Positions 1 to 43,160 of a DNA stretch of 43,160 bases are shown piece by piece. A program made the translations under genes and the position numbers. This DNA is from Candidatus Saccharimonadota bacterium (GTDB lineage Bacteria; Patescibacteriota; Saccharimonadia; Saccharimonadales; SZUA-47), in NCBI GenBank assembly GCA_043727115.1, contig JAYSZA010000004.1, forward strand, positions 1 to 43,160, read 5' to 3'. How positions within the stretch are numbered: position 1 is the stretch's first letter; each line of letters starts with the position of its first letter. The notes under the pieces are model-generated. The model had not been told where the DNA came from. It did no database searches and was given only the letters and a program-made list of their open reading frames with translations.

Positions 1-29
1 AAAAAAGTTAAAGAGTATTTTTCTCAAAA

Positions 30-827
30 TTAAGCACTAATAGTAATGCTGACTGGGCAGTGGTCTGAGCCCATGATATCCGGGTGGATGCTTGAATCTT
101 GAATTTTATCTAGTAATTTTTCACTTGCCATCCAGTAGTCTATGCGCCAACCAACATTGCGTTCTCTGGCTCCGCCCCAGGCGGTCCACCATGTGTAGGC
201 TTCTGTTGTATGGGGGTAGAACATTCTGAATGTATCTATAAATCCAGCTTCTGTCATTTTGTCGAATCCTTCCCTCTCCTCAACAGTGAATCCGTGTTTT
301 CCGACATTTTCCTTTGGACGCGCCAAGTCAATTTCTTGGTGTGCAACATTGAAATCACCACAGAACAGAACCGGTGCAGTCTCTTCTAACTCCTTAACAT
401 GCAACAAAAACGCCGGGTCCCAAACTTTGTGTCGCAATTCGAGTCGCTCTAATTTATCTTTGCTGTTCGGTGTGTAGACAGTCACAACCCAGAAATCTTT
501 GAAACGTAGACTTAGGACTCTTCCCTCATCGGTCGAATCTCCGAATTTGTCTGGGAATTCGAAACTTTTTTGTACTTTCTCAGAGAATCCGTTGCGGATT
601 TCTAACGGTTCGGTTTTAGAAAAAATAGCAGTTCCGCTGTAGCCTTTTTTCTGTGCGCTGTGCCAGTATTCCATATACTGGGGCAAATCTACGGGTGATT
701 GGTCGGGCTGGGCTTTAGTTTCTTGAAGGCACAAGATATCTGGGTCATGGTCTTCAATGAATTTCTGGAATAGTCCCTTGTTCCAGACTGCCCTAATGCC
801 GTTCACATTCCAGCTGTAAAACTTCAT
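30..827 (-). CDS. xth: Exodeoxyribonuclease III / AP endonuclease (EEP fold)
   Basis: 265-aa ORF with 'SWNVNGIRA', 'LCLQETK' and C-terminal 'GSDHCPV' motifs typical of the ExoIII/APE1 family. Confidence 0.9.
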   Translation of the reverse strand: MKFYSWNVNGIRAVWNKGLFQKFIEDHDPDILCLQETKAQPDQSPVDLPQYMEYWHSAQKKGYSGTAIFSKTEPLEIRNGFSEKVQKSFEFPDKFGDSTDEGRVLSLRFKDFWVVTVYTPNSKDKLERLELRHKVWDPAFLLHVKELEETAPVLFCGDFNVAHQEIDLARPKENVGKHGFTVEEREGFDKMTEAGFIDTFRMFYPHTTEAYTWWTAWGGARERNVGWRIDYWMASEKLLDKIQDSSIHPDIMGSDHCPVSITISA

Positions 828-844
828 AATTAGAGCATATCATA

Positions 845-873
845 TTGACGTTAAGTATAAATAGTTATATAAT
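845..873 (+). promoter_or_regulatory. Sigma70-type promoter TTGACG-17 nt-TATAAT, 8 nt upstream of the ATG at 882
   Basis: Hexamers read directly at 845-850 and 868-873. The short distance to the start codon implies a leaderless or near-leaderless mRNA. Confidence 0.5.
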
Positions 874-881
874 AAATATAT

Positions 882-1364
882 ATGCAGAATATGATCAGAC
901 TGGTTAGGGATAAATACCCAGACACTTCAAAAACTTGGCGATATAAACATAGCGCGCTCGTTACTCCAGAAAGATTTCTAGGATTTTCAGCTTCTGGTAC
1001 GGTTGAAAAAATACAAGCACATGCAGATGTGACGTGGCGACCAGATATTGGACTGTTCAGTGCACAATACATTTTAGGCAGAACTGTTGAAGGTATAGCA
1101 ATCGAAAAAGATAGAATACCGACAGCACCTTTTGATGTTTTTGAAGTTGAAACTTGGCTTCAAGGCAATAGGATTTCAAGCAAAAATATAACGCTCGGAA
1201 AATTAGTGCAATACGGCGCTGGTATGGAGATAATATCAATTCCATTACCCTACGACAATCAAGTCGTAGATCATATTGTGGGACATGCTGATACTTTCAT
1301 ACACGAAAAAGTAGCAAGGATTGAAAACGCGGATCGAATTGCAGAATTACGCCTGATTGGCTAG
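882..1364 (+). CDS. Hypothetical protein (160 aa)
   Basis: Only long ORF in this interval, with a consensus promoter directly upstream. No recognisable motif. Confidence 0.5.
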   Translation: MQNMIRLVRDKYPDTSKTWRYKHSALVTPERFLGFSASGTVEKIQAHADVTWRPDIGLFSAQYILGRTVEGIAIEKDRIPTAPFDVFEVETWLQGNRISSKNITLGKLVQYGAGMEIISIPLPYDNQVVDHIVGHADTFIHEKVARIENADRIAELRLIG

Positions 1365-1503
1365 AGACAACGACTCTTCGCTGTGATAATATCTATACTA
1401 ATGTATCCCGTAGGAAACTTGAAGAAATTTGCACCTAGACACTCTAGAGGGTCTCAATTTTACTTTTATCATTGCTATAAACTAAAGAAAGGTTTCTGAC
1501 GGG

Positions 1504-2208
1504 ATGTATAAAAGAATTCTACTCAAAATATCTGGGGAACAATTATCAGGAAATCACGATAACGGCATTGATCCAGAGTTTGTCGCGTGGGTTGCATCAG
1601 AGGCCAAAAAAGTAGTTGAAGCTGGTTGCCAGTTAATTATCATCACTGGTGGTGGTAATATGGTCCGCGGAGCAGAGCTTGCAGGCAATGGAATCAAGCG
1701 TGTCACTGCCGACCAAATGGGCATGTTAAGTGGCTTAATCAACGCCATGGCAATGACCGACATATTTGAGTCTAACGGTGTGCCTACTCGCTGTCTGAGC
1801 AATATATACGCAGAGCAAGTTGCTGAGAACTTCTCTTTCCGGTTAGCTGAAAAACACTTAGAAAACGGCCGCGTGCTAGTAATTGCTGGTGGTATCGGAC
1901 GACCATATTCAACTCACGATAGCGCAGCTGTACTTGTTGGACTAGAACTTGACTGTGAACTAGTATTGAAAGCTACAAAGGTTGACGGCGTGTATACACA
2001 AGACCCTGCAAGGTATCCTGAGGCTCGCAAAATTGAATCTATGACCTACCAAGAAGCTCTAGAAAACCCAGAAATCAAAGTAATGGATAAATCAGCACTT
2101 GGACTCGCTGCCGAACAGAAGATGAAGCTGGTTGTATATAACCTAGAGGAACCAAACGCACTATCACGAATCGTTGCCGGCGAACACGTCGGAACCGTTA
2201 TTTCTTAA
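1504..2208 (+). CDS. pyrH: UMP kinase
   Basis: 234 aa with N-terminal 'RILLKISGE' and 'IITGGGN' amino-acid-kinase motifs. Length is typical of PyrH. Confidence 0.92.
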   Translation: MYKRILLKISGEQLSGNHDNGIDPEFVAWVASEAKKVVEAGCQLIIITGGGNMVRGAELAGNGIKRVTADQMGMLSGLINAMAMTDIFESNGVPTRCLSNIYAEQVAENFSFRLAEKHLENGRVLVIAGGIGRPYSTHDSAAVLVGLELDCELVLKATKVDGVYTQDPARYPEARKIESMTYQEALENPEIKVMDKSALGLAAEQKMKLVVYNLEEPNALSRIVAGEHVGTVIS

Positions 2209-2301
2209 AAGAAACTCGTCTCGTGTACAGTAGCAGAATTTGCTCTATTTTTAATAAAATGATATAATTGATTAAATTGTAAGGGTTAGCTCAAGAATTC
2301 T

Positions 2302-2643
2302 ATGGGTGTTTTAGAGAAACTACGCACACGTGAGCAAGATTTTGTTAACGGTGTGAAAATAGATGACAATGGCGTCACAGAACAAAGATTTCCGCGCATA
2401 GCTCGGGCAAATGAGGTTGTTGGCGCTTATGCTTGGGGTCTTGTTGCGCTGGTTGGTTCCACTTCGATACTCAACAAGGATTTGCCACAAGTAGGAGAGC
2501 CTGTTGAAGGAGAGAACATACCGTCACCAGACATAAGGCGGTTCGTAGGTGGAATTATAAATTCTGGTGCACTAGCTATTTCGTCCCTAGTAACAGCAAG
2601 GTACGGCATAGATATACTTGAGGCTACCAGATATGAACCCTAG
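2302..2643 (+). CDS. Hypothetical small membrane-associated protein (113 aa)
   Basis: ORF with two hydrophobic stretches. A TGATATAAT extended -10 lies ~35 nt upstream. No family recognised. Confidence 0.4.
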   Translation: MGVLEKLRTREQDFVNGVKIDDNGVTEQRFPRIARANEVVGAYAWGLVALVGSTSILNKDLPQVGEPVEGENIPSPDIRRFVGGIINSGALAISSLVTARYGIDILEATRYEP

Positions 2644-2659
2644 CAGCTATCACCTGAGT

Positions 2660-3112
2660 TTACTTAAGTATTCTTTGCAGGTCTCTCTCGGTGTCGCGCC
2701 TTTTGAGATCCTGACGTTTATCGTAGTTCTTTTTGCCTTTGCCTAAAGCGATACGCAATTTCACATACCTACCCCTCGTCAAAATATCTAAAGGTACTAT
2801 GGTTCTTCCTTGCTTTTTGGCTTCGATAATTTGGTCTATTTCTTTGCGCTTCGCCAGAAGTTTGCGTGTTCTAGTGACTTCGGTGTCTTCAATAGGTATA
2901 CCCTTAGTTCCATGGACTGAAGCATTAATTAGGAATAGCTCGTCGTCCTTGACAGTTACGTACGCGCCTTGAAGTTGCCCATGCCCAAGTCGAAGACTTT
3001 TGGTTTCTCTGCCGTTCAAGACAATTCCCACCAAGAAACTATCACCCAGTTCGTAGTCGAATCGAGCGCGTTTGTTCTTTATGGTGCCCTCAGACGGCTT
3101 CTTCTTTTTCAT
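2660..3112 (-). CDS. smpB: SsrA-binding protein SmpB
   Basis: ORF 2660..3148 trimmed to Met13 (MKKKKPSEG). 'ARFDYEL', 'VLNGRETKSLR', 'KLLAKRKEI' and a basic C-terminal tail match SmpB. Confidence 0.9.
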   Translation of the reverse strand: MKKKKPSEGTIKNKRARFDYELGDSFLVGIVLNGRETKSLRLGHGQLQGAYVTVKDDELFLINASVHGTKGIPIEDTEVTRTRKLLAKRKEIDQIIEAKKQGRTIVPLDILTRGRYVKLRIALGKGKKNYDKRQDLKRRDTERDLQRILK

Positions 3113-3119
3113 AACATAC

Positions 3120-3148
3120 AGTGTAACAGAGGTTATGGTTATAGACAA
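3120..3148 (-). promoter_or_regulatory. smpB promoter TTGTCT-17 nt-TGtTACACT, 7 nt from the ATG at 3112
   Basis: Read on the minus strand. Its -35 is the reverse complement of the AGACAA that forms the -35 region of the divergent + strand promoter. Confidence 0.5.
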
Positions 3149-3170
3149 TAGTATTATAATATGCTATAGT
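3127..3170 (+). promoter_or_regulatory. Promoter cassette copy 1: CAGAGGTTATGGTTATAGACAA + 17-nt spacer + TGcTATAGT
   Basis: -35 TAGACA at 3142-3147 and extended -10 at 3162-3170. The 22-nt 5' part is identical to 4059-4080. Confidence 0.55.
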
Positions 3171-4034
3171 ATGTCTATAATGAGTGACAGCAACTTATTG
3201 CATCCTGAATATATCGATTCTATGCCGTTCATCGGTGATTTTGTTGCTGAAAAACTCGAGAGATTAGCCAGAACAGAGTCGAGTCACTCTTCATTAGGGC
3301 TTCCGGACATTAGCGTAGTTATCAGAACGCTGAACGAAGCTGGTCCTCTAGAAGAGCTATTTGAAGATATTGAGGCACAGAAAATCGGCTCAGACGTTCA
3401 AGTAATTGTTGTTGATAACGAATCGACAGACGGTACTCCGGAATTAGCACGAGAATTTGGCGCAACAGTTAGGACTATTCCACGCGGAGAATTCACGTAC
3501 CCAAAGTCGATGAATTTTGGGGTCGAAGCCGCCGATAACAAGGTTGTATATCTTACGGTCGGGCACGTGCTTCTATCCAACAAGCTTCTACTAAGTGCCG
3601 CCGCGAGAAGTTTTCTCGATGGTAGCACGGGCGCAGTCTACGGAACATCACTACTGTCAGGTAAAGCATCTACCCCAGAGAGAATGTTATCTATACCCTT
3701 TGCCCGTTCAATGTCGCAGAGGCTTGTCAAGAAAACAGGAATGGGCGTTATGGGTGCAACTAGCGCCGCTATAAGAAAAGATGTATGGCAAGAACTAGGC
3801 AAGTTTGATGAGCGTTATGAAAGTGGTGGTGAAGATTCTGCAATGGCTGGTAGAATTATTGCTTCAGGACTAGATGTGATGGAACTACCTCTACTTTCCG
3901 CCCATCATAGCCACGGCCTAGGCTGGACAGATACTGCTAAACAATGGCTCCATTGGGCCAGAACTGCTAGAGGACCGATACCTCTATCAAGGGGCGTACT
4001 CGCAGCAAGACGTCCTGACATAGACTTCAGCTAG
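3171..4034 (+). CDS. Family 2 glycosyltransferase
   Basis: 'ISVVIRTLNE', 'VVDNESTDGT' and 'GGEDS' are GT-A/GT2 motifs. The track ORF start at 3072 overlaps smpB and was rejected. The ATG at 3171 abuts the -10, so the in-frame ATG at 3180 may be the true start. Confidence 0.8.
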   Translation: MSIMSDSNLLHPEYIDSMPFIGDFVAEKLERLARTESSHSSLGLPDISVVIRTLNEAGPLEELFEDIEAQKIGSDVQVIVVDNESTDGTPELAREFGATVRTIPRGEFTYPKSMNFGVEAADNKVVYLTVGHVLLSNKLLLSAAARSFLDGSTGAVYGTSLLSGKASTPERMLSIPFARSMSQRLVKKTGMGVMGATSAAIRKDVWQELGKFDERYESGGEDSAMAGRIIASGLDVMELPLLSAHHSHGLGWTDTAKQWLHWARTARGPIPLSRGVLAARRPDIDFS

Positions 4035-4058
4035 TATCCATCGCCTACAAAAAACCCC

Positions 4059-4102
4059 CAGAGGTTATGGTTATAGACAAGATATAAATATTGTGCTATA
4101 AT
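4059..4102 (+). promoter_or_regulatory. Promoter cassette copy 2: CAGAGGTTATGGTTATAGACAA + 17-nt spacer + TGcTATAAT
   Basis: -35 TAGACA at 4074-4079 and extended -10 at 4094-4102. The ATG at 4109 lies 6 nt downstream. Confidence 0.55.
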
Positions 4103-4108
4103 ATAGAT

Positions 4109-4807
4109 ATGAGTATTGAAGCTTATGGACCACGCTTTCAGATTGAGTCAAGCACAGCTTTCTATTTGCCTGGTCATAGTGAGAGAAAGAAGACCGGTGA
4201 GTTCATAGCAAGAACACTGGTCGAGCGCAAAATATTTGAAGATGTGGAAGTAGCGACTCTAAATAGAGTGGCCTCTCTGATTCACAGGGGTGCTTTGAGA
4301 CGCGAGATGCTAACTAAGGCCGTTATTACTCATTCAGCAGCAGTTACGCGTGTTCCTGCTGCGCTTCAGATTATTGCTATCAACCCTCCCGAGCAAGTTT
4401 CATTTATGGATTTGCTGAAGCGGGCAAATGAAATTACCAAGGACAAGTTCGAAAAAGAAGTTGGATCTCACAAAACAGGCAACATCGACTTAGCGGCGGC
4501 CGGACTTCAGCTACTAGGCAGTCCAATAACATCTTTGGTAACTCCAATTAGAATTAGTCAAGGTTATTCAACGGTAGATCGCCTGTCAGACGGCGCAGAA
4601 GACTTCCCAGCTGGCCGCGCTATTGTCCATTCTGAATTAGACGGTTTTGGCTTTTATGATCTAGCTGATCTCGATTTTGCTGCTTCAAACGGCGTCACTA
4701 CACTTGTTTTGCCAGGTTGCCATCATAATGAAGTTCTTTTTGCTCCAAATCGTATAATTGATTTAATGACGCCTGCTATATTTCCACGATCTAAGAGTAC
4801 GAACTAG
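4109..4807 (+). CDS. Hypothetical protein (232 aa)
   Basis: ORF trimmed to the ATG at 4109 (MSIEAYG), directly behind promoter cassette 2. No motif recognised. Confidence 0.5.
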   Translation: MSIEAYGPRFQIESSTAFYLPGHSERKKTGEFIARTLVERKIFEDVEVATLNRVASLIHRGALRREMLTKAVITHSAAVTRVPAALQIIAINPPEQVSFMDLLKRANEITKDKFEKEVGSHKTGNIDLAAAGLQLLGSPITSLVTPIRISQGYSTVDRLSDGAEDFPAGRAIVHSELDGFGFYDLADLDFAASNGVTTLVLPGCHHNEVLFAPNRIIDLMTPAIFPRSKSTN

Positions 4808-5949
4808 CGGTATTTAGCCAGCTCTTGCCTGGCTGTATCCCATATTTCAGGTGAATTTCGTTTGGTCTTCATGTGGTACCACCACTCTACTCCCCAAAGG
4901 TCCATCGTTTTCATGCCAGTATTGTAGCCGTACTCTATGCGCTTGCTAAGTCTTTCTGGGTTGAGCGTTTTGTAAAGTTCTTCTATAGGAGCTGTCTTCA
5001 TACTGAATCCAGTCGGAAGCCAAGCTTCTGTCTGTAATTCGTGTACGAATAAATCTTTGTCCGTTAGAATTTTACCGCCACCAGCAAGGAATCCATAAAA
5101 CCACGCCGGAAATGGATATTCGAAATACTTTCTGGTCAGCGTTTTGTCCCATACGCGCTTGTAGACTGATACACCAAATTTGTCTGGTTGTGGTTCACCA
5201 ACCGGGAATCCGAGAGCGTTATTGCTTCTGCTGATTACTAGAGTTGTATTAGGATCCTGTGATTTTACGAATGCTGCCTCGTTTATAAGTCGCTCTCTGG
5301 TAAAGTCCGGACAAATACCGAATACACTCAAGAAAAACTCATTTTCTAGCTGGTATTCTACCAGTGCTTCTCTGTCTTTGTATCGTTCTATAACCTTCCC
5401 CATGTATTTGTTCAGATCTTTAGACCATTCCTCCATAGGTTTAGCCATTGCCCAGTCGGGTCCGTGGCATTCTGGCCAACGTGGTTGACGCAGACCCATC
5501 GCCAGAGACACTTGCCCACCAACGGCTTCTATCATATCGAATTGCCAATCTAGCTCAGAAAAATCATAAACACCTGGTTCTTTTTCGTGCATATCCCAGT
5601 AGCTAACCAATCGAAATCGTCTGATTCCTAAATCATCAATCATGGCCTGAAGTGTTTCCTTGGGATCTAGTTCAAAGTAGCGAGCATAATTAGGTACAAA
5701 AGTCGCGCCAAAAACTACAGGTTCGTCCCTGTTGCTTAGCTGATACCATTTTGCAATTCCGTATGTCGACGCAACAAAAAAGCTAATCACATATACAATC
5801 ATAACGACGAATTTACCAAGCTTAGACCGATTTTTCCATAATCTGAAAGTAAATAGTTGTCGAGTCCAAGCCACAGATTGACTAAGCATACTTTGTTCTG
5901 TATGTTTGGATGACTTTTTGGTCTTGGTTGATGATTTGTTATGCTTCAA
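4804..5949 (-). CDS. Membrane-anchored glycoside hydrolase (clan GH-A TIM barrel, GH5/GH42-like)
   Basis: N-terminal TM helix. 'EPGVYDFSELDWQFDMIEAVG' and 'YQLENEF' (Asn-Glu acid/base motif) are typical of clan GH-A. The start at 5949 is TTG, and an ATG at 5889 is an alternative. Confidence 0.55.
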   Translation of the reverse strand: MKHNKSSTKTKKSSKHTEQSMLSQSVAWTRQLFTFRLWKNRSKLGKFVVMIVYVISFFVASTYGIAKWYQLSNRDEPVVFGATFVPNYARYFELDPKETLQAMIDDLGIRRFRLVSYWDMHEKEPGVYDFSELDWQFDMIEAVGGQVSLAMGLRQPRWPECHGPDWAMAKPMEEWSKDLNKYMGKVIERYKDREALVEYQLENEFFLSVFGICPDFTRERLINEAAFVKSQDPNTTLVISRSNNALGFPVGEPQPDKFGVSVYKRVWDKTLTRKYFEYPFPAWFYGFLAGGGKILTDKDLFVHELQTEAWLPTGFSMKTAPIEELYKTLNPERLSKRIEYGYNTGMKTMDLWGVEWWYHMKTKRNSPEIWDTARQELAKYR

Positions 5950-5972
5950 TGTAGTGTTTGCTAAAAAATATT

Positions 5973-6812
5973 ATGCTAAAGCTTTCATTAATTATACCTG
6001 TTTATAACGAAGAGCGCCACATTGGTGCTTGTCTTGATGCGGTGGCCTCTCAAACCGTCATGCCAACAGAGGTGATTGTTGTGGACAATAATTCCACCGA
6101 CCGTACAGTGGAGATAGCAAGCCAATATAAATTCGTAAAAATTATTCAGGAATCTCGCCAGGGTCGAGGTAATGCGCGTACAGCTGGGTTTAATGTAGCC
6201 AGCTGTGACATTATTGGGCGAATTGACGCCGATTCTCGCATACACCCTGACTGGACCGCAAAAGTACTAGGTAGATTTGAAAGCGACACGGAGCTAGCTG
6301 GACTAACCGGGATGTCCTACACACCCTACATACCCTTTGTGGTCTCTGTCAAAACCACACTATTTAGCCGCGCCTACTACTGGTTTGCACATGCGGCTTT
6401 CGATACAATTACTATGTGGGGAGCTAATATGGCTGTTAGGCGCACAGAATGGCAAAATGTCAGAGACAAAGTTATACTGGATGATTCAAAAGTTCATGAA
6501 GACCACGATGTGTCACTATGGATTGCAGCAAACGGTGGAAAAATAGTTCAGGATAATGCATTGCTCATGACTACAGACGAACAGTCATATCAGTATTTTC
6601 CCAAACTAATTCACTATGCTAATCTTTACGAATCGACAAAAAGCATACACAAAAAGAATGGTAATCTTTCTAGTCCAAAACTTATCCATTTAGGATTTGT
6701 TCGTACCCTGCCGGGCAGGTTGGTGTCATTTTTTATGGGAATACCCCTATTTATTATTAGTTTGTCATTGTTCCCTGCATACTATTTCTATTTCAGAAAT
6801 AAAGTTACTTAA
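5973..6812 (+). CDS. Family 2 glycosyltransferase with C-terminal TM segment
   Basis: 'LIIPVYNEE', 'VVDNNSTDRT' and 'RIDADS' are GT2 motifs. The ATG at 5973 is preferred over the TTG at 5958. Confidence 0.8.
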   Translation: MLKLSLIIPVYNEERHIGACLDAVASQTVMPTEVIVVDNNSTDRTVEIASQYKFVKIIQESRQGRGNARTAGFNVASCDIIGRIDADSRIHPDWTAKVLGRFESDTELAGLTGMSYTPYIPFVVSVKTTLFSRAYYWFAHAAFDTITMWGANMAVRRTEWQNVRDKVILDDSKVHEDHDVSLWIAANGGKIVQDNALLMTTDEQSYQYFPKLIHYANLYESTKSIHKKNGNLSSPKLIHLGFVRTLPGRLVSFFMGIPLFIISLSLFPAYYFYFRNKVT

Positions 6813-6821
6813 GCCATTATA

Positions 6822-6850
6822 TTGACAAAATAGTATTTATTTGGTATAAT
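6822..6850 (+). promoter_or_regulatory. Consensus promoter TTGACA-17 nt-TGgTATAAT, 6 nt from the ATG at 6857
   Basis: Hexamers read directly at 6822-6827 and 6845-6850, with TG at 6842-6843. Confidence 0.6.
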
Positions 6851-6856
6851 AGAGAT

Positions 6857-7411
6857 ATGAGAGTCTTACGTGTGGGAATCTTCATGCTTCTTCTTGCCGC
6901 AACAAGTGCTGCAGCGCTGTATACGATTCGTTCAAATACGGCCGAGGCACAGCAAGCGCAAGTTTTGGCGGCCTCAGTTGAGACCGTTGATGCGGTAGAA
7001 ATGTCTATTATGGACAAAATTAACAAGATTCGTGCGGAGTCGGGTGTCCCAACAATTGCCTATAGCTCTGCTATGAAATTACTCACGACTGATCGTGTAG
7101 CAGATATGTCAGCACAACAATATTATAGCCACACATCCCCAGCTGGTCTTAAATTTGGTGACGTTATCAAAAACTACGATCCTACAAGTGGCGTATCCTG
7201 TGAAAATCTACAGTTGCAAGTTGGTGATGACTGGCAAGCGGCTGTAGATGCTTGGGTTAGTAGCCCTGCTCACTATAGGTGTCTTATAAACCCTAACTTG
7301 ACTCGGGGTGCTGGTAGCGTAGCCCTATATGATGAGGTTTCCTACGGAGAGTCAAGCACTTCTAGCCAAATGTACGTTTTGCATTTATTGCAACTAACTA
7401 GTTGTTCGTAA
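6857..7411 (+). CDS. Secreted CAP/SCP (PR-1, YkwD-like) domain protein
   Basis: Signal/anchor-like N-terminus. 'INKIRAESGVP', 'YYSHTSP' and 'WVSSPAHYRCLINPN' match the CAP superfamily pattern. Confidence 0.7.
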   Translation: MRVLRVGIFMLLLAATSAAALYTIRSNTAEAQQAQVLAASVETVDAVEMSIMDKINKIRAESGVPTIAYSSAMKLLTTDRVADMSAQQYYSHTSPAGLKFGDVIKNYDPTSGVSCENLQLQVGDDWQAAVDAWVSSPAHYRCLINPNLTRGAGSVALYDEVSYGESSTSSQMYVLHLLQLTSCS

Positions 7412-7909
7412 TAACTCGGCAACAGTATCGGGTTTGATGTCAGTTCCGTCTACTATGACGTAGGGCTCAGAATCTAGGGGCTCCTCTATGATTCCAGCTA
7501 TTCTGTCAAACATTTTTGCAGATGTTTCACCATCAGGTATTAGTCTTTCGTCTTGTTCGTTTATCCTACGGCTCTTCGCGAACGCTTCAGGCACCTGAAC
7601 CCACCAGAGCTTCACTTCTGCTCCATGTTTTCGGGCTAGTTTATATTTTTCCTTTCTGTGTCCCAACCTGTTTAGATTTGCGTCGTAAATTACGTCCTGC
7701 CCTGCTTCTAGTAGATGTTCGACGTTATGGTCGAGAGTCGTATAGAGCATGTCATGTTCTTCCTGAGAAAAACACGGCTTTCTAAACAACAGTAGTCGGT
7801 ATTCATCAGATGACATAACTGTTGCACCAGTTAGTGATTCCAAAACACCAGCTAGGGTAGTTTTGCCTGAACCAGGGAGGCCCATCAGTAAATATAGTGT
7901 TGGCTTCAT
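7394..7909 (-). CDS. P-loop kinase (AAA_33/zeta-toxin-like predicted kinase)
   Basis: Walker A 'GLPGSGKTT' at the N-terminus. Size (171 aa) is typical of small NTP-dependent kinases. Confidence 0.6.
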   Translation of the reverse strand: MKPTLYLLMGLPGSGKTTLAGVLESLTGATVMSSDEYRLLLFRKPCFSQEEHDMLYTTLDHNVEHLLEAGQDVIYDANLNRLGHRKEKYKLARKHGAEVKLWWVQVPEAFAKSRRINEQDERLIPDGETSAKMFDRIAGIIEEPLDSEPYVIVDGTDIKPDTVAELLRTTS

Positions 7910-7914
7910 AGGGA

Positions 7915-7969
7915 TTAGTATCTCGTATCTCGGAGCTAGTGTCTAGTAGGGGGTTGGTATCTCGTATCT
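7915..7969. repeat. Direct repeat TT(A/G)GTATCTCGTATCT x2, equivalent to four GTATCT(C) heptamers, in the kinase upstream region
   Basis: 7915-7930 and 7954-7969 match 15/16. Each copy is itself a tandem heptamer. Confidence 0.6.
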
Positions 7970-7991
7970 AGTAGCTCGGGCAGATACATTG

Positions 7992-8627
7992 CTAATTGAT
8001 AATTGTCCTAGAAGTGAAATCTTCTTTGTGGATTATGTAGAAGCAAGGAATGAGTAGAAGTCCGTAGGCGGCCCAAACAATAGTGAACCAGTTTGTTTGT
8101 AGATTACTACCAAGCCTTAGCCCGTGTACGAATATCAATATCATTGCCAGGCTCTGAGAGATGCTAACTAACCACCAGTATTTTTTGATTGCTTGTCTGT
8201 CCTTTAATCTGTTGAAAACCTCGAAGCTAAGAAAAATAAGCAAAGAAATTGTTCCAAACATCACTGCCAGTTTAAGCCCGTCACCAGTGTATGCAAAGAA
8301 GCTTGTGGGTGGGAGACCTTCCCCGTTTTTGTTCTGGGCGTATGCCAAGAGTCCGGGATGCAATAAAAGACACGCAAGCACCAAGTACCCAGTAAGCTCG
8401 GAGTAGTACTTGGGTTTTACGAGCTTTGGGTTTTTGATTCGAAGCGCCCCAGTCACATAGTGAGTCCACATAGTCATCCACGCAAGTATTCCTAGAAGCG
8501 GGAAAAACCCGTAAATGCTAACTGAGCTAAACTCCCATGAAAGGTTTGAGGCCCAGACTAGGAACGACAAATAAACAGATAGAGCAAGAATTCCCCAGGT
8601 TATAAGGCTGAAATCTTTTTGTCTCAT
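7992..8627 (-). CDS. Polytopic integral membrane protein (about 6 TM, conserved His in helices)
   Basis: 211 aa and hydrophobic throughout. The His-containing helices are reminiscent of ferric-reductase/MsrQ-like proteins, but this is tentative. Confidence 0.45.
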   Translation of the reverse strand: MRQKDFSLITWGILALSVYLSFLVWASNLSWEFSSVSIYGFFPLLGILAWMTMWTHYVTGALRIKNPKLVKPKYYSELTGYLVLACLLLHPGLLAYAQNKNGEGLPPTSFFAYTGDGLKLAVMFGTISLLIFLSFEVFNRLKDRQAIKKYWWLVSISQSLAMILIFVHGLRLGSNLQTNWFTIVWAAYGLLLIPCFYIIHKEDFTSRTIIN

Positions 8628-8740
8628 GCAGAAGCGCTCCCTCGTGATAGTTGTTAATACTAGGATAGCAAAACAACGATTGAATAAACACTAATATAAT
8701 ATATATATCAATATAGAAACATAAGTAGTATAGTTAATAT

Positions 8741-9040
8741 ATGACTGAAAAAGAACTTATAAAACTATACAGAGTGTTCCATATAATGGGAGATAGCCAG
8801 AGTCTGAAGATAATGTTTGAGCTGGAGCGATTCGGAGAAAAAACATTCACTGAACTAAAGGATGGTTTGAGCATAAACCCCGCTACACTGTCTAAAAAAC
8901 TAAAGTTATTGACGCAAGTAGGATTGATTACGCCCGACAAATCCCACGACCATTTAAGGGTATTCTATACACTACATGAGCACCAGAGACCGCTTAAGAG
9001 AGTTCTTGATTCCCTTGAGCGTCTAGCTACGGATTTATAG
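8741..9040 (+). CDS. ArsR/SmtB-type winged-helix transcriptional regulator
   Basis: 99 aa. 'LKIMFELERFGEKTFTELKDGLSINPATLSKKLKLLTQVGLI' is a typical wHTH. Confidence 0.65.
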   Translation: MTEKELIKLYRVFHIMGDSQSLKIMFELERFGEKTFTELKDGLSINPATLSKKLKLLTQVGLITPDKSHDHLRVFYTLHEHQRPLKRVLDSLERLATDL

Positions 9041-9043
9041 TTT

Positions 9044-9703
9044 ATGAGCTTGGGTTACTACAGCATCGAAGATGATCCTATTCCGTACTCTGTTAGAGTG
9101 CCCTGTGAGCCAGATATCGAAGCAGACCCCGATGCCCTTATGAGTCAAATTATGGATGTTTCAATTGAGACACGGGAACATGCAGTGCATCCTGAAGGTT
9201 TTTTTGTGTCCGAGACGTCTTTTGTAAGAGGTCGTGATGGCCTAGTTTATATAGTGAGTGGCGCTAATTTTAATCCTGTCAGTGGCGTGGACCCACGCAG
9301 GATTTGTGCACTTGGCGTGATGTTTAACGAGGTCGTACATGTTGGTGATATATTTGGTGGTGCTGTTTTAATACGCAGTCCAGAGCAAATGAAACGTATT
9401 GTTGGGTGCCGCGACTCAAAGACGCTGCATAGTTGCGGGCCTTGTCGACCTGTTGTTGCACGAATTGACCCTATGACTGTCATGGCGGGCATAAGAGGAG
9501 ATGGGCGAGATGTTGAAGAGGCTCTTACTATTGGGCAGAAAATAGACTATCACGATTTTGGTGGTAGCTATCCGCGAACTCCTCGAGGGGTCTCGCCTGC
9601 TAGGTTCTTTTTTGAGGCCGTTAGATTTGGCCTAAATGCTGTGATTAGTAGAGACCCTAGCCAGCTCATTCAGAGAACGATTGATCCTGCAGACAGAACC
9701 TAG
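9044..9703 (+). CDS. Cytidine-deaminase-fold-like protein lacking the catalytic Glu (CAE replaced by CAL)
   Basis: 'DGLVYIVSGANF...ICALGVM' and 'HSCGPCRPVV' align by eye with the 'CAE' and 'PCGxCRQ' zinc motifs of tetrameric CDA. The gene starts 4 nt after the ArsR-like gene. Confidence 0.35.
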   Translation: MSLGYYSIEDDPIPYSVRVPCEPDIEADPDALMSQIMDVSIETREHAVHPEGFFVSETSFVRGRDGLVYIVSGANFNPVSGVDPRRICALGVMFNEVVHVGDIFGGAVLIRSPEQMKRIVGCRDSKTLHSCGPCRPVVARIDPMTVMAGIRGDGRDVEEALTIGQKIDYHDFGGSYPRTPRGVSPARFFFEAVRFGLNAVISRDPSQLIQRTIDPADRT

Positions 9704-10275
9704 TAGTCGATGCCCTTGTTGGCTAGGAATTTGTCGTCGAAGTGATGTTTTATTTTGGTCATGTTAGTTGCTATATCGGTATACTGCACAAATTCTTGTG
9801 GGAAGTTTCTGCCAGTTACGCAAATGCTGGTTTTGGGTGAGCGCTTTGTTAGCAGTTTTTTCAAGGATGCTTTGGGTAGTAGCCCGTCATGGACTGAGTT
9901 GTTGATTTCGTCACAAATAACTAGATCGTAGTCGCCTGACATTGCCTTTTCTATCGCAATGTTGAATGTGTCAATCGCTGCCTTTTTGTGTTCTGCCTCA
10001 GAAACACCTTTAGCGCTAATTTCACCAGCATTATAGAACCCCTTACCTCCACGGAAATAGAATAATTTGTCTCCAAATACATTGGCCTCAACTACTCTAT
10101 CAATGAATTTTGACTCGCCCGTTTCCCAGGTTTTGACGAACTGAATATAGGCTACGCGCCAATCTCTACCCAAAGCGCGTGCCAACAGGCCAACACTTGC
10201 ACTGGTTTTACCCTTACCCTCACCGGTGTATACAACGACGACTGCATCTTTTGTTTGAAAATCTTCAAAAGCCAT
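9700..10275 (-). CDS. cobO: Cob(I)yrinic acid a,c-diamide adenosyltransferase (CobA/CobO/BtuR family)
   Basis: 'YTGEGKGKTSASVGLLARALG', 'YIQFVK', 'DLVICDEIN' and 'VTGRNFP' are family hallmarks. Confidence 0.8.
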   Translation of the reverse strand: MAFEDFQTKDAVVVVYTGEGKGKTSASVGLLARALGRDWRVAYIQFVKTWETGESKFIDRVVEANVFGDKLFYFRGGKGFYNAGEISAKGVSEAEHKKAAIDTFNIAIEKAMSGDYDLVICDEINNSVHDGLLPKASLKKLLTKRSPKTSICVTGRNFPQEFVQYTDIATNMTKIKHHFDDKFLANKGIDY

Positions 10276-10338
10276 AAATATATTCTAACAAGTGTTTAAG
10301 TGACTTTCTGAAATAAATTATAAAATTTGTATCATTAT

Positions 10339-10656
10339 CTAGTCTTTGGACGAGCCTGCAATACCAAAGAGTGTGAGAATGCCAGCTAGGATAATGCCGA
10401 TAGTAATTGAAATAACGCTAATCGCAGCAGAAATATTAAACAGAGTGAACCCAGCAATTAGAAGTGTTATTGCAAGCACAAACATGACGGAATCTAACTT
10501 TTTGCCACTGATAATCCAGGCAAGGTACCCGATAACAGCTATGACAATAAGGAACACAGGAACCGCCACATACCAAGGCGCAACTACATGCGAGACAGTC
10601 TCGGCAGTATCAACATGGGTTTCTCCGTCATGGGCAAACTGTTCTATCAAATTCAT
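10339..10656 (-). CDS. Small membrane protein (105 aa, 3 TM)
   Basis: Hydrophobic ORF with no recognised motif. Confidence 0.45.
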   Translation of the reverse strand: MNLIEQFAHDGETHVDTAETVSHVVAPWYVAVPVFLIVIAVIGYLAWIISGKKLDSVMFVLAITLLIAGFTLFNISAAISVISITIGIILAGILTLFGIAGSSKD

Positions 10657-10679
10657 TTACTTATATTGTAACAAAAATA

Positions 10680-11270
10680 CTAATGCTGATTATTTGAATC
10701 TAAACGAACTATTTGCTTTGAGTAAAACCCGATCGTTGTTTCTTGTACTAGATGCGTAAACTCATCTCCCCCTGCGGCAAAGATAAACAGCTCAAGTGCT
10801 GCATGCCCAATTCTAGAAGAAGATTCCGATATAGCGTCTTGGTGATAAAGTTCGTATCTCATATAGCCCCGGTGAACGTATTCTATGGGACTGAATTCTG
10901 CAGCTATGTGCGCATGTAGTCTGTCGTTGATTTGTGGAATTCTGTAGGCCTGCTGGATAGTTCTTGGTGTGTCAGTAAATGAGTCTCGTATGTCTTTTGA
11001 AAAAACAATCTCAGTTTTCAGAAATTTGCCTATACCGGCTACGGTTTTCTGCCGTCTGCCCTCTACCCACAACCGTGTCTGACGATCCAAGACAGGAGCA
11101 GTTGCAAGTGTTTTACGAAGAAACTCTAACTTGTATTCCGCAGTTTGAGGTAACGGTACCAATGTATGACCTGTATCAATGCCCCAAAATTTAGTAGCAA
11201 ATTTACCAACTGCACCATCTACTAATTCCCAATTAACCCCTGCGGATGAGTTCACTCCAGCTGTTCCCAT
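10680..11270 (-). CDS. Hypothetical protein (196 aa)
   Basis: Long ORF co-directional with the neighbouring genes. No family recognised. Confidence 0.45.
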   Translation of the reverse strand: MGTAGVNSSAGVNWELVDGAVGKFATKFWGIDTGHTLVPLPQTAEYKLEFLRKTLATAPVLDRQTRLWVEGRRQKTVAGIGKFLKTEIVFSKDIRDSFTDTPRTIQQAYRIPQINDRLHAHIAAEFSPIEYVHRGYMRYELYHQDAISESSSRIGHAALELFIFAAGGDEFTHLVQETTIGFYSKQIVRLDSNNQH

Positions 11271-11409
11271 AATCGGAGATTACCATAAATATTATGTAGT
11301 GTCATTGATATATTTCACTACACCACATGTAGCGTAGTAAAATATAAATTTATCATGTAAACAACAAAGACTAAGGCTGTGTCCAAATCGGTGGAGTATA
11401 CTAGTTTGT

Positions 11410-12030
11410 ATGAGAGCTATTACCCGGAAACAAGCAATTACTTTAGCTTTCGCCTTTTTCCTTGGAGCATTTTGGATAATTGCGATTAGGTTTGTTACGG
11501 TTGAGAAAAAGGAAGTACATTATCACGCTAATTTTGCAGTGTTCGTGGACGGCGAGCGCCTGCCGTTTGACAACTTCCTGTTCTACGAAGAAGTTCAGAG
11601 CTGTGGAGGTGACGAGGTCAATAACCCTAAGATTAGGGTTCACATGCATGACCAGAAAAATTATCTACTTCATGTGCACGATAACGGTGCTACTTGGGGA
11701 CACTTTTTTGCTAACCTAGGAATGACTGCTGGCGACACACTGTTTAAAACCGACAAAGAAACATTCGTGGAAAGTGCCGACGATGTACAAATTCGTTATG
11801 AATTGAACGGAAATGAAGTACAGACAATAGCTAACCGCACCATTAGTTCAGAAGATACGTTGCTTGTGAGTATCGGCACGCCGACAGATGAGGATTTGCA
11901 AGATCAATACACCCAAATTACTCGTGATGCCGCAGAATACAACAAGAAAAACGATCCATCTAGTTGCAGTGGTGGGAAGCCGTTCACATTTACGGAACGG
12001 TTAAAAGAAGCCTTAGGCATTAGTAACTAA
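11410..12030 (+). CDS. Membrane-anchored extracytoplasmic protein with His-rich motifs
   Basis: N-terminal TM helix. 'HYHANFAVFVDG', 'RVHMHD' and 'LLHVHDNG' repeats suggest possible metal binding. Confidence 0.45.
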   Translation: MRAITRKQAITLAFAFFLGAFWIIAIRFVTVEKKEVHYHANFAVFVDGERLPFDNFLFYEEVQSCGGDEVNNPKIRVHMHDQKNYLLHVHDNGATWGHFFANLGMTAGDTLFKTDKETFVESADDVQIRYELNGNEVQTIANRTISSEDTLLVSIGTPTDEDLQDQYTQITRDAAEYNKKNDPSSCSGGKPFTFTERLKEALGISN

Positions 12031-12062
12031 CAATTATTGATTGGAAATTTTGAACCAAATTA

Positions 12063-12092
12063 TTGATTCAAACAGGGGTGTTATGCTACACT
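12063..12092 (+). promoter_or_regulatory. atp operon promoter TTGATT-18 nt-TGcTACACT, 7 nt from the ATG at 12100
   Basis: Hexamers read directly at 12063-12068 and 12087-12092, with TG at 12084-12085. Confidence 0.5.
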
Positions 12093-12099
12093 TGTGTCA

Positions 12100-12420
12100 A
12101 TGGGGAAAAAAGCACCTAAAGATGTGGCCACCAAAGGAGTCACGGCACCAGACAGCTTGATTGAAAGCAGTTTGGAAGCATTTAGCGCTAAAAGACAATT
12201 TGTCGTTTCTTCAATAAGCATGGGTTGGCAACTTGCCGGAGCGGTCATTATACCTGTTTTTATAGGTGTTAAGTTGGATCAAAGATTCAATTCCAGACCG
12301 TCGTACACGCTTGCAGCACTAGTTATCGCAGTCGGTGGAGCGATATATATTATCCAAAAAACGATTGACCAAGTTAACAAAGAACAACAAGATTATAGAG
12401 ATAGAAAGGAAAAAGATTAG
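12100..12420 (+). CDS. AtpZ/AtpI-like small membrane protein of the ATP synthase operon
   Basis: 106 aa with two TM helices. It is the first gene of the atp cluster. The ATG at 12100 is preferred to the GTG at 12094. Confidence 0.5.
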   Translation: MGKKAPKDVATKGVTAPDSLIESSLEAFSAKRQFVVSSISMGWQLAGAVIIPVFIGVKLDQRFNSRPSYTLAALVIAVGGAIYIIQKTIDQVNKEQQDYRDRKEKD

Positions 12421-13250
12421 TGCTAAATAGATTAATGCAATTCGCATCATCGGAATCAGGATCAGGACCAGTAGTACACATCGCACCCGGTAATGTTTTT
12501 GAAATCGGCGGCCTAGAGATATCCAACTCCAATTTATATATGTGGATTTGCTCTGTGCTAATCATTGCTGTACTAATCACCGTTGCCCGTCGTATGACTG
12601 TTCGGCCTAAGGGTGGATTCACGCAGTTGGTTGAAGTTGGTGCAGACTTTATTACTAATCTGCTAGAAGGTAGCCTTGGGGACAGGAAAAAAGCTATCAA
12701 ATACGCTCCCTACTTTGTGGCTATGTTCTTCTTTATCGCCATGAGCAATGTTTTGGGGCTTATACCTCTTGCCGGAGAAGCTATAACTGTCGGTGAAACT
12801 CCTCTGCTTCGGGCATTCACCGCAGATCTGAACGGAACCTTTGCAATTGCTGTCGTATCAATGGCCATGGTCCAGTATTTTGCAGTCCGTGAGTCAGGGT
12901 TCATTCGCCACATGCGTCATTTTTTTGCCGGCAAACTATGGAACCCTCTAACCTACGTGATCGGGTTTTACGAAGTATTCGGCGAGCTTGTCCGAATTTT
13001 CAGTCTTGCGCTTCGTTTGTTTTTGAACGTTGCTATCGGTGAGGTTATCATCGCTGTGTTTTCATACCTGGGTAGCAATGTCGCTCCTATTACTGCGTTT
13101 CCGTTCTTGTTGCTTGAGCTGGGTGTCGCCCTGCTTCAGGCATACATCTTCGTCATGTTATCGATTACATATTTGTCACTTGCCGTGAAGCACGGTCATG
13201 ACGAAGTCGATGAACTCGAAGCTGTAGCAGCGGAGATGAAAGCAGTTTAA
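12420..13250 (+). CDS. atpB: F0 ATP synthase subunit a
   Basis: Polytopic protein with the 'LALRLFLNVAIGE' conserved Arg helix. GTG start in a TAGTG overlap with the previous gene, with an ATG at 12435 as an alternative. Confidence 0.85.
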   Translation: MLNRLMQFASSESGSGPVVHIAPGNVFEIGGLEISNSNLYMWICSVLIIAVLITVARRMTVRPKGGFTQLVEVGADFITNLLEGSLGDRKKAIKYAPYFVAMFFFIAMSNVLGLIPLAGEAITVGETPLLRAFTADLNGTFAIAVVSMAMVQYFAVRESGFIRHMRHFFAGKLWNPLTYVIGFYEVFGELVRIFSLALRLFLNVAIGEVIIAVFSYLGSNVAPITAFPFLLLELGVALLQAYIFVMLSITYLSLAVKHGHDEVDELEAVAAEMKAV

Positions 13251-13293
13251 ATATGTTTCAAAAGAATAAAATAATGTATAGGAGTAAATAATA

Positions 13294-13527
13294 ATGTTAA
13301 ACGTTGTTGCAGAAATATCAGGAAATATAGAAATTTTCGGAAAAGGTCTTATGATTGGACTCGGAATGTTAGGGCCAGCTATCGGTATTGGACTTATGGG
13401 TATGGCATTCATGAACTCTGTTGGTCGAAATCCAGAGTCAGCCAAGTTTTTGGGTCAAGTTCTAGTGTTCGTAGCTGTTGTTGAGCTTATGGCTCTCTTG
13501 GTCTTCGCTTCACTGTTCATCATTTAA
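13294..13527 (+). CDS. atpE: F0 ATP synthase subunit c
   Basis: 77-aa hairpin protein with Gly-rich helix 1, 'RNPE' loop and a carboxylate (Glu) in helix 2. SD 'AGGAG' lies upstream. Confidence 0.9.
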   Translation: MLNVVAEISGNIEIFGKGLMIGLGMLGPAIGIGLMGMAFMNSVGRNPESAKFLGQVLVFVAVVELMALLVFASLFII

Positions 13528-13560
13528 GTATAAATTTATTAAAGTATAGAAAAGGACGCC

Positions 13561-14112
13561 ATGGGACCACTCATATTTGCGACTACAGAAGAAGTAGCGG
13601 AAGCAGCGCCTAAAGGCGGTGCGGAAGCACTTGGACTCAGCCCCAGCGCATTTTTGATTTCGACTATATCTTTCGTGATCGTGTTTTTGATATTGAAAAA
13701 GTTCGCTTTCAAGCCAATCATAAAGACTCTAGAAGAACGACGCCGTGTCATAGATGACGGTGTAAAAATGGGCTTGCAACTTGAAAAACAACGCAAGGAA
13801 TTAGACGAAGAAGTTATAAAAATTAAGCGCGAAGCACATCACGAAGCAGACAAAGTCATCGCAACCGGCCACAAAGAAGCCCGTGAAATTATGCGTGAAT
13901 CAGAAAAGAACATCGCCCGCAAAGTAGAAACTATGCTAGCAGATGCTGAGGCACGAATCGAAGAAGAGTCAGAACAAGCTCGCAAAGGATTAGAAAAAGA
14001 CATCGTAGGTCTAATATCAGAAGCAACCGAAGCGCTTGTGGGCGAAAAAGTTGATCCTAAAAAAGATGCCGAGCTAATCGACAAGATCCTGAAGGACAGA
14101 ACCCGCAAATGA
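13561..14112 (+). CDS. atpF: F0 ATP synthase subunit b
   Basis: One N-terminal TM helix followed by a long charged coiled coil. Position is between atpE and atpH. Confidence 0.8.
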   Translation: MGPLIFATTEEVAEAAPKGGAEALGLSPSAFLISTISFVIVFLILKKFAFKPIIKTLEERRRVIDDGVKMGLQLEKQRKELDEEVIKIKREAHHEADKVIATGHKEAREIMRESEKNIARKVETMLADAEARIEEESEQARKGLEKDIVGLISEATEALVGEKVDPKKDAELIDKILKDRTRK

Positions 14113-14513
14113 TAAAATCGCGCAACGAACTATCTGAAATAATCGGCAACAAGACTATGCATATTACCGACTACGACACTCTTGTCAACGAAATTGCCGC
14201 CTATTTGCTGACGCAAAACGCGACAGCAGATTTGGACTCGATAATGCGCGATGTTATGCAGTATAGATTTGAGCAAGGTGTCGTGGAAGCTATAGTCTAT
14301 AGCGCTCACGAACTTAGCCAAATTGATCTTGATGATATCGACCAAGTATTGCGGGCAGAATACCCGAGCGCTAAGTCGTACATCGTTGATCAAAAAATTG
14401 ACACAAATGTTATAGGTGGGGTCAAAATTGAGTTCCCTGGTGCGCAATTAGACCTATCCATTTTTAGTAGATTGAATTTATTTAAGCGTCAAGTTGAGGC
14501 TGGAAAGATATAA
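14109..14513 (+). CDS. atpH: F1 ATP synthase subunit delta (short, 134 aa)
   Basis: C-terminal 'VIGGVKIEF...LDLSI...L' OSCP/delta motif. ATGA overlap with atpF. Confidence 0.7.
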
Positions 14514-14514
14514 A

Positions 14515-16128
14515 ATGAAAAGTAGCGATATATCAATAACAGAACTAGCCAGTGACATTAGATTGGCAATCGAAGCACTAAAAAACCGTCCCGAAATTGA
14601 GCATACCGGTGTTGTTACAAGGGTTGGTGATGGTATTGCTTGGATTTACGGTCTAACTGACTGTGGTTATAACGAAATGATTATTATTGAATCCGTAAGC
14701 GGTGAATCTATCACTGCGTTTGCTTTCAATCTAAGTACAGATGAAATCGGTGCGGTAATTTTGGGTGACGACACCCATATCAAAGCCGGTGCAACAGCAA
14801 AACTAACTAACAAAGTACTAGAAGTACCTGTTGGTCCTGAGCTTGTTGGTCGTGTGGTTAACCCACTCGGTGTTCCTCTAGACGGCAAAGGTCCAATTAA
14901 GACAAATAGAACTGGTCCTGTTGAGCAGAATGCTCCAGGTGTATTAGCACGCAAAAGCGTCCATGAACCTTTGATGACAGGAATCACAGCCATTGATGGT
15001 ATGGTTCCTATCGGCCGTGGCCAGCGTGAGCTTATCATTGGCGACCGTCAGACTGGTAAAACAGCAATTGCAGTCGACACAATGATTAACCAGCACAGAC
15101 AAAACACTGGAATTATCAATATCTACGTAGCGATTGGTCAGAAGTTGAGCAAAGTCGCTCGTTTGGTCGAAAGACTAAAGCGTGAGGGCGTAATGGATCA
15201 GACAATCATCGTTGTTACTAGTGCGTCAGACCCTGCAAGTATGCAGTACCTAGCTCCGTATGCTGGTGCGACTATGGGTGAATATTTCCGCGACAACAAA
15301 CAGCACGCGCTAATTATCTATGATGATTTGACTAAGCACGCTGCAGCCTACCGTCAAATGTCACTACTACTTCGCCGTCCACCGGGCCGCGAAGCCTATC
15401 CTGGTGATGTTTTCTATTTGCACTCACGTTTACTTGAGCGTGCTGCAAAAATGAGCGATGAGCTAGGTGCTGGTTCACTAACTGCCCTACCTATCATTGA
15501 AACCCAGGCCGGTGATATCAGTGCATACATCCCTACTAACGTGATTTCGATTACCGATGGTCAGATATTCATGGAAACAAACTTGTTCTACCAGGGTATT
15601 CGCCCAGCTATTTCAGTTGGTTTGTCAGTGTCACGTGTTGGTGCGGCCGCTCAGACAAAAGCCGTCAAAAGCGTTGCCAAGTCACTTCGTATCGAACTTG
15701 CACAGTTCCGTGAACTTGCGGCCTTCAGCCAGTTTTCTACAGATCTTGACGCCGAAACTCGTCACAGAATCGAACGTGGACAGAGACTTACAGAACTTCT
15801 AAAACAACCACAGTATAGTCCGTATTCTATCTGGCAAATGTACGCAACCCTGCTTGCAGCAACTGCTGGTTGTTTTGACAAGGTAGTATTGGACAAAGTT
15901 AAACTTGCAGAGGCTAACTTGCACCGTGAATTGAAGCATGATTTCCCTAAAGACGTAGAAAGCATCAACACTGGTGCAGAACCAGACGAGAAGTTGAAAG
16001 AAAAAATCATCGCTATGGCCAACAAAATAGCCGTAAGCTACCAGCACGAAGATGCAGTAGTTACAGCAGAAACAGAAAGCCCGAAAAAGCCAGAAGCAAA
16101 AACAACAAAGAAAACTTCTAAGAAATAG
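14515..16128 (+). CDS. atpA: F1 ATP synthase subunit alpha with Lys-rich C-terminal tail
   Basis: Walker A 'GDRQTGKT' and '[24 protein letters not shown]'. Trimmed to the ATG at 14515. The last ~30 aa are a K/E/T-rich extension. Confidence 0.95.
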
Positions 16129-16141
16129 GACTCTATAGACT

Positions 16142-17007
16142 ATGGCAAACACAATTACTCTAAAACGTAGAATCGGAAGCGTAAAGAATACGCGTCAGAT
16201 TACTAAAGCTATGGAGTTGGTTGCCGCCAGTAAAATGCGCAGAGCTCAAGAATACGCAAAATCTGGTAGGGTCTACCGCGAAGCCGCTTATTCCCTACTG
16301 ACTAGACTGAGCGCGATTACCGAAGTCAACGAACACCCGTTGTTCGCCGTACGTGAGGTTAAGAAGCGAGTCTACGTTGTGATTACCAGCAACAGAGGTT
16401 TGGCCGGAGCATATAACTCTAATATTTTGCGTCTACTTGCCAAGTCAATCATCGAAGATGACGCCGCTGGTATAAATTCATCCGTTATTGCAGTTGGTAA
16501 ACAAGCTGCAAACTTTGCTCGTAGACTAGAACAAGTAGAACTTCTAGCTGCCTACGAATCATTCGGCGACCAACCTACTGCTAACGATGTGCGTCCACTA
16601 TTGAACACAGTGTCTGAAATGTACAAAATCAAAAAAGTCGATGATGTGGTGTTGTTATATACCGATTTCAAGTCAAACATTGTGCAAATTGCCTCTAGAT
16701 TACCGCTGTTGCCTGCTCGATATGAAGAGACAGAAGATGCAGGGTCATTAGAAAACGTCACATTCGAGCCAACAATTGGCGTAGTGTTAGACAATGCGAC
16801 TGAACGACTTTTAGAAGTTCAATTGTGGCAAGCAATGTTAGAGAGCATCGCATCAGAACATTCAATGCGTATGATGGCTATGAAAAGCGCGACAGATAAC
16901 GCGTCTGATTTAATCGACGATTTGACACTCGCATTCAACACCGCACGTCAGGCAAAAATTACCCAGGAACTAGCCGAAATTACCGGCGGCGCGGAGGCGA
17001 TGAAGTA

Positions 17008-17008
<1 letters not shown>
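16142..17008 (+). CDS. atpG: F1 ATP synthase subunit gamma
   Basis: 'IKRRIGSVKNTRQITKAMELVAASKMRRAQ' N-terminus and 'ITQELAEITGGAEA' C-terminus. Confidence 0.93.
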
Positions 17009-18574
<1,566 letters not shown>

Positions 18575-18634
18575 ACCGTATTGGTTAAAACTCTAAATTT
18601 TCAAAGAACTACCCCTATAATACTCTACATAAGC

Positions 18635-18656
18635 GGTATTGTCAATACCTTTTGTG
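18635..18656 (+). terminator. Weak intrinsic terminator after atpD
   Basis: GGTATTG-T-CAATACC palindrome followed by TTTTGTGTT. The stem is AT-rich and short. Confidence 0.35.
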
Positions 18657-18667
18657 TTCTATTCATA

Positions 18668-18696
18668 TTGACTTATGCACATGTAAAGCGTACAAT
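18668..18696 (+). promoter_or_regulatory. Promoter TTGACT-17 nt-TACAAT in the atpD-int spacer
   Basis: Hexamers at 18668-18673 and 18691-18696. No ORF follows. Confidence 0.5.
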
Positions 18697-18702
18697 TAAA
18701 TT

Positions 18703-18787
18703 ACGTTGATTGAACACATAGCCCGAAGTGAGAGCTTTAGGTTATGTGAAAACATGACTAAAAGGCTCTGAGCAATCAGGGCTTTTC
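18703..18787 (+). ncRNA. Candidate ~85-nt sRNA: one 9-bp hairpin plus a GNRA-capped terminator
   Basis: Hairpin CACATAGCC/GGTTATGTG (18715-18748, one G-U pair). Terminator GCTCTGA-GCAA-TCAGGGC (18765-18782, one U-G pair) followed by TTTT. The wobble pairs only form in the + strand RNA. Confidence 0.4.
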
Positions 18788-18840
18788 TCATAGGCTCTCT
18801 TAAAAACTCAGAACATACGGTATAAAGATACCGATAGTTG

Positions 18841-19102
18841 ATAATAACAAAGTGGAGTGGTGAAATAGGTAGACACTAATAGTGATAGGTTGCAACGACA
18901 TGCCACCCATCGACCTTGTGCGAGAAGTACATCCGCCCACATCAGAGTAACGTAAGGGGAAATCCCGACTTCGGCAGTAATGTGGCGAAACCATCCTATA
19001 AATGGGAATTGTGTGGTAAAACTCTGGCAAATTGTGGAGTGCGGGAGCACATAGAGGGCAACCACTGCAAGGTGCAAATCCTTGCCTCCACTTTGTTATT
19101 AT
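18841..19102 (+). ncRNA. Unclassified tRNA-Leu-like structured RNA with a large internal insertion
   Basis: Perfect 17-bp closing helix (18841-57/19086-102). D-arm-like TGGTGAAATAGGTAGACAC and T-arm-like GCAAGG-TGCAAAT-CCTTGC abutting the helix. Internal helices include cUUCGg and GNRA tetraloops. Confidence 0.55.
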
Positions 19103-19308
19103 GAACATCTTATTATTTATATATAGAGCCACTGGGTAACGGTATAGAATTGCCCCTATACGCTCTGTATATAAGTTTAGAAATGATACTAGGGAGTCTT
19201 CGGGTGGCCACGAGATTACGGATTACGTTGTAATGATCTGCTTTAAGATTGCATTACGTACGCATGTATGAAGCCCAGCTACGTTATTTTATGTGTTTTG
19301 AGTTAGTG

Positions 19309-19352
19309 AGGGTTTACCTGCATAAGGATATAGCGGGTAGACCCTTTTATAG
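19309..19352 (+). terminator. Strong intrinsic terminator just upstream of int
   Basis: 13-bp stem AGGGTTTACCTGC/GCGGGTAGACCCT with two U-G pairs that form only in the + strand RNA. 11-nt loop, then TTTTATAGTTTTT. Confidence 0.65.
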
Positions 19353-19395
19353 TTTTTAATTATTTGATTAGCAAGTAAAGATGGAGTAAGATTTA

Positions 19396-20292
19396 ATGTC
19401 ATCCCTAAGACAAAAAAATAGGTGGGAGACAGAAAGTACAGCCTCTATGAAACTAAGCGAAGGCCTTGTTTTCTATACTCAAAATTACTTGTTTATGCGT
19501 GGGTACGCTAAATCAACCAATGATAACTATAGGTGGGCTGTGACTTCGTTCATCAAGGTTGTCGGAGATAAAGATATTAGTGACGTTACGCTTGACGATG
19601 TACTGAAGTGGAGATTTTATATCAAAGAACAAGGTTGGGCTACCAATGCAGTTAATGCCTATTGTTACAAGCTACGGAAGATACTTGCGTACTTTGTGAG
19701 AAAAGGTTACTTAACGATTGATTTAGAAGATTTCCTGATTCCTAAGAAAGAACAGAAGCTACCTACATATCTATCCTTAGAAGAAGCGCAGAGAGTCTAT
19801 AGGGCGTGTTTAGATTCCAGAGAGCGTCTGATAGTGGCTCTACTGTTTGCAACGGGCATACGGGTCTCAGAATTGTGTCAGATACGCACGAAAGATATTC
19901 AAGGTGATAAGATTCTTATTCGTGGTAAGGGTTCACGGGAAAGATATGTATATACGGATGAGGCTACCCGTGAGTGCGTCTCTGCTTACCTACTCGAGCG
20001 TAAGGCCAGCTCACAGTTTCTACTCGATTCAATCCGAGGAAATAATCTGACTATAAGTAGAGTGCAGGATATTATGCAAGAACTAGGAACTAGAAGCGGA
20101 ATAGATAAACACTTAACTTGTCATGTTTTTAGACATACATACGCTACCCTGCTACTTTCAAATGGGTGTAACCTAAGGCATATCCAAGAGTTGTTAGGCC
20201 ATGCAGATATTTCTACTACGCAGATATATACCCATGTAACGAATAGTGATCTTGCGGGTAGTTATATGAAGTATCATGTGTCTTTAACCTAA
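19396..20292 (+). CDS. int: Tyrosine recombinase / phage integrase (XerC/D-like)
   Basis: N-terminal SAM-like core-binding domain. Catalytic region 'ATGIRVSEL', 'GKGSRERYV', 'HVFRHTYAT' and 'LGHADISTTQIYTHV' supplies the R-K-H-R-H-Y residues. Confidence 0.92.
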   Translation: MSSLRQKNRWETESTASMKLSEGLVFYTQNYLFMRGYAKSTNDNYRWAVTSFIKVVGDKDISDVTLDDVLKWRFYIKEQGWATNAVNAYCYKLRKILAYFVRKGYLTIDLEDFLIPKKEQKLPTYLSLEEAQRVYRACLDSRERLIVALLFATGIRVSELCQIRTKDIQGDKILIRGKGSRERYVYTDEATRECVSAYLLERKASSQFLLDSIRGNNLTISRVQDIMQELGTRSGIDKHLTCHVFRHTYATLLLSNGCNLRHIQELLGHADISTTQIYTHVTNSDLAGSYMKYHVSLT

Positions 20293-20419
20293 AGACCCGC
20301 CGAGACGAATCAAGGCGGGTGCTGTGCGGTGGGATAAGCCTCGGTCTGGCAATAATTTCCGATATTTTAGTCTGTTTTAGGGCTTGGTACACCATACGGT
20401 GACACATGCTAATCCCGAT

Positions 20420-20489
20420 GTACTCCCCTGACGTATTGCGTACTCCGGTTCTGTACTCCTTATATATTATAGCATTTATAAAGTACTGC
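20420..20489. promoter_or_regulatory. GTACT(C/G)C boxes (x4) around a minus-strand TGcTATAAT promoter, downstream of int
   Basis: GTACTCC at 20420, 20440 and 20453, and GTACTGC at 20483. The extended -10 is read on the minus strand at 20474-20466. Confidence 0.45.
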
Positions 20490-20632
20490 CGATAAACCTT
20501 ATAGAAACAAGCAAACTTTATGAAGTTGTGGCTGTTACTCTACTCAGGCATCAATACAGTTCCGTCAAGAGTCATTTAACATTTTACAGCGAATTACGGA
20601 CTCACGTTAAGCCCCACGGTAGCACCACTATA

Positions 20633-21043
20633 TTATTCTAACCAGTCAGGCATAGAGTCGAGATCACCCACGCTAAACGCTTCATACTGCTCGACAACAT
20701 GTTTCATTGGATAAAGTGTAGTCATTACACATGCCCATGTTCCAACGACATTTGCGACATGTTCAAATGGTACGGCGGTGAATTTTTCCCTGAAATACCA
20801 CGTCCATACGTCTGATTCGTCTAGGTCGTACTTGATAGCGATGCAGTCTAGTTCATCTGCTATTTGGTTTACATAGATAATCGTATTCTCTTGCGTCACT
20901 TGCATTGGCTCGGTTTCCTGATAGGCTACGGGTACTATCTCGATACCAGTTGTTTCCAGTAGTTGATTGAGTCTAGGAGTCCAGATTACGCCACCGTAAT
21001 CTGGTCTGAATAAGTCCTGTTCGCACTGTACGAAGTCAGCCAT
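20633..21043 (-). CDS. Acidic hypothetical phage protein (136 aa)
   Basis: Last gene of the minus-strand block and rich in D/E. Its start overlaps the upstream stop by 8 nt. Confidence 0.5.
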   Translation of the reverse strand: MADFVQCEQDLFRPDYGGVIWTPRLNQLLETTGIEIVPVAYQETEPMQVTQENTIIYVNQIADELDCIAIKYDLDESDVWTWYFREKFTAVPFEHVANVVGTWACVMTTLYPMKHVVEQYEAFSVGDLDSMPDWLE

Positions 21044-21254
21044 CTAAATGCTCCGTTCTCAAACTAGGACAATGGAAATCGCCATTCAGGTCAAAACCCA
21101 CTTGCGTATCAGGCACAATCGTCTGAAATGGATGATAAACAGCTTCAAACTCCTGTTGACCTAAATCTGTACGTTCTAGCATTAAGTGAGCTAGGATAGT
21201 CTGTACGTCTTGTACTCTGCGTGTGCGTGGTGAATTATGTTCAAAGCGTTCCAT
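21036..21254 (-). CDS. Hypothetical phage protein (72 aa)
   Basis: ATG start overlapping the upstream gene, inside the co-directional block. Confidence 0.4.
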   Translation of the reverse strand: MERFEHNSPRTRRVQDVQTILAHLMLERTDLGQQEFEAVYHPFQTIVPDTQVGFDLNGDFHCPSLRTEHLDG

Positions 21255-21516
21255 TTTCTTCTTTCTCGGTTATCATTGAGTATGTATTTGCGTATCCAGC
21301 TATGTCTATAATCGAATCACGATGATACGGAGTGTTTAATAATCTAGCTACTTTTACTTGAATCATGTATAAAGCGTGTTTAAGTCGTGGGTCTATGTTT
21401 GACTCTAGAATAGGTTTAGTCATCTGTGCAACCTTTTTGAAATCATCGGCAGGATGACCGTAGACCTCTTGTCTGTCTTCGGATGTTAGCTTTTGGGCTT
21501 CTTCTAGTATTGTCAT
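21241..21516 (-). CDS. Phage protein resembling the N-terminal domain of dATP/dGTP diphosphohydrolases
   Basis: 'RQEVYGHPADDF', 'MIQVKVARL' and 'HRDSIIDIAGYA' fit that pattern. The start was reset to 21516, giving an ATGA overlap with the upstream stop. Confidence 0.4.
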   Translation of the reverse strand: MTILEEAQKLTSEDRQEVYGHPADDFKKVAQMTKPILESNIDPRLKHALYMIQVKVARLLNTPYHRDSIIDIAGYANTYSMITEKEENGTL

Positions 21517-21902
21517 TTCTCGGCCTTTCCTGCTTGATAAGCCCATATAATCGCATAGGCTAGCGATGTTGTTGTGTATTCGTTTTTCTCAATTTCAGCT
21601 TTGCTTTTACCCTCCTGTGAATCCCATAGTGGTGATAGGAGTACGTGACAAAGTTCATGCACAAGACATTCTTCAAGTTGTACATCGTCTAGTTTTGCCG
21701 ACTCGCTTAGGTAGATGTTCACGTAATGATTGCGATATTCCCATGAAGCGGTAACATCAGCCACCGCGTTACTACAATCTGGATTCGGTATACGATGAAA
21801 ATCGAAGTGAAATCTATCCTTGTGTAGTCCTAAAATATCGCGCCATTTGTCTAATACAGCTTTAGTTCTTTTGCGTTCAGCTTTTACTTCTTTGTCTGTC
21901 AT
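21513..21902 (-). CDS. Small HExxH metallopeptidase-like protein
   Basis: 'LVHELCHVLLSP' zinc-binding motif, 129 aa. Confidence 0.45.
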   Translation of the reverse strand: MTDKEVKAERKRTKAVLDKWRDILGLHKDRFHFDFHRIPNPDCSNAVADVTASWEYRNHYVNIYLSESAKLDDVQLEECLVHELCHVLLSPLWDSQEGKSKAEIEKNEYTTTSLAYAIIWAYQAGKAEK

Positions 21903-21911
21903 ACTCCTCCT

Positions 21912-22682
21912 TTAATTTACATACTGCATTTTTTGATGAGATTCTTCGGGTACTCTGGACTTCGCCATGCCACCACAATTTTTACATCTGTAGTATTGAT
22001 ACCTGTTACCATTGGTCGATTGATATTTCATGCACTTGGTCATTGAATCAGGTGTTCCACATTTCGGACATGCTGTTGGTCTGCCGGTCATTACGTTCAT
22101 TTGAGGGTGAGTCTTCATCCAAGGACGGACTTGCTCGTATAATTGCTCTAGAGTATCTACGTCTTGCAGGTTGTATTTCTTGAAGTGTTTTTGAGCTTTT
22201 TTATCCCCTGCCATGCTGTTTATCCAAGTATCGTAACCACCTGCGTCGTCTTTAGGGTCTAGCTCTAGACTCTTGGCTAGTGCGGATAATGAATTGCTTG
22301 TATGTGCAGATACCTTCTTAACTTCTAGCTTGGTGTCAATTTGTCTATATGGTGCAGGTGGTGACATTTTATGTATCATCATCCTTGCTTGAGATTTCTT
22401 CTCATCAAAAGCTCGACCGTTATGGGCTATGACAATATCTGCTTCGTTGAATAGTTCCCACAGCTTCTGAACAACTTGTTTATCGTTACGGACGTTCGGC
22501 TTGAAGTCGTCAAAATCCCATTGAGCAACAAAGTGTGTTTTCTTATCCCCTAGCCACTTGTAAGCGAAACAGATGATGTCCCAATCTTCTACTACTCGTA
22601 CTGCGTTGGTCTGCCAGATACCCCATACATGGGCTACTATGGCACTCGTTTCGATGTCATATATTAATGTACGTGGTTTCAT
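21912..22682 (-). CDS. DEDD-type 3'-5' exonuclease (RNase H-like fold) with C-terminal zinc ribbon
   Basis: 'LIYDIETS' (Exo I), 'AHNGRAFDEK' (Exo II) and 'YNLQDV' (Exo III), with 'CPKCG...CKNCG' at the C-terminus. Confidence 0.6.
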   Translation of the reverse strand: MKPRTLIYDIETSAIVAHVWGIWQTNAVRVVEDWDIICFAYKWLGDKKTHFVAQWDFDDFKPNVRNDKQVVQKLWELFNEADIVIAHNGRAFDEKKSQARMMIHKMSPPAPYRQIDTKLEVKKVSAHTSNSLSALAKSLELDPKDDAGGYDTWINSMAGDKKAQKHFKKYNLQDVDTLEQLYEQVRPWMKTHPQMNVMTGRPTACPKCGTPDSMTKCMKYQSTNGNRYQYYRCKNCGGMAKSRVPEESHQKMQYVN

Positions 22683-23066
22683 CTACGCCACCATTCTGTA
22701 TGAGCCTTTAATTGACTGCCATTGTTCTGGCATGACTTGATATGTCTCACAAGTTTTAGACTCTCGAACAACGTCAATAACGCCGTTCATAAATAGGTAC
22801 TCATCTACAACGTCAATCATCAGGGAATCTCTTGGCATTGGTGGGCCAGAGAATCTATCATGCAGTTCGTTGTGATCAGTAATGTTCATTGTCTGAACAT
22901 TAGGCAGCAGGCCTCTGAAAACCTGTCTGTATCTTTTATCCATGTACCACGCTCTATCGAAATATAGGTGGTGGTTGTTTGTGACTCTGCGTTCAGGAGA
23001 CACTATCTCATAGCCGATTTCTTCTATCGGAAGTGCTACCCCGTCTCTGACAGGATAGCGACCCAT
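22683..23066 (-). CDS. Hypothetical phage protein, possibly a His-Me-finger-like nuclease
   Basis: 'NNHHLYFDR...DHNELH' spacing resembles HNH-type motifs. This is weak. Confidence 0.3.
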   Translation of the reverse strand: MGRYPVRDGVALPIEEIGYEIVSPERRVTNNHHLYFDRAWYMDKRYRQVFRGLLPNVQTMNITDHNELHDRFSGPPMPRDSLMIDVVDEYLFMNGVIDVVRESKTCETYQVMPEQWQSIKGSYRMVA

Positions 23067-23068
23067 CG

Positions 23069-23281
23069 TTAGCGTCCTTCTGGTACGTTAGGCAAGTTCT
23101 TGTTTGCTATGTCCTTGAGTGTATTGACCATGAACAGAATGAATGGATACCAGCCAGCACTTGAGTAATCTTCTGTTAGGACTATTACTAAAGCTGTCAA
23201 TGCTCCGGATACAGTCATCCAGAAAATACGTAGTAATAGCCTTTTAAGTGCGCTATCTTCTTTGAAATAATCTTTGAACAT
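23069..23281 (-). CDS. Holin-like two-TM protein (70 aa)
   Basis: Two hydrophobic helices and a charged C-terminus, immediately downstream of the endolysin gene. Confidence 0.5.
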   Translation of the reverse strand: MFKDYFKEDSALKRLLLRIFWMTVSGALTALVIVLTEDYSSAGWYPFILFMVNTLKDIANKNLPNVPEGR

Positions 23282-23292
23282 TATTGTCTCCT

Positions 23293-23946
23293 TTATTTAA
23301 TTTTTTCGCCATAACCCAGAGGCAAGGACACTTGTCCAAACGATTGAGTATTTATAACGACTGAGTTGAGTGATTTGTCGGTGGCTAGTATCTTGTAAGA
23401 TAGCCCACCGTATTTATTAGGAAGTAAAGTTCCTACTGGAGTTCTAGGTGATACTGAACCAACTTTGTAGACTCTCCATGTAGCACCTGTAAGATAAACA
23501 GTTTTACCTACAGCCCAAGCGTACGGGTGTGAATTTACTGGTGGTTTTGGTGGCGTTACATAGAGGATAGGATTGACGTATTTGCCGTTAACTGAAAGAC
23601 CCCAGTGCAGGTGTGGCCCTGTCGTATAGCCTGTTTTGCCTGAGTAACCTATTAACTGGCCTTCTGCTACTGCCCGACCATTAGGAACAATATAGCTGTT
23701 AAGATGTAGTAGCCTAGTAACCATCCCACCGTTAGCAATACGGACTTCGTTTCCTGCTGTTCCATTACGCATAGCCATGATGACTGTTCCCTTGTGGGGG
23801 GCATAAACTGGTGTACCTACTGGTGCTGGGTAATCCTGACCGCCATGCTTCCAGCCAAATGTAGTTCCGTCAGGGTTTTTAATTAGTAGTGGATATGGAC
23901 TTGCGCCAAAGGGATAACCTGCTGGTTTGTTTATTGGATGTATCAT
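23293..23946 (-). CDS. M23 family metallopeptidase (endolysin)
   Basis: 'HGGQDY' (HxxxD) and 'GPHLHWG' (HxH) motifs. SD 'AAAGGAG' lies upstream. Confidence 0.8.
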   Translation of the reverse strand: MIHPINKPAGYPFGASPYPLLIKNPDGTTFGWKHGGQDYPAPVGTPVYAPHKGTVIMAMRNGTAGNEVRIANGGMVTRLLHLNSYIVPNGRAVAEGQLIGYSGKTGYTTGPHLHWGLSVNGKYVNPILYVTPPKPPVNSHPYAWAVGKTVYLTGATWRVYKVGSVSPRTPVGTLLPNKYGGLSYKILATDKSLNSVVINTQSFGQVSLPLGYGEKIK

Positions 23947-23955
23947 AGAACTCCT

Positions 23956-24222
23956 TTATTTAGTTATGTTGTTTACAAAGTAAGCTATTAGTGCACCGAT
24001 AAATGTAAAGCTTGTTCCGATTAGTGCTTTTTGCCATACTTGAGCCTGCTTGTATGCGTCAAATTCTCTCCGTGTGACTATCTTTGGTTCTTCTGTTTCT
24101 GAACCCATGAGAAATACCTTTATATCCTTTACGTTCTCTTTTAGTTCGTGAATATCGTTAGTCATGTTTTCCCTATATATTTTTAGGTTCTCTATTTCTG
24201 TTTCTACGGATTTAGCTGTCAT
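23956..24222 (-). CDS. Coiled-coil protein with C-terminal TM anchor (holin/lysis accessory candidate)
   Basis: 88 aa with a charged N-terminal half and 'LIGTSFTFIGALIAYFV' as the TM segment. Confidence 0.4.
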   Translation of the reverse strand: MTAKSVETEIENLKIYRENMTNDIHELKENVKDIKVFLMGSETEEPKIVTRREFDAYKQAQVWQKALIGTSFTFIGALIAYFVNNITK

Positions 24223-24231
24223 ATTAAGTTC

Positions 24232-25425
24232 CTATGCCGCCTCATAAGTAACTTGTCCAACTGAAAGAGCTTTTCCACCCGAACCAGTCCAAACCGTTTC
24301 TGCGGAGTCTTTAAACACAGATATACCAGCTCCTCCAGATATAACTCTCATGTAGCCAGGAGTGGCCTGAGTCACACTGTTGTCTGTCACTGTTGCGTGA
24401 CCACTCCATCTTGCGTTAGTAATTGTCGCCGCCGTAATTGGTAACGTAATAGTAAACGTAGTTGCGTTTGATGTGCCTGTGCTTGCCTGGCGTATGAAAG
24501 CAGTGACTTTTTTACCGTCCATAACAAACCGATTAACGGTGTTCGTTGGGTCGGCAGAAAATCCAGTAAGTGTTGGCGTATAATTCATAAATCTAGGAAA
24601 ATCTAGCGGAGTAGCAGACTTGGATAGTCTGATACCACTAATAGCAGCGTTGGCTAGCGTGTAGTCAGACCCGCCAGTTATGGTTAGCGTAGTTGCAGCA
24701 ACTCCAACGATGTAGAAGTATTTAGTAGTGGTATTAACTAGACGTATTTTGTCGCCTACAGAATAGCGAGTTGTAGCATCTGTGGGAACGGTAATTGTAG
24801 TAGCGGAAGCATACGTCCAAGTATCACCAATAGTCAGCCACCCAGAAGCAAGCTCAAGTGCATTGATGTTCACTTGACCAGAACCGATGGTCGATAAACC
24901 AAGACTGACATTTGAATCACTACCTGTAGCTGTAATCGTTGGCCTATTACCTGTTGCTGCATTAGTGATAGTTATTTCATTTACTGCACTAGCTACGTCT
25001 ACCCATTTAAGTCGTTCGTTACCGTTTGCACCAATAACGTCTTTTAGTGTTCCGTCAGGATTAGCATGAGTTAGTCCCCACTCCACTATTCTGTTTTCGC
25101 GTTCTGCACTAACAGGTATATAAACTCTTGTTAATGCACCCGCCGAGTAGTTTCTATCTCCTACACCTGTCATCCAGTCAACATCCGTCACGCTTGTGGC
25201 GGTTGCGACAATACCCACGTATTCGTTGTATGTTCCCTCTACTTGGATTTCTTCGCCATTTACAACTTCTGCTTCATCTATTGCAAAGATTACCGCTTTA
25301 CCGACAGCAGGCCAGTTGGTCGTTGCAACCACCGTAATTGACGCACCTCCTGCCGTATATCCAGCGTCAAGTGTGGTTGCTGACCCTGGTTCTCCTACCT
25401 CAAGTAATAAATCTGTGTTTGCCAT
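24232..25425 (-). CDS. Tail fibre-like / receptor-binding structural protein (397 aa)
   Basis: T/S/G/A/V-rich beta-type composition, strong SD, and position next to the tail genes. Confidence 0.45.
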   Translation of the reverse strand: MANTDLLLEVGEPGSATTLDAGYTAGGASITVVATTNWPAVGKAVIFAIDEAEVVNGEEIQVEGTYNEYVGIVATATSVTDVDWMTGVGDRNYSAGALTRVYIPVSAERENRIVEWGLTHANPDGTLKDVIGANGNERLKWVDVASAVNEITITNAATGNRPTITATGSDSNVSLGLSTIGSGQVNINALELASGWLTIGDTWTYASATTITVPTDATTRYSVGDKIRLVNTTTKYFYIVGVAATTLTITGGSDYTLANAAISGIRLSKSATPLDFPRFMNYTPTLTGFSADPTNTVNRFVMDGKKVTAFIRQASTGTSNATTFTITLPITAATITNARWSGHATVTDNSVTQATPGYMRVISGGAGISVFKDSAETVWTGSGGKALSVGQVTYEAA

Positions 25426-25435
25426 TTTTTATCTC

Positions 25436-27439
25436 CTATTGTGTTTTCATTACAAGGTCTTCTAACGCGAAGCCTTTTGTGTTTACTGCGCTTAATAAAT
25501 AATCTGACCCTGCTGTTTCCGCTACGACTTCCCAGTCAATCTGGTTCAATAGTCCAGTTGGTTTAATCTCCAGTACGTCAACACTCTTACCAAAAGTGTC
25601 AATCTCTCCAGGGTCGTCACCATACTTCCATGCTCTGTTTCTGCGGTTTAACGCACCACCATAAAGCCATTGGCCTATGCCTGTTGGTGTGGTAGTGACT
25701 GTGAATGTATCTGAACCCACAGCAGTAGATACACCTCTCCTAGTGAGTCCTGTGGCGTTAGCGGTGATGTTGCCTTTTGGATAAAGTAGCTTGAAGTATT
25801 GATTGCGGATTTTACCCATTAGTAAACCGTCTTCATCCCATTTAAGAGATTCAAAGGCGATACGACTTCTGAAAGGTACGCCGTCATCTTGATGGGTGTT
25901 TGAACCAGCTCGTGTAAATTCAAGAACTACGTTGTTTACGAGTACACAATGATGAGTCGTGCCGTTTGAGTCTTCATAGAGCCACATGTCTTTAGCGGCA
26001 ATAGTCCAGCGAAGAATCCATGCGTTTTTACGTGATTGGTCGAGTATCCATATTTCGTTATTCTCATCAGAGCCAACAGGTAGGCAGAAATACAGTCTAT
26101 CTCTGTATTCAAGCCCTACAGCCTTATGTAACGCTCCTAAGGATATGTTTTCGGTGTCGTCTTCTATAACTTGGTCAACACGGCTTGTGGTTAGGATGTT
26201 TACGATGTTTTGAGATGTTCCGGTACTCTTGAAGTCTTGTCCCGTAGGATATGTGAGTGAATCCCTAGATTTAATCGTGGCTCTAGGTGCATAAGTTCCT
26301 GATTGTCCGTTAGCTTCGTAGACGTTCGGATAGATAATTACTTGATCGCCGACAGTTAGAGTTTCAAATGAAACGTGGAATAGCTTGCCTTTTCCGGCCG
26401 CTCCACGTGCTGACACGGTTATCACTGGGTCACCTTTACCGTTTCGGAATCCGTCAACAAAGTTAAGTTCTGTATCACCGTCTTCGTCTATGGCTACCCA
26501 ACCACCACCGTTATATGGTGAAAAGTCGCCTGTACCTGGTGCTGAATAATAAAGTTCATTGTCTGCGGTTATACCAAATATCTGAGAGTTTTTAGAGTCC
26601 TGATACATCCATACAAATGGTCGCCCCTGTGTAGAATCGCCCTCTGGTGCTATCTTGTATGGGTTTGTTGCCAGTGTTCCGTAATCTATAAATGAGGTGC
26701 TAGGTGCTCCTACGGTATAGAGTTCGTTCTGAGTTTCTGCGACATTTCCGTAATAGACGGTGTATGAAGCTGCGCCAGTGATAGTACTCCACGAAATAGT
26801 GTTATAGTCGGTATTCTCAATCCATGCGTCACGAACTTTACCAGATGTAACAGACATCACAACAGAAGCGATTGATTCTCCTACTTCGTTGTTCGCGGAT
26901 ACACGGTAGTAATGTGTAAACGCCGTACCAGTCATGCCTGATTTCACGACAGAGGATATTGTCGGTGTAACAAGTGAGGTGTATGAAACAATTGAATAAT
27001 CTGTCAGGTCTACATAAGTCAAGTTATCTACACCGTTAAAGATGTAGGCTTTACCTTTTGATTGAACTGACATAGCCCATGCGGTGTCGTCATATGTCCC
27101 ACCAATTGATGTGTATGAACCACCGTCTGTTTGTCGGTATAACTTACCTGTACCGGAATCGTTCATCATCCATAACAGTTGTCTGACTCCACCAACACGT
27201 ATTTTGCTACGTCCTATTACTGGTAGGCTAGGTTGAGTGCCGTATCGTACAAGTGGTGGTCGTGGTCGCCAGATGTTATCTTGGACTAGTTCCATGTTTG
27301 TAGCGTCTGATACGGAGTCAATAGGACGGCGCGAATCATCTATTGTAGATATGTAGGCTTTCGGCCATTTATTCTGGTGGACGTTTACGACTCTACGGGC
27401 TTTACGTGAGTTGCGCTTTTTATCTATTGTGTAGGGCAT
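25436..27439 (-). CDS. Large tail structural protein (tubular/nozzle-like, 667 aa)
   Basis: Size, beta-rich composition and its position after a 291-aa partner resemble a podovirus tubular A/B pair. No motif-level proof. Confidence 0.35.
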   Translation of the reverse strand: MPYTIDKKRNSRKARRVVNVHQNKWPKAYISTIDDSRRPIDSVSDATNMELVQDNIWRPRPPLVRYGTQPSLPVIGRSKIRVGGVRQLLWMMNDSGTGKLYRQTDGGSYTSIGGTYDDTAWAMSVQSKGKAYIFNGVDNLTYVDLTDYSIVSYTSLVTPTISSVVKSGMTGTAFTHYYRVSANNEVGESIASVVMSVTSGKVRDAWIENTDYNTISWSTITGAASYTVYYGNVAETQNELYTVGAPSTSFIDYGTLATNPYKIAPEGDSTQGRPFVWMYQDSKNSQIFGITADNELYYSAPGTGDFSPYNGGGWVAIDEDGDTELNFVDGFRNGKGDPVITVSARGAAGKGKLFHVSFETLTVGDQVIIYPNVYEANGQSGTYAPRATIKSRDSLTYPTGQDFKSTGTSQNIVNILTTSRVDQVIEDDTENISLGALHKAVGLEYRDRLYFCLPVGSDENNEIWILDQSRKNAWILRWTIAAKDMWLYEDSNGTTHHCVLVNNVVLEFTRAGSNTHQDDGVPFRSRIAFESLKWDEDGLLMGKIRNQYFKLLYPKGNITANATGLTRRGVSTAVGSDTFTVTTTPTGIGQWLYGGALNRRNRAWKYGDDPGEIDTFGKSVDVLEIKPTGLLNQIDWEVVAETAGSDYLLSAVNTKGFALEDLVMKTQ

Positions 27440-27443
27440 ACCA

Positions 27444-28319
27444 TTACCTCAACCTACTGTTGTTCAACGGATTGATAGGGTATGGGGTTTTTCGAGGTTT
27501 GCCATGTGTGCCACGCTTGTTCTTACGTGCCATTAGACGGAATAGATTATTTGCTTTAGCGTTTAGGTTAGCTTCTTTGTCTTCATACTGTATGTCGTTT
27601 CCAGCCGCTTCACCTGCAACTGCCATAACTCCCCAATATGGGTCTGGTAGCGGTAGCATGTCGGTAGCAAGAGAAACATCACCAGGCATGTAATAACCAG
27701 CTCTTTGGAGTGTTCCACCTACTATGTTTGCGGTAGAGGATATTGTTTGACTGAACGATAATACTTGAGGATTCATGCCAGACAAGTGAACACTCTGATT
27801 AATGTGGTCATCTTCTTGCGGTTTTGTGAGGTCGAAGTACTCTTTTATGCCGTCTGTTTTAACAACGTAGACTTCATCGCTGAACCCTAAGAATGAACGG
27901 TGCATTGAATAATCTGTAAATGAATCGTCTATTATGATGTTTCGAGTAAACGTCAGACTTGAAGCGGTGGTTGAGAAAGCTACTGTTACGGTTAAGACAG
28001 TATCGCTTGTGATCGTAGCGATAGTGCGGACAGTTTCACCAGACACTAGAATCGTGTCACCTACGTTGTAATCTGTGAAAAACGTACCAGTTCCGGTTAA
28101 TGTCGTAGTTCCAACAGTTGCTACAGTTCCAACTTCAATAGGTGCGCTAGAACGCCACGAAGCACTCCATGTCTTTGTAATATCTTCGTAGAGTTCGTTT
28201 TTCTTACGGTTGAGTATGTTTATCCACTCAGTAGCAACTTCTGAGCCAAATGCAGGTGCAGGACTATCTGTACCATATAGAGCAGTAGCCGTCTGTGTTA
28301 GAAACTCAGAGACTAACAT
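27444..28319 (-). CDS. Virion structural protein (adaptor/tubular-A-like, 291 aa)
   Basis: Its stop lies 5 nt before the next start. The basic C-terminal tail and gene context are the only evidence. Confidence 0.35.
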   Translation of the reverse strand: MLVSEFLTQTATALYGTDSPAPAFGSEVATEWINILNRKKNELYEDITKTWSASWRSSAPIEVGTVATVGTTTLTGTGTFFTDYNVGDTILVSGETVRTIATITSDTVLTVTVAFSTTASSLTFTRNIIIDDSFTDYSMHRSFLGFSDEVYVVKTDGIKEYFDLTKPQEDDHINQSVHLSGMNPQVLSFSQTISSTANIVGGTLQRAGYYMPGDVSLATDMLPLPDPYWGVMAVAGEAAGNDIQYEDKEANLNAKANNLFRLMARKNKRGTHGKPRKTPYPINPLNNSRLR

Positions 28320-28440
28320 CTCTGTTCAGGTATTTGTGTTTTGGGTAGTGTGTTCACCTGCCTGCTCCGTAGAGGTGGCTGGCGAAGCAGATGACCTATT
28401 TATCTATTACTATTATATCACATCAACTATTCTCAAGGAG

Positions 28441-31400
28441 TTAGCTAATCATGGCTTCTCTAGCGAGGTCGGAAAGGCGTTTGTTTGTCGAACTGAGACT
28501 GCCGAGGAAGTCGAATAGTTTGTAGTCCTTTGGTTTTTCTCGCTTTGCGCCACGTTTACCACCATACTTTTTGATGTAACCATTCTCTGCATACTTTTCA
28601 GACTCTTGATCTAGGTCTAATAATTGCTTATTGACAGCGTCTATTTTGTCAAACTCTGTATCGGTATCATAGCTATCTCGTTTTGCGACAAGAGCGTTAT
28701 ATTTCTTCTCAGCAGTAGCGTTCCAAGTATCTAGATCATTATTTGCTTTTGCTTTGTCTAGTTCGATAGAAACGCCCTGCATGTCTTTGTCGAACTTGAA
28801 CTCGACTTTAGATTTAGTCGTATAACCCTGTTCGTTGTCGTCAGACTTGAGGTACATTACACCTTCTATTTCTTTGGTCTTTTCACCACTAGAAACGAAG
28901 TCGTCAATCTTGGTTTGTTTTTCCTGCTTCTTAACGGCTTTATCGTAGAGTTCTTTAGTATCAAATGTTTTTACTTCACCATCGATGTTAGCATAAACTT
29001 TACCGTCAGAATCAACTTTGAACTCTGAGTTGCTAGTGTCTGCTACACCTGTCTTTTTATCCGTCTTTAAACTATCTTTCATAGCTTTTTCAGATTTTTC
29101 CTGTGCCTTGTACTCGTCACGGATAGTATCTAGTTTAGAAGTACCTCTATTGTCAGTAACTTTTATAGGACTAAACGCATTGAGTACAGGATTGTTGGAT
29201 GGTATAGGTGTACCCTCGTAATCTCTTGTGCCTGTCTTCTGTCGTAAGAATGGGTACTGTTGCATAAGTGCTTGAACCTGCTTGTCTATTTCACCAGCAA
29301 CGCCCTCTTTATCCGACTTGATACGACGTTCTGTGTTGTCTGACATTCTAGCTATCCAGCCTGTTAGCGCCCTAAATGGTATGAGCTGTTGTGGGTAGTT
29401 TGCGACTGCCTGAACGGTTTTGTCTGGGTCGCCCTTAAAAGCGTTTAGAGTGTCACCGATGTTTTTAGCGTATGACTGGTCGCTTAAGAACTGACCATAC
29501 TTAGCAATACCTTCAAATATCTTTGAGCCTGTTTCTTCTGTCATGTCACCTTTTGACACAGCATCGTGTATACCTGCTGTAAGAGCCATAGGATATGAGA
29601 AAGCCGGTGGCAGTTTGTTAAACGCCACCCACTTACCACCAATACGAATAGCGTATGGTTGTTTGCCCTCTGCTCGGAATCTATCTCTTGCATCTGCGTT
29701 TGTGGGTTCACCCCATGTCATATCACCAGATGCAATCATTGAAGCTGCCGTACCAAATACTGCTGTTCCAATCGCCATTCTCGTAAGAGCTGTAGCTTTA
29801 TCAGCGTTACCTATTACATTAACTGCACCAAGTGGGCTAAACTCAATTCCCTGTTTTAGAATGTTTGACGGTGTTTTAACAAATGGGAATACGAACTTAA
29901 ATACCATGTGTTTATTACGCAACTGCATGATTGAGTTGGTAACGCTGTCTACAGTACTTAGTATTACGCCCTGTCCTTTTAAGTCAGTGTCTTGCTGGTA
30001 CAGGCGGTATGAACCTTCTGCCTCTGCAAGGGCTTTAACATCACCTTTGACTTTAATGCCTTTGCTCTGGCGTAGCTTGAGTGCGTTTTCTTCGCCTGAT
30101 TCTGCCAGTGTACGGAAGAACTTGTCTGATGCACCTAGTAGTTTAGTAGGTACGGACAGTGTCTTATAGGTAGCGCCTGAAACACCCTTAGTTGCTAGTG
30201 GTGTTGAATACTCGTTTAAGTCTAAGTTCTGAATTTGAGACTTACCGCTTAACACGCTCATAAACTCATCGGCTGCTTTCTTTATGCTTCTAGCGCTACC
30301 AGTCATATATGCAACACCCTCACCAGCAGCATATCTGCGTTCTTTACCAAATAGTCCACCTACTGCATCTGAAACACCTCTGAGCGTCTTTTCTAGTGGC
30401 GCTACAACTCCGACGTTTATAGAGTTGCTCATAGCGTTGACTGCATGTGTAAGAGGACTTGATAGCATTGAGTTGTATCTGACAACATCTATCCAGTCTT
30501 TGCCTTTAGCTGGCACTAGGTCGCGGTATGCTTCAATGACTTGTTTAGGGTCGTTGAAGTCTACATCCCTGAGTCTGTTCACGTATGTTTCAGGATTGAT
30601 ACCAGCAGTATCTAGTAGCTTAAATATACGCTGCTGTGGTGTATCTAGCTGGTTAGCTATGATTCTTCTAGCCTGTAACTGTTGGCCAAGTTCTGAACCT
30701 TGTGCTCTACTTATACGTCCAGCTTCGGCAGCTTTCATCATTGACTGCTCAGCCATGTCTAAATCACCAGCTTTACGTGCTACTTCGGCTTCGTTCATGT
30801 AGCGAACTGCATCTTGACGGACATTTAGCTGTTCAGCTATCTTCTTCTTAATTTGTACTGGTGAGTGTGTAACCGTATCAATACCAGCATCTTTGGCTAG
30901 ACTCTGAATGTCCTTGTTGCTTAACGTGTCTACTATTTCACTAGTGCGCTTATTCATTTCAGCTAACCCTGAATAACCGCTATCAGGATTTAATCTGTCG
31001 GTGTTAAGCTTTACTTCTCTGGTATTAGTGGTATTATTAGCTAATGACTGAGGAGCTTTACTCGTTTGGTTTTCTAATTGTGTTTTTCCTATTTGTTGCA
31101 TTTCTTGATTGGGTACTTGACCGGAACTACGAGGAGAAGAAACAGAAAGCCCAGGAGAAGTGGTTAACGAAGAATCTGAAACAGTAGGCTTTATCTTAGT
31201 ACTTCTACCTTCTAATGCGTCTTGAATAGTAGGTTTCTTCTGTACTGGTGGGGAGGGTTGGGATTTGGGTGCTTGAAATGCTTTTTTATCTATTACGATA
31301 GTTTCTGAACGTACACCATCTACGTCGCTTATTGTTCTAGGTACGGTAATAGTTGTATAGCCCTTTGAAGCTAGATACTTATGTATACCTGGGGTGTCTT

Positions 31401-32988
31401 CAATTATTGTGTTGTTTGGCACACCTCTAACGAATTGGTTTTCAAACACTCTTTTCTCACGCTCGGTGAGTAGTTTTGTGGTTTTGTATTCTGCAAACTC
31501 AGGTGCAACGATATTATCTTGCGCCCATCCAGGAGTTGTTTCTACGCCAATATCTTTCACGTCTAGGTGTTTACCGTAAAGTCGCTCCTCTATTACGTTT
31601 TCGCCAAAGTTCTTAGCTATCTCAGGGTTCTCCGTAACGTACACCCTATTACGCCCAGACTTGCCTACTCCACTACCAGCTTGTAAATCAGCAAGCGACT
31701 TCAAGTCTTTGTTACTAGTACCGTGATAGAAAACTTTACCAGTGTCAGCCTCTTGCTTTAGGGATTCTAGGGGGTTAGTATCAGGAGCGTCTGGGCGTAC
31801 ATCTCTACCAACTGCACCAACACCTTGAAGTTCTCGAACTCTAGCGTTACGTTGACGGATGTATTCTAATCCCTCTTGACGGTAGTTTTCTTTGAGTTTT
31901 CCTGTGGCTGTAGCCATACGCTGAACTGTGTTATCAATATTGCTTTCAAGACTTTGAACTACTTTGTCTTGTTTGGCTACTATGCGGTTAGGTGTTACTT
32001 TACCAGCAGTATTAACGAGTTTAGTCTGAACTACAGGGTCTTTGAGTTTATTGATTCCTGCACCGCCAATAGTAGGCACAGTTCCTAGAACTGCGTTAGC
32101 ACCTGCGTCACCTAGTACTGTTAGGGGGTCTACTCTGCCTGTTTGAGCGTATTGTCTTGCAACTGACTCGACTGAACCAAGCCCAGCGTCTACACCAGCG
32201 TTTGCTACTAGTCTAGTAGATAGCCTTGCGCCTTTCATAGGGTTAATCTTAAACGGTAGAATTTCTGCGGCAGTACCGGCAGTAGTTAGCCCAATTCGTT
32301 TAGCGATTTCTGCGTTACCGAGATTAGTCATTTCGTCGGGGTTATCGTAGATTGTTCCAGCACCAAGTAGGCCACTATCGGGTTGGCCTACATACTCACG
32401 CATGTTGCGTTGTCGGTCTAATGATGCGCTTAGAGCGTCTTGATTGCCCGTAATTTGAGCAGCGACACCTCTATTCGTTTCAATCCCTGCGTTGATTCCA
32501 TAGGCTGCCGTGTTTAAGAATCTAGAGGTATTACCAACTACTTGCGCACCGAGGTTCTCATAAGGTCGTTTGTTCCCCATAGCTATTTGCTGGTCACGGT
32601 ACATTTCAGGTTGACCCTGTAATAATCTGGCCTGCTTGTCTATATCAGTGTTGGAATCAAACACATTACGCACCACGCTGTTCGGAGTCATACGTGTTGG
32701 CTTATATGTATGAATACGACTCTGTGGTGTGTTTGTTCCGAATATCTCATTAGACTTTTGCTGGTACTGGTTGCGGTCTATGCGTCCATTAGCTAAAGCC
32801 TGCTGGTTTACCTGGTTCTGGTAGCGCTGGGTATTTTGCAACGCTACATCATTCTCTTGCTTCTTACGCAAGGTCTGAGCTACTTTTGCTTCACGGTCTT
32901 TTCGGACAGTTTGAGCAGTTCTACCACCGTCTCTGAAATTGACTTGAGCGACGGCTTCTTTTGCAAAGTCTTTAAGGCTGAAACCCAT
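28441..32988 (-). CDS. Giant (1515 aa) polyvalent internal virion / ejection protein with an ART-like module
   Basis: Strong SD 'AAGGAGG'. It has a Q/N-rich N-terminus, a 'VFYHGTS...RVYVTENPEIA' module (aa ~415-571), an S/P/Q-rich linker, a large alpha-rich core and a K/E/D-rich tail. Confidence 0.6.
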   Translation of the reverse strand: MGFSLKDFAKEAVAQVNFRDGGRTAQTVRKDREAKVAQTLRKKQENDVALQNTQRYQNQVNQQALANGRIDRNQYQQKSNEIFGTNTPQSRIHTYKPTRMTPNSVVRNVFDSNTDIDKQARLLQGQPEMYRDQQIAMGNKRPYENLGAQVVGNTSRFLNTAAYGINAGIETNRGVAAQITGNQDALSASLDRQRNMREYVGQPDSGLLGAGTIYDNPDEMTNLGNAEIAKRIGLTTAGTAAEILPFKINPMKGARLSTRLVANAGVDAGLGSVESVARQYAQTGRVDPLTVLGDAGANAVLGTVPTIGGAGINKLKDPVVQTKLVNTAGKVTPNRIVAKQDKVVQSLESNIDNTVQRMATATGKLKENYRQEGLEYIRQRNARVRELQGVGAVGRDVRPDAPDTNPLESLKQEADTGKVFYHGTSNKDLKSLADLQAGSGVGKSGRNRVYVTENPEIAKNFGENVIEERLYGKHLDVKDIGVETTPGWAQDNIVAPEFAEYKTTKLLTEREKRVFENQFVRGVPNNTIIEDTPGIHKYLASKGYTTITVPRTISDVDGVRSETIVIDKKAFQAPKSQPSPPVQKKPTIQDALEGRSTKIKPTVSDSSLTTSPGLSVSSPRSSGQVPNQEMQQIGKTQLENQTSKAPQSLANNTTNTREVKLNTDRLNPDSGYSGLAEMNKRTSEIVDTLSNKDIQSLAKDAGIDTVTHSPVQIKKKIAEQLNVRQDAVRYMNEAEVARKAGDLDMAEQSMMKAAEAGRISRAQGSELGQQLQARRIIANQLDTPQQRIFKLLDTAGINPETYVNRLRDVDFNDPKQVIEAYRDLVPAKGKDWIDVVRYNSMLSSPLTHAVNAMSNSINVGVVAPLEKTLRGVSDAVGGLFGKERRYAAGEGVAYMTGSARSIKKAADEFMSVLSGKSQIQNLDLNEYSTPLATKGVSGATYKTLSVPTKLLGASDKFFRTLAESGEENALKLRQSKGIKVKGDVKALAEAEGSYRLYQQDTDLKGQGVILSTVDSVTNSIMQLRNKHMVFKFVFPFVKTPSNILKQGIEFSPLGAVNVIGNADKATALTRMAIGTAVFGTAASMIASGDMTWGEPTNADARDRFRAEGKQPYAIRIGGKWVAFNKLPPAFSYPMALTAGIHDAVSKGDMTEETGSKIFEGIAKYGQFLSDQSYAKNIGDTLNAFKGDPDKTVQAVANYPQQLIPFRALTGWIARMSDNTERRIKSDKEGVAGEIDKQVQALMQQYPFLRQKTGTRDYEGTPIPSNNPVLNAFSPIKVTDNRGTSKLDTIRDEYKAQEKSEKAMKDSLKTDKKTGVADTSNSEFKVDSDGKVYANIDGEVKTFDTKELYDKAVKKQEKQTKIDDFVSSGEKTKEIEGVMYLKSDDNEQGYTTKSKVEFKFDKDMQGVSIELDKAKANNDLDTWNATAEKKYNALVAKRDSYDTDTEFDKIDAVNKQLLDLDQESEKYAENGYIKKYGGKRGAKREKPKDYKLFDFLGSLSSTNKRLSDLAREAMIS

Positions 32989-33000
32989 GATTGAGCCTCC

Positions 33001-34122
33001 TTAAAGTACTCTTAGTTCTTCTTCGTCTTTAGGTCGTATGTATGGTGCAAGTTGCTGTTGAGCCTGATTCTGACCACCACTTATGTTCTTACGGTTTACG
33101 ATGTAATCTCTTAGGCTAACTTGTCGGTCTTGTACAGGGGCTACAGATAGTTGAGGTGTGCGGAATTGTTCAAATAGTCCGTCAATACGTGAATTACCCT
33201 CATTAACAGCGTTTAGATATGGCTGTTGTGCTGCGGTTTGCTGAGAGAATCCACCACCTTGAAGTGAAGACCGCTGTCGAGCTATTTCTGCAAGTCGTTC
33301 GTTTACTGATTGCTTTTCTTGCTCTACACCAGTTCTAAGCTGTTGTTCTTTGCTACCTTTTTGAATGTCTAGATCACGCATGAATCGTGTGAAGTCATCT
33401 TCGGTATCTTTACGTGCAAGGTCGATTCCACGGAAGTTCTGACCAAAGCTTTCTAATACGTTTGTTCTGTCACCAGAGGCTTCACGTGCTACAGCGTTGT
33501 CTGCTACACCTAGTGCAGATGAGTTACCTGCTGCGAGTCCTAGTCGTCTACGAACACTGTTAGATAGGGTACGTGCGTTATCATTGACACGGTTAATAGC
33601 CTGGTCTTTGCCACGCTCTGTATCTTGCTGTTTGATTCCGAAGTCTCTAGTTCTTCGTGATTGGTCAGTGTCAGCGTCGCCCTTGGTACGGTTGTATGTG
33701 TCTGTGAGGTTAGATAGCCCTTGATTTAGGGTTGTGTCTGCACGACCAAAAAGTTGTCGAAGTAGACCTTCTTGCTGGTCTAGGTATGCTCGCTCTTCTG
33801 CAGTATCATCTACGGCTGGTGCTGTGTCTGAACCTGAGCCGGAAGTGCTTGAATTGGTATCATTCCATGATTGAACTTGGGGAGTTCTGCCTGCCGACCA
33901 GTTATTGTATTCGTTAGTAGTCCAATTTACTTGAGCATCTCTTTCGGATGTTCTATCGCCTGTTGGTGAATCGTAATATGAATTAAGACGGTTAGGGTCG
34001 TACCCACCGTCATTGCCTACGTCTATATCTAATGCTCTCTGTGCGTTTGGGTCTAGTCCACCTGGGCTACTTGCCCTTGCTGCTAAATATCCTCTAAAGT
34101 CGTCGTTTCCTATATATGCCAT
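33001..34122 (-). CDS. Internal virion protein candidate (373 aa, D/N/Q/R-rich)
   Basis: Low-complexity polar composition, SD 'AAGGAGAG', directly upstream of the giant protein gene. Confidence 0.4.
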   Translation of the reverse strand: MAYIGNDDFRGYLAARASSPGGLDPNAQRALDIDVGNDGGYDPNRLNSYYDSPTGDRTSERDAQVNWTTNEYNNWSAGRTPQVQSWNDTNSSTSGSGSDTAPAVDDTAEERAYLDQQEGLLRQLFGRADTTLNQGLSNLTDTYNRTKGDADTDQSRRTRDFGIKQQDTERGKDQAINRVNDNARTLSNSVRRRLGLAAGNSSALGVADNAVAREASGDRTNVLESFGQNFRGIDLARKDTEDDFTRFMRDLDIQKGSKEQQLRTGVEQEKQSVNERLAEIARQRSSLQGGGFSQQTAAQQPYLNAVNEGNSRIDGLFEQFRTPQLSVAPVQDRQVSLRDYIVNRKNISGGQNQAQQQLAPYIRPKDEEELRVL

Positions 34123-34161
34123 TTTGTCTCTCCTTGAGAAGTAAGGAGAGAACGAGAAAAA

Positions 34162-34692
34162 CTAGTTTATAGAAATATAGTGACCAACATATGAATATTG
34201 ACCGTCATCGGTACAGATACCAAATCCTACATCTTCAAACACGTTACCTATGACAGTTTGCATATGAGTTTCGCTCTTCATCCATCCTTCCACAGCGCTA
34301 ATGTCGCTAGTGTAGTTAATGGCTAGAATCTCTGAGGCCTCCTGATATTGAATACCTTGACTCACGATATAGTCTTTGGGTGTTAGACCGTTTTTAAGTA
34401 TGTGATTCCAGTCATCAGTTATTGCCATGTCCTCACACTTTTTCTGTGCTGATTGAATCAGTCGCTCATCTAGCATCAAAGGTTTAACACCAACTTTTTC
34501 ACGTTCTGCATTGGTTAGCTCCAACAATCTTTCAACCGTGGGCTTCTCAGGCTGTTCTACAGGCTTTTCCTCAACAACTGGTACTTGTACCGACTCAGTA
34601 GCTAAAACAGGCTCAGCAGGCTCATCTGTTGGTCTGAATAGGAATATGCCTATTGCAAGGGCTAGGATTGGTAGGAGTAGTAATTTTTTCAT
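34162..34692 (-). CDS. Secreted CAP/SCP (YkwD-like) domain protein, prophage-encoded
   Basis: Signal peptide 'MKKLLLLPILALAIGIF', then 'LTNAEREKVGVKPL' and 'GWMKSETHMQTVIG' CAP motifs. Confidence 0.65.
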   Translation of the reverse strand: MKKLLLLPILALAIGIFLFRPTDEPAEPVLATESVQVPVVEEKPVEQPEKPTVERLLELTNAEREKVGVKPLMLDERLIQSAQKKCEDMAITDDWNHILKNGLTPKDYIVSQGIQYQEASEILAINYTSDISAVEGWMKSETHMQTVIGNVFEDVGFGICTDDGQYSYVGHYISIN

Positions 34693-34740
34693 ACTATACT
34701 ACTATTATACACTACTTGTCAATAGGAGTATAATTCACAC

Positions 34741-35199
34741 ATGAGCACATTTGATCGAGTGTGGAATTTTTTAGTTGCTACAGTAACTATTATCTTATCT
34801 TGTTTCGGCATGTTTGTGTGGTGGCCAAATTATCAGAATACTATTACTGAATGTAACAAATCTCTTATAGATTATGAATCCACTACCAAAAATAACGCAT
34901 CTCTATATTCTTATGAGGGGTACACAGAAGATGGCTCATATGGTGAATTAGAGAAGTGCTACACTCGCTCTGGCAATCTTGCTACAGAAACCGTTGTAAA
35001 GAATCCGGTAGACGAAGTTGAAGTAGTTGGTACGAAAGTAGATGTCGCTCCAATATCTCTCTTCTCAAGATTTGATCAAGAAGAAGAGGAAGAATATCTT
35101 TGTGAAGGCTATCCTACTGTATGCGATGACGGTTCTTGTTCATACAGTACCGGACGCGGTACATGCTCATGGCATGGTGGCGTTTGGTACTATAACTAG
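34741..35199 (+). CDS. Membrane-anchored DUF3761-like protein
   Basis: N-terminal TM helix. The C-terminal 'CDDGSCSYSTGRGTCSWHGGVWYY' matches the DUF3761 signature. It runs in the opposite orientation to the structural genes. Confidence 0.55.
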   Translation: MSTFDRVWNFLVATVTIILSCFGMFVWWPNYQNTITECNKSLIDYESTTKNNASLYSYEGYTEDGSYGELEKCYTRSGNLATETVVKNPVDEVEVVGTKVDVAPISLFSRFDQEEEEEYLCEGYPTVCDDGSCSYSTGRGTCSWHGGVWYYN

Positions 35200-35455
35200 T
35201 TTTCTCGTTCTCTCACTTGTTAATTGTGTTATTCAATATGAAAATCATCACTCTTGATGAGTTCTAACTAAATAGCTCCCGTTTGTTTATCCACGTAGAT
35301 TGTGGCTTTCACTTGGCTTGCGAAGAAGAGTATAAGTGTTTTCTTGCTATAAAGAGGCTTGCGAAGAAGATGTCTATACTATTAATTATAGCATATTACT
35401 TGAGCGCTATGAATACCGCTGGTATTTCAAAGCAAACTGTGGTACTATTGTAAGT

Positions 35456-35998
35456 ATGAATATGTGTATAGGTATAGATTGTGATAGAAAAGCTGAGTGT
35501 CTAGGGAAATATTGCACAAAGCACTACAATCGTTTTAAGCGTCATGGGGATGCGGAAACCGTACTGTATGCTCCTGACGGCAGTGGTTACATAAAGAAGG
35601 GCTATAGGTACATGTTTGTAGATGGTAAGAAAATAGCCGAACATGTTTTGGTAGCCACCGAAAAGTATGGGAGGTCGCCCGAAAAGAATGAAATCGTACA
35701 CCACGTTAATCACAATAAACTGGATAACAGAGCAGATAACTTAGTTATTCTTGACCGAGCCGATCACGTATCTTACCACCAGATAAAAAGCGAAGTAGTC
35801 GATGGTACGAGAAAATGCACTAAATGTGGCGTTATCAAGAACTTAAGCGAGTTTAGAAGTGCCAATAGTAGAAGTGGCAAGCGTTCTGAATGTAAAAGCT
35901 GTGGTTACGAATACAGTAAAGACTACTACCATAAAAACAAATACACCAAGCCACACCTTTGGGACCTCGACCTAACGAGGCTTAATAAATTACCGTAA
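35456..35998 (+). CDS. HNH homing endonuclease
   Basis: 'IVHHVNHNKLDNRADNLVILDRADHVSYH' is an HNH core flanked by Cys-rich zinc modules. Trimmed to the ATG at 35456. Its 3' end overlaps the convergent gene by 9 nt. Confidence 0.8.
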   Translation: MNMCIGIDCDRKAECLGKYCTKHYNRFKRHGDAETVLYAPDGSGYIKKGYRYMFVDGKKIAEHVLVATEKYGRSPEKNEIVHHVNHNKLDNRADNLVILDRADHVSYHQIKSEVVDGTRKCTKCGVIKNLSEFRSANSRSGKRSECKSCGYEYSKDYYHKNKYTKPHLWDLDLTRLNKLP

Positions 35999-36436
35999 CG
36001 CAATAAATCTACCCTTAGTTAGCGCCCGTGAGTCAGTCATAATATCATCAACCGTTATACCTGCACCACCACTTACAGTAACTAGCCCAGCAGAGTTATT
36101 GGTGGTGAGCGAAACCTGATTAGCAACCTTTACGTCACCTAGGTTATTATTAGCACCACTCAAGACAACCGTGTATTGTCCATCCTCAAACTCTACTGTA
36201 TAGCCGTTTATAATTTCTACAGACCTTGAGTAAGTAACACCAGACAAAACAAGCTCGCCAATATGACTATGAGTATCTGGATATGCCATACCTTCCGTCA
36301 GGTCATCCTCTAGGTCTTTAAGCTGGAGTCTAAAGGTGTTAATGTTATAACTTCTAACCTCTGGGCTAGCCTGTGTGAGTGTGGTGTCTGCTTTGGGTAC
36401 GAATATAACTTTACCGCCCCAGTCTACGCTTATCAT
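35990..36436 (-). CDS. Virion structural protein (fibre-associated, 148 aa)
   Basis: ATGA-type overlap with the upstream gene, beta-rich composition, position within the fibre module. Confidence 0.4.
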   Translation of the reverse strand: MISVDWGGKVIFVPKADTTLTQASPEVRSYNINTFRLQLKDLEDDLTEGMAYPDTHSHIGELVLSGVTYSRSVEIINGYTVEFEDGQYTVVLSGANNNLGDVKVANQVSLTTNNSAGLVTVSGGAGITVDDIMTDSRALTKGRFIALR

Positions 36437-36678
36437 GCTGTACCACCTCCATTAAACTTGCTAGTTAGAACTTCGGCTCTTAGTTCTCCTACTTCTCTCT
36501 GTAGGTCGGTAGTTATAAGAACGTACTTAGATATGGTGTCTTTCCATTGCTCTATCTCAACTCTAGCTTCTTCTAATTGTTGTTTCTGAGATTTGACAAA
36601 CTCAATAAGCGTATTAAGATTACGCTGATTTAACTCATTTTGGAGTTGTTCTTTTTCTTCGTATTCTTGGTCTGTCAT
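36433..36678 (-). CDS. Coiled-coil phage protein (81 aa)
   Basis: Heptad-like charged sequence, tightly packed in the operon. Confidence 0.4.
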   Translation of the reverse strand: MTDQEYEEKEQLQNELNQRNLNTLIEFVKSQKQQLEEARVEIEQWKDTISKYVLITTDLQREVGELRAEVLTSKFNGGGTA

Positions 36679-36687
36679 GTAATCATC

Positions 36688-38520
36688 CTATTCGTCGGCT
36701 ATCATTAAGGCTATTGGATTTGCGCCAGCAGTTATGCTAACCGTTCCACTCACCAAACCTGTTTTATAATACGGTTGAGTAGTAGATTTTCTAGCCCAGC
36801 CACTGAACGGTTGAGCCGATGAGAACACTCTACTCATTGTTATTTCACCACTTCCATTTGTTGTACCGCTCAAAATCACAAAAGTAGAGGTTATCGTACC
36901 TGTTGGACTTGAGCCTGGGGTAGAACCCATAGTATAAGTATAGGTGTTAGTAGTAACGCCAGTAATCGTAAACACTCCATTATTAGCATCTAGTGAAGCA
37001 CCCTTGATAAGTATCTTATCATTTACAGCTAAACCGTGTGCTGTATGGGTAACGGTGGCTGTAGTACCTGAGTTTACAATTGTTACAGTGACATCAACAG
37101 GAAATGGGCCACCTGACGTTGCTTGCACGAATACGTTAGCACTGGCTATAGCTGTACCTGTAGCTGTCTGTGCCTTCAGTGTGACCGAAACCGTACCAGA
37201 TACGATTACAACAGTAGCACCGTCTGATTTATAGGTAGGAGTACTCCCACCCACTACGTTAATTGTGACTGTACCAGTAGTTCTTTTGATGTGTAGAGCT
37301 GCTGAGGTACTTGCGTCTGCGCCATAGCCTGAGAAGTTTACATCCGTCAGTGTCATTGCTGTAGGTGAGGTAAGCCCAAACTCTATGGCATGAGTTGTTC
37401 CAGTCCCTTTAGTGAATGTCGTGCCGTCTAAATATCCATTGGGGTCTACTGCCGTGTTCCACACGAGAGCCGATTTATCAGATGCACCACTATAGTTTGA
37501 GATGCTTGAGTTAGTAATGATTGCTGAGTTAGCTGTAATCTGTCCGCAACGAGTAAACGAAGTATCATCTACTGTGGTGTTCGATAGAAACTGGAATGTG
37601 GCCATGTCATTAAAAGTACAGCTAGTTATAGCGACAGTAGCATTGTCTATCACTTCAAAATCACCCTTAGACGCTGTTGTACTTGGTGATAAGTTGGTAA
37701 TCGTTATGCCTACCCACTCCACGTTAGATGTGGCTTGTCTAATCTCAATCTTATTGAACGTCGATGATACTTTACGAGTGTCCTGAACTAGAATCGTCTT
37801 GTTGGAGTCTCGAAAATCGACTAAAGAGGTGTACCCTAGAGTAATTAACCCTTTCCATAGATAGCCACCGTCAGTCGCCTGAATCAAACCCCATCTGTTC
37901 GTTGTCGTGTCATTCTGGGTAGCAAAGCCAGCAAACGTTGCATAGTTGGCGGTTTCTCCACCATTTATTCTTGCTTCGGCTCTTCCGTAGCGAATTATGT
38001 CCACTACATGAGGTTGTCCTCTAGCAACAACTTGGGTCAATATACCCATACTTCCAACGCCATATACACTTGTTCCACCCGTTGGTGGTGTGCCGTTGGT
38101 GTAGTCGGCAGTCACCGTAGGGTCAACAGGGTTGTTAACCCATTTACCATAAGGGAAAGGAGGTGTGTCGACACCGTTCACTGCCCACGCCTTCCAATCG
38201 CTTACTGTACTACCTGCTACTACAAGCCGTAATCCACCATTAGCATATGTAGCGAGTGCAGTTGCTACACCGTGACCATGCCATACTAAGAACACCTGCC
38301 CAGACGATAATGTTACTGGGCTTCCCAAGATACGACACATCGAAAATAGTGCCGTGGTATTGGTAATCTGCGAGACAGTGTTTGTGCCCTGTAAGGCACT
38401 CTCGGTGTCAACTTCATCAGGTGCGCCACCGTTTGTTGCAGTAGTAAGCTCACTCCAAGCAGTTGTGTCTCCGTCTGCAATCCAATCGGTTAAATCTGTA
38501 GTATAGCTAGGTGCTGCCAT
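36688..38520 (-). CDS. Tailspike-like protein with beta-helix repeats (610 aa)
   Basis: Start reset to 38520 (MAAPSYTT), preceded by 'AAGGAG'. The central 'ITNLS..FEVIDNATVAITSCTFNDM..FTRCGQITANSAIITNSSISN' periodicity is typical of a right-handed beta-helix. Confidence 0.5.
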   Translation of the reverse strand: MAAPSYTTDLTDWIADGDTTAWSELTTATNGGAPDEVDTESALQGTNTVSQITNTTALFSMCRILGSPVTLSSGQVFLVWHGHGVATALATYANGGLRLVVAGSTVSDWKAWAVNGVDTPPFPYGKWVNNPVDPTVTADYTNGTPPTGGTSVYGVGSMGILTQVVARGQPHVVDIIRYGRAEARINGGETANYATFAGFATQNDTTTNRWGLIQATDGGYLWKGLITLGYTSLVDFRDSNKTILVQDTRKVSSTFNKIEIRQATSNVEWVGITITNLSPSTTASKGDFEVIDNATVAITSCTFNDMATFQFLSNTTVDDTSFTRCGQITANSAIITNSSISNYSGASDKSALVWNTAVDPNGYLDGTTFTKGTGTTHAIEFGLTSPTAMTLTDVNFSGYGADASTSAALHIKRTTGTVTINVVGGSTPTYKSDGATVVIVSGTVSVTLKAQTATGTAIASANVFVQATSGGPFPVDVTVTIVNSGTTATVTHTAHGLAVNDKILIKGASLDANNGVFTITGVTTNTYTYTMGSTPGSSPTGTITSTFVILSGTTNGSGEITMSRVFSSAQPFSGWARKSTTQPYYKTGLVSGTVSITAGANPIALMIADE

Positions 38521-38530
38521 TTTAAGCTCC

Positions 38531-40222
38531 TTAAAGGTCTGTTGTTCTAATTGCTGTAGCTGAACCACCAGCGCTTGTAAGTGCACCAGTAGATTCGAAA
38601 GTCTTAATTGGTGTTCCGCCACCGTCTCTTACTCTTACGAATAGTGTTCGGTTTGCGTCGAAGACCACAGTGAAGCTTTCCTCTGTTGCGGTCGCTACCT
38701 TTGAGATGTACTCAAGGTACACGTTGTTAGCTGCGGTTGCTGCAACCGTCAAGAAGTCCTCTTGTCCATCAGTAGAGTCAATCGTGAAGGTTGAACCAGT
38801 CCTTGCACTGTAGTGCAGTCTGCGGTAGAAGCCGTTGTTGTCTGCGACACGAATATACCCAGTGGTAGGTGTGTCCGATGGGATAGTTGTCGTTATTACA
38901 ACTGAGGTTATGTTGTTAGCGTTTAGCGTAGTGTTTAGCGCAAATTGGTTGTAGTCAATCAGTGTAACTGCGTCGTAGTTAGTCACTATGACTGTGTCTT
39001 CCGTTGAAATTAGACCAGATACCGTAAACGTCACGTTGTTAGGCGGTGTACGTGGTGTGCCATCTAGGGCTGTAAAGCTGTCGTTTTGAGTGACATCTGC
39101 GTACTCATAGCCAATACCGTAAGCACCGATGATAGCTGTACCAGTAGATGAACCTAAGAAACATACTTTAGGCACTGTCTTAGCTGATACTGCACCAGTG
39201 GTTGCTGAGGCAGTTGCGCCAGCTACCGTTAGAGCTGTTACTGGCGCTGCGCCCGTAAGATGTTGGATGTAGAGGTTGCCCGTAGCACCATCGTCATCTA
39301 GTGCAAGTAGTGCACCAGTTCCGAGAGTAGCACCAGTACCCCAAGTTAGAACTTCGTTTTGAGTAAATGGCCCAGCAGTTTCACCTGAGTAAGCTATAGA
39401 GTGTGTGATGCCCCTGAACAAATCACCGTTCATACCATAGAGTGTTGAAGCAGTACCTCTACGAGTAAGCCATTTCCCACGCTCGTAGACATCGTTAATA
39501 GACTGCGTGCCCTTGTTCCACTCAGAATAGTACTCTTCAGTGGCGCTGTTGTTGTCTATGTCAATGAGTCGCAAGCCCTCAGTATTTGTAATTGAAGCCC
39601 AACCTGAGATAGTTCCAGCAACTGTACCATTGTTGGTGTCACCCTGTGTTGAGATAGCGAATACGTTGTTACCACGAGCTGTTCCGTTTACTAAGAATTC
39701 ATCGTATGTGTCGCCAAGCTCTCTAGCAAATATTCTTAATCTCTTACCATCGATGTCTGTGGCTGCGGTACGAACCTTGAGACAAAGACGAAGCAAAATG
39801 TTTTGACCTGCGTCAGCGTTTAGTCCAGTACTCCAGTAAGAGGTTACTATGGCGTTATTCTGTACAATTTGCAGTTGTGTTCCTGCAACTGTGCTACCCA
39901 CAACGAGGATACCATCATAAATAACATCGCCGTCTGTTTGCACGATAGAACCATCGTATAAGTGTTCTGCTGCTGTGTCATCAATGTTGTATCCGTTAAT
40001 CAGTGTGATGATGTTATCGGTGCTTCTCTCAGATGGTGTAGTGTCTGTGATGTCTAGTTCGTCATCACCCGATGATGTTAAATCATCAGCAAATGCTTGC
40101 AAGTTTCGGTGGAAGTCAATTACTGTTGAGTAACTAGGTGCACCACCACCATGAGCGTCTCCTGTATATCTTATGTTTCCCGTCTGGCGGTCAATCGTCC
40201 AGTCGGCTGCTACAAATGCCAT
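38531..40222 (-). CDS. Large beta-rich virion structural protein (563 aa)
   Basis: T/G/A/N-rich composition, and a TAATG overlap with the upstream small ORF. Confidence 0.4.
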   Translation of the reverse strand: MAFVAADWTIDRQTGNIRYTGDAHGGGAPSYSTVIDFHRNLQAFADDLTSSGDDELDITDTTPSERSTDNIITLINGYNIDDTAAEHLYDGSIVQTDGDVIYDGILVVGSTVAGTQLQIVQNNAIVTSYWSTGLNADAGQNILLRLCLKVRTAATDIDGKRLRIFARELGDTYDEFLVNGTARGNNVFAISTQGDTNNGTVAGTISGWASITNTEGLRLIDIDNNSATEEYYSEWNKGTQSINDVYERGKWLTRRGTASTLYGMNGDLFRGITHSIAYSGETAGPFTQNEVLTWGTGATLGTGALLALDDDGATGNLYIQHLTGAAPVTALTVAGATASATTGAVSAKTVPKVCFLGSSTGTAIIGAYGIGYEYADVTQNDSFTALDGTPRTPPNNVTFTVSGLISTEDTVIVTNYDAVTLIDYNQFALNTTLNANNITSVVITTTIPSDTPTTGYIRVADNNGFYRRLHYSARTGSTFTIDSTDGQEDFLTVAATAANNVYLEYISKVATATEESFTVVFDANRTLFVRVRDGGGTPIKTFESTGALTSAGGSATAIRTTDL

Positions 40223-40365
40223 TATTTATTCCCCTTTTTTAGTTTTTCTGCCAGTTCAGGACTCACGTCTAAAACTCCTCTGTAAACGACTCCGTCAAGT
40301 TCTACTGGATAATCTAGTTCTATCCTTGGAACTTCTGGAGTGTCGTCTGATTTCTTTCTACCCAT
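40222..40365 (-). CDS. Small ORF (47 aa)
   Basis: Translated by hand as MGRKKSDDTPEVPRIELDYPVELDGVVYRGVLDVSPELAEKLKKGNK. It fills the gap, and its stop overlaps the next ATG. Confidence 0.35.
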   Translation of the reverse strand: MGRKKSDDTPEVPRIELDYPVELDGVVYRGVLDVSPELAEKLKKGNK

Positions 40366-40387
40366 TGTAGAACTCCTTTGTTTAATA

Positions 40388-41380
40388 TTAAAAAACCTCA
40401 TCCATTCTGCCGTACGTTAATGAAGCAATAGCAGCCCACGCACTTGCATAGGTTGTTACTGCACCATTATTCGTAACTGTGGCGTATCTGAGTGTAGTGT
40501 CGGTTAGTTTCTTAACAAGCCATGTTCCGTCAGGTTTGGTATAGCCAAAGTATTCAGTTAGAGCTGTAGTCGTAGCGTCAGAGTCGTTGAATTGAAATTC
40601 AGCAAGTGTTGAGGCTTCGGCTGTTATAGTTCCGGTAATGGGTACAGCGCCGTTATCTAGCTGAATAGGTACAGGTGTACCGGCATCATTGACAGCTACC
40701 CATGAACTACCGCCACCGCCTCCTCCGCCACCAACAGGTTTTTCAAGTATTCCTTTCAGAATCTTGGTCTGCTTTTTCTGTTCGTCAGTGATTGGTTTGA
40801 TGTCTGTCGGTTTGACTTCCGGTATCTTTATCTTTGATACGGATTTATCGAAACTATCTTTAATCTCTTTAGTGAGGGGTTTTAGATCAGGAGCTTCTAC
40901 TGTTATGTCTGGTGCTTCATAGGTAACAACAGGTGCTTCTACTGTAGTTTCTTGAGCTTTGACTGCTTCTTTTACATCCTCTATCCCAGTTAGTAAACTT
41001 GATAGGACTTCTGAATAATCTATAAACTTCTGTTCAGGTGCTTCTGGTAGCTCTTTAGGGATTGATTTTAATAATTCTACTGCTTGACTTAGAAACTCAT
41101 TCGTATCTGTTAAGTCAGTGTTCTCACGTGTCTTTAGAGTTTCGTGCATGTCATTGACTGCTTCTGCAACCTTTAACGCGTCTGGTGTGCCAATTTCTCG
41201 TAATTGATTTACTATAATGGCTTTGATTGTCTGATTATCTTGGTGGTCGGCTAGGGCTTTAACAGACTTAACCACCGTCTTCTGTAGCTCTATGTTAGCT
41301 AACTGAGTTTCGGTGTGTTTGTTGGCTTCTGCCTGTGTGAGAGCTTTTTGCTCGTTTATTGATTTAAGATTTTCAAACAT
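40388..41380 (-). CDS. Coiled-coil - Gly8 hinge - beta-domain protein (head or tail fibre candidate)
   Basis: 330 aa with an alpha-helical charged N-terminal ~215 aa, eight consecutive Gly (40709-40732) and a beta-rich C-terminal ~100 aa. Confidence 0.4.
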   Translation of the reverse strand: MFENLKSINEQKALTQAEANKHTETQLANIELQKTVVKSVKALADHQDNQTIKAIIVNQLREIGTPDALKVAEAVNDMHETLKTRENTDLTDTNEFLSQAVELLKSIPKELPEAPEQKFIDYSEVLSSLLTGIEDVKEAVKAQETTVEAPVVTYEAPDITVEAPDLKPLTKEIKDSFDKSVSKIKIPEVKPTDIKPITDEQKKQTKILKGILEKPVGGGGGGGGSSWVAVNDAGTPVPIQLDNGAVPITGTITAEASTLAEFQFNDSDATTTALTEYFGYTKPDGTWLVKKLTDTTLRYATVTNNGAVTTYASAWAAIASLTYGRMDEVF

Positions 41381-41465
41381 ATATTTCCTTGGTTGTTAGC
41401 TTTTGTCCTGTAGCGTTCTGCCGTCTGTCGGTACGCTATCTGTAGGGATTCGCTAACTAATTAAC

Positions 41466-41834
41466 TTATGCTTCTTGAGTCCAAGTTCCGTATGAGCTAA
41501 CTACAACCCAACCGTTAGCACCGTCGCCACGTAGGTGTAGATAGTCCCCACCACGTCCGTCAGTGTTAATGAAGTCTTTGTTGTCAGCAGCGGTTACGCC
41601 GTTACCAGCGATTAGGTCTATAGCAGCAGGGCTAACGTTGATAGTTACACCACCGTCAGTTGTTCCAGCACCACCATTGGCAAAGATGAACTCAAAGCCT
41701 ACAGCAGTAGAAGGAAGTGTGATTGTCGTATCAACAGTCGCGACCTGTACTACACCGTTGTCGGTTGCGTCCACAGTCTTTGTTGGACTAGATACCAACT
41801 CGCTATTTGCGAATGGGGATAAATGAAATGACAT
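41466..41834 (-). CDS. Head decoration-like protein (122 aa)
   Basis: Small beta-rich G/T/V-rich protein two genes downstream of the capsid gene. SD 'AAGGAGAAA'. Confidence 0.35.
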   Translation of the reverse strand: MSFHLSPFANSELVSSPTKTVDATDNGVVQVATVDTTITLPSTAVGFEFIFANGGAGTTDGGVTINVSPAAIDLIAGNGVTAADNKDFINTDGRGGDYLHLRGDGANGWVVVSSYGTWTQEA

Positions 41835-41837
41835 TTA

Positions 41838-42011
41838 TTATTTCTCCTTTTTTAATGAAGGCTTGGCTGGCGAACCGCTTTCAATTTCTTTTTGCGCTAT
41901 CTCCAGCTTTCGCTCTTCTTCTTGTTGTTCAATGCGTCGTCTAGTTCGGGAAGCAGCTCTCATCTTTGCGACGTCTAGTGCTGCGATTCCCTGGTTTACT
42001 CTTTCTAACAT
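41838..42011 (-). CDS. Small basic coiled-coil ORF (57 aa)
   Basis: Translated by hand as MLERVNQGIAALDVAKMRAASRTRRRIEQQEEERKLEIAQKEIESGSPAKPSLKKEK. It fills the capsid-decoration gap. Confidence 0.35.
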   Translation of the reverse strand: MLERVNQGIAALDVAKMRAASRTRRRIEQQEEERKLEIAQKEIESGSPAKPSLKKEK

Positions 42012-42060
42012 GTCATTCTCCTTCTTTTAAGTTATTGCTCTAGTCAGTTAGAGAAACTAA

Positions 42061-42897
42061 CTAGGCTGTCTTGTGTATTCCGATTTGGTTTACTTTGTTT
42101 GTGTCTACGAAACAGTCAAATGCAATACGTCCTTCAATTTTCCAACCATTCAAGCCCACTGGGTTCTTGTGTGTGATGTAGTCAGTCAAAGTGTCTGCAA
42201 ATGTTGCAACGTCTTTGTGAGTGATTACAAGGTCGGTGTTAGCTGGCATTTCTGCACTTGTGTGGATAACAACTTCACAGCCATCGACTGTTCCAAGGTT
42301 TCCACTCTTACGGTCACGGTATGCTGAATCGCTATCTAGTACAAAACCACCCTGTTTTAGGAAGTTGTAGTAGGCAGGAGTCATAACTGCAACACGACCC
42401 TTTTCTTTACCCAAGTTGTTTGAAATGTTTGCTTGGATTGAAAGGAAGTTTGAGTATGCGTTTGTAGCGTCAGTAGCTGCGTCTGTAACGATGTCGTCAC
42501 GGTTAGCTACTTCACCTGCTGTAACAATTGTCTGTAGGACGTATGCGTTTACGTAAGGTACGATAACTTCGTCAACTTCTTGTGCTAGGAATAGTCCTGG
42601 CTTGATAACACCCATAGATTGAGAGCTGTTTAGGCGGTCAATTGTAGCGTTAATAGCTTTGTCCTCTTGCAACTGCCATGTCTGAGTGGTTGTGCCAACT
42701 TCGGTTCTTTCACCGTATCGGTCACCATCACCAGCACGGTTATAGTCCTGCAAAGGTGTTGTGTTTACTGAATAGATCTTAATTGTGTCTACGCCAGTCC
42801 AGTCGAAATTCTTGTTAGTAACCATTCCTACAACAGATTCACTGTGTAGTCGTTTGCTAACTTTATCGCTGAACTTTGAGGCTAAGTTCTGTGCCAT
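42061..42897 (-). CDS. Major capsid protein candidate (278 aa)
   Basis: It follows a scaffold-like acidic/basic protein. Size and composition are compatible with a compact HK97-fold coat protein. No motif-level proof. Confidence 0.55.
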   Translation of the reverse strand: MAQNLASKFSDKVSKRLHSESVVGMVTNKNFDWTGVDTIKIYSVNTTPLQDYNRAGDGDRYGERTEVGTTTQTWQLQEDKAINATIDRLNSSQSMGVIKPGLFLAQEVDEVIVPYVNAYVLQTIVTAGEVANRDDIVTDAATDATNAYSNFLSIQANISNNLGKEKGRVAVMTPAYYNFLKQGGFVLDSDSAYRDRKSGNLGTVDGCEVVIHTSAEMPANTDLVITHKDVATFADTLTDYITHKNPVGLNGWKIEGRIAFDCFVDTNKVNQIGIHKTA

Positions 42898-42932
42898 TTT
42901 TAAAGTTCTCCGTTTGTTAAACGGCTGAGGTT

Positions 42933-43160
42933 TTATCTGTCAAAGTAACTATCAAAGTCATCTATGTCAGAGTCTTTCTTCGGTTCTTTTGGTTTTCTAG
43001 CTGGAGGTGTCAGAGTCCTCTTGCTTTGTTCGGACTTCTGTTCTGCCTGCTGTCTTGCACCAACACCAGAAAGCTTTTTGATTCGCTCAGCCTTTTCTGA
43101 TATGAATTGGTACACGTCAGCTTTAACTTCCACAGGATTGCCATTCTTGTCTTTTACAAC
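42933..43160 (-). CDS. Scaffolding-like protein, C-terminal part (open at the window edge)
   Basis: The reading frame stays open to position 43160, and the track start at 43133 is an internal GTG. Highly charged K/E/Q-rich sequence directly upstream of the capsid gene. Confidence 0.45.
   Translation of the reverse strand, partial: VVKDKNGNPVEVKADVYQFISEKAERIKKLSGVGARQQAEQKSEQSKRTLTPPARKPKEPKKDSDIDDFDSYFDR

Follow-up and report, generated by a model that had tools for sequence, protein, structure and literature searches.

What is the structured element that lies between atpD and a prophage integrase in this 43,160-nucleotide stretch of a Candidatus Saccharimonadota genome (the window)? A preliminary description saw in it a tRNA-Leu-like RNA with a structured insert and offered three readings: an intron-bearing tRNA-Leu serving as attachment site, a phage-borne tRNA-mimic RNA, or an integrase-linked RNA of a new class. 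Mimicry of tRNA is a known theme, met in tmRNA, YrlA, viral TLS and mascRNA. Judged from its sequence and from that of its relatives, the element is very probably a plus-strand prophage RNA gene of a tRNA-Leu-derived family of mobile elements, in which the anticodon arm is missing and a structured, hypervariable insert is found instead. What appears new here is an abundant and sharply conserved tRNA-Leu frame without anticodon arm and with a freely varying insert. No description of such an RNA was found in Rfam, GenBank annotation or the full-text literature.

The element is bounded by a perfect 17-bp inverted repeat. As observed before, ATAATAACAAAGTGGAG (18841-18857) and the stretch 19086-19102 are exact reverse complements of each other. 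If as many as three mismatches are allowed, the repeat has just two matches in the window, where shuffled sequences are expected to give 0.15 (0 of 100 shuffles reached two). The inner part of this helix is an acceptor stem on the plus strand, formed by AGUGGAG (18851-18857) and CUCCACU (19086-19092) with 7 of 7 pairs, and no CCA is encoded. The outer 10 nt of each strand (18841-18850 and 19093-19102) are also fully paired and extend beyond the 7-bp acceptor stem; a U-rich stretch follows. Inside the 5' strand, U8-G9 and a class II tRNA-Leu-type D arm are found at 18858-18876 (TGGTGAAATAGGTAGACAC), with a 3-bp stem GUG/CAC and the 11-nt loop AAAUAGGUAGA. The proposed likeness to tRNA-Leu is borne out, since the 18-mer starting at 18859, GGTGAAATAGGTAGACAC, reproduces exactly the D-arm signature that phage tRNA-Leu(UAA) genes carry. 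The T-arm look-alike GCAAGG-TGCAAAT-CCTTGC (19067-19085) stands directly against the closing helix; it consists of the 6-bp stem GCAAGG/CCUUGC and the 7-nt loop UGCAAAU, with G at position 55.

The position of the anticodon and variable arms is taken by a 190-nt insert (18877-19066, plus strand). Its G+C content is 49%, that of the whole element 46% and that of the flanking spacer 35-37%, in agreement with the earlier remark that the element is richer in G+C than its surroundings. The segments GGTTGC/GCAACC (18888-18893/19058-19063) and CGCCCACAT/ATGTGG-CG, formerly read as insert helices, are in place, as are GGGG-AAA-TCCC and GTGC-GGGA-GCAC, but as helices all of them are complementary segments only, and the minimum free energy fold favours other long-range pairs. 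GGUUGC/GCAACC is kept as a candidate insert-closing helix; it ends 3 nt 5' of the T stem. The CTTCGG tetraloop also occurs where it had been seen, closed by one pair only. The fold energy of the element corresponds to z = -4.5 on both strands and thus cannot distinguish between them. Three open reading frames overlap the element (18800-19132 and 18808-19077 on the minus strand, 18916-19104 on the plus strand), and neither a promoter nor a terminator specific to it was found.

Comparison with known RNA families gave no identity for the element. Rfam 15 was searched at the gathering threshold over the whole window and at E <= 10 over 18600-19400, and the one match, to a snoRNA, is due to chance and lies beyond the element on the opposite strand. 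No Rfam 15 family matches the element, or the members of its family in their own loci. ARAGORN reports neither tRNA nor tmRNA in the element, with the tmRNA mode included; with introns and relaxed scoring it gives just a poor and unconvincing 'tRNA-Thr' with mismatched stems. The Rfam tRNA model is silent at E <= 10. Thus the absence of an anticodon arm with U33, remarked upon earlier, holds, and a canonical tRNA is ruled out. Neither ROOL (RF03087) nor GOLLD is found by Rfam in the window; the ROOL search does work, because ROOL scores 260-271 bits beside other family members. A YrlA or Y RNA match is likewise absent from the window, and the ends of the element pair as an acceptor stem instead of a stem on the anticodon side.

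The genomic context shows to which replicon the element belongs. Nucleotide alignment with host relatives did not place attL, while phage relatives placed it. In two related phage contigs, L326 and L327, the spacer upstream of the integrase gene has only the last ~13 codons of atpD, followed by homology to positions 18575-18822 of the window. In both, attP is the 3' end of atpD and the two flanks of the spacer are those of the window, but the element is absent; in L326 its place is taken by an AT-rich hairpin with a T run behind it. The attL crossover region with the phage-supplied last atpD codons thus falls at 18536-18574, and the tyrosine integrase of the prophage at 19396-20292 (Pfam Phage_integrase, 5.6e-38), both on the plus strand. 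The prophage thus sits in the 3' end of atpD, which makes the element phage DNA, on the phage side of the attachment site. Related phages have the same spacer without it, so that it behaves like an accessory cassette. In host relatives atpC directly follows atpD and no similar RNA gene is present. A BLAST search against 80 atpD loci of relatives returned an identical Logan contig as its sole match, which argues that the element is not a conserved host gene. As far as these alignments tell, the element is an accessory cassette in the spacer between attP and int, neither an attachment site nor an interrupted tRNA gene. Among GenBank phages, BLAST with the region of the element had no match, viral contigs scanned with the integrase yielded no relatives, and neither attR nor a direct repeat of the spacer was seen within the window.

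Relatives of the element were retrieved by sequence patterns under strict criteria, membership being decided by pattern plus pairing test. At least 71 distinct copies were found, with IMG/VR among the sources. They have in common an acceptor stem of 7 bp whose pairs covary, a D arm of the tRNA-Leu type, a T stem of 6 bp with the loop UGCAAAU and a hypervariable insert of 9-233 nt. Among 69 distinct members all seven acceptor pairs covary, and so do the D-stem pair 11-25 and the T-stem pairs 30-48 and 31-47; the sixth T-stem pair covaries between G-C and A-U. In the spliced core alignment 98% of the cells are paired, compared with 36-43% for slid partners; the percentage paired and the conservation of the searched motifs are partly by construction, because patterns and acceptor pairing were selection criteria. 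The T loop reads UGCAAAU in 62 of ~75 family-like matches sampled via the D arm alone. G.U pairs fix the strand of the family RNA. Among the invariant positions of the family alignment (A4) are U8, G9, A14, A15 and G19, and the conserved positions are those of the tRNA-Leu core (U8-A14, A15-U48, G18G19). The signatures of the family are a 13-bp acceptor/T stack (7+6 bp), G55 in place of U55 and the lack of an encoded CCA. The core of our element has all 24 invariant columns. In particular, it carries U8-G9, the 3-bp D stem and the 11-nt loop (G/A)AAUAGGUAGA of the family, and its U at 19066 matches the invariant U two bases upstream of the T stem. Judging by these alignments, the family keeps the acceptor stem, the D arm and the T arm, i.e. 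the putative L-shaped 'elbow plus acceptor' half of a tRNA. A tRNA pseudogene was rejected as well, as covariation and family-specific signatures argue for selection. The long closing helix is a peculiarity of few members: an extension of at least 10 bp occurs in just 3 of the 71 members listed, with mutually unrelated sequences, and most members have no extension at all. Four G.U pairs in the extension of one of them (L286) point to an RNA-level helix.

Clustered by sequence, the inserts of 69 members give 61 groups. In 37 of 68 members a predicted helix stops exactly 2 nt 5' of the T stem, versus 16% of shuffles; this 2-nt distance is the family mode, from which the candidate helix of the element differs by one nucleotide. 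BLAST against all fetched loci and other family inserts revealed no homologue of the element's insert, and a search of metagenomes for this D arm and T arm at a separation of 172-202 nt gave no match. Compensatory changes occur in the inserts of close relatives (L234/L297 versus L322), which suggests that the insert itself matters and favours a scaffold function, considered below.

The family is widespread on phages and plasmids, and no description of it was found in Rfam, GenBank annotation or the literature. Its carriers include cultured phages of Listeria such as B054 and LP-101, of Enterococcus such as EFP01 and of Leuconostoc such as Ln-9, as well as phages of Brochothrix and Paenibacillus. 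Some carriers are strictly lytic, and the members are always unannotated. One member resides on a conjugative pheromone plasmid of E. faecalis, within a 1.56-kb gap between prgA and prgB that measures 193 nt in pCF10. Same-strand tRNA arrays hold or adjoin 16 of the 71 listed members, several at a spacing of 1-10 nt; in two cases a member follows a ROOL RNA, at a distance of 11 and 14 nt, and about 20 of the 71 listed have a late activator gene on one side and the terminase genes on the other. An integrase accounts for only 4 of the 122 flanking ORFs. We therefore rejected an integrase-guiding RNA, adjacency to an integrase being rare in the family. Ro/Rsr (TROVE) is absent from the top 25 Pfam families among these 122 ORFs. 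With this, the early reading as an integrase-linked RNA of a new class stands for the new class and falls for the link, as lytic phages and a conjugative plasmid carry members. The reading as a phage-borne tRNA mimic is upheld by the position on the phage side of attL and by relatives in tRNA arrays and 3' of ROOL; the comparison with YrlA is not, because the topology differs.

A comparison with known systems shows that each resembles the family only in part. The D arm of tRNA-Leu, phage tRNA-Leu(UAA) included, is identical or nearly identical to that of the family, and the 7-bp acceptor stem, the 7-nt T loop with U54, C56 and A58 and the occurrence in phage tRNA arrays are also alike. In contrast to tRNA-Leu, the family lacks the anticodon arm and the long variable arm, has a 6-bp T stem and G55, and encodes no CCA. 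Like the family, tmRNA pairs its ends as an acceptor stem, keeps the T arm and has a large non-tRNA domain in the position of the anticodon arm; unlike tmRNA, the family has a full D arm, an insert of arbitrary length, and neither G3.U70 nor a tag ORF. Furthermore, tmRNA is a universal single-copy host gene, whereas the family comprises many variants on phages and plasmids. YrlA and other bacterial Y RNAs are also non-decoding, have a tRNA-like D/T elbow and are in some cases phage-encoded. Chen et al. reportedly described in 2014 that YrlA ends in a stem replacing the anticodon arm, with Ro/Rsr bound there, a topology inverted with respect to the family. In mascRNA (MALAT1) and engineered tRNA scaffolds, as possibly here, a tRNA-shaped module could recruit RNase P/Z or stabilise an embedded RNA, and the minimal member L249 resembles an engineered 'minimalist' tRNA-Leu without anticodon arm. 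These are eukaryotic or artificial, while the family, known here from sequence, is natural, abundant on bacterial mobile elements and has signatures of its own. ROOL and GOLLD share the habitat of the family, namely phages, prophages and plasmids near tRNA islands (PMC12286853, PMC5737381), but are unrelated to it in sequence and structure, and the element is far smaller.

How might such an RNA work? The element would be co-transcribed with its neighbours and matured by tRNA enzymes. RNase P would process the 5' end and either RNase Z or exonucleases the 3' end, and the CCA-adding enzyme may also take part. The 17-bp closing helix buries the acceptor end of the element and would hinder RNase P and any function that requires a free 3' end. 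In members with a closing helix of 17-23 bp, the element included, an RNase III-type cut may precede. The product would be a stable L-shaped RNA incapable of decoding, whose conserved elbow/acceptor module could serve as a tRNA surrogate. In our preferred reading it would be a decoy or sponge, itself resistant to cleavage, for some factor recognising the body of tRNAs, e.g. a tRNA-targeting defence nuclease. The G55 T loop and the 13-bp acceptor/T stack would permit binding of a host factor without cleavage or translational use, and the insert would either be tolerated or be an addition peculiar to its lineage. The T loop of tRNAs is cut at UUC by a prokaryotic Schlafen defence nuclease, and mutations of U54 or U55 abolish cleavage (PMC13462974); the T loop of the family reads UGC where the target reads UUC. 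By analogy with this system, the decoy mechanism is proposed tentatively for element and family. Identity and decoy taken together are what we lean towards, by a little, as the best explanation. A wider formulation, in which anticodon-less tRNA-Leu mimics of Bacillota and Saccharibacteria mobile elements would be either anti-defence decoys or scaffolds for a hypervariable RNA, tied to the neighbourhood of tRNA islands, ROOL and GOLLD, is somewhat speculative.

The main competitor of the decoy is a natural tRNA scaffold or processing cassette, in which the frame would recruit RNase P/Z, the variable insert would be an effector that is excised and stabilised, and neighbours such as ROOL would receive defined ends. 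Drawn by analogy, it is a rather doubtful reading. The inserts speak for it, being hypervariable and yet structured, with compensatory changes between close relatives and a helix held at a fixed 2-nt distance from the T stem; so do the members placed shortly after ROOL or a few nucleotides from tRNAs, and a processing site is plausible between late activator and terminase genes. But inserts of 9-29 nt are no plausible cargo, ordinary tRNAs already act as punctuation, and a mere processing signal needs neither G55 nor the 13-bp stack nor the near-invariant D loop. A further reading is a leucine-accepting non-decoding tRNA: after CCA addition and charging by LeuRS it would donate leucine to a non-ribosomal reaction or titrate LeuRS. 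The anticodon arm is unnecessary for LeuRS charging (PMC2377443), and according to the passage of the same source that cites Larkin 2002, the affinity of LeuRS falls just ~2.5-fold when the whole arm is removed. The D arm and core positions agree with the tRNA-Leu identity set, and L249 is similar to the 'minimalist' tRNA-Leu. We nevertheless consider this improbable. The discriminator A73 is critical for LeuRS, and directly 3' of the acceptor stem just 44 of the 71 listed members (62%) have A, the element having U, which argues against aminoacylation. With G55 the contact G18-U55, which is counted among the important ones (PMC2377443), is lost, the additional pair in the T stem displaces the 3' end relative to the elbow, CCA is not encoded, and the 3' end of the element is buried in its 17-bp helix.

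The other explanations are far less probable. An origin at the DNA level would make the element an insertion of the MITE type, with the 17-bp inverted repeats as its termini, or else the hairpin of a terminator, with a coincidental resemblance to tRNA. In favour of this are the perfect repeat, the indel that the element forms against L326, and the hairpin with T run that L326 has at the same spot. We regard this as very improbable: the window has no second copy, a target-site duplication was not seen by eye in the flanks, the core has every invariant family column, the family shows RNA-type covariation and G.U pairs that include the extended helix of L286, and most members lack the extension. 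Even smaller is the chance of a tRNA-Leu gene interrupted by an intron and used as the prophage attachment site, the first of the early readings, which fails here. The D arm is the same as in phage tRNA-Leu(UAA) genes, some of which have group I introns of 200-213 nt, and the element adjoins the integrase. But there is no anticodon stem-loop and thus no anticodon loop for an intron; the group I intron model RF00028 is silent on the element at E <= 10, while it scores a genuine phage tRNA-Leu intron in L085 at 40.9 bits (E = 5e-9), and the family inserts are unrelated in sequence and go down to 9 nt. Furthermore, attP is the atpD 3' end, and host relatives have atpC after atpD. Equally negligible is a reduced tmRNA-like ribosome-rescue RNA, with a tRNA-like domain and the insert as mRNA or pseudoknot domain. 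The topology fits, with ends in an acceptor stem and a large domain between D region and T arm, and several short inserts can be drawn by eye as putative H-type pseudoknots. Against it, ARAGORN finds no tmRNA, the D arm is complete, a tag cannot be encoded by inserts of 9-40 nt, and no conserved reading frame was seen when the three frames of the element's insert were read by eye. At pair 3-70 just 3 of 69 members have G.U, and the element has U3-A70, so alanine identity is absent.

If this tRNA-Leu-derived family is real and has a function, it would add a new player to phage tRNA islands, where evasion of tRNA-directed defences is under active study. It would likewise be a concrete and testable neighbour for ROOL RNA and a natural precedent of tRNA-scaffolded RNAs. 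The question is directly testable, since cultured and genetically tractable carriers exist, namely phages of Listeria, Enterococcus and Leuconostoc and plasmids of E. faecalis, among them those of the pKUB3006-2 type. Apart from the RNA, the window shows a Saccharibacteria prophage that inserts at the coding end of atpD and rebuilds that end; in host relatives atpD ends differently from the phage-supplied version.

The element (18841-19102, +) is closed by a 17-nt inverted repeat, as the preliminary description had stated, with 18841-18857 being the exact reverse complement of 19086-19102. With up to three mismatches allowed, these two strands are the only matches in the 43 kb, and shuffles give 0.15. 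Likewise confirmed are the D-arm-like run (18858-18876), a T-arm-like hairpin GCAAGG-TGCAAAT-CCTTGC (19067-19085) and, within the 190-nt insert (18877-19066), all five complementary segments; the G+C content is indeed higher in the element (46%) than in the spacer on both sides (35-37%). The folding energy of the element corresponds to z = -4.5, equal on both strands. The predicted minimum free energy fold pairs the interior of the insert otherwise than had been drawn, so the internal helices of that drawing stay proposals. No homologue of this insert was found by BLAST among the fetched loci and the other family inserts.

ARAGORN calls neither a tRNA nor a tmRNA in the window. Rfam 15 gives zero matches at gathering score across the whole window, and no match on the element even at E <= 10. 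These negatives are meaningful because two controls were detected. A true ~200-nt group I intron in the phage tRNA-Leu(UAA) gene L085 is matched by RF00028 with E = 5e-9 at the same settings, and ROOL (RF03087) is matched at 260-271 bits in the retrieved loci L259 (667-1248), L302 (6641-7219) and L242 (2663-3235, -). Group I introns of 200-213 nt are found in the anticodon loop of the tRNA-Leu(UAA) genes in the IMG/VR contigs L085, L091, L096, L125, L145, L178 and L187, and such intron-bearing phage genes and the window element have a common D-arm sequence. An intron-bearing tRNA-Leu serving as attB had been proposed; RF00028, however, is silent on the element at the threshold at which it detects the L085 intron, and the phage integrates at the 3′ end of atpD. 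The proposal is therefore abandoned. The family has no Rfam entry and no annotation in the GenBank records inspected, and no paper on it was found in the full-text literature. A tRNA mimic as a kind is known, while the family and its architecture appear new.

The D-arm 18-mer is the signature of phage tRNA-Leu(UAA) genes. In L185 the same D arm is followed by a 67-nt non-tRNA stretch and then by the same odd T arm. A pattern-based search of IMG/VR with AAGGTGCAAATCCTT gave at least 120 matches. Strict membership, assigned by script, required a D arm differing by no more than 3 substitutions, a T arm, and pairing at 6 or more of the 7 acceptor positions; at least 71 distinct elements pass. Their common layout is the 5′ strand of a 7-bp acceptor stem, UG, GCG-GAAUAGGUAGA-CGC, an insert of 9-233 nt, (C)AUG, YAAGG-UGCAAAU-CCUUR, one further base and the acceptor 3′ strand. 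Among the matches listed, none of the 71 members encodes CCA, and the base after the acceptor 3′ strand is A in 44 of them. A second sampling used the commoner D arm alone as query, leaving the T loop free. It listed 127 unique matches, including about 20 true tRNA-Leu and about 75 family-like ones; among the latter, the T loop is UGCAAAU in 62 and UUCAAAU in one. Since UGCAAAU dominates in a sampling independent of the T loop, G55 is a real family signature and not a query artefact.

The family is a conserved, covarying upper half of a tRNA without the decoding part. In the spliced alignment A4 (56 columns, 69 distinct members, insert taken out), 98% of the paired cells are complementary, versus 36-43% with the partners shifted 1-3 columns. 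Each of the seven acceptor pairs varies on both sides, acceptor pairing being a selection criterion for members. No such selection applied to the D-stem pairs or to the sixth pair of the T stem; covariation is observed at D-stem pair 11-25 (C-G to U-A), at T-stem pair 31-47 and at pair 30-48, the additional sixth pair of the T stem (G-C to A-U). Because this sixth pair covaries, the acceptor/T stack is 7+6 = 13 bp. The G.U pairs present in the family show which strand is transcribed. U8, G9, A14, A15 and G19 are among the invariant columns, and so is the U located two bases ahead of the T stem, a candidate to pair with A15 as U48 does in tRNA-Leu. In 37 of 68 members, against 16% of shuffles, the predicted insert helix stops exactly two bases (A, U) short of the T stem, and the model is a tRNA-like four-way junction with a freely varying fourth arm. 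The inserts are hypervariable yet structured: they fall into 61 sequence clusters among the 69 members, and compensatory changes are seen between close relatives (L234/L297 versus L322).

The left part of the window is Saccharibacteria chromosome, in which atpA and atpG precede an atpD 84% identical to that of a Candidatus Saccharimonas MAG. The right part is phage, encoding a DNA polymerase exonuclease subunit, a peptidase/endolysin, a tail fibre and an internal virion protein. In host relatives atpC directly follows atpD, and no similar RNA was found after atpD in those examined. As atpC is absent from the window, the prophage separates it from atpD. Homologues of the integrase (19396-20292, +) are found on the phage contigs L326, L327 and L328 (58%, 57% and 45% identical), where phage genes flank the int-upstream spacer on both sides. 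The L326/L327 phage group integrates into the atpD 3′ end and supplies a replacement end, because in L326 and L327 the spacer contains no more of atpD than its last ~13 codons. After these codons comes sequence with homology to window 18575-18822, which resumes at 19119-19395. The phage-supplied end lies at window 18536-18574, at L326 ~1775-1818 and in the L327 spacer; its attP copies read SAFYMKGGIEDIK* and ..GGIEEVM*, and the C-terminal end in the window resembles these, unlike that of host relatives. From about 18553 rightwards, all of the window is phage DNA. In L326-L328 a ~20-nt sequence, possibly an arm-type site, occurs once on each side of the atpD fragment. At window 18668-18789, a promoter-like site TTGACT-17-TACAAT (18668-18696) precedes a ~90-nt stretch conserved in L326, L327 and L328, with a 3′ hairpin and U run GGCUCUGA-GCAA-UCAGGGCU-UUUCUC (18764-18789). 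It may be a phage sRNA or a terminator brought by the phage for the atp operon.

In L326 about 55 unrelated bases take the place of the block that contains the element (about 18823-19118), and L327 and L328 lack the block; it is a presence/absence cassette. Just upstream of the element, at the left cassette edge, a perfect small hairpin CGGUAU-AAAG-AUACCG is found (18818-18833); L326 has a different hairpin at the matching position. The same presence/absence behaviour is observed in E. faecalis pheromone-type plasmids, where the prgA-prgB gap is 193 nt in pCF10 versus 1.56 kb in pKUB3006-2 (L426). The latter holds a family member (3488-3776) with the same insert as in L302. According to earlier work cited in PMC8265641, the prgA-prgB untranslated region is implicated in translational control of prgB. 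A second, different tRNA-like unit is seen in the L426 gap (~3925-4010; acceptor UUGGCGU/ACGCCAA, T arm GUAGG-UUCGAUU-CCUAC), for which ARAGORN makes no call.

Among the matches listed, most members have 0-3 pairs beyond the acceptor stem, and the longest extensions are those of the window element (10), L246 (12) and L286 (16). Because these three are unrelated in sequence and that of L286 has four G.U pairs, the extension is taken to be a helix of the RNA, not a terminal repeat of the DNA. A duplex of 17-23 bp would be long enough for RNase III, and it would hinder RNase P unless cut beforehand. At the spot of the closing helix L326 has an AT-rich hairpin and a T run; the outer pairs might conceivably descend from a terminator stem that received the cassette.

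The family is arranged like a tRNA gene, as an accessory module of phages and plasmids. Among the matches listed, 16 of 71 members belong to or adjoin same-strand tRNA arrays, in some with the next tRNA only 1-10 nt away. The element starts 14 nt (L259) and 11 nt (L302) after ROOL, and in L242 ROOL lies 458 nt downstream, an arrangement that hints at co-transcription and common processing; in phages, ROOL and GOLLD are known from the vicinity of tRNA islands (PMC12286853, PMC5737381). The flanking ORFs nearly always run in the direction of the element, the commonest being late transcriptional activators, HNH endonucleases and the small terminase. The suggested link to the integrase does not hold, as only 4 of 122 flanking ORFs are integrases. 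Cultured carriers include the Leuconostoc phage Ln-9, Listeria B054 and LP-101, Brochothrix BtpYZU01, Paenibacillus Pd_22F and the lytic Schiekvirus Enterococcus phages EFP01 and EfV12-phi1; the site is without annotation in all those found.

The family RNA would be matured by tRNA processing enzymes and would act as a tRNA surrogate. Our tentative preference is a decoy or sponge, since the elbow and acceptor are the conserved parts and the anticodon loop, which most tRNA-directed defence nucleases attack, is missing. The tRNA islands, where phages keep counter-measures to tRNA depletion, also argue for it, as does the change of the T-loop UUC, the Schlafen cleavage site, to UGC. A prokaryotic Schlafen nuclease cuts the T loop at UUC and loses activity upon mutation of U54 or U55 (PMC13462974). 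The main rival to a decoy is a natural tRNA scaffold or processing cassette with the insert as effector. It would account for the structured inserts and for the location directly behind ROOL, though not for members with inserts of 9-29 nt, and we give it only a slightly lower probability than the decoy. As LeuRS can do without the anticodon arm (PMC2377443), leucylation is in principle possible, but it is disfavoured by the non-conserved discriminator, by G55 and by the 13-bp acceptor/T stack.

Several related units were also noticed. Where an array of more than 25 tRNAs ends, L231 has a family copy (12085-12224) and directly behind it a possible second tandem copy from ~12243 (T arm UGAGG-UGCAAAU-CCUCA, imperfect acceptor pairing), the locus ending soon after. 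In the IMG/VR contigs L359, L382, L392 and L404 the family D arm is present, and a conserved 3′ module ..AUGYAGGGUGACUAUACGAGU.. replaces the UGCAAAU T arm; these may be a sister class. In Escherichia phage garuso (Felixounavirus, L425), an unannotated ~55-nt unit (~1474-1528) between tRNA-Asn and tRNA-Tyr has a 7-bp acceptor-like stem and a T arm UAAGG-UGCAAGU-CCUUA, without a D arm, and may be a distant, still more reduced relative. By BLAST, a 22-nt stretch of it recurs in other Felixounavirus-type genomes of Escherichia, Salmonella, Shigella and Citrobacter phages.
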